64,000 bases of DNA from Entomortierella parvispora E1425 (GCA_020891255.1 BQFW01000007.1:620001-684000); one strand, 5' to 3'; positions 1 to 64,000 are shown, numbered from the stretch's first letter. Notes: a model not told the origin generated them from the letters alone. Numbers and translations: made by a program.

Positions 1-3000
1 CCAGTTTGGTCTGCCGACTGGGTTTGACCTGACCGCGTACGCGTCCTTGTCGCGATCGTTGTGTTCTCACTGGAATCATTGCCCTCTTGGTTCCGACCAG
101 TTGGGTCTTCCTCTGATTCTGATTCGCTGTCTGTGAAGTCCGTCTCTTGAACTGCCTGCCCAGACTTAGTCCTCTTCGTCAGATGGTTTAACTGCTGCGA
201 CGAGTGCACCCCTGGTCGATCGCGAGTCTTCCAGTAGTCCTCGATGCATTTCGTCTCAAAGAAATTCCTTATCGGTTCCCAGGTATTGTCCTTTGCCGTG
301 TATCCTTTCCACTTCACCAGGTACTCTACTCCCCCCCCAGGTGGCTCCCTGTGGTTGAGTACTTTTTCTACCTCGTAAGTGGGTGTAGCTTCAAAATCCT
401 CCAAGACGAGTTTGAGCTGTGATGGTGCAAAATTACGCTTGAGTTCCTCACCTGTACCGTCACGCAGTACATATGAGCCCCCTGTTGTTTTGCGAACGAC
501 CGTAAATGGTCCCTCGTAACGCGGCGCAAGTTTGTCTCCTCGGATTGGGTCAATTGACATCACCTTAGCTCCGTCAGCAAATTCATTGAGCAGGATCGAT
601 TTGTTGAATCGTTCGACCATTCGTCGTTGGGTCTCCTTAGCCTTAGCTGCAATTCCTGGAAAGACAACATCGGTCACGTATTGTAGTCTCTCCAAGAGTT
701 CTTCCTTCGTGGCGGCTCCCACATTGGCACGCGGAAAGTTGCTGTTCCCGTCGTATTGTCTGGCAAAGAAGAGTGAAAATGGAGATGAGTTGTGTAACGC
801 GACGATCCTCGTGTTCATGGCCAACTGTGCCATAGGTACATGCTGTGCCCAACTGGCTTTGTCTCCTTTGATCTCCTTCCTAATTATGTTGCAAGCCGTC
901 TTGACGTGGTTCTCTGCCACTCCATTTCCCCGTGGGTGATATGGTGTGACAAGACGGTGCTCTGCTCCTGCTTTCTTCAGTAGCGTGGTTACTGCCTCGT
1001 TGACAAACTCTCTGCCATTATCCGATTGGATGATCCTGGGGAATCCGATCGTAGTGAAGATACCAAGAAGTACTTCCGCGATCGTGAGTGCTGCTTTGTC
1101 TGGTATGGGTCGTAAGAATACAAACCGCGTGCATACGTCGACCAGCACAAGGAGGTATCGGCATCCATTGCTTTCCTCCGGAAATGGTCCAGCCAGGTCG
1201 ACTGCCATGTGTTCACCAGGTAGATTCGAATATATGGCCGCCAATGGGTGATAGCCTTTGCGAGCGATGTTGGTTCGCTGGCATTCGCGACAACGTTTGA
1301 CGTGTTCCAGACAATCCTTGACAAGATGTGGCCAAGTTTTGCCTATCGCATGAATATGTTTAACCATTGCATTGGCACCGAAGTGGCCATTTGCATGTAC
1401 ATCATCTAACAGCGTCGTTCTGTCCGATTCCTCGACGGTTTCCCTAATTGTGTCCTTGTCCTGGATCAGATGTACGTAACCATACACTTTGTCTGGTGCG
1501 GTTCCTTTGATCTTATCCGTCCATAAGTCCTTTGGAAATTGCCGAGATAACGCGTCTGGCAGAACGTTCAGCGCTCCTGGTCGGTACACCACCTTGAAGT
1601 TGTAATCCAAGATTGTCTCCTGCCACGCTGTCAACATGGAGTTCATCTCTTGCTGGGTATGCATGAATGTCAGAGCTCTATGGTCCGTGTAGAGCGTGAA
1701 GTGTCTACCCCATAGGTAATAGTGCAATTTCTTTAGTGCAAAGACAATCGCCAGCAACTCCCGCTGTGTAGCTGAATAATTGCGTTCACTTGGTTGCAAT
1801 GAACGTGCGACAAATGACACATACCGAATATTCTCCGGGTTTTGCTCCCCATCAGGTAATTGATACAATACTGCTCCTATGCCGAAGTTCGATGCATCTG
1901 TGGCAACATGGAACGGTAGGCTAAAATCAGCAAAGTGTAGGATGGGAGCAGCGATGAGCAGATTCTTTAGGGCGTTGAAACATTCAAGCTGTCTCTTATC
2001 CAATTTGAATCGTCCTGGTGCATTCCTCAAGGCATCCAGCGGCGCTGCTATCGTACTAATCAATGGGATGTATTCTCTGAAGAAATTAAACGTACCCATG
2101 TATGACATGACCTCCGCACCTGTCTCGGGTGGAGCCCATTCATCGATGTTAGCCAATTTGTTCGGATCCACGCGTTTGCCGTTGACGTCGATCACAAATC
2201 CTAGCACTGCTACTTGCGTGGCAAAGAAGCGACATTTCTCAACATTAATGATGAGTTTCGCCGCAGAGAGTCTCTCTATGACTGTCTTCACATGGAGAGC
2301 ATGCTCTTCTCGATTCTTTGATGCAATCAAAATGTCGTCGATAAAATTACGCACGAAGGGTAAGTCTCCTAGGATTCTTGACATACCACGTTGGAATAGA
2401 CTGGAAAGCGGTTTGAGTCCAAACGGTGCCTTCTTGAACATGTACTGTTTTCCGTCGTGCATGAACGCTGTCAACATTTGATCAGCCTCATGGATTGGCA
2501 TTCTATGATAAGCTTGTCGCAAATCGATGGTAGTGAAGACCGCGTTGCCTCCCGCGAAATTCAGGATGTCACTAATGAGTGGGACTGGAAAATTGTCGTC
2601 AGGAAGGAGTGCATTTAATGGCCGTGGATCCAAACAGACACGGTAGAGTCGCTTTTGCCCCTCTGCATCTTTCTTGGCAGCCAATGTCAGAGTATTGTTA
2701 AACGGGTTTCCTACGGGCGCAAGCGTGATCACGTCATCCTTGAGCCATCCGTCAACCGTTGCATCAATGATGGGTATCTGAGCCGCCGCAAACACGCGAG
2801 GTCGTCGAAACAACTTCATGCCCTTGGGGACTTGTAAATACACCTTCATCTCTGGTACAGAACAATGACTCGTGGACGGAATGTCCGCATTGTCCTTCAG
2901 GGCCTGCTTAACATACTCCATGAATGCCTCTTTCTCCTTAACAAACTCCTCAGTCTTTTCAGTATCCGGGGTCGTGAGAGGTATGAGCGTTGGTTTCTGA

Positions 3001-5535
3001 TCTTCAATGACTGGTGGCGCCTTATCGGTAGACTGTCCCGGGACAGGCAAACCAACAATCCTGAAGCCAAAGTGATGAAACAAGTCCATGCCAATGGTGA
3101 ATGGATAGTCTTGTTCAATTACCTCATACGGGGCAGGAACTGTTCGCTCTCCACAGGTAACCTGTACACGATCCGTTTCTCCAATTCGTCTGACCACAGA
3201 TTTGTCTGCCAGCCGAATTGTCCCTGAACGCACATTGACATTGATTTTGTACCTCTGTACGATGTCAGTGCTCATGAACGAATGCGTTGCTCCGGTGTCC
3301 ACCAAAGCTAAGTGCCTGCTGTTCCTGAACATGACGTGGACAAATATCCTGTTGTCCATCTTTGCGTCCTTTTTGCTTGCATTGAACTTTGGTGAGTCGG
3401 ATCGAGAGAAAAGGGTGATGTTTCTCCCTTTTCGAGTCAAGACTCGTTTTCTCTTCTTCTTTTTTCTCTTACTCTGCTCACCTGATTTGATGTTGTCGTC
3501 AGCATCTGGCTGTACGTCCAGCGATGAGATCATCAAATCCTCAGAAAGTGTGACCGTGCATGCAGGTGAGTTATAAATAGAAAATTGTGAGTGGGCGAGG
3601 GAGTCCTCATCGTGCAGCACATCCGGGACGAGACCGTCTCCGATGTCTTTCTCTTCGTTTCTCGGCACTGTCGCGGAAGCGATTGTCTTTTCCTCACCCC
3701 TCGTTTTTCCCATTTCTGACTCGTCATCTTCTACCACTGCAACACCATACTTCTTGTTCATTGCATCACTGTCGACTATCATGTCGACGTCTTCGTCACT
3801 TTCGTCATCTACAACAATAACACTACTCTCCCCCCTCTCGGAGGATTGTTGCTTGAAAGTAACTTTCTTGCGTCTCTTCCGTTTCCGCATTTTCTCCACA
3901 GCATGCCCCTGCTCCTTGTCAACTCCATTCACAACGTTCATGACCGGGATGTCACTTGCATTAAATTCCAACAAAATATCTTCGTCTATATTTTTCTGCT
4001 GCGTTGTGTGGTCCATTTCTGGGTTTTCGACCGGGCCATGGATGCGTAGCAGCATGTCCTGTCGAGTTTCGGAAATCGCTTTCTCACTTTCCTGCGTTTC
4101 CCTTGTGTTGACCAGGTCTGCCTGTGGTATGGTTACAGAACTGACAATTAGTGGCACTGTGCTTGTCACTGCGTCATTGTTGTCATCGTTCTGCTCACCA
4201 GCATTGAAGTAGGGTTCGTTTCGCCTCTGGAAGCCTCTACCTCTACTACGATGCCCACGCCCGTTAGAGGCACCTCGAAAGTTGGGCTGGGTCGTCGAAT
4301 GATTTCCCTGCTTGGTTTCGTTGTGTCCATTGGCGGCATTCTGATTGCCTGAGGACTGCGAATGCTGATTCGTGGATTGCTTCTCAGCCGCTTTGCTGGC
4401 GTCCCTTTCGGCTCTAGCCTTTTTTGTCTCGGCGATGACTTTCTTCCATGCAGAAGAATCGTCGGGTCCTTCCAAGTTGGCCATTGCCTTAGTGACCCAT
4501 TCCCATGTTTTCATATTTGGTGGTGTCATGCCCATGTGCTGCAACATACATTTCTGAACCTCTATCCAGTTCATGACCGTGACAGCCAGGGATGGGATTG
4601 ACATTTGCAGTGTGTGGAGAATGTCGGCGCTTTGATCCAATTCCTTGATTTTTTTGTACACTGCGGCTGTCTCTCCGATTCTCTGAGAGTACTCCAGGTA
4701 TGATTCCCCTTTTTCTCTTCCTTCAATGGCAAACTTCTTCGCTTCAACTGACTTTTGCATTGGTGAGAGTGCAGCGCCGACGAATGCCTCCTCGCATGCT
4801 TTCCAGTCCCATTTAGCATTTGGGTTCGCCTGGACAGCAACATGGAAAGCTCGCCCGACCTTCTTGTCCATGTTCGCCATGGTCAACACTCGCTGGCATG
4901 TATTGTTGAAGGTAACAACGCCCATGTTCGCTTCACCATGTCTGCGGAGCTCGAACAGGAATTCCCGTACATTCTGAAAGAGCTTTGCGTCCGCTTTGGC
5001 AGGTAACGGTGGCAAGGTGTCTGGCGGTTCCACGGGTGAGTGGAATCGAGGACAGTCAGAGGCAAGAGTGATCTTGAGCTCAACTCCGTCCTTGCTGTAC
5101 GTTGCTCCTGTGCCGGACACGGATTGTGCGTCCTCAGTCTCAGAGAGTTTCAGGTCACGCAAGATCAGCTGGAAGGCGGCTATCGCCTCTCGCTTCTCTT
5201 TCGCCTCTGCTTCAACTTCTTTGCAGCGGGCGGCTAATCCTGGGGACTTGTCGACCATACTTTTCAACAGCAGTCCGCCGTGAATGCTGGACAAGCGGCC
5301 AAGTTGAGTAGACAAGTCGAGGATGGTACGTTCTGCACTCTCCTTGGTGAGTCGTTCCGACTCTGGGATTCCAGGGTCTTCGTTTAACCTCCATCATCGC
5401 ATCGTCATCTGGTAGAATTCCTTCCACCGATTGGGGGTCGGTATCTATAGTCAAGTTGCGCATGGCTCCTTCGACTGGTGCAGCCTCTCCGACACGGGGC
5501 TGACCATTACCAATGATGTCCGACAGTTCGGTCAT
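1..5535 (-). mobile_element. Ty3/gypsy chromovirus (element A): gag-pol polyprotein, 3' end beyond the window
   Basis: Manual minus-strand translation gives, in one frame: aspartic protease LVDTGA (D at 3297-3299), RT (CLDPRPLN...APFGL...NFIDD at 2334-2345), RNase H (HVATDASNFGIGAVLYQ), integrase (HHCC finger, VDLAGP, SDNGREF) and a chromodomain (YEVEKVLNHR...YLVKWKGY...TWEP). Motifs were frame-checked, not every codon. The N-terminal ORF 5535-5212 joins after a 1-nt shift near 5385. Confidence 0.95.
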
Positions 5536-5986
5536 CTAGGGACAGATGGATGCAATTGTAGTGACGGATGGGTATCAGTTTACCGGCTAGGTCTGTTGAT
5601 ACGCACTGCCGTACTTTACTGTTGTCTACGGTCTTTTCCTAGGATGTCTCCCAAAAAAAATAAAAGTAGCGAGAGAATTTTTTCATCCAGGGTATCTCCC
5701 CCGCATTTTGTCCTAGACGGGCGACCCCTCATGTGGCTTAGCTTCGATCCACATGTGATGCCTTGTTGACACTCCTGGTTCAGTTCAAACTCTCGTTCAT
5801 TCCTCATCACGCCATCGGCGCATGATCCCGGGGGACCAATCAGCGATGATCTTTGTCGTGGTGATGCCCATTTAAATGGAGTAGCGATGGAGGAAGTGAA
5901 TCTCCATTCCTCCTTCCATTCCTTTTTCCTTCGCCCCGACTTTTTTTTTCACCATTCCTTCGTTCATTCTGCACTTTCATCACGTA

Positions 5987-6691
5987 ATGACCAAAGGACA
6001 CCCTCGTCGTGCGTCTATGCGACCAACTATGGATGGGCCGCTTTCACCTCGCCTGCCTCCTTCCCAGCCTGTTGCTGCTGACACGGTTTTGTCCGCTCAT
6101 GCAGCAGTCGCTGATTCCGACGATGGTGGTGAGTCTGACGACAGCACTAAATCTGTCGCTCTCTTCCGACGGTCAAGTTCTGTGCCTCGTTCTCCTCCTC
6201 CTGAGGTAGGGACATCGACCTCGCCTTCGCACTCTATCCTGCCGTTATCGCTGACCTCGTCATCGAGTACTCCACTGTCACAGTCGGTCAGTGAGACCGT
6301 TTCATCGACTTTTGTTGCCGAAGACAACATGGTACCTGTCGAGAACGACGATCTTACTTTTCCCTCATCTCAGATGGTCAGAGACTGGGGTGAATCGACT
6401 ACTGCGGCGGCAAGACGTGCCCCCACGGTGATTGACGATGTGGAGAGTTCGTCTCAGCAGACGTTGGAGGATGTCTCCCTCCAAGCTTTGAGAGACTTGG
6501 GTCAACGTGTGGGTACTGCTTTCCACCGCAGTGCGGAGGAGCACGGCGTCGAGGGTCGTGACCACTGGACAAATGAACACGCAGCGTTAGCTTTCCAGTA
6601 TTCGGCTCAATTAGCTTTCACCACGCAGCTCATTGCCAGAGGACGTCAGAAGAGAAACGTCCGTTTCTCTCCTTATACGAAAGCAACCTGA
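5987..6691 (+). CDS. Hypothetical S/T/D-rich ORF (234 aa), antisense to and upstream of element A gag
   Basis: Single open frame from the ORF track, low complexity, no recognisable domain. Confidence 0.35.
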   Translation: MTKGHPRRASMRPTMDGPLSPRLPPSQPVAADTVLSAHAAVADSDDGGESDDSTKSVALFRRSSSVPRSPPPEVGTSTSPSHSILPLSLTSSSSTPLSQSVSETVSSTFVAEDNMVPVENDDLTFPSSQMVRDWGESTTAAARRAPTVIDDVESSSQQTLEDVSLQALRDLGQRVGTAFHRSAEEHGVEGRDHWTNEHAALAFQYSAQLAFTTQLIARGRQKRNVRFSPYTKAT

Positions 6692-7180
6692 TAGATCTTC
6701 CAAGTGCACGATTGTAATAAAATGGGTGTCTTCATTGCATTTTGACTGTGCAACGTAGATCATCGTGTGGGCGCAACTAGTGCATCGTCGCGTACAGGGT
6801 GAACAACTCATTCCCTGAACTGTACTGAATATCGACGATATCTCATGCAGCGTGGACTTTCGGGTCCTCCACTGATGGACTGTATTTCCACTACTAGAAC
6901 GCATCCGTTTCCACGGTGTTTCCGAGTGTAGATCCTCTCTTTTCAAACTCAATTAAAAAAATGAAATGTTTTGGTACTCACAAGAAGTAATTGGGACTAA
7001 GAGAAGGATCTGAACTGACCCCTCTGTCTCGATCCTATAAGGACGAGCCAGAGTGGCTTAGCACGGCTCCTGTCATCTTGCTTTATTGTGCTATCTGACA
7101 TGCCCGCTTGACCCAAATATACCACACTCTACGATCACATGGTCGGGAGAAGACAAAGAGACGATATCTTTTCACGATGG

Positions 7181-7213
7181 TTTATTCTAAACCTCGAGAC
7201 GCGTATGGCACTC
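7181..7213 (-). pseudogene. Displaced last codons and polyA signal of the piggyBac transposase
   Basis: Removing element B and one TSD restores ...NCFEECHTRLEV*, with the stop at 7187-7189 followed directly by AATAAA (7186-7181). Confidence 0.8.
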
Positions 7214-7324
7214 TGTAACAGGAATACGGTGACATCACGCGATGTGTACCTACAAAAGCTAGAAACTTGCAATATAATAAAACTCACTTCTTGTCTCCAC
7301 TCCACCCTCGATACTCCTATTGCA
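7214..7324 (+). repeat. 5' LTR of element B
   Basis: TGTAACAGGAATACG...CTCCTATTGCA, identical to 12173-12283. Confidence 0.98.
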
Positions 7325-7336
7325 TGGTAGCAAAGG
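7325..7336 (+). promoter_or_regulatory. Primer-binding site, probably tRNA-iMet
   Basis: TGGTAGCAAAGG directly follows the 5' LTR and resembles the complement of initiator-Met tRNA 3' ends (...GCUACCA). Confidence 0.8.
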
Positions 7337-7442
7337 TTTTCGATCCACTGACCTCACTGACCCACTGACCCTCCGACACACTCACACCCTGGACCCCCTC
7401 GTATCCCTCTTCGATCAACTCTCCCTCGACAATTCACCCAAC

Positions 7443-8363
7443 ATGGACTCCGCGACACCGTCATTCAAATTCCCTCATCCAACACCGTTCAACGGCAAGC
7501 GCGACGGATTCTCTGTTCTCGGTTTTCTGAAACGCATGACCTTTTTCTTCGATGGCGCTGGAATTGCCGAATCTCGCAAGGTCGGGGTTACCCTTGCCTT
7601 TGCCGGCGATGAGGTTATCGGCTGGTGGGCACTCTTAAACAAGCCATCCGACACCTCATTCCCGGATTTCAGCGAGCTCCTTGCCGCCGAGTTCAGCCCT
7701 GCGAAGTTTAAGGAGCACATTCTCGCCCTCACAATGCAAATGAAAATGACACTGCCACTGAACATCTCCAACGTCATGGCCTATATTACCAAAGCCCGTG
7801 AATACCACCTACTCCTCCAGTCTTACTACGCCGACAACGCAGTTCTCAACGATACTATCCGTACTGCCTTTCTCAGTGGTGCACCTACTCAGCTTCGCCA
7901 GATGCTGGAAGTGGCCATTGTTAATGCAGGCAACGACACCATAGATCTGCCCAGACTCTTTAAGGCCGCGGAGGAGTTCGGTCGTATCTTCCACACTGAA
8001 GACCCATCACTCGGTGCCAAAGCACTGGCTGCCTCGGGATCCTCTGCTGGTATCACCGACCCCAACGCAATGGAAGTGGACAATATTCATATCCAACTCA
8101 ACAATATCCACAAGCAACTCGGCACCCTTCACCGCTCCTTACAGAACCGCCCCACCAACGGTACTAACAACCCTTCTCGAGATCGCCCCGCACCCCTGAC
8201 CGCCGCCGACCGAGAGTACCTTGTACGTAACGGTGGCTGCTTCCGCTGCCGCGAATTGGGTCACATCAGTCCCAATTGCCCTAAGTACGGCAACGGCAGC
8301 CGAGGAATTAATCAAGTAACCGCGGGTGAATCCCCTGATTCGGGAAAAGCCTCCGGCAACTAG
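7443..8363 (+). CDS. Gag of element B
   Basis: MDSATPSFKFPHPTPFNGKRDG... capsid-like start; CCHC knuckle CFRCRELGHISPNC near the C-terminus. Confidence 0.92.
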   Translation: MDSATPSFKFPHPTPFNGKRDGFSVLGFLKRMTFFFDGAGIAESRKVGVTLAFAGDEVIGWWALLNKPSDTSFPDFSELLAAEFSPAKFKEHILALTMQMKMTLPLNISNVMAYITKAREYHLLLQSYYADNAVLNDTIRTAFLSGAPTQLRQMLEVAIVNAGNDTIDLPRLFKAAEEFGRIFHTEDPSLGAKALAASGSSAGITDPNAMEVDNIHIQLNNIHKQLGTLHRSLQNRPTNGTNNPSRDRPAPLTAADREYLVRNGGCFRCRELGHISPNCPKYGNGSRGINQVTAGESPDSGKASGN

Positions 8364-8387
8364 GGTCGGTCCGGACCCCAGTTGTCG
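8342..8387 (+). promoter_or_regulatory. Candidate -1 programmed ribosomal frameshift signal
   Basis: G GGA AAA heptamer at 8342-8348 in gag phase, then the stem CAACTAGGGTC / GACCCCAGTTG (8357-8384, one mismatch). The -1 frame stays open past the gag stop. Confidence 0.7.
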
Positions 8388-11300
8388 AAACTGTAGCCAA
8401 CAACCCTGAGCTAAGTACCTCAAATAAAACTTCACTTGATTCTACACCTCAGAAACATGACTCCAATCATGACAAGCGAACTCACATCCACGATGCTCTG
8501 GTTGTTCTATCGGACCGAAACCAAAACCAAACCAAAAAACCTGTTGCCTCGCCCGCTCCAGTTGCCCTGTCCGCTCCTCTACCTAGATCCTCCGATACAG
8601 ATGAACCGGACCCTCTCGCTGTACCGCCGGCACCTAGTGTACCTCTGTCCAAAAAGTCAGTTGAAGAAGTTGAAGCGTCGTGCGATTCGCCTACACGAAT
8701 TCACTGTCCAAAAGGCAGAGAGCCAACTGCTCACTTTCATCGGTTCTGTCAATGGCCACGCTGCCAGAATCCTGATTGATGGTGGTGCAGAAGGTAATAT
8801 TATCAGTTCGTCTTTTCAAAAGCGACACCAGCTCCTCCGCACTGAATGCTTGCCCATCCCCATCCTCCTCCCCAATGGCTCTTCCTCCCTCACATCACAC
8901 ACCGTCCCCATCACCCTCAACCGCAGCGACTACTCCGATTCGCTCAACCCTATTCTCTATCCTCTCAACAAATACGACCTCATCCTTGGCAAACCCTGGC
9001 TCACCAAAGTTAACCCTTGCATCAATTGGCGCACCAACGATCTTCATTTCACTCACAATGGAATCGATGTCAAATGGAGCTGCCGCGGCTTCAAGGCCGA
9101 TCACATCCAAAGCCGCACCAAAGGACTCCTCCTCACACACATGCACTTTCATTCCATGGCAACCCTGCCCGGCTCGGAGGTGTTCCTGGCCCTTATTCGC
9201 AACACCCCAGAGCCCTCTGAAGAAACTGACCAACCGCGTACAATTCCCGATATGACCCCCAGAGGTGCGGTCCATTGTCATGGAAGAGTTCGCTGATGTC
9301 TTTCCGGAGAAACTCCCGGACGGCCTGCCCCCAGACCGTGGTGATGCTATGAAGATCGAGACCGACCCGACAGCCGACCCACCCTTCCGCCCTGTCATTA
9401 GACTTTCAATCGCCGAGCTTGACGAACTTCGCAAACAACTGGACCAATTGCTAGCAGCAGGTTTTATCAAACCCAGTACCTCTCCCTATGGCGCCCCCGT
9501 GCTCTTTGTGCGGAAGAAGGACGGCACACTCCGAATGTGCGTCGACTACCGTGGCCTCAACAAGATCACCAGGAAGAACAGACACCCGCTGCCCCGTATC
9601 GACGAGCTACTTGACCGCTTCCGTGGAGCACGCTATTACTCCAAGTTGGACTTGTTATCCGGTTATCATCAGCAGCGTATCTTTGAACCACACACACACA
9701 AGACTGCCTTCCGTTGTCGCTATGGTCACTTTGAGTTCAATGTTGTTCCCTTTGGCCTTACTAACGCTCCTGCTTCGTTCTCCAATATGATGTTGCGAGT
9801 ACTCGATCCAGTCTTGGACAAATGGGTTGTCGTGTATCTCGACGATCTGTTGATCTACTCCAAGACAAAGAAAGAACACCTGCAGCATCTCCGAAGCGTC
9901 CTGGCTCTCCTCCGCAAGAACGGTCTGTACGCGAAATTGAGCAAGTGCTCCTTCATGCAAGACGAAACTGAATTTTTGGGCCACACCATCACCAAGGACG
10001 GGATCAAAACATCGGCCGGGCTCAGCAAAGCCATCAGTGACTGGCCCACCCCCAAGAGCACAAAGGACGTCCAGCAATTTTTGGGGCTTGCGCAATTTTA
10101 TCAACAGTACGTATCGGGCTTTGCAGGGATTGCCCTCCCTCTCTCTTCCCTCCTCGCCAACAACACTCCCTTCAAATGGACCGACGAACAACAATCTGCA
10201 TTCCTTCAGCTCAAACGCGCCATCTGCTCCGCCCCCGTCCTCCGCATCTTCGACCCCGATCTCTCACCTTTGTCGAAACAGATGCATCCGGTTTCGCCAT
10301 CGGTGCAGTGCTGCTGCAGACTGACCGGGAAGGGAATACCCATCCCATCGCATTCACTTCCAGGAAAAATGCAGTCAGCTGAGCGGAACTACCCTGTCCA
10401 TGAGCAGGAACTGTTGGCTGTCATCCATGCGCTCCGCACTTGGCGCTACTACCTCGATGGAACCAAGTTCAGCGTCCACACCGACCACGCCACCCTCCGC
10501 CACTTCCCCACACAGCCCAAACTCACTCGTCGACAGGCTCGCTGGATGGAGTTGCTTCAGGAATACGACTTTGACTTCAAGTACAAGCGAGGAGTTGACA
10601 ACATCGTCCCAGACGCTCTCTCCCGACGACCGGACTACCGCGAGCCTGACCCTGTTGAGCTATACAACCTCAGCGTCTCCCTGTCCCCGGACGTCCGTGA
10701 CCAGCTTGTCCAGGACTACAACGACGATCCTCGACTTGGACCCATCTACAAGGATTGCCTGGATGGGAAGGTTGCCAATGGATATTCATTCCAGAACAAC
10801 CTCCTCTACTTTACCCGACGTGGAGCAACCACCCTGGCCATCCCTCGGCACTCCCCGATCCGCCTCACTCTCTTGCACGACGCTCACGACTCTGCCACTG
10901 CTGGACACTTTGGTTTTCAAAAGACTTACGACAACCTGCGCCGTTTCGTATATTGGCCCCACATCGCCAAGGATACCCAGCAGTATGTAGCAACCTGCGA
11001 GAAGTGTCAAAGGAACAAGGACTCACAGGATCGACCAGCTGGACTCTTGCAACCGCTACCCATTCCTTCGCAACGTTGGGAGGTAGTCACCATGGACTTC
11101 ATCGGCCCTCTTCCGCCCACAGCTAGAAATTTTGACGCCATCACAGTGTTTGTCGACAAGCTGACCAAGCAAGCTCACTTCGTCCCCAGTACTACCTCTG
11201 CCACAGCCGTCGACGTCGCCCACCAGTTTTTTTGACAACATCTTTAAGCTGCATGGCACACCAACATCCATCATCTCGGACCGCGACACTCGATTCACTA

Positions 11301-12161
11301 GTAGATTCTGGCAAGAGTTGCACAGGCTAATGGATGTCAAACTTGCACTGTCAACCGCCTACCACCCACAGACGGATGGGCAGACAGAGGTTATGAACAA
11401 GACGCTGAAGACTATGTTGAGAGCGTTTATTGACAACAAGCAGTCTAACTGGGACCAGCTCCTTCCGTCACTGGAATTCGCCTATAACAACGCTGTCAAT
11501 GCATCCACGGGATACTCGCCGTTCTTCCTCAACTCTGGCCAGCACCCTCGTCTCCCCCACCGCTCTCCTCGGTAAACCCAGCAGCTCAGTCCCCACTGTC
11601 GATACCTTCCTGACTGAGCAGGCGACCACCCTTGCCCTGGCCCAGGATGCTCTGCAGCGTGCTCAGGATCATCAGGAGCAACAGGCAAACAAGCGACGAC
11701 GGGATCACAAGTACAAGGTTGGCGAGAAGGTCCTGCTGCGTGCCACCAATATCACCATCCCTGCCGACAGTATCAGACCAGCCGATAAACTTCGACCTCA
11801 ATTCCTTGGCCCGTTCACACTTTTGGAGCAACACTCACCTGTCACCTTCCGCGTCGAGCTGCCACCATTCTACAAAATCCATGACGTCTTCCACGTTGAT
11901 ACCTTTCGACCCTATTTGCCGTCCCCGGAGTCACTCGGCATTCGAGCTCCTGCCCCCGTGGATCCCACTGTAATTGACGGCGAAGAGGAGTATGAAGTGG
12001 ACGAAATTTTAAAGTACCGCTTCTACCGCAGACAACACCAGTTCCTAGTGTCATTCAAAGGCTACGGCAGAGAAGCTGACGAATGGCTCCCAGTAAGCAA
12101 CTTGGACAACTGCATGGACTTGGTCACAACCTTCAAAGAGCAGCACGGTATCATTTTTTAA
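8349..12161 (+). pseudogene. Pol of element B (protease, RT, RNase H, integrase, chromodomain), broken by about six 1-nt frameshifts
   Basis: ILIDGGAEGN protease; RMCVDYRGLN...YLDDLLIYS RT; TDASGFAIGAVLLQ RNase H; HDAH...GH...CEKC and TMDFIGPLP integrase; YEVDEIL...WLP chromodomain. Shifts near 8652, 9258, 10265, 10363, 11228 and 11565, mostly in homopolymers, so they may be assembly errors. Confidence 0.9.
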
Positions 12162-12172
12162 AAAGGGGAAGG
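12160..12172 (+). promoter_or_regulatory. Polypurine tract of element B
   Basis: AAAAAGGGGAAGG immediately before the 3' LTR. Confidence 0.9.
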
Positions 12173-12283
12173 TGTAACAGGAATACGGTGACATCACGCG
12201 ATGTGTACCTACAAAAGCTAGAAACTTGCAATATAATAAAACTCACTTCTTGTCTCCACTCCACCCTCGATACTCCTATTGCA
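12173..12283 (+). repeat. 3' LTR of element B
   Basis: Identical to the 5' LTR and followed by the TSD CACTC. Confidence 0.98.
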
Positions 12284-13014
12284 CACTCCTCAAAACAGTT
12301 TCGATCGTTCTTTGTGCAAAGAGGAACTTTGCAGAGAGAACAGACCGTTATCCATCCAAAAGACCACCAGTACGCCGCCGACAACAACACCAGACCTAGT
12401 ATCCCAATCGAGCTTTGCATTCTTGTCGACATATAACTCCTTGGGACTCCACCCTGCCTTCTTGTAGTGCCGCAGGCGCCGACGCTGAGGTTTCGAAAGT
12501 GTTGGAAAAGTTTGACACTGGTGAAGTAGTTGTCCATAAAAACGCGGTAATGTGGACTCTTCGGTAGCTGTTGGACAAGATGGTTGACAATGTTCCCTGT
12601 TTGAGTGAGGCCGGGTATTTTTTCAACTCGGACTGACTGAACCCTAGATGATGGAATGAAAGTGTAGGTGTATCCTGCATCGCAGAGAGAGAATATCTTG
12701 AAGCCTTCCGTAATCGGTTTGTTTTTCATACGAACGGTATGAGCACTTCGTCCCGAAAACCGGATCATCATCTCATCGATGGAGACATTCGATGCTGGCG
12801 TGTAGAGTCGCTTTGAGGTATCTCGGGTATGTGACAGTAGTGGCTCGACTTTATCACAGTACTCATCAATAACGGCATCTGGGGCGCACACATGGAAATA
12901 ACGCTTGATCTGCTCATATCGAACTTTATTCATGTATTTTTTTACCTTGATAGAGACCATGCCAAAAACATCCATACCTCTGATTTGAATGTCCGGTTTC
13001 ATATGGATCTCCAC
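12284..13014 (-). pseudogene. piggyBac-like transposase remnant, internally deleted and interrupted by element B
   Basis: RYEQIKRYFHV, SIDEMMIRFSGR...KNKPITEGFKI, VFMDNYFTS and GTTR motifs; WMDNG in a shifted frame; C-terminal CSLCKVPLC...RNCF. Confidence 0.9.
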
Positions 13015-13104
13015 CCCTTAATAAAAGTTATGACTTTTCGCGCACTCAAGGGGAGAAAGGGACGCCACTCAGCTCTCTGGAGATGCAACTCCCATCTCTC
13101 TACC

Positions 13105-14574
13105 ATGTCGGATCCTCGATTTAAACGGAATGCAGCACGACTGACTCGTAATGAATACTGCATTCTGGCGAACGTCCAAAGCTACTTGAATGGGACTGGG
13201 GCCTTCCACGAGCACCGTGGCAAAGTCACCGCCCGCAAGCGTCTTGCCCTCATAACTGGGATCGGTTCAGATACGGCGCGGAAAGCTATTCAGTTTTATA
13301 ACGGCGTGGGGGAGGTTTCGGAGAAACGCATTGGTCGACCAAAACACATCATTGAGACTGACTTGGGCGCAGCCATTCGAGAATTTGTGTTGGCATGCAA
13401 CAAAGATGGAGTGCCTGTGACAACGAATCTAGTTTTGAAGGAGCTGCGGGAAAAACACGGTATCGTTTTCGCGAAGCGAACCTTGGTCCGTCGATTAAAA
13501 CGGCTAGGTCTTCATTACGGCAAAGGAAGCAGGAGGAATATCCTCCATGACTCCCAAGCGGTGATCGACTATCGTGATGTTTACATCGAGCGTCGCCTCT
13601 CGAATCTGAACCCCAAGGGTCTTCCAATTGTTCCTGAGGTGTTCCTTGATGAGTCATATTGTCATCTAGACCATCACAGTCTTCGGACATGGTTGCCTTC
13701 TGGAGGCTCTGTCAATGAGCGAGGACGAAAGCCAATGCTTGTCATTTTCGGTGCATTCGTGGTATTCCGAGTTGACAACAAGCTCAGGGCAGAGCTCGTC
13801 AAGAAAAGCATCCTCATCTGGCCGGTCAAGGGTCAATTGCGTGGTCGAGAGGGTGGACGTGCCGCAGACAACGAGCTATGGAAGACTGTTCCTGATTTTG
13901 TCCGAGAGGCGGGTATTGCCCCTGACTACCATGACTACCACGGTAACTTTGATGCGGATCTGTTTGAGCGATTGTTTGAGGCTCTGTGCACAACACTCCA
14001 TGAAGACTATGGGCCTTGTCACATTCACATGGATGGCGCCAAGTACCATGTCCGCGAAGAGAATCCAGTACCGAAAGCAAGCTCCTGTGTGAGAGATATC
14101 CATTCGTGGTTCGAAAAGAATGGCATAGAGCTACCAACAAATGACCGGGGCAAGATCAAGTCTAGACTCGAGCTTCTTGAGCACATCAAAGGTCTCAACA
14201 TCCCCAAGACCTTTGCTTCATACCGAATTGCACACGAATACGGACACACCATTTGCAAGACACCTCCGTATCATTGCGAGCTACAGCCGATTGAAATGGT
14301 CTGGGGAATGGTCAAGAACCCAATTGCAGCCAATCCTAACTTGGACGAGACTGAGCTGTCACTGCGAAACCGCCTTTTGGGACTCTTCGCTGGCATTCAG
14401 GAGTCACAGCTTATTGCTGTTTGGAAAAAGACTGTCCAGGTTGGGAGGGACTATCGGATTCTCTACGAAAGACGACTCGAAAACAATGAAAACTACAGTG
14501 AAAGTGACGATGATGACCGCGAATTTGATAGTGACACAGACAACAGTGAAATTTCTAGTGACGAGGAGGCATAG
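13105..14574 (+). mobile_element. IS630/Tc1/mariner-type DDE transposase (489 aa), DD86E spacing, Sailor-like
   Basis: N-terminal helix-turn-helix-like region with GRPK; VFLDES, HMDGAKYH and PPYHCELQPIEMVW motifs; 86 residues counted between the second D and the E; acidic tail. No TIRs identified. Confidence 0.85.
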
Positions 14575-15799
14575 TATTTTCTATTTTTTTTCAGTACCAT
14601 TGTTCTCAGTAGACATGACCCCAGTGAGTCCAGTCCATCATGGAACATCGTTTAGAGTCAATGAAGTTTTTAAAATCAGAAGAGAATAGAAAAAAAAAAG
14701 GCAGAGGGGTGTGAGAATTTAGGTTTTGTGAGGTATGGATATTTGTGGCAAGATCTCTATGTAGTGTGTCTTTTTTTTTTTTTTTTTTATTGACAATGGG
14801 CCTATAGAAATGTGACCTAAGCCACTGTTTCAATCGCATGCCTCTGCATCCAGGGCCGTACGCGACCGTTGCGTCGCTCTCATCCTTGTTGGAGGAGAAC
14901 CCGAGGTCTAAGTCGCCTCGCGACGATGGTACTAGACCGCCTGCCAACCACTTTTTCTTCCTACTTCGACTACACAGTGGCTGGGAGGTGGTCCAGTACT
15001 GAATGTGTCCTTGCTTGATTCTCCGACAGTCCGTACATAGCACATGAATTTCTTGTTGGATTACTTGTTGTCCTTGTTGCACTCTTAGCACTTGACTCGT
15101 GCCCGCTGGTGGTGTCCTGTAATTGGCCCAAGAAATCGCTCTTGTTGCTCAATGAACATCACTACTTTGTGTAAATGGTGGTACAACACCATTGCCTCCA
15201 GTTCGAGAGGCTATCGCAAAGTGAGGATTGCACCAAGCAGGGGTCGAACACAGACGATCCCACAGCACTGCTCACTGGAAACTTTAACATATGTAAACCA
15301 AGACTGGCGCCTTAGCTTCAACTCGTTGGGTTCACCCACCCACCTTGATATGTAGTGTGTCGGTGCCACTCGCTCTGTGTTGGGGGAGGGGTGGCTTAGT
15401 GATTTTTCGAGAATAATATTAAAACTCAGATAAAATAAATTTTAACGGGCAAATTTGCCATATTTTGCAGACTAAGGGATAAATGGCGTTGTGTGTAGCA
15501 TACGTGGTTCTGGAGCGGTCAGACGCGTCGTCAGGTCGCGCTCTTTGTGTTTGTTGACAGATTATGGAGGCCCGTGCGAATGGAAGGCTCGATCCCCTTT
15601 TTTTGAGGAAGGTGATTCCACCTTCCATTCTCAACGATGACCAGTCCTTTTCTGTGTGCTCTGGTCAATTCATACCTTGTGGTTTCATGAAAAAGTCGCG
15701 TGGATGACCGAGAAAAATGATGACACCCTGCCGCAATGTTCAGTTGGAGTTCTTATCTCAGCTTTGTCATAAACCTTCCTTTCCATTTTTTTTTCACAC

Positions 15800-17122
15800 A
15801 TGGAGGCGCCATATCGAATATTGTCGTCGTACTTTGCGTCCATTGTCTGCAGCTCCATTATCTCTACTACGCTGATCTGCTCTGTTCTTTCGTCAGGATC
15901 GAATGTCGTAGGACCAACGTCGGCCACTCAGCAATGGTTTCATTTGAAAGACTTGCCTCCATTACCGCCGTCCTGGATACGAACACATCACCATCGCCCA
16001 CATAATCCATATCATCACAAACACCATGGCTACTACATCGGTCGTAGGAGTAAACTTTTTATGTTCTCATTCGGATTGCACAAAAGGCCAAAAAGAAGAA
16101 AGAGTGGTCTCGACCAAGAAACAATTATTGAATCCATGGAGGATTTCTTGGATTACTATAACGAAAGAGCCGATCAAAGACGAATGGATCATGATGCGCT
16201 GCTTTCAAAAGAGCTGAACGACATTGCCCCTCCCTTTGGTTTCAGCAATGAACACTACAGTCAGATCCGACGTCGACGTGGACACAGGGGCAATGATGCA
16301 ACTGCAGCCACCACAACCACCTTTGTTGCAGCTAAGAATGATGGAAGTTCTCGTTGGAAAACAAACTGGGGCGACGAACGTCCCGTTACAAGCCTATTCG
16401 GAACGCAACAGATGAGAAATAATCCGACATGGGGGCACACACCACTTTCTAGCACCAACTATGGCCATGGCAGGATCCATGCTAAGCAGAGGCCAAGAAG
16501 GATTCGCAAGAGCAGGGCAAGGACAGGAGGCGGCAAGAGTCGCGGCAGTGGACTTCATAAAAGAAGTCGCCCAAAGTCTACTTTCGGTACGTCAAGAAAA
16601 ATGAAAAGACAACTTTCCACGGAAACCGAAGACTATGACTACGGCTCTGATCGGATGACCCGACAAAAATGGGTTGGGCGCAAAGACAGAAGAATGCCTC
16701 ATCATGGTCAATGTAGAGAATCACGCTGGAGTGAAGGCGATAACCTTCGAGACTATGGTAATACTTGTGATTGTTCAGACAATTGCTCTCCTTACTTTGT
16801 CAGCGGTCAATGGTACACCGGTAGAGCCAAGAAACCAACTGGGGCTCAGGATGTCACTAGAGCATGGTCGACACCGCGTCATGATGATGGTAAATGCAAA
16901 AAACCATCATCCATTGGTGGCGCGCGCTTTGATACAGATTCAGGATTTAGCAGCAGAGAAAAGCTATTGAAAACATTACAGCCCCGGGATGGGTTCGTCT
17001 ATCTCAAGGCTGCCAAAACTCCAACATCAATACAATCGGTCTCCTCAGTACCGACAGCTCGACTAAGGCAGACGCTGAGACGACCGCGACTACCATTACA
17101 AGCTTTGCCACCTAAAGTATGA
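15800..17122 (+). CDS. Hypothetical basic, low-complexity protein with a hydrophobic N-terminus
   Basis: 440-aa ORF with no recognised domain; may continue through 17437-19459. Confidence 0.4.
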   Translation: MEAPYRILSSYFASIVCSSIISTTLICSVLSSGSNVVGPTSATQQWFHLKDLPPLPPSWIRTHHHRPHNPYHHKHHGYYIGRRSKLFMFSFGLHKRPKRRKSGLDQETIIESMEDFLDYYNERADQRRMDHDALLSKELNDIAPPFGFSNEHYSQIRRRRGHRGNDATAATTTTFVAAKNDGSSRWKTNWGDERPVTSLFGTQQMRNNPTWGHTPLSSTNYGHGRIHAKQRPRRIRKSRARTGGGKSRGSGLHKRSRPKSTFGTSRKMKRQLSTETEDYDYGSDRMTRQKWVGRKDRRMPHHGQCRESRWSEGDNLRDYGNTCDCSDNCSPYFVSGQWYTGRAKKPTGAQDVTRAWSTPRHDDGKCKKPSSIGGARFDTDSGFSSREKLLKTLQPRDGFVYLKAAKTPTSIQSVSSVPTARLRQTLRRPRLPLQALPPKV

Positions 17123-17436
17123 TCCTCACCGCAGGCTGCACTCGACAACCGCAGCAGGTCTGCGAGATGAGCGGCCACAAGTCGATAGAACAGGGTAGAA
17201 CTAGCACAGGCCACAGAGCTACCACAACATAACTACAACATGCCTTTTCACGATATTAGAGGCTATTCAACATGACATGCACCTCCCAGGTCGCCAGGTC
17301 CCTGCACACATCCTCCTTCAGATATGAAAACTTGCTAAAGATGTTCCCATCAGCACTACTGTCATCAGCACCACTACCAGCATTCTAATTTGTCCCAGAA
17401 TGGCACCATCTCCACAACAAATCACTACAACGGCAG

Positions 17437-19459
17437 GTGCTGCTGAAGATGCTTGAGGTTCTACCGCGTTGTTCTCTCTTCACGGTTCCAAGCTCTATCC
17501 AACATATCTTTTTCAGCCCCACATCATTTAAAACAGGAACTCAAGCCAGAGCAACGCCGGGCCCATCGATATCGTGCTGCCTTCATGGTCCAGGACCCAG
17601 GAGCTACAAACCCGGCCAACTACTAATCCCGAAATCGCTTCTACTTACTCCCATCAACTCAAATACGGTGCAACTCCCTCGAAAGCAGACGCCACAACGC
17701 CAACAAAAAACTATGCAAGACCTTGTAATTCGATTTTTGTCCGCTGTCAAATCAGTCACATCTACCAGCGTTGACAGTATGATCAGTTTCTCAGCACAAC
17801 TCTGTGGCGCCCCAGATGGCCACAGACATAGCCCTCAGTTCAACCAATATGAATATAGTGGTCATGATCGGACATCAGCTCATTTCTACTTCACCGACAA
17901 GCAAACCTACCGGCGAGTGGCGAAATTAGTCCATCATTATCACCTTCAACTGTGGAAGATCTCGGACATGATAGGAGGCAATGGAGTTGGGCATGGAACA
18001 TCATCTCGGCAAGCTGACGGTGGTATAGATATAACCATTCATTCACGGGTGGGATTGACCAATCATCCAATCCTGGAGATGTTGGCTTCCAATTTGTGGA
18101 TACGACTTGGACTGTTGGTGGTTCTTTGTTTGGGAGCATTCATGTACTGTATGATGATGATGGAACAACAACAGGCGGAAATTGCAGGCAGGGGAACAAA
18201 CTGGTGGGCCGACATGTCACCGCTGACATCGGCCATGTCTTCTGGATCTTCTTCTCGGGCTACAGCATCTATTTCTCTATCAACATCAAGGGAGAATGAA
18301 CGGAATGCAACGGAGGCCAACTCTGTAGGATTGGGAGTGCAGCTGCCTGAAGAACCAGCTGCAGAATTAACAGCTACAGAGGAGTTGTCCAGACAACCAG
18401 GTTCCGAGCTACAAAATCTTGCACGCCAAGGTAAGGTATCCTTGACCCTTCCAGAGAGGAAGATTAGAAAGACCACTGACGGTGCATGTATCTCTTTAAT
18501 ATGTAGACGCGTCAAGTCGCGCGGAACTCCCCTGGCCCTCCTTAGCCGCATTGATATCCACCATGGCTCGATCAACAGCTACTGCATTAGCGCTTCCCGG
18601 CGGTGCAATGGCCGTATCTGACAACAACGGGAGTGTCGACCATAATCACAGCAACCTACGTTTAGCGGAGAGCAGCCTCAATTCCCTCCCGTACTCTCTG
18701 CTTCAGCGTAGTTCCCCTCAGATCAGCGGCAACGACCAGGAAACGCGATTTGCCTCACGCTCCAATAACAGTAACAATCATCGGAAAATAGTATTCCTAG
18801 CAAAGTCAACAAGATGGAACAAAGCAAGGAAGTATAGTCTTCCTCTAGACAATAGAAAGGAGGTAGCAAGAGACAAAGTCTTCAACACTTCCATTGGCGG
18901 CTTCGTTTCACCCAACTCTAGCGCGGGATCCAGCCGGACTAGCTCCCGCCGACAGAGCGTCGTTTCTTCCGCCTCTTCGTCTTCAATTACCAAAACACGG
19001 TCCACATCCATCATGCTGGATAATACAGAAGGGTCAACGTCATCGATCAGGCAACTGGATATCGACAGTGTCTATTTTTTAATCATGGCATTCATTTACT
19101 ACTCGTATCCGTACATGTACAGTTATTATCAACAAGAGGGGTCATCATCGAGTTCAGGAGCAAACACTTTTTCAAGATCTCCTCGACGCGTTATTTCTCG
19201 GGCCCACATCAATACCAGAGTTGAACATGTCGCCTCTTCGCCTCGCTGTCCAAGGTCACAGCCTCGCATCCAAGGGCGACAGTACTCCTTATCCCATCTT
19301 CGGCATGGCTCCCAATATCAACATAGAGTCAGGAGATGTGTACAGCACCAACATGAATCGAGCAACGCTCAGAGAAATCCACAACAGATAGCAATGAGCG
19401 CTCGCCGTACAAGAGCCAAATTTGCACGACTAAGCACCACTGGTTCCTCATCAAGATAG
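17437..19459 (+). CDS. Hypothetical protein segment(s) with one predicted transmembrane helix; exon structure unresolved
   Basis: Overlapping ORFs 17437-18621 (LWIRLGLLVVLCLGAFMYCMMM helix) and 18551-19459 (S-rich, short hydrophobic stretch); possible donor CAAG/GTAAG near 18431. Confidence 0.35.
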
Positions 19460-19673
19460 CATAGATATGTAGATATGGGATGATAAAATACAATTTAGTT
19501 GACTCTATAGTGAGTGAATGACAAGTCAAAGAATGCGATTGAAAGAAAATTGCAAAAGAAGGGGATGCTGAGGACAAGTTATCTGGGATATCGATAGCAG
19601 TGCTTGCTGAAGAAAAAAATAAAAAATAGCTGGTCCATGAAAGTCCTTCGATCGAATTGTTCTTTTTTTTTTT

Positions 19674-20339
19674 CTACTTCTCATCCTCGCTCTCGTCCTC
19701 ACTGTCCTCATCCTCAGATTCCTCCTCGCTGTCGTCCTCATCGTCATCCTCGCTATCCTCCTCATCCTCTTCGCCATCAGCGCCCTTCTTGTTCTTTCTC
19801 TCCATCTGTCTGAGGTAGCTCCTGCGCTCACGCTCTGTCATGCCAGCCAAAAGACGCTCCAGTTCAACCTGCTCCTGGATCAATTCCTTCTCTGTCTTGA
19901 TGTTTGTGGGCACAATTTCTCTGGACTCTAAGCACTTCGCACAAACGTTCTTTTCACCCGCACAGTTGTTGCACATCACATGGTAGGCCTCCTTGATCGC
20001 CTTTTGTTCGCAGCAAACGCTACAAGAAAACAAGAAAATAATTGATATGTTAGGATCACTATCTAATTCGCACCGTACCAGATGGAACAGAGGAAAAAAG
20101 AGATCTGCTTACCACTTCTTCATGGTGGTCAAAGGCTTGTACTTCTTGAACTTCTTGCGCCACATGATAACCTCCACACACTTCTCGCAGAGTCCTCCTA
20201 CAGGCATGTTTGCGATTTTCTTTGTGATCTTGGAACTCTTGTTGGCGTGGAAGGCATAGGTATTCTTGTGAGCTTGCGCTCCCTTCTTTTGGTTGCCCTT
20301 GCGGCTGGACGACTTCTTGGGCTCGTAAACTCCAGACAT
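19674..20339 (-). CDS. C9orf85/DUF2039-like Cys-rich protein, 2 exons
   Basis: GLCEKCVEVIMWRKKFKKYKPL | KCVCCEQKAIKEAYHVMCNNCAGEKNVCAKC, acidic tail; GT-AG intron 20112-20020 keeps the frame. Confidence 0.85.
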
Positions 20340-20820
20340 GATAAGAATTACGACTTCTGGAATAACAGGTGACAGGAGGGGGTTATTGAGAGGTAGTGGT
20401 CCCGAGTAACTTGATGGCCGGTTCCTGACAAAGGTGGAGGGAGAGAATGATGCACAGGAGCAAAGGTATAATGAGGAGCTGCGGCGAATGAGAGCTACGT
20501 TTTTTTTTTTTCTTTTTTTTTCGTTTGTTGTTTGAAAAATATATGAGCAGTCACTGCTTGGGATTTTGGTGGCGTTTCAGCACCTTTGACCACAAACGCG
20601 CTGATACCAACACAATCTGTTTTTCTGCAAAGATACAATCATAGACAGGAACATAAGTAATATCCTTCACAAAGACCAAGTTTAATTAAGGATTGTTGTT
20701 TTTTATATCTTCAATACTCAAGCGGCCGGTGCCATCATCGCCATCAAATCTTCTTGGTGACCCACGCAAAGGAGGGTCACATGGGAATCATCAAGGCGCG
20801 AATGGCCCGTTGTAGGCACT

Positions 20821-22113
20821 TTAGTAGAAGGTGGAAGGGCGCGAACCCATGAAGAGAGCGCGGTGGGACTTGTCGGCAGCGCGGATGACGCGGTGGGGCA
20901 AGGGGAACTTGATACCGGGAACCAAGATCTGCTTGATGTAGGGGCGACGAACATCAGCGTTGGCGACCTCGGCAACACGGATGATCTGGATGGAGCGAGA
21001 GCGGGCACGGTGGCGGGAAGCCATGTCCGAGTAGCAAGCCTCAACAGCGGCGTTGCGGGTCAACTCGCGGTACTCCTTGTACATGTTGTGGGTGCCGGAG
21101 CGGGAATCGTAACGGATCCAGATACCGAAGTTCTTGATCTGAAGGGGCTTCTTCTCGTGGATCTAATGGACAACACAACATTGCACAAGGGTTAGATTCT
21201 ATGAGGTTAAAATATCACTTGGCATTTCATGAATGGTGGAATGGTTATAAAAGCACATACCTCGTTGATTCCGACGATCTCGCCGTTAACCTTCTTGACC
21301 TTCTTCAGCTTGCGCATGAAGTACCAGAAGCGGGACTTGGCGACAACCTCGTTAGGGGCGAAGAGGCGCATGCGGAAAAGCTTGGGGGTAGCATCCTTCT
21401 CGGTGGGGAGATGGCGACCGACCAATTGGTACTCGTGAAGCTATTGTGGACAATAGGTTCCAAAGGACCAAATTGAAAGGATAGAGAGAGAGAGAGAGAA
21501 ACGAACCAAGTAAGATACTGGTCAAAACGCTGAAGGGAACATAATGTGGGGGGGAGTGGGTAGAGGGGTGAAGTGAAAGTTCCTGCAGAGTTCCTCCTGA
21601 ACAAGATTGTAGCGCCACTCCTGAACGGTGCTTCCTTGATCCATGCTCGATACTGATAGCTCACTCATGCCATGTTTGCCGCCAGTGTGATCTGCAGGGA
21701 AACAGGCAACCGTCACAATAGCCTGGGCTGTAAAGCCTCCCTCGAACGGTCCATCCGCCATAGGCCTTCACCTTGTGTAAATGCAAAGCCTCCACACAGA
21801 TTTCAGCCAAGTCTCAAAAAGAATACCCATCTCTCCATGGGAGCAATGGATAAGACAACTTTCATCAGCTTTGACAGATGGCGCTGGGCTTCAAGCGATC
21901 AAGGGTTCTCCCTGCATGTCACATCTTTTGGTTGATCATGGCGATGAATCCAGGATGAGAGCTCCTGACTTGACAAATGAAATTGTCGAGTAGATGTCGA
22001 GGATAGCTTCTAGGGATTGCTCCATGGGTCCTGAAAAAACATCCTGCGTAATGGATGGATGGATGGTATCAACCCGTCAACGAAGGGATGGATTGGGCAC
22101 GCACTCTGGACAT
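20821..22113 (-). CDS. RPL20: 60S ribosomal protein eL20 (L18a), 3 exons
   Basis: Exons 22113-22105 (MSR), 21440-21261 ([12 protein letters not shown]...KSRFWYF) and 21162-20821 ([32 protein letters not shown]...RPSTFY). Confidence 0.97.
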
Positions 22114-22289
22114 TTTTGAAGTCTGAAGCAAAAGGAAGGACTTCAAAATGGCACTGAAATTTTCAGATATGTCTCCCTCGGGGTCATGTGACCAATGCCG
22201 CTGATTCGTTTCTGTCCATTCTTCGTTCTTTCAAAAAACTTTCGTCTTCGCAAGTGTATCGCAAGTGCACCCGACTCATCTTCATTCCC

Positions 22290-24825
22290 ATGAAACCGAA
22301 ACAATATCCTCGTGCTCAGCCAACGGCTGAGGCTCCATCACATCCCCTCGCTCGATCTGAAGGTGCCCCAGCGACCACCGTGCCACAGGTACAAAAGTAC
22401 ACGCCCTATTCTTCCAGCAGCTTCAAAGGCGCTCCTCAGCACCCCTCACCCATGCCAACAGTTTCATGGCAGGCGCTCAGGACATTTGCGCCGGAACAGA
22501 GGGTAGTGATACCTGATGCCCCTCATGTACCCATCCGAAGTCTTCACTTGGGAAAGGCGTTGGTGGTAAGTCATATTTTAGTGGCAAAAGCTATAGACCA
22601 AGGGTTTACACGATCGAAGACACTAACTGAGCCTACCCATTGCTGACATCGTAGCGCGTTTCTGGTAAATAGTATTGCTTGCGGTGATTCCAACTTCCTG
22701 AAAATACGCGCGGATGCTCACCATGTTTATGTTGGATAAAGGCCGAACCGTCAGGGCTCCGGACATCAAAGCCTTCCCAGACAAATTCGACTCTAACAAG
22801 CGACGATGGTTGTTGACTTTTACCATCAAGGACGACTCTGACACCATTGACATCAAGTTCTGGCACAAGAGTCGAGAGCATCTGAACTCGTACCTCAACA
22901 TCATAGTATTGCATTGACAGCTTCTGGTTCAACTTGCTGTTGTTACACAGGATCACGGTACTGATCTTCGCCCTTCTATCGCGTAGCTTGATCAGGTTGT
23001 TCATATCTTGACTGATGAAGTGAAGTTAAACAACCACCCTGCGACTGGAGGCCAGACAATCTCAACACCCTCGACTTCCTCTCCGTTCTTTTTGAACTTG
23101 AGCGAAGGCAAATTTGGACACACGATCGACGTGGCAAGTGACGATCAACAAAAAAGCTTGTTCAAACACGCTCTTGGAGCGAACACTGTGGGAAGCATAC
23201 CCTGCATGTCAATCAAGCAGGTTCTTGGTGCCATTAGCTCGCTCAAGAACCAACGCTTCCACATGGTTATTTGTGTAAAGAAGGTATGTTGGCGACTTCT
23301 GGATTGCTGCACGGCTATGTGCCATTGGAAGTGATGCTCAACCCATTTGGTGGCTTTAGATTGTAGATTCCACTACCATCACAACCAAAAATGGCCCTTT
23401 GACGAAAACCGAGCTTTGCGTATTTGATGCACATGGAGCCGAGATGTCTTTGGTCCTCTGGGGTGACCAGATGACCCCATCAATCCAACAGTGGATCCCG
23501 TTTACCACAGGTAAGTGTATCCTCAGTAATATACCCTTGCTGTCTTTTGCTGACATGAATATCTCTTGCAATGGCGCTTAGTTCTTGTCCTGACAGGAGC
23601 TCAAGCCTCTGTGTACGGAATGAAGATGCAGATCACCGTTGGGTATCAGACTCACATCCAAGTTGACCCGGTTTGCAAGGATGTTGAGGTAAACATAAGT
23701 CAGATCCAGCACACAACGGGCCATTCATCGGGGTTATTAAAGTGTCGTTGCCTTATCTAGTGGCTGAAGCACTTTTCTGTGCAATGCCAAGAGTTGCCAA
23801 GCGACCAAAATCCCGGTACGTGTCGAGAATCAATGTTCACACGAGTAAAATACTCCTCTGACCTAATATCTTCCAGTTGCCAACGCCAGTGAGGTCACAC
23901 CCATACAAATCAGGTCGCATTATGGTATACATGACATCAAGAGCAAGGCAGAGTCGCTGAGTGTGTTGGGTAAGAAATATCATAAAGGACGATATCAGCA
24001 CTCTATTACTCTGAAGATTATTAATAACTTGAAAGCTGTTGTTCGCACTTGAATAGAAACGGTATATGGCTACACCTTCGCCATTGTGTCAGAGTTGGGA
24101 ATTGACAATCGGGCAGACATCCTGACTGCCAAATGGTAACATTGCCATAGGCATTCTTATAACTCCATGATTATTCTATGCCCAGGCTAACCTGCATTTC
24201 TGTCTGTAGTCCGGCCTGTAAGAGTGCTGTTTCTTCTTTCAAGATGGAAGTCTGCTCTACCTGCAACACTATGCCTCCAGGCGAAGAATGTTGGCGATAC
24301 GATGTTTCAAGATACATCTCGTTCATGGACGACACCGGTGAACTCCACCATCCACTTGTGCCCTCTGCTGTTTTCCAAAATTTGCTTGGGTTCAAGGTAT
24401 GAATCAATGGTGAGGTGATAAGGACTCGAACGTTGTGTTGCAGCACTATATTCACGTCTTGCCCCTTCCAGCCAAACGAATTTAGTGCACTGTCAGTGAT
24501 GGAGCGGTCCCAGCTTAAGGTAAATTGACTCTGAACGTCGTCCTCCGACGGGTACGACTCTGCTGAACGTATGTCTTACACTTCGATACCATCCTGCAGA
24601 AGCGGTATTTCTTGGAACGGGTCAAGGTTTTTTTCAAGGTAAGAAAGATTGTCGCGTTATTTTGCCAGGTAACCAACCCTCTTCAGATCACTCTCATTGG
24701 CAAATATGGATCAATGATAGCTGCTCTGGTCTGATTTCAAGAAGGTACCCGTCGCTGAGATCATCTCGATTGAACCCACAGACCTCTATGACTTTGAATC
24801 CCAAACCGGCACGACTGCGGATTAG
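22290..24825 (+). CDS. MEIOB: MEIOB-like meiotic OB-fold ssDNA-binding protein, multi-exon; boundaries approximate
   Basis: PDIKAFPDKFDSNKRRWLLTFTIKDD matches the remembered MEIOB OB1 motif (DVKGFPDRK...YTFSFTIRD); ELCVFD...LVLWG second OB fold; C-terminal CxxC...CxxC with FMDDTG. Confidence 0.75.
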
Positions 24826-24965
24826 GAGCTACCTTTGAGTACAATCAAATCAGGTTGTGCAGAGCATCTCCTCCTTTCTCGATACACACAGAGTGAAAGA
24901 AAGAAACAACGGCTGTGTTTATTGCGAGCGATGTATAAAGTGTGCCCAGTTCTATGCTAAAGATA

Positions 24966-25938
24966 CTATGCGTGGGTTTGTTGGTATTCTTTCTCCAGCT
25001 TCTTCTGTACAGCAGTTCTGATAAATCCATGGACAGTCTGGGCAGCCTTGTGACAGATGTTCGCGCACTTGAAATACTCCTCCTCTGTGTACAACCCTGT
25101 GCTGTCAGAGAAGAGAATAGGGCTCGACTCACTATCCAAATCCATGGCTGCAGCACCGGTAGTCGATATTGAGCTCTTGTTGTCAAAGACAAATACATGA
25201 GTAGATTTTGCTTGCGAAAGCTCCTCGGTTGTAGGGTCCAGAAGAATCTCTCCTGATTTCTCATCCACGATGCAGGTAACAGATCCAAGGATCGAGTTCA
25301 AGGGAATACCGGCGTCCAAAAGTGCCAAGACTGTAGCATTAAACGCCGTCGACAAGATCTAAAAGGTCCAATAGAAAAGAGTACGACAGAATGAATAGTC
25401 TGTCCATAGAGTTCTATAACCATGGATATCATGAGGCAAATGTAGACTTACACATCCATCGTCCTTCATTGTCTGAACCACGATTTGAATGCCTGTCCTT
25501 GGGTGCAATCCAGACAGAATCAAAGGCTCCAATGTCTCTCGAATGCTTCTTTCCCGTGATTTGTCCTTGATCCCGGGCAATCCAACCAAAGGTCTAGCAA
25601 TGACTTCAATCGTGGCTCTATCCAACTTTTCATCTCTAATCTTGACCTCTGCAGGTCCCACCACCGAGCACAACACTGATGATCCTCCTACAATTGATAG
25701 AGGATAAGTGAAGAGTGGCGTTAACATGCATTCACATTATGTTTGGACTGGTATGCAGCCTTCTTTCCAAAGTTGCCACGCGGACAAAAAAAAAGTTGAC
25801 AATGGGACAAGTAGAAGAAATCATGCGCAACCTACCAAAGTCGAATTGTGCTGAGCCATCAGCTCTGTTGAGCAAGTTCTGGGAAGAAAAGAAAGGGCGC
25901 AGCTGGTTTGCAGTGCGGGTACGGTCCAGGCGCGCCAT
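24966..25938 (-). CDS. RRP46: Exosome core subunit Rrp46 (RNase PH-like), 3 exons
   Basis: RLDRTRTANQLRP...LNRADGSAQF; SVLCSVVGPAEVKIRDEKLDRATIEV; NATVLALLDAGIP. Confidence 0.93.
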
Positions 25939-26074
25939 GGTGAATTTATTATTAAGATGCGAATGGGGTATGAGAGGAAACAATGCAAGAAAGTGGTGTT
26001 GTGAGATCAAGCTGATCTCTGCAGCGAAAAAAAGTGACTGCCAGAAATACAGGTGGGCTGGACGCTGGAGGTCC

Positions 26075-26761
26075 TCAGATTGCCGCCACTAAAAATTACA
26101 GAAAGAGCAGCAAGGTGTCAGATATACAGCGTAGACTTCCTTTCCCCAACAGGCAAGGCCATGCGAGTGCTTTACCGAAAGGTTTTCGATCTAGAGGACA
26201 AGTGCCTTGATCCTCGCCTTTTGATTCGAGCCATTTGTGGATGCAATGCAGGTGAAAGGTGTGGCTACATTGTCCCATCACTAACCGAGACGAAAAAGGG
26301 GGTGAGCATTTTCGGTTACACTGTCAAGAGCTGCTGCTGGCACTCTCAGTCAGAGTAAAATCGCAGTGTTAGTCTTACAGAGTGGACATTGGTCTCCAGG
26401 TTGTTTGCACTCGCCACATGAAGCATCAAATGCGTGCTGGCAGATTCCGCAGACTTCGGTCGAGTCTTCAACGTTGTTCCAACTCCAGATCCCGACAGCA
26501 TGCCACCTATTTCGAAATGAGGAAAGAATGGGATGACAAGAGGTCAATTGTTTAGTTCGGACTCCCTTGATTTCCTGTTAGGGCATTGAGTGAGGATGAA
26601 TGGCTTGACTGTACTCTATTGTCAATGCAGGGGGTTCCGAATTAGATGCTGTAGCATTTCAAACGCGCAGTGTATGTCCATTAGCATAGCCAGAGATGTA
26701 TCTCTGTTAGGTCCAGTCAATTCACCGGCTTACTTTTCACTTTTACTTTGAGTTCTACCAT
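26075..26761 (-). CDS. APC11: Anaphase-promoting complex subunit 11 (RING-H2), about 4 exons
   Basis: KVKVK|WHAVGIWSW...CGICQHAFDASCGECKQPGDQCPL...GQCSHTFHLHCIHKWL...CPLDRKPF. The first splice junction appears 1 nt out of phase, next to an A-run. Confidence 0.9.
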
Positions 26762-27467
26762 GGAGGATAGGTCATGTGGAGCGAGTGAGAGACATGAGTT
26801 GGTGGGAGAAAAGAAAGAATAAAAAAGGTTGGTTTGCCACCAATTTTGAAATTTGCGTTTGCGTCTGATTTTGGAATGCGCTCCAACTGCCTGTCGACTT
26901 GATCTTTGGGGGTGCTGGACAGACGCGTTGTCGGTGAGCAAGATGTAGCCTCCCTTGCTCAATTGGTTCGAGCACTCAGCTCTGGTCCGTCTTCTGTAAA
27001 CATATTGACAACGGAAGGAGAGTCTAAACTAAGCTTCTCCTGGCATATCCTGTCCATTCCATAGACTGATGGACGGGATGGTTGGTCCAAGGCCCCTTGC
27101 TGTATCTGCTCAGATATCTCCAGGCAAACAAGATGGTGCGCACAAACTGAGCGACAAAGATAAAGGCAAGGCCAGTCGACCAGCAACTGCAGCAAAGAAG
27201 GGGGAACAACAAAAAAAAAAAAAGAGTTCATTTGTGGATCGCACCAGACGAGAGCCAGCGCTGCTCCCTCGCCCTCAGCCGACCAATCACAGGCTGAGAC
27301 GCTGAGAGAGAGAACACGCTCCTCCCGCTCCTCTGGAGCCCCTTTGTTCTTCTTTTCAGTTCTTTCGCCCTTTTCCTTTTCTCTCTTCCTTTCTCTTCTC
27401 TCTCTTTCATCCCTTCATCTCATCCCTTCCCCCCCCTCCATCCTTCCACTTGTACATATCCTATACC

Positions 27468-28803
27468 ATGTTCGGTTTGAAGCAATCCCTCAAGGCCCTC
27501 CTTTGCGGCGCCATCTTCCTTGCCTCAGGTACTCCCTCGCACACCTGCAGCCCTCAGATGGAGATCTCGCGCCTTGAGCAGGCGATCGACTAGCAACGAC
27601 TCTTTTCTTGGATGCCCTCCTAGGGGATAATCCTTGACTGATATCTGGATAGATCGAAGAGGCAAACAGAAGGATAGACTCCTGGACTGCCCTGATCAGG
27701 ATGACAGGATCAACTGGGTGCTGATCGAATACCCTCGGATGGAGATTCAAGATGGAGATTCCAGATGACAAGATGGGTCCAACAGCAGTGTGCAACCAGC
27801 CGTCTAACCTCTCTTTACACAACGTCTCCCTCCTGTCGCTCCTTAGTCTCTGCCCAGACCCTTCCCAACGTTGCCGTCAACGCTGATTTCCCCAATGCTA
27901 TCGCTGGATGTAAGTCTTCCTATGTTTTAAACCTGGACTCTCTTTGCGTTTCCCACTGACGGGTCTTCTGATGTCTGGCGATGTGAGACTGATCCTCGAT
28001 CCAATTCATCGTTCCTTCTGTCAACCCGTATTAGTGACCCCTGATCTCATCAGCGGTGAGGCCAACGACCTTAAGGTCACGTTCCGCAACACTGGCAAGA
28101 CCGACCTCAAGGTCAACTTGATTGTCGGCAGCGTCGTCGAGATGACTGACTTCAGCAACGTCATTCGCAACGTAAGACTTGAAGAGTGGACATTCTTTTC
28201 ACGCGTACCATAAGGGAATAAGGGTTGATGTTTTAACGGTTACTTTATTATCTCACCCCTTGTTTTCAGTTGACTGCCTACAGATACGGCACCACCCTCA
28301 AGGCCGACGGCACCTTAATCTTGCCTTACACCATCAAGATGGAGCACGCTTCCCGCGAGGTTGGATTGACCCTTATGGCTGACATCATGGACTCGAGCAA
28401 GAACCACTTCCCCGTCTTGATTTACAACTCAACCATCAACTTTACCGAGCCCATTCAGGGATGGATCGATATTCAGTTGTAAGTTTAAGTTGCAATGCGC
28501 GTGTCAAAGAGGCACAATTTATAACAAGGTCACCAAAATTGGGGTTCTAATTGATCTTTTTTTATTTTTTATCTGCGATTGTACAGGATCTTCCTTTACG
28601 TTGTCATCGCTGGTCTCTTCATCGCCATCGGTATGTTCATCAAGGATGCCATGGCTCCCGAGGTCAAGAAGTCTGTCAAGAAGACCCCCAGCATGACCCC
28701 CGAGGAGCGCGAGGCTGCTTTGGAGAAGATGAAGGTTTTGGACGAGGACTGGATCCCCGAGCACCACAAGAAGTCCCCCCGCGTCACCAAGAGACGTTCA
28801 TAA
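27468..28803 (+). CDS. IRC22: Translocon-associated protein alpha (TRAP-alpha / Irc22-like), 5 exons
   Basis: Signal peptide, lumenal beta domain (VTFRNTG...NVIRNLTAYRY...LPY), one TM helix, cytosolic DEDWIPEHH motif; GT-AG introns keep the frame. Confidence 0.85.
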
Positions 28804-28960
28804 AGAAGTCGCCGTGCCTTCCTCCAAGAAGGCTTTTGTTAGCGTATACTTTTTTCTGTGACAGTGTATCTGTCGCCCATTTCCGTTCCTCATAGGAAAG
28901 GATGTATTCATATAAAGTCAAATATCCTATTTCTCACAAAGTCATCGATATCGACCGGCA

Positions 28961-31900
28961 TCAATGTCTTTCTGGATGCAATGGCTTCATATGTAGAGTG
29001 GGAGTATTTGAAAATGAGCTCAGAGGTTTAGGTCTGGAATATTTTCCTTGCCCTTCTTGAGATTTGAACATTGAGCGTCGAGGAGTCTTCATGGAGTATG
29101 TCCCCGGGTCGCCTTGGTACAGTTTCCTGGGGAATAAAAATACGTGTGTCAGTATCTGCCTGGAAATCGGTGTGTGTTGTCCCAAAGGGCATCCCTGGAT
29201 CAGTCGTAGTATACTACCTTCGAAGAGGAGGGAGTCTGTATGTGAGAGAACCTTTGGTACAAGACCTCCTTGGTCTAGATCGGCCGGAGGGCCGCTCATT
29301 ATCTTGCTTGCCAGCTGGTTTCGCTCTTCCGGTTGCTGTTGCTGTTGCTGTTGCACTGACTGAAATCATTGGCGTGTTACTTCTGACTAGGTCTTCAGCC
29401 ACGACTGCTGCAGCTGATGGCGATCGATGACTCCCTTGTGGCGTTCTTCTCACCGTGAACGGAGATGTAGAGTTGGACGCTTGGAGCTCTTCTTGCTCAA
29501 ACAAAGGGACAGGGGATGAAAATATAGGCGAAAACTCATTTCGGTGGGCAGCGGTCGATTGCGCAAAAGGTTCAGTCATTGGCTCTGTGGACATAGGAGA
29601 ATCAAGAAGACGTTCCTGACTTGGAAACACGCCTGCATTGTCGATAGTTCCTTCCATTGACAAGGACCTGTCTTTGGCGCTAGGGATTAAAGACAGCCGT
29701 CTGGAGGCCCTCAACTCGGACCTGCTCGCCGACTTTGGTAATAGCTGAGGATATGCGGTGCAATCGCTTTCATTGCCAATGCGGATTGTTTGATCGGCGA
29801 CAGAGGGCGCGGTCCCAGGGGAAGGCGCCAAGATGGTTCGATGACTCCAGGAATTTTCTAGTACATTATTGACCATGGACCATGGAAGTGCTGGCGCTTT
29901 GGAGGATCCCAAAAGAGATTTCGACATTTTTTCCAGCAGTTGATCAGGCGTCAGTGACTTTAGGTAGTCGGAGACCAGCTTTGATCTACTTCCTCCGTCT
30001 CCTGGATTATGGGTCGAGGTACGCGCTTTCGATTTTGAGCCAGCTCTATAGGTGAATGACAGGTGCGATGAAGCGGTGGCGGCGCTATTACTACTTGAGA
30101 GGAGAACCGGAGATTGTGTCAAGTCAATCTCCACACTGGCTCCAAGGAGATCTGTCCTGGACTCTGCGCTATTTCCGACCACATCCTCTTGTTCCACTTG
30201 ACGTTTGTATCTTGAAAGAAGAGACTTCGTGAGTTTCAGCGACTTGAGCTTCTCCTCTGCGGGAAGAGTCTTGTGTACTCTCGGGAGACTTGCATTCAAA
30301 GGTGTCAATAACCCCGTACGCCTTTTCTTGAAGGGAGTTTTTTTGTCCGGCAATGGCTGAAGAATACGCGACTCCAAATCCTGAGCGTCTCGTTCCTTTC
30401 TCTTCAATTCCCTCGAGGTAAGTGATTTGAACGGAAGGTGGCTCGCTACCGATTGGGTTCCTCGCGCTACTTCCTGCCCATCGAGTGACGCTGCTGTCAA
30501 GGGTTCTGGCCCCTGGTCAACCTCTGATACTGCCATTGTAACTGCTGCTTGATTCACATCTCCAGCAGAGGGTTCTAAATTGAGTATATCTTCATCGGCG
30601 ATCGTTTCCTGTTCGTCAATTCTGCTCAGCGTCAACATATTGGGCGAAACTCTTGCAGCCTAATGAGAATGATGTGAGTAACAGTCACCTTTTTTTTTTA
30701 AGTCCTTTTTTTTTGATAAACTTACAGGCTTCGTAGTCTGCACGGTATGAGTCTCCTTCCCCACTAATTCCTTCATTAGCTCACTGTTTGGGGCTTCACC
30801 CTCCACTGCTGTGGGCAATTCATCTTGTGAGAGTGCACAATGTCCAGATGGTGCGGAGGGTGAGAAATGTTGATCTGGAGGGCTGGTTGACGTTTGATCA
30901 TTGCGTTTTGTCCCACAAAGGGGGCTTGCCGACACTGAAAACCGAGGGTCATCCAGTGGATCTACTGAAAAGAACGACAGCGGCGATGGGCATGTAGGTG
31001 AGGATGTTGCCATGCTTTTGGGCCGCGAAGAGCCTCCTTTGAGAAAGCGTCGCCTCAATGACGGCGAACTAGGTCGAGGAGCCAGACGAGGTGATGCAGA
31101 CAGGGGTCTTGGTGCATGGACGACTGATGTGGTGGGTATTTGTTCGATCCTTTGATTCTCCTTCACAGTAGCCGCATCAACGAGTTGAAGAGTGTTTTTG
31201 AAAAGGCGAGAGGTGGCGCCGAAGCTTTCCATGAGCCTGCAAAGGGCTTCCTGCTGATTCTATTGACCATCAAAAATTAACACACCGTCAACAAGATAGA
31301 AACAAAAGGTCAATTTGTTCAGTTTTTTTTCGCTCGGGCTTGCTTTGAGATCCTAACTCATATCATGACTTACCTCATAAATGACCTGAATATGATCCAG
31401 CTGTAACAAGAGAGCATCCCTGGACACTGTGGACGACCCTGAATTCATTCGATCCATACTCAGCTGCGTATGCAATACGGTCTCGTTGTCACTCGCGACG
31501 GCTCCGATGAATGTATCGTCCGCAGGCAAAGGGTTCTTTCCAACCGCCCGAGCTGTCTTTTCCTTATGAAGAGCGCCACTATTGGTAATAACAGGACTTT
31601 GGGCTCTCTTGCGGAGAGAAGGAGATACCGGGGACTGATGTCGCTTGTGTGATGTTCTGTCTTCCAAGCGGCGCTGCATTTTGTTCACAGTGGCCCGAAG
31701 ACCAATATTCTCACTCTCCAGCTGCGAAAGCCGAGTTTCTGATTGACGGATCTGAATGGATTTGAGAGAACAGAGTCGAATGATCTCCTGATTTTGTCGT
31801 AACAGTCGCTGTCGTTCTGGGTCGCCAACTTCGGGGGTTGTGGAAGGGGCAGAAGGGGTGATGGCTGGTTGAATGGAAATGGGCTTGCTCGCCTGTTTGC

Positions 31901-32063
31901 TGTTCGTTTTTGGAGGAGCGGACAAAGGTGAACGAATGTGGTCGGCGGTACAAGTTGGTGGATGGTTCACATCAGACGCTGTTGAGGGCATGCAGAGATA
32001 GGAGGATAATGATGCGTAGTTGATCGAGGTAGGGGTGGCTTTTGGAGGGCCTGCAGAAGTCAT
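28961..32063 (-). CDS. SGO1: Shugoshin, multi-exon
   Basis: N-terminal coiled coil LRQNQEIIRLCSLKSIQIRQSETRLSQLESENIGLR; C-terminal basic SGO motif RPRRSCTK...YRLPPLR|RKLYQGDP split by an intron. Confidence 0.85.
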
Positions 32064-32213
32064 GGTAGGAGGTGTTGAGAGGAAAGAAAGCAGAAAAGAA
32101 AGGACACAAATCTGGGGAGGAATGCCCAAGTATCAATTTGGGCCGCATAATATCATGTATACATTCACTGGATATTTTATTACGTTTGGGATCCTTCTCC
32201 TTCCAACATTGAT

Positions 32214-33174
32214 CTACGACTCGTAATCACGCTGGTAAATCTCGTCAAACTTTTGACGGAATCTATCTGGGCAAAATCCACGCACCATCTCAGCCTCCAT
32301 GATGTGCATCCTCTTGCCAATCAAGACCAAAGAATGCAAAGGCTCACCGAAGTCCTCCTCCAGCAACTGCTCCATGGTTCCAGCAATGAACAGCTGGGTA
32401 GGGGTTCCCAAGCGCACACATCCGATCGCAAGGGTCTCAGGTCCATACGCCTTCTCACCTCTCTTCTCCTCAATCTCCAACATCTGCTCCAAACAGCAGT
32501 TGACGGTCATGTAACGTGGAGGCTCATAGATCTTTCTGCCTCGGGCCATGTTTTCCAACGATTGCTCCTTGACCTTGATATCGAGCAAGCACAGTGTATG
32601 CAATCCAATGTCCCGGTTCTCCTTCACGCGAGGGTACCATGAATCAGGTCTCCAGGTCTCCGTGAACCAGACCATAGAGATGGTCTGTCCAAAGTTGTAA
32701 AGGGAAAGTCCACAAGCTCCAATGGCGTTCATGATTGAGGCATTGTGGATAGTCTGCACTGGGATGTTGAGCTCCTTGGCACGAATGACCAAGTCCGTAT
32801 GAGTAGTGGCGCCAAAAGGATCACCGACCACCAAGAACGCAACATTGACATTCTGAGCATTGCCCAGGATAGTGTCCGACTCTGACTCCACCATCTCACG
32901 GTCAGCAACGGTTACGGGCTTTCCGTAAAAAGCTTCCTATTGTCGCATGGGTAGAAGATGGTACCATTAGTGCCGATAGAGCATCGTAAGGATACTGACA
33001 GCCTCTTCAAGGACCTGGACAAAAAAAAGAGTATCGTACGAGCTTTTCCTTGTCGACCATGAGGATGGACGTGTAGGCCTCGAGGTAAATGCGCTCGCAG
33101 GACTTGACAGCGTCAAGACCCTTGACAGTGATGTCGCGCTCGTCTGAGAGTCCAAGTCCAATAACGTAGAGCAT
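32214..33174 (-). CDS. DPH5: Diphthine methyl ester synthase
   Basis: [19 protein letters not shown]; [16 protein letters not shown]; [14 protein letters not shown]; FGEPLHSLV. Confidence 0.97.
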
Positions 33175-33314
33175 GGCTGAGTGAATGTGAGGTGGAGAAT
33201 GGGCAAAGCGAATCTATGTTTGGTACTTTTTTTTGACCAAAACCCATGCACCAACTTCTTAAGGGGCTACTCACGTGATTAAGTCTAGATTTTATTTTGT
33301 TTTGGATGGTGGTC

Positions 33315-35029
33315 CTATCCAAGGACGGCATCCAGGATTTCGTGGTTCTTGTTGGAGTGCATAGGTTCCTCTTCCTCCTCTTCGTATGGTAATTCCTCGT
33401 TGTCTTCATCATCAATGTCGGGCAGAGGAAAGTTCAAAATGGCAGCCACTCCCGTAAGTTGATTAAGATCTAGCGTGTTAAAAAAAAATATATCAGCAAC
33501 TAGAACTCGCCTAGGATCGTGCTCAGGAGGCTAAGCATGGTTTCTCTCTCCACTTACTCTCTCCAGATACATGTAAGCTTGAAAACACAAAGACTTTGCC
33601 GCCTGAAGCCCTTGCGCTTTCCACCAGCGCAATGTATTGACGTCGCTTTTCGACGTCAGCAGCTCGAAAGAGCTCATCCGTCACCAACAGCGTGCCAATT
33701 GCTCCACGTTCTGCCGCCTTACACACATCCTTGTATCCATAGAACGCTCTGTCTGGGTCCATGTTCATCATCTCGTAGAACTGGTCTAATGCCTGAACTT
33801 CCTGTGCAGCTTTGGTATCCGCAAGCTTGGCCTTAATGGCTGGATCATTCATGACCTCCTGAAGAGCCTGCTTATGTCCTGTTGAAGTGTGAACCTGAAT
33901 GAATTTGCTTCGGTTCTGGAGGATGGTCTTGTTGTCTGTCCTCTATAGTACACGAGTAGAAGGGGGGGAAGGCCAGTTAAAACTTTGCTCGGTGATCAGC
34001 CTTTCCTGGAGATTAACCCATTAAAAATGTGCTTACCACAGCCTCAGCAAAAATATAGTCGTAGACCTGCTCTCTCACGAATCCTGGACTGCCGACGATA
34101 ACACACTTGACAATATCAAAGTCGATGTGGCGCAGGATTGCTTGATAGATCTGATCAAAGAACCGCTTCATGCCCTGAAAAAAGGAATAGCAATGTCGGT
34201 TAAATACTTTGCCTAAAGTGGTTGAGATTATACCAAGATATTGGATCTATACCTTCTCATAGTTGGTGACAGAGCCCTTGCGTTTTCTTGGAACAGGGCA
34301 ATCGATATGTTGCCGAATGATGGTCATGCTGGAGGTCAACAGACAGATGTTGGCTAAACCTTCCTGACACACCACTGCGGCAACATCAGCCTTCTTTGTG
34401 ATATCACAAGCCTCCTGGACGCGCTCCAGTGCAATGACGTCCCACTCTGGCTTTATAAGCGTGAAGCTGCGGTTCATTTCCAGATCGATCGTATGGAAGG
34501 TTCCCAGCTATTGCAGGACAATGACATACTAAAGTATCAATAGGCTGTATGTAGATTCTCAATCACCATTTCAAAGATGGCCTCTTTAGTACACCATACC
34601 TTGACATGAGGGTTCTCAACAATGACACGCCCGCTTATCCGCAGCATACCGACCTGCGTATCAAAGTCTACATTGTCGATAGAGATGCTGAGAGTAAGTC
34701 TGATCCTTTGACTGTCCACTGATCCTGTTGAACTCTCAGATTGAATGCGGCTATAGACGTACAAGGCAAAAGAATTGTGTTAGAATGAATACATGGGAAG
34801 TTGGGTACTCCTCGTCACTAATATTCAACCCCGGGTTGAAAGCGAAGAGGGGGCGTAGTTCGCGCTTTATTTTTTCGGCAGAAGTAAAGGTTTACCGAAT
34901 GGTAACAGCTCTAAGCTGATCGTGTTTTTGAATGAGGTTGTAGACATGCCACATGTCCTCGAATTCCTCTGGAATGAGGGTAACATAGCCGGACTTGTCT
35001 TTTTCTACAAATTGCTTGACGAGCTTCAT
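33315..35029 (-). CDS. DOM34: Pelota/Dom34 ribosome-rescue factor, multi-exon
   Basis: [33 protein letters not shown]; HTIDLE; [11 protein letters not shown]; RAFYGYKDV; FSSLHVSGE...[11 protein letters not shown]. Confidence 0.97.
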
Positions 35030-35458
35030 TGCTGGTGATGGAGGGGTAATGAATTGATGCGGAAAGACAAAGCGGAGTCAGTGGTTGAGCGCGAGAACAA
35101 AAAAATTGAAGGAGGCCGAGATTCCAAAATGAACACGTGATCAACGTTAAACTTGCAGGGACAATACTTACCGTGAGATAATTATGGCGTCAAATGTGCT
35201 CGGCCTCCAAAAAAACTGTATGGCGCTGAACCGTCGCATGATCATCTTTCATTAACTCTCAAGACCATCAGACGACCTAGGATACCGCTGCCACTTTGCA
35301 CGTAGTAGCCAGCCTTCATTCAAATCACTTCAAGACAAGTTAATAGCTATAATGGGAGCCGACGAGTAAGACAACTTTTATAAACGACACTGCTGACATC
35401 GAGCTTCAACTGCTTTTCACCAACTGACTGTGCGTATTGTTTTGTCCATAGTTCACAA

Positions 35459-36953
35459 ATGGCCTCGCGTAGTCCAAGCCCTGTAGCGGCAGCATCGACA
35501 ACGACTAGCATGGATAACAACGCATCAACCACAACAGCGAGCAGACAGCCTGCAGGAAGAGGTTTGAGCAGATCAGGATCTCGCTCCCGTTCCCGTTCGC
35601 GTTCTCTTTCCAGATCACGCTCACCCAGAAGCGACCGCTCATACTCAAGGGGACCTTCACCCAGAAGAGGAACAAATGCCGGCGGGCGATCTCGAAGCCA
35701 TTCCAGAGGCCGATCAGTGACGCGCTCAAGATCCCGCTCTCCTGTACGTTCCAGATCTCCACACCATACTAGCAAGGATCGCCGTGGTTCTCGCTCCCGT
35801 TCACCCATCGTTTCCCTGGACTCGACAGTAAAGGTTGGCCGTTTGACAAAGAATGTCACTGAAGCTCATGTCAGGGAACTGTTTGGAATGTATGGAAGGA
35901 TCAAATACATCAACTTTCCTATTGATCCTCGTTGTAAGTATTAGACGATATCTTAATAGTACTATGACTAAGCGTCTACATCTTGCACTGAACTAACATA
36001 TGCTGTCTTCCTCATACCTATCAGATCGCTTCAACTTGGGATTTGCGGACATTGAGTTTGAAACGCGCCCGGAGGCCGTGTTGGCTATTGAGGCGTGGAA
36101 CGGTGGACAGCTGGATGGCGAAATCGTAGAAGTGGCCTTCGCCACCAAATTGTCACGCGTCAGCTCAGTCCCTCCTCCTGCCAGATTTGAAAGACAAGAA
36201 AGGCCTGTGCGTTCTCGGGTCCCACTCTCTCCTCCTCGTCGAGGTGGGCGCAATGTCAGCCCTCCTCGCGATCGCCGTCGCAAAGGTAACGTACCATGAC
36301 TTGCTCTTTATGATGCTGGTGATTTGAAGTAAATGCTGATTTTTATCTCTTTTCTCTCATTAGAACATTACTCGCCTCCACGACGTAACAGGTCTCCACC
36401 CAGAATGCGCAGAAACCAGGACTATTATTCGCCACCTCGACGCAACAACAATGGTGGTCCACCACCTCGACCCCGTGGAGCAAACGCTGCCCCTCTTGGA
36501 GCTCGTGCCCCCGCGCGCGGAAGATCACCTGTCCCCGTGGGACGTGGAGGACGACCACGTTCGTTTAGCAGGTCTATTTCACGATCTCCAGTCCGTGGAC
36601 GAAAGAGATCGCGCTCGTATAGTTCTTATGATTCCAGAAGTCGATCCCGTAGTCCTCGTGGACGTGGGGGCCGTGGAAGAAGCTACAGTCTGAGTAGGAG
36701 TCGCTCGCCTCTTCCTCGTAGAAGTGTGAGTCGGGGCAGAAGCATTAGCAGGAGCAGGAGTCGCGGACCTGCTGTGAGAAAGGCTGGAGGCCGCTCGTGG
36801 TCCAGAAGTATGAGCCGTAGTCGATCAAGAAGCCCAGTCCGAAAGATGTCTCGTAGCAGAAGCAGAAGCCCCGTAGGACGTGGCGCCCCTGCTGGAGGTG
36901 CACGTCGCCGATCATTCAGTCGATCCTTGTCTCCTCCAAGACGTCGTAGATAG
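35459..36953 (+). CDS. RNPS1: RNPS1-like RS-rich RRM protein, 3 exons
   Basis: [25 protein letters not shown]...FADIEFE...[12 protein letters not shown], flanked by RS repeats. Confidence 0.85.
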
Positions 36954-38841
36954 ACCCAGAAAATATATCTGTAGGAAAGGATTATTCTCGCTCCTTGATA
37001 ATTGCATTTGAATAAACGGTTCAATATCACGAGCTTGAACGCCCTAAAGACTGCCCGTTGTTGTTGTCAATTGACGGATTGATAGTCCATGTGGCCCTTT
37101 GTCAACCTTTGTTTTTGTTACATATTCCGGACTTCATCAAAAACTATCGTGCATTTGTTTGAACAGTGAAAACATTTACCCAATGCAAACTTTCGACGTG
37201 CTCTGAAGTAAGAAGTCGGAGTGAATGAACCAGTCAAGGGTCAGCGAATGAAAGTATGGGGTTGCGGAGAATTGTTTTTGAACAGAAATTAAATATGTTT
37301 GTCGAGAACAAGATGGCTGTTGCACCCCGATTTCGCAATAAAGTGCATTAAGCAGTTCGGATTGGATATCGCGTTTTGTGTTAATGACAAAAAGAAAGGA
37401 AACAAGGAAGAGGGGGCAGGCGGTGTTGCGTCCTCTCAATTACATGACGAAAAAAGAAACTGCGCTCTTGTGTTTTGGGTCTTTGGCCCATTTCGTCAAA
37501 AGTCCCAAAGAGCGGTTGGAGGGAAAGAGTAGTTCCAGGTTTTGAGCCGTTTTTAAAAAAAATGTGAGCCTTTGTAAAAAAAAATCCTTGCAGAAATGGT
37601 GAACAAGATAGGGAGTTGAAAGGTTTGCCAAGAATGATGCAGGCATGAGGATGAACTATCTTGTATTTCTACTGTGTGTCTCTGCTCACTTTGCAAAGAC
37701 AAGCCGATAGCTCAAAAAGGTGGTTTGTCAAATAGTCGTCCTTGGGGTCAGCACGGGGTTTGGGCTGGCGTGAGAGGAGAGCGTGAATTGGAGAGGGAAT
37801 TGAGGGTCGCCTGGACCCGCCGTGGCAGGGCAGGAGCAGAGCGAGCGGAGTGGCCGGGAGAGAGAAGAATGGATGAACAACAAGTGTGATGAATAAGGAA
37901 AGCAAGCCAACAGAGTAAAAGAAGGTAAGCGCACAAACGAAATAATTTTCCATGGAACATCGAGAAGCGTTCCATTTTGGAGGAGCAAAGGACTGAAAAT
38001 CATCCGGAAACAAAAAGACCGAAAGGAGGGCCACCAACAGAGACACTGGCAGCTGGCTCTGGATTGCCTTTCTAAGCACGGGTGACGATTTGAATGCGAT
38101 TGAATACTTCCTGGCAGGATTGACCAACTGACTGACTTGACAGACAGACAGACAGACAGACCAACATGACGGACTAACTGTCTGGGAACAGGCCCGATCT
38201 CGCCGTTTGCGTGCGATTGTCTGTGTGTGTTCGTCCCCTTTGCGTCTGCGAAGTACCGTTGCTGCTACACTCTCTCTCCTCCTCTTCTTCTCTCTTCTCT
38301 CTTCTCTTCACATTCTTGACCTTCTACCTTGACTCTCTTCCCTTCCTCACATCTTACTCATCACGCTCGCCATCGACATTCAGGACCTTCAGACACTACT
38401 CCTGCATCGCTCACATAGCTCGCTGTCTCATTCCACCTGATCAATTTTTTTTTCCTCCCTCGACTCGGTCGACTCGGCTTGTCTCGAGTCCCCCTCCTGG
38501 ACACGCTTCCCCCATTCATCTCCTGCTGCTCTTTTGTCCCTGTGGCCTCCCTCCTCTGAACCAAACACAATCGATCAGTCAGCCCTAATTTTATTCACTG
38601 GTTTCGTTTTCCTATTTTCCCGGGGATACGACCTTTTTTTGTCTCTTTTGGCTTCTTCGTTCTTTCCTTTTTCCTTTTCTCACCTCTCTCTCTCTCTTTC
38701 TCCCCTCTTGTTCTCCTCCCCTCTTCCCCTCTTCTACTTGCTCTGCCGCACCTGCAATTGCACACACACGCGCACGCATCACCCACTTTATAATTGCTTA
38801 ATTGCCTTCCTCACTTCCCCCTGCAAACACACAGCCAACAT

Positions 38842-40246
38842 ATGGACATACGGAATAGCTATACCTCTTCCAGTAACAGTAGTACCGCCCAACATCCCCT
38901 TGATCATCATCAACAGTCGGGGCAATCCACTAGCAACGACCGCGAGGACACTTCTGCTGGCCAGGAATCGACCCTCTCCTTCCATGCCTACTCTCCCTCG
39001 CACAAGAGTCGAGACTCTCTGTCAGCCTCGGGCTCTGACTCTGGCTCGGGCACACCAGCACCGTCACGGATGAGCATCGATTCACCCGGTGCAATTAAGA
39101 TTGCTACAGCGTTCTCAGAACCGGGTATTCCTTCGTCTCCACCTTCTCCTTCTTCCTCAACACCAGTCGCTGCAAGTGCTGCCGCCGCTGCTGCTGCCCC
39201 AAAGAAGAAAAAGGCTACCAAGAAGGTGCTAGCCAAAGGTGCTACAGGCCCATCCACTGCTACCTCGTCGCGGGCGACTGGTGCAGGGATTAACAACCGT
39301 GGAGAGCGCATGACCTTTGAGCTCGACGATGTGATTCGCAAGTATTCACCCGAGCAGTTCAAAACCTGCAAAGCCTACGATGTCGGCGGTGTTAACATCT
39401 TGAACAAGAAGCCCGTCGACTCCAAAACGGCACTTGACAAGATCAAGCGACGTCGAGAGACGCACAATCGAGTCGAGCGACGCAGACGTGACTGTATCAA
39501 CCAGGTAAGAAAGAAGACACTTGTTGATACTAAACTCGTTAAGGGAGACATGGCGGCAAAGTTTCCTTGCTAACACGGTTCTCTTCTATACCCGATGGTA
39601 GTTGATTGATGAGCTGACCGCCCTGCTTCCTCGCGAAGACGATGGCAGTGTCTCCAAGTGCCACCGAGTCAATGTCCTCCGTACCGCTGTGGCCCACATC
39701 CAGAATCTGACTCGCCAAAACGAGAACCTCAAGCTGCAGATCGATGCCATCCACGAGGGGAAGCCAATGCCACCCCCAGCCATCATCACAACCCTGGCGC
39801 CTATGTTGGAAGGGGATGAAGACTTTGACGACAACCAGTCTTACCGGTCCGAGCCTAGCTCTGCCGCCTCATATACCTCTCATGCTCCCCGCTCCCCACT
39901 CTCCCCGGTTACGAGTACTGGTGCCTACTCTCCTCTCCCAAGTCCTGGAGGCCATTACAACCATGGAACAGGCGGACATGGTGAATGGAGACCTGCGCTA
40001 AACCACCTGGCTTCACTGAACCTGTCTGCACCTCTCTCTCCAGATAGCCAGTACCAGCCTCCTTCTAACGGAGAGTCGTCGCAGCAATTGCCGGGTATCC
40101 CTATGATCGTAGAGCCGTCGGAGCACCCTCCTCTTACGGTCGACACAGGCCACCATTCCAAGAGACTGAACAGGCAGACTCTCCCAAAGCTGCAATTGGC
40201 GCCGCCTCCTTTCCATCACCATCACCAGCACCATACCCAGCAGCAG

Positions 40247-40284
<38 letters not shown>

Positions 40285-40699
40285 ACAGCAACAACAACAG
40301 CAGCCGTACCATCGTCATCGATCCAATAGCGGCGGCAGCATGGGTCCTTCATCGCCTTCGTTCTATGGACATGAGCAGACCTCGTCTCCAAACTCGGCTT
40401 ACTCGAGCTATTCGTCATCCTCTGTGCCTTGGTCATCGTCTCCTGGCCCATACTCGGGTCCATACTCGGGTACATCTTCTTCTTTTGGAGGAACCACTAG
40501 TCCTCGCTCACCAGGCTTCTCGAGCTATGGGCCGCCATCGCCTTATTCTCCCTATGGTCCCAGCTCTGCGCATGCGCACATGTCCCGTTCTCCTGTCTTG
40601 GCACCGTGGAACTCGTCTTCCACCCCTAGTTATCCTAGCAGTCTTGGCCCACCTACTTCTCAGTCTCAACACCCCAACTCTGGGGACATAAGCATGTAG
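38842..40699 (+). CDS. bHLH(-zipper) transcription factor with polyQ, 2 exons
   Basis: RRETHNRVERRRRDCINQ|LIDELTALLP...RVNVLRTAVAHIQNL; intron ~39505-39600; 22-Gln tract. Confidence 0.9.
40238..40303 (+). repeat. CAG/CAA polyglutamine tract (22 Q)
   Basis: Read directly in the bHLH gene's second exon. Confidence 0.95.
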
Positions 40700-40967
40700 A
40701 TTATGATATTGTCATCCTCAAAAATGAATTGTTTTTAGTTTTTACTCCAGTATTTTTATTATACCTCTGATTTTTTTATTCCAAAGGAACTGGCAGGGGA
40801 GTTTTTTCGGTTTTCATTCGTTTGCTTGTCTCCGCCATTACATGCCAGGAACCGGAATGTCGACTCTCAGAGCCTCAGGAAGCATGTCGCTTCTATCGAC
40901 AATAACGTCTGCTGCCAGAACAAGGACGATTCTGAATTGTGCTTCTCCGCTTGCATCAGAGTCCACC

Positions 40968-42356
40968 ATGGCATTCAGCACGCGTGCTCTTTTGGGTCAA
41001 TCATGGAGCAGCAACAGTAAAAGTGGCAGTGGTGTGTTCCCAGCCTCTTGCCGTAATAACAGCAAGAGAGGAATTACAAATCCACTGCCTCTGGGATTCT
41101 TCTCGTCGCGTATGGCCCATACGCACACATCTGCCAGCGTACTCTCATCCAGCACACAGATAGTGCAGGCGGGTTACAGACGACTGGGAGGACAGCAACC
41201 AAACTTGCTAAAAGCCATGTCCGGAACCCGGCCTATGTCTTCCTTGATCAACGCTAGGCGACCTCAGTTTCGCAACGTCAACCCGTTCAATTCTTCGAAG
41301 CCTGTGGTGTATTCGATTGTGGCTGTAAACGTGGCAATCTTTGTGGTCTGGCAGTACGCAGAAGGGAACGCCACCCGATTCCGGGACGGAAGGTTACTTC
41401 GGTTTATGTTTCAAAACTTCTCGGACTCTGAACAGAACTTGAGGGAGGGTCGAATCTGGACTCTACTTACAAGCACGTTCAGTCATCGGGAGTGGTACCA
41501 TATCCTTTTGAACATGATGGTGCTTGTATCCTTCGGAGACCCAGTAAGTTTTTACGGATATTTTGAACATTTCGCTGCTTCTGCTCGCTGATGGTGGTCG
41601 TGATCTAACTCGTCTTGTACAATTTTTATTCTTTGATGAAGGTGTGGAGGTTGCTTGGAACTGGCCGGTTCATGGCCGTCTATGTGGGATCAGGCATAGC
41701 ATCGTCGTTAGCGAGTGTTCTATACTATCAGTCTTTGCAGCCATACCTGAGGAGACAGCAGAACAAACCTATTAGCAACTCCATTCATTATTCTCTTGGA
41801 GCATCAGGTAAGCAGTTAGACCTTGGTCCTGCCCACATTATGATGATTTAACGCTGAAAAACGGCAAACTGATATTTTGGTTCTCAAATGTAATCACTCT
41901 ACAACTTCAGGTTCCATCATGGGCATCACAACAGCCTTTGCCTGCGTTTACCCTATGGCCCAGTACTCACTGTTCTTCATACTCACCATGCCAGCAGCTG
42001 CCCTTATTGGTAAGAGTTTGGAAGTATAGTTTGTCAATGACTTTGACTTCAATTGACAGCACTCTACAATGCCTAACTTTTCAACATCGCCTTGCAATGA
42101 CCTCGTAGGACTTTTCGGCGCGTACGAGCTGTACAATGTCCTCTCTACCAATGTACGTAAACACCTCATGTTCTTTTATGATCTGCAAGCGACACAATGA
42201 TATCGGACCATTCGACAGAAAAAGGACTTCTGACTGACCGTTCTTCTTGCTCTTTAGACTGGACGCTTTGATTCTGCGGGCCATTTAGGTGGAGGGCTAT
42301 TTGGAGCTGCCTACTACCTGACGCGTCTTCGCCCTTACCTCCGAAAAGTTCGATAG
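40968..42356 (+). CDS. PCP1: Rhomboid intramembrane serine protease (PARL/Pcp1-like), multi-exon
   Basis: Basic presequence-like N-terminus; WTLLTSTFSHREWYHILLNM; catalytic GASG and AGHLGG motifs. Confidence 0.8.
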
Positions 42357-42898
42357 TGAAGAGGGAATCTCGCTAATAAAAAAAAAATAGATAACGGTCT
42401 TGTTCTCGAATAAGACTGGTAACAGACAACAAGTGGCCAAAACGCAATTTGCATCTGTTGTGTCACCATGGAGCATGAAGACTTCTCCACATCTTCACAG
42501 GAGAGTAAGTGGATGATATACTGTCCTCTCTCTGACGTGGCAAATACAGGACAGTAAACAGACAAGATCAAATAGCCATTACTGATTTCAATCTCGCGCT
42601 GTGCCCTTTCACTGCAGGTTACTGTAACCTCCTTTTTATTTTTTGTTCTTTGCATCTTTGGGCTGGTTACCGCACTGCCGGAGAGGAACCTGGCGCGTAG
42701 AAGAAGCGGATCTTTACGTCTTTTGGTTTTCTACTATAGTGTCATCAGATCGAACTCTGCTCAATCTGGATCATCCTTGGCGCGGCTGCAAAAAGCTATA
42801 TAACAGCCCCGTTTCGTCTGCTTGACACAAAAAAAAAGCATTACTTCCCTCAACTCATCTCTTTGTATCTCACATACTTCCTTACACTTTCCCCAAAG

Positions 42899-43504
42899 AT
42901 GCACGCCAAAATCATTCTCCTCGTCGTCGCTTTGAGCGCAATTGCCTCCCATGCTGCCGCACTTCCAGGTGGCACCCAAGAGATGTCTGTTGGAGTTGCC
43001 GAAGCACAGATCATGGGCATGGCTGCTTACTCCCTCTACCGTCGTGAAGAACGCGACAGCTCATCAATGATGGCAAAGGCTGTGTCCACCAACGATGCCA
43101 CTGCTATTGCCACTGTCACGAAAGAAAGCAAGAATGGTATCTCTGTAGCAGCCAAGAACGGCGACTGCGATGACGACGATGACGAGGACGACGACGATGA
43201 TGACGACGATGACGACGAGAGTAGGAGCAGGCGCCATCATGGTAGCAGTGAAAGCAGCAGCGGCAACCACGGTGGAAGTCAATCCCATCACAATGGCCAG
43301 AACGGCGACGACCACGACTCACAGCCGCAACACGATGCCGGAGGTGATCATCGCAACAATGAGCCTACACCGACTAACTCTGCCGGACAGCCAGGTCCTT
43401 CCGTCAGCCACAGGCCCTCGTCGGCGATCAAGACCACATTGAAGAGCCAGTCGGTCGTCATTGCATCCCTGCTGACGATCGTAGTCACTGGCTACTTACT
43501 CTAG
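42899..43504 (+). CDS. Secreted, probably GPI-anchored low-complexity protein
   Basis: Signal peptide MHAKIILLVVALSAIASHAAA, poly-Asp and H/G/S-rich body, hydrophobic C-terminus. Confidence 0.7.
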   Translation: MHAKIILLVVALSAIASHAAALPGGTQEMSVGVAEAQIMGMAAYSLYRREERDSSSMMAKAVSTNDATAIATVTKESKNGISVAAKNGDCDDDDDEDDDDDDDDDDESRSRRHHGSSESSSGNHGGSQSHHNGQNGDDHDSQPQHDAGGDHRNNEPTPTNSAGQPGPSVSHRPSSAIKTTLKSQSVVIASLLTIVVTGYLL

Positions 43505-43634
43505 ACTCCTATAGTGACCATCTACCAAGACCACCCTAATGTATCGACCTATCTATCCCAGCATGTAATATTCGGGAAACTACAATAGAAATGCAAAACC
43601 TCGTACCTCCGTTTTATTATGACTTTGGATTTTG

Positions 43635-45193
43635 TTACTCTTTGACGGCCTTCCTCTTCTTGGACTTTTTATCCTCAAGTTTACCCATGCTCTCCCAAAG
43701 ATCATCATCGTTCTCTTCATCGTCCTCGCCGCCCTTGGCGCGCTTGTTGTTTGATGTTGTCTCTTCCTCATCCTCTGCAATTTCGGCGGGAGTGAACTCG
43801 CCAACAACCACAGCGGTCATACGCTGCTTCAAATAGACCTTGTGCAACAACTTTCTGCTCTTGGTCATGTCATGGACGCGTAAGCACCGGTCCAGAGCCA
43901 CAGTGACCAAGTGCATGGTATCCGTATCTTCGAATCTGAATGTTGAGAGAGATGTGGCAACACCAGTGAATCCTAAAGAGGCATCAAACAAGAAATGTGA
44001 GTCAACCAAGAGCAAGTAGCGACTTTTCTTCTTGTAAAAAAATATACCTTTGTACTGTCCGATAATAGCTCCGGTGAGGGTATCAACCGAGTAAACGTTC
44101 GTCACCGTATCCGAAAAGACAACTTCGCTGGCATCCTTTCCGTTCGTCATTGCCACCACGGGCATATCACCGACCTCGACATCGACGGCGGGACGACGAG
44201 CTCCCTTGGTGTCATAGACTCGAATCTGATGGTGCTTAGTACCAACAGCGACTCTGGTTAAGTCAAACTGGCTCAAAAAGACCAAATCCGTGTTCCAGAC
44301 AGGGACCCGAAGATCCAAATGATCGTTCTTCACGTTCTTGGCTTTGAAAATCTGTCCGTTGCCCAAGATCTCCTTGGATTTGTACCGTGCTGCTCCCTTC
44401 TCTGCTGCTGGTGTTGATGCTGGTGTTGGTGCTGGTGCTGGTGCTTTTGACTTTGATGATGATGCTGTGTTCTTTCCGTTCTTCTTCTTTCCTTTTGTCG
44501 TCGTCTCCTCAACCGCGGGGGTTTCCTCCTCCTTGAAAAGCTGCTTCAGATCCCAGATGGTCATCTCCTGCTCCTTTCCAGCAGTGGCAACCACATGATG
44601 TTCCCGAGGATGGACTCTCATCCTGCAAATGTCTTTTCCGACCTCGAGGGTCTTTGTGGCAGAGGGGTCCTGGATTGAATGCACGGTCAAAAGACCAGTG
44701 TTGGTGCAGGTGATGACCGATTCCGAGTTGGCAAACAAGCCCACAAAGACAGTGTCCTCCTTCTTGACAACGCCCTTGATCCCAGTATTCTGGATCTCCT
44801 GAGGGACCAACTCCTGCTTGAAGTCCTTGACGGGAGTTCCGTCCTTGGGGTCCAACAACTCAATGACTCCGTTTTTGCGGGCAACAACCAAATGGTTCTT
44901 TTCATGATCCCAGCACATCAATTGAACGGCCTTATTACGATCAGGGACACCCCAAGTCTCAATAGTAGGAACAGGCTTGGCTGGGGGTTCTGGGGTAGGC
45001 TGGTTACGACGCACACGCTTAACCTTGACCACAGGCAACTCAGTGATGGTCACGACTAGAAAAAAAGAAGAAAATACAAATATAAGTCTCAAAACCAAAA
45101 GTAGGTGAGCACCCAAACAAAGTGTAGGTCGGTTGATAGTGTACCTTTGACGAGACCCTGCTCATCGCCAGTGTAGAACCGTTGTGAAGACAT
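43635..45193 (-). CDS. NSA1: WDR74/Nsa1 ribosome biogenesis WD40 protein, 3 exons
   Basis: MSSQRFYTGDEQGLVK; FKAKNVKNDHLDLRVPVW; HQIRVYDTKGARRP; VALDRCLRVH...KVYLKQRM. Confidence 0.92.
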
Positions 45194-46470
45194 GGACGGC
45201 GCAGAAAGTGAATTAGAGGAATGTAGCTTTGAGAGGGTTCAATGCAGGAACAATGGACACAAGAGCTCAAGCACATGCCAAAAAAAAAAAGAAAAAAGAA
45301 AAGTTGTTTACAGGAAAACGGGACTGCCAAAAACACCGCCACCAAATATTTTGAGTGTTCCTGCCCAGCTCTTGACTTTTGAGTCCTCCAACCCCCGCTC
45401 TCCTTCCTACCTTCCTACCTTCCTACGGGTGTTTTTACCTCTCTGTATCGGCCTCTCTGTGTATGTGAGAAGCTGGACAATGGTTTTATTCCTGCGCAGG
45501 CTTGTGTATGCTCAAGAGAACGTGCTTCTATTGCCTTAATTCATTCTGAAGATACACCATGTTGCTACCTCTTTTCCCTGGCACTTAGACTTGGGAGTTG
45601 GACGCGCAGTGGGAAACTTGACAATGGTAAACATTGACGGTAGCTTTCTGTAAACAGTTGGAAGACAGCTGAACGAGAGGATGGCAACACTCTGGCTATA
45701 AGGAACGGCATATTAACTTCAGCCCGCCAGGCGGTTCGGTGACGTTTTATTCGCGCCCAAAGTCCCGACACCCAAAATCTTTTTGTTTTTGTCAAAAGTG
45801 AATTGCATTCGACCGAAGGCGATTTGATTCCTCCACCCCACTCTTTGGTAAGGATCGATGCATCAACTCGAGTCGCGAATCTACACTTTCACAACTGCAG
45901 GAGTTTCTCGATATTTGAGCTGCAGGATTCCGTAAAAAAAAAAAAAAAAAGGCGAACAATGTCGTCTTTTTAGCAGCTCTTTGCAGGACACGATTTCACC
46001 TTGGTGGCGGATCTATAAGCGAACTCATCAGGGACAGGAACAGACGAGGAAATACCTACCTATGTATCAGATGGAGCGTCAGCATAGCACCAGGGAGGAG
46101 GGTCCTAACTGGAACCCAAGAAAATGCTGTTATTTTCGGACGGTTGCATTTGAAGCGCGATATCGAAAATTGACGGCATTTTTGAGAGGACTACGGACAT
46201 ATGGAGACCAGCTATGACAAAATGGCGAGCGTTTCTTGACTTTTATGGTTGGAATACTGGGAAAGCACTCATAGTTATGACTGTGAGCGCCGACCGTTGT
46301 TCTACGATCGCATTGGGGAGAAAACCAGGAAAGATGTGGACAAGTACCTACTGGGCAACAGGAGGAACGAAACTCTTGGAGACACAGCATCTAACCTTTC
46401 TCTCGCCATGACTACATGGTTCCTTCTCTACACAGTATATCCTCCCCCCGCCCCTCTCTATATATTCACC

Positions 46471-47130
46471 ATGAACCCCGAGAAACTCGCTAAGCTCCAG
46501 GCTCAGGGCCGTTCCGGCTCCAAGGGTACCCCCCGCCGTGTCATCAAGAAGGTCCACCGCGCCGTCGCTCAGGATGACCGCAAGCTCCAGGGAGCTCTTG
46601 AGAAGCTGGCCTTGTCCAACTTGCCTTACGTCGAGGAGGTCAACATGTTCAAGGAGGACAGCACCATCCTTCACTTCCGTGCCCCCAAGGGTAAGCCTTG
46701 CTATACCTCAGGAATCCAAAAATGAAGGAAAATTGGAAAAACAGAGTCCATGGGAGGCAGGAGATACTTGGATCTCATGCCTGGACAACTCGGAACGCGT
46801 GCGACAGTCTTTAACACCTCTTTGTTCCATTTTTTTCTGGATTTCTTGCGAATAGTCCACGCCAGCACCACCTCCAACACCTATGCCGTCTACGGTCGCG
46901 GTGAGGAGAAGGAGATGACTGAGCTCGTCCCCGGTATCTTGAACCAGCTCGGACCTGACTCCTTGGCTTCCCTCCGTCGCCTTGCCCAGTCCTACCAGCA
47001 GTCCGCTGCCGGTCAGGCTGCCATGGCTGCTTCCGGAATCACTGCCGAGGATCTCGCCGACGATGATGAGGTCCCTGACTTGGTCGAGAGCTTCGAGGAG
47101 GCTTCGGTCGAGGAGGAGGCCAAGGCTTAA
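46471..47130 (+). CDS. EGD1: Nascent polypeptide-associated complex subunit beta, 2 exons
   Basis: [10 protein letters not shown]...[12 protein letters not shown]...DDRKLQ...[10 protein letters not shown]...HFRAPK | VHAS...[15 protein letters not shown]. Confidence 0.97.
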
Positions 47131-47766
47131 AAAATCTGTCCCTCTTTTATGCCTGGCTCCAAAATGGAGTAAAATTCACAAGTGTTTTTTGAAATAAAAA
47201 TATTCAACCAAAAAAAAAAAAAAAAAAAAACGACAGGATGAAATGAGTATTCTACAGACGAACTTCTCGAAATGAATAATGTCGTTTTATGGAGTTCATT
47301 TATTATGTATAATATATTAGTGTTATTGTGTTTGCAGGGTGCAACTGCGAGGGGCATCAGTAATAAAAAATATCCTAGGTTTTTTTTTGGAAATCTGATG
47401 GCCTGAACCATCAGCTATCGATCATCCACTCGTCCTTTCTTGCTCCTTTACTTTCCCCGCGCCTTTCCTTTCTCACCATTCCTGCTTCATTAACTGAATA
47501 TTACAAACTACTACTTTTCTGCACTCCTCATCATCTATCACTGCCCTTGGACACTCAGAGCTTGCCGTCACTGACTGTAAGGATCACGCTCTATGGACAA
47601 AATCTATCTTTTCGAGACAAGGCTTTTGGCATATGCACTGTGAAAAAGGCGCAAACTGTCGTTGTCCTCTTTGGGGCGGACTCTTAGCTCCATCAGGAGA
47701 GTGAACTGTAGTCAGCATAGTACATATCCATTAACTGAAGTTGCGTAATCGCCTTTGGTGTCATAG

Positions 47767-50700
47767 ATGGGCGTGGCCAGCACCTGGCCGTATTTGGCCA
47801 ACATCGAAGGCCTGGAGTATCCCGAAGTTGTGCCCAAAGATGTTTTCCCGAGAGTCCACATCGACATTCCTGCTATCTTGTTTGCGCTTGTGAGAAGCAT
47901 CCGCTGCAACAAGATCTTTGCGGAAATGAAAAATCACATGAACTCCTCGGCCAACCTCGAGGCGCCCTACATGCTTCCCGCTGAGATCTCTCTTTTTTTG
48001 ACCAAAGTCCCTCCTCTTGAGACTGATGCCATCAAGAGCAACACGGAGTTTTTATCACTGATCGGCTCCGAGTCTACGCTCCCTCCAGTCCCCTCGGCAA
48101 TATTTGAGATCGACATCTCGGCGGCGATCGACAAAACACTGTTGAAAAAGTTTTCTAAAGACCAAGGAATACTCCACTTTGACGGCGCCAGAACTATTCA
48201 AAAGACATACGCCCGCCAGAAAAGAGATCGTTCTCGAATCGGAGCGATTGCAGCGTTTGTCCACAAGGCATCATCCGTTTTGTCCCATCTTGCCCATCTG
48301 CATTCGCAAGTGTCCCTGAAAACTGCAGCCGGAAAGGCCAAGCCAACAAAGAACCAAGTACTTCGGTTAGTGAAGAGGATTCGCGGCCCACTGATCAAGG
48401 CGTGGATAAATACAAAGGCAATCTCTCATAAGGACTGGGACACACTTGGCAATCAACTCGGCTCAAAGGGATGGAAGGTACACGCCTGCCCAGGGGAGGC
48501 TGATGTTTGCATCAGTAGGCATGCTGAAGAAGAGCAGGAAGACACTGTGGTTGCGTCGGCTGATAGCGACAATGTTTTCCACGGAGCTTCATACGTACTG
48601 CGCAAAAGTCCTCAAGGCGGCCGGTATTACAAATATGATATCGGGGCGATCCTCGGGAGTCTTGAGCTGTCTTATGAACAATGGCAAGCTGTGGCAGTTC
48701 TGGCAGAGAATGATTACGATCGAAAGGTCCCCGGCCTAGGCCTTACCAAGATTGTAGATACCATCCGCGACATGGACGAAATGCCAGACATGCCAAAGGC
48801 TGTCGACTACGTCAAGAAGTTCTGCTCTCAGAAGTCGATCGATCAGGCTGTCTTTGAGAACAGCGTGGATATCTTCGTCGACAATAAGCAGGATATAGAC
48901 ACCGGCATCATATTGGAGGATAATGCGGCAAAGCTCGTCGACCACTTGATGCTGCATATCGTGAATGAAGTCTCCAAGCTTCGATATAGGTAAGTGTCAA
49001 GAGTTTGTCCTATTGAAAGGCACTCAAGGACAGCAGTACTGACTTGTTTTCTCCCCTATGCGATTTCTCAAACAGGAACAAGCGGACCAAACCAACCGCA
49101 AGGTAAGATATCTCAAATTGTCACTCTTTTTTTTTCTTTTCTTTTCTTTTCTTTTCTTTTCTTTTCTTTTCTTTTCTTTTCTTTTCTTTTCTTTTCTGAA
49201 CGAATGTCATCAATCCGTCCTTCATCAGGTCAAGCGCCTCATCATTGCCTGTGGTCCCGGAAGGAGGAAGCTCAAGTCAGACAGAGACTAAGCAAGGGTA
49301 TGGTATCATATTGCTATGCAGAGAGAAAGCATACCATGCCGAAGATCCCTTTCTAAACACTACTGCACTTTATGAATAGCTTTCTGCGATTCATGTGGGA
49401 TAGAAAGCGGCCAGACTATCTTTCAAAGATTCGGCATCATGATCGCACAGCTTGGTCGGAGAGTCTTCCCCCTGGCTGGTCTAGGAATGAGGGACCCGTG
49501 GGGCTATACGATCAGTCCATAGGCCCTCCAAAAGTCCATCCCGTCGCTCCGAACGCAACCCACACCAGCAACTCTGACAACCAAACTGGATCTGCACCAC
49601 TTGCGACGGATCTAGTCAACCAGAACTTGGAAGGTGACAACCCAGCAGGTTCATCTTCGATTCCTACTGCCTCAACCAGTCAGAAGCGTCCCCTTTCGCA
49701 GGAGGCAAGCCAAAAGAAGAAGAAAAAGACAAACGAAAAAAAGGCGGCTACCTCCAAGCCCGTTTACAACCGTTCAAGCAGAAAGGCGCGACATGCTGTA
49801 AACAAACAGATGGGCGACTTGACGTCTTCGGCTGGCTCAGTCACTGCGACAAGGAGGGAGCACGATACCACGCACATTAAAGCTACTCTGGAAACAACGT
49901 TTTCCCAGGTGGCACTCCAGCCGGGTACTCTGTGCTCCACACTTTACAAAGGGCTTGAAAGCCAGATGAAGGGATCGACACTATTGGAAGTACAGGATAC
50001 GTACCGATCCATGCGGACAATGATGATGGACCTGGTCAAAGCAAACTCTGACGCAGTTTGGTCGGCGATTGCGGTATTGCAAGACTATGCGCTGTCTATT
50101 TTCAAGTCTCACCCCACACTTGACGAAGACGACGTCAAGAAAAGAAAAGATGCACTTGGTCCAGTCTACACAAGTCAAATCTTCGTATATCATGTGGTCC
50201 GGGCCCTTTGGAGATGGAGCGATCTTACAGACGCTACCCTCACTCAGCTCAAGTGCGAAGGCACACAGCGGCTTGCGTTTACGGTGGTACTGGAGTTCAA
50301 AAAGAAGCATAGCAACCAGCAGGCCGGCGGGATCCCATTTGACCCCTTTACAAAGAGACCAGAGAAGGCGGTCAGCGCCAAGTTCTTGGAATCTTGCGCA
50401 CGCAGCACGCACGACTTAATCTGCAGCCTTGTTCTGAGAAACGTCGGCGAACTTAAGCAACGAGTAAGTGCTTGACATTCATGGTGCAATGTTTAATGGT
50501 CTTTATGTCTTTGCTCGTCGCTGACTCTTGTCTCTGTCCTGTTCGCTAGGTTCTTGTCCAGCAGATACAATTCTCAAAGTCCGAGCAAGGACGACTTTTC
50601 CTGGATTCGATTGAAGGCACTGGTCGGTCAAAGTTGCACGATCCCGTATCCGTTCACTTGCTTCTGAACGCGTTACTGCGACCCGACAGTCAAGTTGCGC

Positions 50701-52714
50701 TATTTCCGGTAATCGCCTTCAAAGACCGGGACCTGGACCTAACCGAAAGGGAGTTCGTTGATGCATGCCGACACCTCAAACCTACACCAACTACAAAGAG
50801 TGCACTAGGTGCAGTCTTCACTGGAACGGTCGTGGCCGCCGAACAGCGAGCAATCGCCCACAGAGGGGAGCTATTTTTCAACTTATTCATGTCGAAAAAT
50901 ACCTCGTACAGACGTGGCACTGCTCTCATGAACCCGGCCATGAACAGTGAGCGCGCTTTGTTCATCCCTGATTCGCGCCTGAGAATTCAAACAGAGCTGG
51001 AGCACCTGGATGAATACACATCAATCGACAAAACACTCTGCGCTCTCCTGAAGGAATGCTCCAGTTTGGCTAAAAAACAGGACCCAGGGCTGGCAGATTC
51101 TCAAGACTTACTCCATCGTATCTCGGTGTTTCAGGGGCAATGGTCACAGCTTCCTGGTAACCCTCCCCCCACCATCGCGAACATCCATACGACTAGTGGA
51201 TCAATCTCGAACGCCCTTAAGTCGATGGAGGTTGAATTACAACGGCTGAAGGACGTTTTAAGCAACATGTCAGCTACACAACAACGACAACTGCGAGACG
51301 TGACTCTACATGGTCTGCATGCGGGGTCGAGCAGTAGCGCCGAGAACACACCTCGAAGACACTATGTTCCGACGGGTGTCATCAAGACGGACGGTCATAA
51401 CCTCCATGTGTTGGCTTTTGATTTGACCACATTACGCCCAAAGAAGAATACGAAGAGCAAGCCCAGTCCTACTGGCAGTGGTTATCAGCACAATATCCCT
51501 GCCGTAGCTCCAGAGGAAGGTTTTCTTGCTCTGCCTTCCGCTCTACCTTTTGCTGCATCTTCCGCTTTACCTTCGTCCTTGGATATATACGACTCAGAGC
51601 TTTGGACGTCTCCTGATCCTGTGCTGGAGGAGAGCCTGCCTGGAAGTGAGACTGAAAATCCTAATGAGGGTCCCAGTGTTGGACATGGAAATCCAGGGCA
51701 GGGACAGGTGGCACAGCCAAACCTCGCAGGCGTAAAGACTGCAGCAGTACATGCGAAAGCCCTACCGTATGTCCAGGACCTCTTTTCAACAGCGCAGCGT
51801 GTTCAGTCTTTGGGTGGCCCGCATTTTATCGGGATCGGGGTAGATCCAGGCCGGGCGAAACCTGCAAGCGTGGTCGCAGTACACACCAAGTACCCTGACT
51901 TTTCACAGACCCTCGATATCACCGACACCGTGGCTAAAGACATTCAAAAGCGATACATGGGGTGTCTAAACGCAAAGAAAAAGACCCACGGGATCGACAA
52001 ACTGGAGAACACATTGATTGCAGATGTTGCCCCCGTACAAGTGAAGGTCACGCAGGAAAACGGAACAACAGTTTGCGATTGGAGGGCAGCTGCCAGCGCA
52101 CTCTATAGTAACCACTTAGACTGGCTCAGACCTCGCCTCGCTGCATTTGAGAAGCTAAGGACCTTTTACGGATCAATCAGTTTCAAGAAGGATCTCTATG
52201 ATATGAAGACGGCGATCCGAAGCGACAGAAGCCTGGTCTGTGCAGCGGCTATCAAGATGGCGCATATTCCCCACCCGAATATTCCACCGACTGATGTTCT
52301 AGAGTATCGAGAGACGCCAGCCGTTCTTGGAATAGGTGATGGGGACTTTGACGGCCGAAAGGAAAAAACCTTGGACGAACTAGCGCGGACAGTAAGTGTT
52401 GCTGGAGTCGATTTTCAAAGAGAGTAAAGGTTGTTGGATCTAACATCTGGTTCTCTTATACATTATAGGGGAATGCCAATGGCATCCCAGCGGTGAAGCT
52501 CCCGGAGTTTCGATCCAGTCAGTTCTGCAGCCGATGTCGCTTCCGGGCAGTTCAGAAAGGCAGATCCATCCTCTGTGAAAACTGCAGTTGGGACATCGAC
52601 AGAGACCATAACGCCGGCGAAAATCTCGCCAGATGTCTGGGTACTCACCTACAAACACAGACATGGCCAGCGCCTCTCGACAAAGCGCTCGCCAAAGTTC
52701 ACTCGCGCGAGTGA
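47767..52714 (+). CDS. XPG/FEN1-like PIN nuclease fused to a Fanzor/TnpB-like RuvC nuclease, 6 exons, ~1,496 aa
   Basis: Exons 47767-48989, 49076-49102, 49229-49297, 49380-50463, 50550-52391 and 52469-52714, all GT-AG, total 4,491 nt, frame continuous. PIN motifs: MGV, HID, HFDG, GEAD, SADSD, NDY, PGLG. Fanzor motifs: IKTDG, GVDPG (D 51843), IGDG, PEFRSSQFC (E 52505), CxxC/CxxC, DRDHNA (D 52604). Confidence 0.85.
49132..49196 (+). repeat. (TTTTC)13 microsatellite in intron 2 of the PIN-Fanzor gene
   Basis: Perfect pentamer tandem array read directly. Confidence 0.95.
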
Positions 52715-52949
52715 GGCTCATGTGGAATGAGCACAACCTTCTTTACAGCATCGGTAAGTGCAACAAAAATCCGAGGACAAAAGCACAAACCTTTTTATTT
52801 TCAACTAATTTATTCTCACGTCTTTATGCATTTCGGGAAGTTTAGCTGTATCGTGGACGATTGTTTATTACATTGATGATGCTGTTCCCCTCCCCCCTTT
52901 CTTCAACCCTCACCCTATATACGTGTTTAGTGTTGTGTCTTCAAAGGTT

Positions 52950-55900
52950 TTACAAGACACCTTCGCCGCCTTCCTCCTCATACATCTCAACCTCCTCTGC
53001 ATCCACAACTACGGCCGCGGTGAGATCCTGCCCAGTGGCACCCCCCGTGGAGGCTGCTAATGACGAAGATTGGATCACATTTGGGTCTACTGGATCCACA
53101 ACCTTGCGCCATCCAGACTCTTCATTATCGTCACGAACCATCTCGGTTGTTGGCCTAACAAATAAAAGACAAAAGTGTAAGAAACCGAGATTTCAATGAA
53201 AGAAACAAAGAAAGAACATTGACAAACATCACGATCAGCTTACCAGTAGTGCATATTCGTCTTAATACTCAAGACTGTGGGGATCATATCAAAGCTCATG
53301 GCCTTGACTCGGACATAAGAGTTATCGGGACACTGCTTCACGGCCTTCAAGAGAGCGTCCAGATCGGGTGTGGGTGTTCCATTGATATGTGTCACCCACA
53401 TGGTAGGAACCATTCCATACATGAATGAGGGACTGCCTTTGGACCGAGCAGAGACGTAAACTCTGCTTGGCAAAGCTTTGCTCTGCTGCAATACTGCCTT
53501 GTGGGGTTCATGCATCATGGCACCAGCCCAGATAACCAACCGACTCGTTCCAGAACCATCGACCACCTCTGTTGGCACTGTCACCTTGACCTCCACCTTC
53601 TTCCTGAGAACCACAACTTCCAGCTCTGCAGCATCGTATTGAACGTCAAGCTCATACATACGAGTGATGACCTTGCCATTGATGCTGAGAATCAGATCCA
53701 GCTCTTGCAAAATCGATGCAGATACAGATCCAGTCTCTGTCCTGCGGATCATAAAGATATGATGACGGGCAGGGTTGGCCTCCTCAACCTTCTTGACCCA
53801 CTCGTCCGTCAAACCCATGTGGCGAGCCTGCGCCATTTGAACGGGCATGACCTCAATGTTCAAGTTGCGCAACTTTGGGTAGATGCCCTTCTGCATTGGC
53901 AGGAGAACGGGCATGATTGTCGAGATGTGCAAGCCCAGATGGTACTCATTGTCCCGTCCCGAGCTGTTGCGTTCACCCAAGTAAGACAACCACAAGCCCT
54001 GAACACGACCTTCGCTATCCGCCAAGACACCAGAAGAACACTGCTGAGCCAATGGAGTATCCAAAGTGATGGCATCCAAGTTGATTCCACGGAACCTTGG
54101 TGTAGCGTTGTGAGGGATTGTCACGCTAGTGATATCTGTCACAACAGTCTTCAAGCAGATGGGTCTTTGGTTGTGGTTGAACGCCACCAACGAAACCTGA
54201 TGACCCTGGACCAAGTAAGTAGGCGAGATTTTGGCGGACTGAATTGGTGTACCTCCAATGTCGGCGGGGTTATAGGAGACGATAGCAAAGTTGTGGGTTG
54301 GGTGCAAATAAACCACCTTTCCAGGAACAATGATAGAGTCTGCGATCGTCACGCTCAAGTCACCCATAGCGAAAGGAACAATGTTGCGGGATACCACAAT
54401 CAATCCGCGCTCAGCGTCGACAACCAATCCAGCTCCATATTTCTAAAATTGATGTAATAATTAAAAGTTAGACATTGATCAAAATATGTGATTGTGCACT
54501 AATTCTTTGCTCAGAGAGAGCCCTTACTCTGCTCTTGGGAAATCCATCGATGCGGCAAGGCATGTAGTAGCTGATTTTGACCATGCAGCTGAAAAGTTCC
54601 TTGGCTGGTCCCAAAGACTCGTCCAATTCCAAAAATTTGACTGTGGAGGGCACAATGGCAGTTGGGGGTGCGGGCGCGCCCAAATTGGTAAAGTCCCAGA
54701 GTCCTGTGGTGTCGTTTCTGACAGCAAGGCGGAAACGGCTCCAGTGACGCTCTACTTGAACCACAGCAACACTAGTGGTGTGCACATCTCCGATTGAATA
54801 ATAGACGACGGGGATGCGCTCCCGATCCGGGATAGACTGCATCACCTCAATAAAATCGTTCAGGTTGTGGATCGATCGGTTGTCGATTGAAGACAGCATC
54901 CAACCACGGTCGGGCCCTTCAAAACGGAACATGCCGCTGGGCTCTGACACATAGACACCGCCGACAGGGACACAGAAGCTACGAGCAAGCTGGTAACTGA
55001 GTTCGTTCAACTTTGCTCCTCCAATCTCCACATAGCGGTCGGGCGTGATGCTATGCAAATCCTGTACTGTAATCTTGAATCGTCTCTCCTCGCCTCCGCG
55101 CTCGGCAACGATTTCGATCTCCTTGCCCACATTACGATCCAGGCAATCCTCCAGTGGTACGAACTTTGTAATCAGCTCATCATTGATCGAAATCAAAATG
55201 TCGCCCTCTTCCAAGAATGTCGAAGCTGGTCCCTTGGGAAGAACGGTCTCTGCGACAAGCATACCGATCTCTGCTGGGAAAGTACGACGAATGGTTGCCT
55301 CAGTTTCGGGGTTCAAGCCCAAGCGACGGGTCTCGTCGAAAGGTCTGTAGATGAACTGTGTCTGAATGGTGCCTCTGGGAACTGGCTTGCCCTCCTGAAC
55401 AAATGATAAAGCGCGACGGACGCGATCCAGAGGCAAAAAGAAGTCTGTTGCCCCGCGAGTGCTACCGCCAGCCTGAAGAGCCACTGCGTTTCCGTTGATA
55501 TCAATGACAGGTGATCCACTGGATCCTCCACTGGTACTTGAAGCAGCCTGCAGATAGAAGGTGCTATCACATGGGAATAGATATGAAGATTAATAAACAA
55601 AAGACAATTGACTGACTGGTTGAGTTGGCATGAGCTTGGTTTGGCTTGGGGTCCTTACTTGAAGTCGTTGTATGTCAAGTCTCCATATTCAGGTGCATTC
55701 CTATCCAGTCGAGAGATGGATCCTGACAAGATAGATAGTTTTTCTCCTGCATCGTTACCCACAACACGGATATCAATTCCGACCTTGGCTCCCTCAGGCG
55801 ACAGCTTGATGGCTGAAACAGGCATGTACTTGATCTTGGAAGGGTCAAACTTCAAAATACTGTCAAGAGATAAAACGCCCAAAAAAAAAGGTCAACAAGA

Positions 55901-56843
55901 TGGGAAGAGAGATAGCCCCCTTGTTCAATCCCAAATGCCCTGGGACAGCATCATATTGGCCTGTGCCCATCCTCCTGATCCACAGGTGAAATCAACGCCT
56001 TGAAACACTCTACATGTGCGCACGCACGCACACACATACACATACACATACACATCCACCATACACATCCACCAAACACAGATGCATAACAAATGCACAA
56101 GAACACAGCTTCAAAAAAAGGTGTCTGCCCTTACCCAAAGTCATGAACAGGGTCCCGATAGACTGGAAAGACATCCACCTCTTCATGGTCGTGGCAAACT
56201 GCCTCTCCAACAAATGGTCCCGCACAGGCAACATGACTAGGAGACAGGCCAAAGTAGAAATGTTAGTCCAACAACCCAGGAGCCTGGTTCATCATAAAAG
56301 CTCGTTCGACCGAGGGATTGGGAGACGGAAATATGTACCGATTGGTTAGAATCAATCCACGCTCTGCATCCACGATAAATCCTGAAGCCTCGGAGGTCTC
56401 TGGGCCTGTAAGAGAAAAGGAGACAATGAAGGTTGATCACCAGAACTACATTCAACACCCAAAACACCATAACAAAAAAATGTCTTCATCTTGACCATTC
56501 GATCTCCAGTCTGAATGTTACCTTCGGTGTCGAATGCAGAGACTTGACTGAATCGAATCGAGACGATCGCCTTGACGGCCTTCTCAATCACGTTCTGCCA
56601 CTGTGGGGGTTCACGCAAGCTAGCGATAGGCCGCGCCGAGGTGTCAAGGCCGCCATTGGTGATGGGGGCAGCAGGCGAGTCCATGTCCTCGCCCTCGGGA
56701 TCAGCCCTGCCACCGCTGCTGCTGTCGTCCCTATCTGAGGATGCAAGGTCGTCTGTGCGGCGTCTCTTGTGCAGGTGAAGGCCGCCGTCCGTAGGGGTTG
56801 AGACCGAGGTCGCGCTGGGAGAGTCGGTCAGGTCGATATCCAT
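52950..56843 (-). CDS. NMA111: Nma111 HtrA-like serine protease with PDZ domains, multi-exon
   Basis: [26 protein letters not shown]; [24 protein letters not shown]; TSGGSSGSP catalytic motif; TDFFLPLDR. Confidence 0.97.
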
Positions 56844-57380
56844 GGCTCTTGCTCAGAATAGTGCGGTGAGAGTGGTGGCGGCAAAGGGCTTGTCGAGAAG
56901 AGAGGAGCAAGGGAGTGCTGGCAAAGAAATAAAGGAGAGACGGAGAGGAAAAGGGAAGAAAAAGGCAAGGATGGAGTTGGATGGCGAAGCGTTGGAAAGG
57001 AAAAAAGGAGCACACACACAAAACACAAAGTCAACGCGCACTTTTTTCTTTTTTTTTTTCCTCCTTTCTTTGCATGACTGCTGAAAACACATCAATGGGC
57101 CCACACGAGCTGATCAAACGGCTCTGGAGAGCTGGAGGATGACTATCAGCAGGGTCCACAGACCATGGATCTGTGTCATTGCCCAATGCTGACGTACTCA
57201 TACCAGTCGTCATTGCTACAACACACAGCCCCGCCTTTTTCGCCACACATCTTCAAAGTGCTGATCGCCGCGGCAAGCTCCAGATCGATCGCGCGGCTAA
57301 GCCACAATTCCAAAGGTCCAAAAATTTGGCGCCTCTTTCTGGTCACAAAACTCATTCACTCCTCCCGCTTACCTCGCCCG

Positions 57381-58667
57381 ATGGCATCTGACGACGACAA
57401 CGACTTTCCATTCGCCTTTGGAGCCACTTCCGACAACGAAGATGAGGGTGACGATGGTCTCTTTTGTGCACCAAAGGCCAAAGTTACCACCAACGACTCA
57501 ACCAGAGCTGCAGGAGGGAGTTCGTTCTCCTCTTCCTCCAGGAACGCCACGATGGACATCCTCAAGGAACAGGAACGCTACGAGGCACAAATAGACGAAG
57601 AAGGATGGTTTCACCACATCGAAAAACCGATCCGAGAGCTCATGCTTCAAGACAAGAACGGTGCCACCAAGGTTAAGATGCAGGCCGACTACTGCTATAT
57701 GCTGCACCGATACCAAGAGGCTCTCGATATTGCGCAAGAATATTGTCGAGTCGTTGCTGAGAACGAAGCTGGACACAGCGTTGCTAGCGGAGACAATACT
57801 GATACCAGCAATGGCGGCACTGGAGGGATGCAGCGCTCAGGGACCGGTACACACTCAACAAACGGTGCAGAGACAGGCGGCATATTGAAAGTGACGGATA
57901 CCAAAGAGATGCAGGAGATGGTCGCCCGTTGTCTTCTCAAACTCAATCGGCCGGGAGAGGCTGTCACGATCGCTGACGGACTCGTCTCACAAGAAACAAG
58001 CATTGCGTTCTTGAAAGCAAATATCTATACAGCAGTGGGACGATACAACGATGCCGCCATCACGTTGGTTGAGTACCAGAGATCAAGGAGTAGCAACTAC
58101 GCAGTCTGGAAGGCATTGGGAGAATGTTTTCACGAGGCATCGATCCATTCCTCAAGAGCAAATGATAATACGACTTCATCGACGTTGCTACATGACATTT
58201 CAGCAATATCTCTATCATCGACGGGACACCAGAGACATTTAGCCTCGCTGTTGGCTCTGATTTCCATCTTGAGAGCCAGACATTTGATGCGCGTTTCCGT
58301 GTGGTCCCAAGTCAGCTACGCGTCAGAGCGTTACCAAAGAGAGATGACAGCCATTGAGGCCCAAAGATCTATCTATGAGAAGGCTTGCGGGTTGAGTTCT
58401 ATGAAAGAGAGCCAAAATGAATTTTCCGAAGAAGCAATGCGGATACAAGAATACGAGACAGAAGTCGTGACCCCATCACGAGAGGCTCTGCAACAGCTAA
58501 AACGGACAAGCAATGCGCCACAGGATAACAACGCCTGTTTCTTTCCATTGGTGGTGGTTGAGATGGTGGTGAACTCTTGGGACCCTCAACTGATTGAACA
58601 TTCGGCTCTCCAGCTCCCTGCCGAGGACAAAGACCAGACTGCCGAGCCGAGCGTACGGAGCAAATGA
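57381..58667 (+). CDS. TPR-like protein resembling C8orf76
   Basis: YEAQIDEEGWF...ADYCYMLHRYQEAL...ARCLLKLNRPGEA...VWKALGECF follows the remembered C8orf76 pattern; single exon. Confidence 0.65.
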   Translation: MASDDDNDFPFAFGATSDNEDEGDDGLFCAPKAKVTTNDSTRAAGGSSFSSSSRNATMDILKEQERYEAQIDEEGWFHHIEKPIRELMLQDKNGATKVKMQADYCYMLHRYQEALDIAQEYCRVVAENEAGHSVASGDNTDTSNGGTGGMQRSGTGTHSTNGAETGGILKVTDTKEMQEMVARCLLKLNRPGEAVTIADGLVSQETSIAFLKANIYTAVGRYNDAAITLVEYQRSRSSNYAVWKALGECFHEASIHSSRANDNTTSSTLLHDISAISLSSTGHQRHLASLLALISILRARHLMRVSVWSQVSYASERYQREMTAIEAQRSIYEKACGLSSMKESQNEFSEEAMRIQEYETEVVTPSREALQQLKRTSNAPQDNNACFFPLVVVEMVVNSWDPQLIEHSALQLPAEDKDQTAEPSVRSK

Positions 58668-58803
58668 AAAGAGTTTCAATGTCCCATCAGTTGACTCATC
58701 CTGACCCGAGCTTTTTCAAAAAGAGAAACATTTCAAAAAAGAATACAGGTGTTTTTGTAGAAAATGCTGTAATTTGTATATGTTTGTTGTAAAAATGTAT
58801 AGT

Positions 58804-60164
<1,361 letters not shown>

Positions 60165-60642
60165 GATGAATGAAGGAAAGGGCGGAGGAGGAGGAGGAGG
60201 AGGAGGAGGGCGATGGATGGGGTAAAGAAGAGGGAGAAAAGAAAAAAGAAAAAAAAAAAGAAGAGCTGAGTGACAAAAAGATTTGGCACACCCACACAGC
60301 GAGACAGAACAGGCCACTCTCCCCTGACCGTTCACAGCACACAGGGTGGAAACCGCAGATCGCCACATGAAAAAATCGAAGCCGCACCCAAAACGTGGAT
60401 CGCTTGGGTGACATTTCGGCTTTGTCACCCTAAAGCGATTTTATCCCAGTCCTCTGCCACCCATTAAAAGTCTACCGTGATGCTGTTCTTCTTCATTCAC
60501 AGTGTTCACATGGATCATTTTTACAGCCTGTTGACGCTGGAATTCCTCAATAATCCACAATGGACGTCTTTACTTGAACAACTCAATAGGGACAGAAAAC
60601 GTTCGAAAAAAAACAGTCGGTCATATCTTCTTTCAACAGTGT

Positions 60643-61236
60643 TCAACACCTAACCTGGCTGGATGCCTGCACTGAGTCCCCAATCCTCCAGCTTGGCGCA
60701 AGGACTCCCTCTTTGCGAAGCGTTTGGACAAGTTGCTCGTATGTTTCCTCGTAGATACCAAACCGGCCGAACGCCACCATCTGGTCGCAGAGCGCTGCCA
60801 AGTCTTGTGAGGACTGCTTCTTGGCATTCCGTTCCTGAGGTGTAGTAGAAGGTGGTTCTCTTAGAGGCTCAATACAATGGACTTTTCGACAACCATTTTT
60901 CCTCCGTCCTGTGAAATCACCTAGACGCTGCATTGCCCCCAGAACTGACTCGCTCGGTCGCAGAATGTTGATAATACCGATGCAGACATCTGTTTCTGAG
61001 TTGACTGCCTTTGCGTCTTGACCTATACCGGTAGTTGAGTCCAATGGACGGTCTGCACTGCTGCAAGGAGTCTTTCTGTTAGTGCGCTCGGATATGTCCA
61101 AGTCATTGTGCTCTGGAGCCGGTTCGAGAGAACTCGTGTCGGAAGCGAGACGAATACGCTTGGACGCGGTTATCCCAGATGTCGACAGGTTGAGGTTATC
61201 CACTTCAGGCTGCTCGATGGTAGAAACAGATGTCAT
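60643..61236 (-). CDS. LIN1/CD2BP2 (U5-52K)-like partial protein
   Basis: ILRPSESVLGAMQRLG and LAALCDQMVAFGRFGIYEETYEQL resemble the CD2BP2 middle region; no GYF domain seen. Confidence 0.55.
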   Translation of the reverse strand: MTSVSTIEQPEVDNLNLSTSGITASKRIRLASDTSSLEPAPEHNDLDISERTNRKTPCSSADRPLDSTTGIGQDAKAVNSETDVCIGIINILRPSESVLGAMQRLGDFTGRRKNGCRKVHCIEPLREPPSTTPQERNAKKQSSQDLAALCDQMVAFGRFGIYEETYEQLVQTLRKEGVLAPSWRIGDSVQASSQVRC

Positions 61237-61776
61237 TGATGTAAAACGAGAATGAGAAGAATAGGCGACATTACCTCTCCATCAATGGCAAGGTATTTTC
61301 CACAGGGGCAGGCCGCAGGAGGGCGAAGCATCAAAAAACGTGATCACAAACTGGATCCCGTGACCAGTAGTCACGGGTCCTGCACTCTTGAGTCCTGCCC
61401 CGCCACCGTTCTGCTTCTGCGTTCTGGCCACGGAGCCTTTCGGGCCTCCGGTATGGTGCAGTGGGCGCAACCAATCAGGACATGGCTGCAACCTAAATCG
61501 AATCCAGACCCACTTTTTGCTTGGGTACTATGGGGGACATACCTTCGAAGTTGAAAGCTATAAAAGACCCCTTGATTCACGCATCGGTCCCTTTTCGTTT
61601 TTTTCGTCTCTTCTTCTTGTTCTTCTTGTTCTGCTCTTGTTCTCGTCTTGTTCTTCTGTTCTTGTTGTTCTTGTCTTTCTTGTAAACTACTTCCCTCCTC
61701 CTGTAACACCTCTACCAACTCCCACCCTACCATCCCCACTCTCCACTCCACTTTACACTTTTATTACTCTCCCACG

Positions 61777-63017
61777 ATGACTTCGTCCTATAGAGTAAGA
61801 CCACCGACGATATGGACCCTGGCCCTGTCTCAACCTGACCTCGAACTAACGTCCACATGGGTTCTCTCATGCTTCTTAGATTAACTACCAGTTGCGCGCC
61901 CATGTAAGTCATTGTCTCTGTTCATTAGTCTCACAATGACATTTCTGTGCAAGGCGCTCATCGCAACATCACATCGCTTTGTATCCCTTTCTCTAGAAAC
62001 GCGACCCTCTTATCGAGTTCATCAAGGGTCTGCTTCTTACACCGTTCATCCTCCATGCCAAGCCTCGCAAGCCTGTCTTGAACTCTCCTGTCGGCGGAGG
62101 TCCCGATCTGCCCGAGGAAAGGAACGACTATCAAGAGGAGGACAAGCCCATGGTGGATGCCAACCTCCAACGTTATCTCGAAATTATGAAGTCTGTTGAG
62201 GTCATGATCGAAGAGCACCGACGCAAGGCTCTCAAGGGCGTGCCAGAGCACTCGCGTCTCCACCGCATCGTGCCCTCGGTCGCGTCGTTCTTTACTCCGT
62301 TGCCCCTTGAGGCTGCATTCTTGGATGCGAATGCCAAACATTCAATTGCAGCTCGGCGGTTTGTTCCCCCCAGTTTCAACGACATTCGAAGGTAAAGCAA
62401 GAATGAACCCCCAAGGGATCGAGGCTTATTGTGATACCAGCATGAGATGTGTGATAAGGTGGGAAAATATCCCCCGAGATTCAGAACACTAACTTGATCT
62501 GCACCCTTGTTCCCCCTCGTGTGACGCCATCCCTTTTAGGATCCTGAACACGGCTCAAGTCATGGCGATTGCTCCCACGATCAACCTGATCACCTTGTAA
62601 GTTGGATTGCCAAGGACATACATCTATATTCCCAGCATCTGGTCATCTAACCTGCCTCCTCTTCAACCACAGCGATGGAGATATGACTCTCTATGACGAT
62701 GGCACGTCCTTCACCGACAACTCACCCCTGATCCCCCTCTTGATCACCTTGATGCGTGCTGGTCTCCGAGTTGCCATTGTGACCGCAGCAGGTTACCCTG
62801 GCGATGCTAGCAAGTATGAAGAGCGCCTCACAGGTCTCCTTCGTAGTTTTGGAAACCAACAGTTGTCCGAGAAGCTGCTCGAAAGATTCTATGTTCTCGG
62901 AGGCGAGTGCAACTACCTCTTCCGTTGCGGATGGAAGCAAACTGAGTCTGGCTCTGCCGTTGTTGGTCTTACTTATATTGAACCCGAGTAAGTTTCGAGA
63001 GATGGGACGTTAATCCA

Positions 63018-63052
<35 letters not shown>

Positions 63053-63710
63053 GAGAACATCATTCTATGTTTGAGAAACTAACATTCTTTTGAATGGCCA
63101 TTTAGGGCGTACCAACCTGCCGACATGCTTGCTTGGAAACACGAGGAGATTCAAGAGCTCTTGGATGTTGCAGAAGAAAACCTGAAGCGTAATGTGGCAG
63201 CCATGAACTTGAAGGCTATGATTCTCCGCAAGTCTCGCGCTGTGGGAATTGTGCCCACCAACAATGGCAAGATCGCACGCGAGCAATTGGACGAATGTGT
63301 GCTTTCGACCCAACAGCGCTTGCTCGAATACCAGCAAATGTCTGGACCTTCCAAGATCGCCATCCCATTCTGTGTCTTCAACGGCGGAAACGATGTCTTT
63401 GTCGACATGTAAGTGATGCCTGATTGATTTCGAAGAGACACGCTGCTGAGCAAACCCCCGATCCTTACAAAGACCTTTTTTATTTTTTATTTTCAATAGT
63501 GGTAACAAGCTGATCGGAGTCCAGGTTCTCCAGAACTACCTTGGAGCGGCGCCAGACGCCACTATCCATGTGGGTGATCAGTTCTTGTCGACCGGAAACG
63601 ACTTTGCAACTCGCTCGAGCTGCTGCACCCTCTGGATCGTCAACCCCGAAGAGACGCAGGACGTATTGAAGGAGTTGACTCCTCTCTTGAAATTCCCCGC
63701 CGAGGAATAA
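61777..63710 (+). CDS. ISN1: IMP-specific 5'-nucleotidase, multi-exon
   Basis: MTSSYRV|NYQLRAH; RRFVPPSFNDIR|ILNTAQ; DGDMTLYDDG; VTAAGYP; PFCVFNGGNDVFVD; LHVGDQFL...GNDFATR. Confidence 0.95.
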
Positions 63711-64000
63711 GTCAATGTCCATATTTCCATGATGTAGGCGCGTTTGAAGAAACAAAAAAAAATAGAAATCACCCTATCTAAATAATACTATGTCCTTGAC
63801 AGAATAAGGTCCAAGTGTGAAAGTTATCCAAGAGATCACAGATTGTCTTTCTCCCACCCCTTGCTCTTTTTTAAATATCCCTACTCTTAACAAAGCATGC
63901 CCGATCCCCTCGCAGCCTCGATCAGACTATCAACGACCAAGGCAGCCCTAGAAGCCTCCGAGTTTGGAAACATGCCCGAAAAAGACGAAAAAGAGCTCGA

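Follow-up and report, generated by a model that had tools for sequence, protein, structure and literature searches.

The stretch of DNA analysed here, referred to as the window (64 kb), holds a single copy of a gene that very likely encodes, as one spliced unit, an XPG/FEN1-type PIN nuclease fused to a Fanzor1 RuvC nuclease (the FEN-Fanzor gene). Four ORF pieces are found on the + strand (47767-48993, 49372-50475, 50634-52427 and 52493-52714), and six exons spanning 47767-52714 form a spliced frame of 4,491 nt that has no internal stop and encodes 1,496 aa. The five introns are all of the GT-AG type and measure 77-126 nt. There is also strong support for the view that the gene is the sole cargo of a non-autonomous, cut-and-paste DNA transposon of the Tc1/mariner type (47255-52848, 5,594 bp). 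The features are listed below; L001 is a metagenome contig with a homologue 62% identical and 1,508 aa long, and X2 is a sequencing run discussed thereafter.

47253-47254, no strand: left TA target-site duplication (TSD); TA borders each end of the element here as well as in L001 and L020
47255-47285, + strand: left TIR of ~30 bp, beginning CAGACGAACTTC...
47286-47766, + strand: element 5' region, presumed promoter and 5' UTR
47767-48989, + strand: exon 1, FEN1/EXO1/XPG-like 5' nuclease domain, aa 1-407
48990-49075, + strand: intron 1, 86 nt, GTAAGT...CAG; position as in L001; exactly absent from an X2 contig
49076-49102, + strand: exon 2, a 27-nt mini-exon (NKRTKPTA), in phase and AG/GT-flanked in the window and L001
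49103-49228, + strand: intron 2, 126 nt, GT-AG; position kept in L001; contains a TTTTC microsatellite (49121-49205)
49229-49297, + strand: exon 3, 69 nt (SSASSLPV...), in frame
49298-49379, + strand: intron 3, 82 nt, GT-AG; acceptor GAATAG, followed by CTT, kept in L001
49380-50463, + strand: exon 4, encoding a basic linker, in which aa 552-557 form a K-rich NLS-like tract, and the first portion of the Fanzor
50464-50549, + strand: intron 4, 86 nt, GTAAGT...TAG; position as in L001; exactly absent from X2 contig 12
50550-52391, + strand: exon 5, Fanzor1 WED/REC, RuvC-I (D1233 in GVDPG) and Gly at the canonical RuvC-II site (IGDG)
52392-52468, + strand: intron 5, 77 nt; position kept family-wide, including L001; absent from X2 contig 14
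52469-52714, + strand: exon 6, relocated RuvC-II Glu (E1428, PEFRSS), CxxC-CxxC zinc ribbon, RuvC-III (D1461, DRDHNA) and stop
52640-52850, + strand: candidate omega-RNA scaffold (ORF end, 3' tail, right TIR and TA)
52818-52848, + strand: right TIR, ending ...GGGAAGTTTAGCTG
52849-52850, no strand: right flanking TA TSD
52851-52866, + strand: presumed guide segment, flank that would be read into the omega-RNA; an inference that rests solely on analogy to Fanzor1 RNAs

The reading of the locus as a single-gene fusion draws on comparative intron positions, on homologous ORFs without interruption, on contigs that look like transcripts, on profile searches and on fold prediction. The positions and phases of all five introns are the same in L001, and the intron sequences have diverged between the two genes despite these shared positions. 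Exon 3 has a homologous 87-nt counterpart in L001 that shares its donor motif, exon 4 is collinear with residues ~470-700 of long homologues, and homologous proteins align without gaps over the intron 4 junction. Furthermore, four metagenomic homologues (P0010, P0012, P0022 and P0024) carry FEN, linker and Fanzor in a single uninterrupted ORF that ends at the last intron. The X2 contigs are called transcript-like, the kind of run being a guess only. Introns 48990-49075, 50464-50549 and 52392-52468 are exactly absent from them, exon 2 is retained in contig record 12, and run X1, made from the same sample (~400x word depth), contains the unspliced form only. One X2 contig of 1,532 nt connects exons 1, 2, 4 and 5, that is, the FEN exon to the Fanzor exons. 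This contig, the only one covering the region, omits the 69-nt exon 3 and joins 49102 to 49361 instead of 49380; the boundaries of intron 2 are without X2 support, since positions 49103-49360 are skipped. When this junction is put into the letters of the window, a stop is met six codons later and translation ends after aa 422. The contig, which spans the FEN-Fanzor junction, is ~95% identical to the window and hence stems from a paralogue or another strain.

Residues 1-407 very likely constitute a divergent yet complete 5' nuclease of the FEN1/EXO1/XPG type, whose activity is inferred. The active-site carboxylates are present in full (7/7), namely D33 in HID, D139 in FDG, E244 and D246 in GEAD, D266 and D268 in DSD, and D316 in NDY, and none of them varies among 12 sequences with 23-71% identity. 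Similarly invariant in these sequences are the helical-gateway residues K146 and R153 (D139+7 and D139+14), which correspond to K93 and R100 of FEN1 and show the same spacing. A family profile matched only FEN1/EXO1/XPG/GEN1/Rad2 in the PDB (best E 2.3e-7); Pfam XPG_I reached 21.4 bits (E 3.5e-4), below its gathering score of 24.9, and XPG_N was not reported. The AF2 model of this half (pLDDT 89.4, pTM 0.86) retrieved FEN1, EXO1, XPG and Rad2 from the PDB with Foldseek (E 6e-10 to 1e-5), the best match being human FEN1 (E 6e-10) and the best structures being FEN1 with flap DNA. The domain thus shares with the Rad2 family (FEN1/EXO1/XPG) the seven carboxylates, the gateway Lys/Arg at D+7/D+14, the MGV start and the overall fold. 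In contrast to these enzymes, to which it is only 13-16% identical, it has ~60 extra residues separating the first Asp from FDG and a weakly conserved H2TH / K+ DNA-binding motif (PGLG in the window, PGQS in relatives), is borne by a transposon, and is fused to a predicted RNA-guided nuclease.

The C-terminal part of the protein, from aa ~600 to 1496, is very likely a Fanzor1, for which RNA-guided, TAM-dependent cutting is inferred. It contains TDG, GVDPG (D1233), IGDG, PEFRSS (E1428), CSRC...CENC and DRDHNA (D1461). The Fanzor1 motif D-X(125-275)-[TS][TS]-X-X-C4-X(5-50)-RD (Bao and Jurka 2013, PMC3627910) is satisfied, with a spacing of 198 from D1233 to S1431-S1432-Q-F-C1435 and with CSRC/CENC followed, after 5 residues, by R1460-D1461. 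Fanzors have Gly or Pro in place of the canonical RuvC-II Glu and use a conserved alternative Glu further downstream (PMC10530073); here, GIGDG occupies aa 1395-1399 and E1428 lies ~30 residues downstream in LPEFRSS, a pattern also seen in the homologues P0040 and P0014. Exon 6 matches Cas12f1-like_TNB (Pfam, E 1.1e-8) as well as IS607_TnpB and IS200_TnpB (NCBIfam, ~3e-6), and for exon 5, phmmer yielded 40 relatives and the nearest Atlas clusters bear DUF8286 or Cas12f1-like_TNB. Against solved Fanzors, HMMER detected only the zinc ribbon/RuvC-III, the remaining similarity being too low. The fold was modelled not on the window's own chain but on the collinear homologue P0040 (residues 480-1273, ~24% identical, pLDDT 77.5). 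Over its C-terminal ~790 aa, the best solved matches were SpuFz1, GtFz1 and PpFz1 (E 1.5e-10, TM by target 0.57-0.59), ranked before Cas12m, Cas12f and TnpB. Likeness to these Fanzor1 enzymes (PDB 8gkh, 9cez, 9cer, 9cf0) extends to the fold (via P0040), the RuvC-I Asp, the RuvC-II Gly with relocated Glu, the RD motif and the C4 zinc ribbon; further points in common are introns, an NLS-like tract, a location on the 3' side within a TIR element and a conserved 3' tail. Fanzor1 proteins are typically 600-700 aa long (PMC11423790), whereas the window protein adds ~600 N-terminal aa that include a complete second nuclease.

An earlier note, made from the sequence alone, had proposed five GT-AG introns and a 4,491-nt frame of ~1,496 aa, which held exactly. 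Its placing of PIN and RuvC in one polypeptide is supported, X2 differing by the omission of exon 3 and the use of 49361. The motifs it had named (HID, FDG, GEAD, DSD, NDY, PGLG and a K-rich tract; TDG, GVDPG, IGDG, the Glu in PEFRSSQFC, CxxC-CxxC and DRDHNA) are all present in the order given. Its view that both active sites are intact held on sequence, the catalytic sets being invariant in a family 22-30% identical. On structural comparison, FEN1 was matched by the window model and SpuFz1 by the P0040 model.

Both halves and the linker are under purifying selection (dN/dS about 0.1). Values against L001 are 0.12 (FEN half), 0.09-0.15 (Fanzor half), 0.13-0.15 (exon 4) and 0.13 (linker). Exon 6 is 83-86% identical to L001 in amino acids, and its synonymous divergence is reduced (pS 0.51 vs ~0.69 in other parts). 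No relative with sufficient context has the two halves apart, the uninterrupted metagenomic ORFs included; FEN-Fanzor linkage is obligate throughout the family, and related fungi keep the two-nuclease design. Two uncharacterised AFDB entries come close to it: A0A507C583 (855 aa, 'Cas12f1-like TNB domain-containing protein') matches the FEN model over residues 5-285 and the Fanzor model over 572-836, and A0A1Y2GEP5 (1,083 aa) ranks first against the FEN model.

The boundaries of the element were defined at both ends. When the left end is compared with the reverse-complemented right end, 26 of the first 40 positions agree, a value reached in 0 of 10,000 shuffles. The elements in the window, L001 and L020 each carry the TIR core AACTTCNNNAAATGAATAA in inverted orientation at their two ends, and the sequences outside the three are unrelated. 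In the 5' region, homology extends to L021 across 47401-47582 (78.5%), to L007 from 47613, and to an L001/L007 block beginning near 47577. Similarity to L001, L002, L008 and L020 ends directly past the right TIR, and in runs X1 and X2, contigs that represent other copies part from the window sequence at 52850/52851; at least five differing right flanks are seen in all. Full and truncated copies occur in differing flanks, L020 and L021 being internally deleted, and a related fungus has near-identical copies (99.6-99.9%) in differing flanks. No DD(E/D) transposase is encoded in the element, in which no long ORF other than the FEN-Fanzor gene (47767-52714) is present; it is therefore classed as non-autonomous. 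Mariner-type Fanzor1 elements of early-diverging fungi (ROr-1/2 and MCi-1; PMC3627910) also have TIRs, a 2-bp TA duplication and Fanzor cargo, and most of their copies lack a transposase, but their Fanzors measure 686-928 aa. The strings GEAD, GEAE, FDGK and FDGA do not occur in the protein supplement of that study (0 hits), so that a FEN-type domain is probably outside its set; Mortierellaceae were outside its scope.

An omega-RNA at the 3' end of the element is possible, but this is inferred by analogy, without RNA evidence. Identity to L001 reaches 74% in the non-coding tail (introns 46-64%, flank 48%), conservation ends at the TSD, and three hairpins are common to the window and L001. The conserved tail overlaps the TIR, whose conservation would be expected for the transposase anyway. 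No compensatory base changes were seen in the shared hairpins between the window and L001, the fold z-score of the window is only -0.57, and Rfam gave no match for the candidate. Published Fanzor1 RNAs extend ~15 nt past the TSD (PMC10711439; PMC10432273). The conserved tail, the low synonymous divergence of exon 6 and the shared hairpins fit such RNAs.

Taken as a whole, an explanation combining transposon, two-nuclease protein and homing is likely, its mechanism being inferred. An omega-RNA would be made from the last exon, the tail, the right TIR and the TA, with ~15 nt of flank as guide, and together with it the Fanzor part would cut the corresponding site wherever the element is absent. 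A TAM ending in CTA is probable, vs GTA at the right end of the occupied site, a guess based on three left flanks. The tethered 5' nuclease would then trim or resect the 5' strands at the staggered break, leaving 3' tails that would steer repair to homologous recombination templated by the copy that bears the element. In this way the element would be copied back (homing) rather than lost through end joining, and new TA sites would be reached via a Tc1/mariner transposase supplied in trans. SpuFz1 cuts the non-target strand after bases 16-17 and the target strand after base 20 or beyond (PMC10432273), a staggered break that suits action by a 5' nuclease. The inferred role of the 5' nuclease in resection for homing is the weaker part, and we lean slightly against it. 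An engineered EXO1-based Cas9 editor raised HDR and lowered NHEJ (PMC11107001). The benefit of a tethered 5' nuclease is not automatic, since editing fell when T5 exonuclease was fused to SpuFz1 by design (PMC13434818). The earlier note's coupling of an RNA-guided cutter to a 5' flap or end-processing nuclease accordingly stays an inference, the architecture alone being supported, whereas the mobile system it had held possible was confirmed and sharpened to a TIR/TA-TSD element in several flanks.

Among the alternatives, the one that survives best, though unlikely, accepts the fusion and has the 5' nuclease act on the R-loop or on RNA and not as a resection enzyme. By removing the displaced non-target strand or a 5' flap, it might help the single RuvC site to complete double-strand cutting and product release, or it might mature the omega-RNA 5' end. 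The FEN family comprises structure-specific enzymes that process flaps and RNA-DNA junctions; the FEN1-like gateway Lys/Arg spacing and the structural matches to FEN1 complexed with flap DNA also favour this reading. Against it, characterised Fanzor1 enzymes cut both strands without a FEN domain (PMC10432273), and the GEAD motif is of the EXO1 type. The data presented here do not separate this reading from resection. It is very unlikely that alternative splicing yields two products, a FEN-like protein of ~422 aa and perhaps a separate Fanzor, with the fusion minor or unmade from the window copy. The early stop after the 49102-49361 join, in window sequence, speaks for it. However, the X2 contig derives from a ~95% copy whose own junction letters are unseen, four relatives have both nucleases in one uninterrupted ORF, the five-intron in-frame model is kept in L001, and the linker is under purifying selection. 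Finally, a domesticated or decaying copy (a host repair nuclease freed from the mobile element, or an inactive relic), suggested by the one copy in the window and the lack of an internal transposase, is all but excluded by the intact ORF and catalytic residues, the preserved TIRs and TA duplication, the 99.6-99.9% identical copies in differing flanks in a related fungus, and the divergence of other copies in the same organism at 52850.

In the literature searched, no paper paired Fanzor or TnpB with XPG, FEN or Mortierella; the earlier note likewise knew of no characterised Fanzor with a flap-endonuclease-like domain. What is newly seen is a FEN-Fanzor gene that is, very likely, the only cargo of a Tc1/mariner-type element. 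The nearest Atlas neighbours of both halves are giant-virus proteins, those of the FEN half being XPG-like and not cellular FEN1; the module may therefore derive from a giant virus. Engineered 5'-exonuclease fusions, such as the hEXO1 'exonuclease editor' with Cas9 and T5exo-Cas12a (PMC11107001, PMC8945719) or T5E-SpuFz1 (PMC13434818), likewise tether a FEN-superfamily 5' nuclease to an RNA-guided cutter. These are man-made, whereas FEN-Fanzor is natural, ancient within its family and under purifying selection. A bolder reading, which remains no more than possible, is that of a natural 'cut-and-resect' RNA-guided nuclease, whose built-in FEN1/EXO1-like domain would turn the Fanzor break into a recombination substrate. 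If this were true, the protein would be a natural counterpart of exonuclease-Cas fusions, working with Fanzor where the T5-exonuclease fusion failed, and a transposase-less element would copy itself into empty sites by homing.

A single polypeptide carrying two intact nuclease sites is encoded here on a mobile element that is bounded by terminal inverted repeats (TIRs) and present in several copies. Its gene occupies 47767-52714 of the forward strand, where four long open reading frame (ORF) pieces are found. Joining six exons gives one frame of 4,491 nt with 0 internal stops, encoding 1,496 aa.

Exons of the joined open frame
47767-48989, + strand, first exon
49076-49102, + strand, second exon
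49229-49297, + strand, third exon
49380-50463, + strand, fourth exon
50550-52391, + strand, fifth exon
52469-52714, + strand, last exon

All five introns (77-126 nt) are GT-AG, with the donor GTAAG in four of the five and GTATG in the third. An earlier note, made from the sequence alone, had proposed a single frame of 4,491 nt and about 1,496 aa with five GT-AG introns, and this held exactly, both on exon joining and on comparison with L001, a metagenome contig bearing a 62%-identical homologue. In L001 the pieces occur in the same order, the product has 1,508 aa, and the positions and phases of the five introns are identical; the introns themselves are 46-64% identical to those of the window, little above the shuffled level of 41-51%. 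A four-intron model (1,473 aa) was dropped, and an extra 69-nt exon was accepted as real, because the comparison with the L001 homologue revealed it.

The same note had proposed checking the junctions against RNA. Contigs from X2, a run on the same sample as the DNA run X1 and whose kind is guessed, precisely lack 48990-49075, 50464-50549 and 52392-52468, i.e. three of the five introns. None of these joints was seen in X1 (about 400x word depth), and cDNA is the simplest reading of X2. One X2 contig of 1,532 nt connects exon 1 and the mini-exon to exons 4 and 5; it is about 95% identical to the window, so that its source is a paralogue or another strain. The 69-nt exon is absent from this contig, in which 49102 is joined directly to 49361; that position lies 19 nt ahead of the conserved acceptor, and the junction may represent alternative splicing or a paralogue-specific site. 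Applied to the letters of the window, the junction would end the protein at aa 422, giving a FEN-only product. Separately, a (TTTTC)n microsatellite lies within intron 2 (49121-49205), where X1 and X2 reads are apparently cut.

The two halves had been read earlier as a FEN1/XPG-like PIN domain with an intact site and a Fanzor/TnpB RuvC nuclease, to be compared with the structure of SpuFz1. Both readings held: the first on alignment, profile comparison with the PDB and predicted fold, the second through the predicted fold of P0040, a collinear homologue about 24% identical to the window protein. Single-sequence matches of the N-terminal domain (aa 1-407) are weak (Pfam XPG_I, E 3.5e-4, under the gathering score; NCBIfam archaeal FEN-1, E 2e-4). 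Across 12 aligned family members, which are 23-71% identical, D33, D139 (FDG), E244 and D246 (GEAD), D266 and D268 (DSD) and D316 (NDY) are invariant, and these are the seven active-site carboxylates of FEN1/EXO1/XPG. K146 and R153 are likewise invariant and are the two gateway basic residues at FEN1 spacing. Searched against all PDB sequences, the family profile matched FEN1, EXO1, XPG, GEN1 and Rad2 alone (best 1a76, E 2.3e-7). The AlphaFold2 model of this domain is confident (pLDDT 89.4, pTM 0.86), and its best solved match is human FEN1 bound to flap DNA (E 6e-10), followed by EXO1, XPG and Rad2. In the ESM Atlas, XPG-like proteins of giant viruses and poxvirus G5 are its nearest neighbours, both by features and by shape.

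In the C-terminal part, the last exon matches Cas12f1-like_TNB (E 1.1e-8) and TnpB models, and the published Fanzor/TnpB motif is satisfied (spacings 198 and 5). Gly occupies the canonical RuvC-II position (GIGDG) and a Glu lies downstream in LPEFRSS; such a Gly-for-Glu rearrangement with an alternative Glu has been described for Fanzors (PMC10530073). A profile of the Fanzor half gave no Fanzor match among PDB sequences with HMMER, and only the zinc-ribbon/RuvC-III region of P0040 reached Cas12f/TnpB there (E ~0.01). Since HMMER cannot link the family to solved Fanzors, folds were compared using a model of P0040 residues 480-1273, built from an alignment that also included rows from the window (pLDDT 77.5, pTM 0.78). 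Among solved structures, SpuFz1 (E 1.5e-10, TM by target 0.57-0.59), GtFz1 and PpFz1 rank first, with Cas12m, Cas-phi, Cas12f and TnpB coming after the Fanzors. By predicted fold, the family is thus Fanzor1, as shown for the homologue P0040; that the window's own chain is Fanzor1 rests on the collinear alignment of all motif blocks and is very probable. The nearest Atlas neighbours of the Fanzor part are likewise giant-virus (Nucleocytoviricota) clusters, of DUF8286 'transposase' type, and no relative of the FEN domain was found in the viral contigs scanned.

Could the fusion be an artefact of joining exons? A phmmer search of 1.8 billion representatives returned long relatives of 1,104-1,273 aa collinear with all four pieces, including gene models of Podila epigama, two Mortierella species and Benniella. 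Also among these relatives are four ORFs from metagenomes, predicted without splicing (P0010, P0012, P0022 and P0024), in which the N-terminal domain, linker and Fanzor part form one open frame that ends exactly at the position of the window's last intron. The same uninterrupted arrangement is present in a 1,196-aa ORF of contig L011. Both halves occur in every relative having enough sequence context, the exceptions, L018 and L019, being fragments only. P0007 was ruled out as a 'Fanzor-only' relative, because on its contigs L022 and L023 the Fanzor ORF is preceded upstream by one that is FEN-like, making P0007 part of the same split gene; for P0017, also seemingly 'Fanzor-only', the upstream part of its contig (L024) is too short to show presence or absence of the FEN domain. 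Word-index protein searches, one using region 1-400 of P0040 and one using a full-length alignment of nine sequences, each returned P0040 alone and are uninformative on distribution. Database entries bear the fusion unrecognised, as NCBI 'hypothetical proteins', a JGI ORF named 5'-3' exonuclease, and AFDB A0A507C583, of which residues 5-285 match the FEN model and residues 572-836 the Fanzor model. As a side observation, residues 423-1086 of AFDB A0A168L3J8, a 1,101-aa 'Ndc10 domain-containing protein', match the Fanzor model, possibly representing a different, Crypton/Ndc10-like N-terminal fusion to Fanzor1. An NDC10_II ORF is also present in L001 (921-2099), outside the element.

The element spans 47255-52848 (5,594 bp), lacks its own transposase and lies between the 3' ends of two host genes, 124 nt past the stop of the first.

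Host neighbours of the element
46249-47130, + strand, NAC-domain protein gene (nascent polypeptide-associated complex type), left
53240-54427, - strand, PDZ/trypsin-like protease gene, right

Similarity to the copies on L001, L002, L008 and L020 ends abruptly at 52850, each contig having a different flank, and X1/X2 contigs of other copies part from the window sequence at 52850/52851 and run on into two more flanks. On the left, the terminal block common to L020, L001 and the window starts at 47255. The ends form inverted repeats about 30 bp long, which agree at 26 of 40 positions, a level equalled by 0 of 10,000 shuffles; in the window, L001 and L020 the element has TA at either side. This layout is that of a Tc1/mariner-type element. 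Alternative limits, with 47401 or 47613 as the left end and a right end lacking TIRs at 52850, were dropped, L020 and L001 having given 47255 and 52848. The L001, L002 and L008 copies are 99.6-99.9% identical in different flanks. L020:230-2593 is an internally deleted copy of about 2.4 kb in which codons 1-59 run directly into codon 484 and those after it, with both TIRs retained; L021:9430-10580, in assembly GCA_020891255.1, is a deleted copy without the FEN part, adjoining a 14-3-3 gene. Of the possible homing or mobile system guessed at earlier, mobility therefore held, on TIR/TA ends and copies in different flanks, and homing remains inferred. When L002:1-178 is compared with L001:4812-4906 and 11690-11720, the L002 copy lacks the first 95 nt at the left end of the L001 one, and a 12-nt string, CTGGTGATCATT, is common to the L002 left flank and the L001 right flank. 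Insertion of L002 beside an older copy was considered from this identity and dropped: the remainder aligns at chance level, and no explanation was found.

A C directly precedes the left TA in all three complete copies (window, TTC|TA; L001, CGC|TA; L020, ATC|TA), and the right end reads TG|TA, i.e. GTA. On three left flanks, CTA is a possible lead for the target-adjacent motif (TAM) that would distinguish empty from occupied sites; the SpuFz1 TAM, for comparison, is CATA.

Against L001, the FEN domain has a dN/dS of 0.12, the linker 0.13 and the Fanzor parts 0.09-0.15, values that are rough because dS is saturated. Synonymous divergence is clearly lower in the last exon (pS 0.51 vs ~0.69 elsewhere), which might suit an overlapping functional RNA. 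The non-coding tail of 136 nt shares 74% identity with L001, more than any intron does, and identity is down to the shuffled level in the 136 nt of flank that follow. Three hairpins are common to both sequences, one spanning the stop codon; no compensatory changes were found among four sequences compared, fold z-scores are -0.57 (window) and -2.6 (L001), and Rfam gave no match on 47300-53000. Published Fanzor1 RNAs include the TIR and target-site duplication (TSD) in a three-stem scaffold and extend ~15 nt past the TSD (PMC10711439; PMC10432273). By analogy, the 3' layout of the element may fit such omega-RNAs, the RNA itself being inferred, and the TIR alone could account for part of the tail conservation.

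We regard the architecture and mobility of the element as very probable. In the mechanism proposed, the Fanzor part, with RNA reading into the right flank as guide, would cut the same site lacking the element; the tethered 5' nuclease would trim or resect the 5' strands of the staggered break, and repair by recombination would then copy the element back. A transposase supplied in trans, expected to be of Tc1/mariner type with a TIR-binding site matching AACTTCNNNAAATGAATAA, would bring the element to new TA sites. SpuFz1 cleaves the non-target strand at positions 16-17 and the target strand at position 20 or beyond. Among engineered proteins, a human-EXO1-based Cas9 editor raised homology-directed repair (HDR) and lowered end joining (PMC11107001), and a T5 exonuclease-SpuFz1 fusion lowered editing (PMC13434818). 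RNA-guided cutting is inferred, and we hold resection for homing only tentatively, as a role that may well prove wrong. The rival, that the 5' nuclease acts in flap/R-loop or RNA processing and not in resection, is considered unlikely.

Most Fanzor1 proteins have 600-700 aa, and the only added domain described is the RuvC insertion of PpFz1 (PMC11423790); the protein described here bears a second, fused nuclease. A 2013 list from Mucorales contains long Fanzor1 proteins of 1,150-1,375 aa, described as having 'highly variable N-terminal regions' (PMC3627910), and its protein file lacks the strings GEAD, GEAE, FDGK and FDGA. No natural fusion of Fanzor/TnpB to an XPG or exonuclease domain was reported in the full-text literature searched. 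FEN-Fanzor is thus likely to be undescribed there as a Fanzor1 with a second fused nuclease; the earlier doubt about novelty is answered in that no characterised equal was found, and qualified in that the architecture is already in databases.

To our knowledge, eukaryotes have no RNA-guided DNA nucleases other than Fanzors, whose natural role is unsettled. The permanent pairing of a Fanzor with an intact 5' flap/end nuclease throughout a conserved family suggests selection on events after the cut, such as end processing and repair choice, and two separable active sites make the idea of homing by recombination directly testable. 5' exonucleases tethered to Cas9 or Cas12a serve to raise HDR or enlarge deletions. 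Because the T5 exonuclease-SpuFz1 fusion failed (PMC13434818), nature's own co-evolved FEN-Fanzor pair, linker included, offers a ready-made design for study. More broadly, whole enzymes may hide in the 'variable N-terminal regions' of fungal Fanzor1 proteins.
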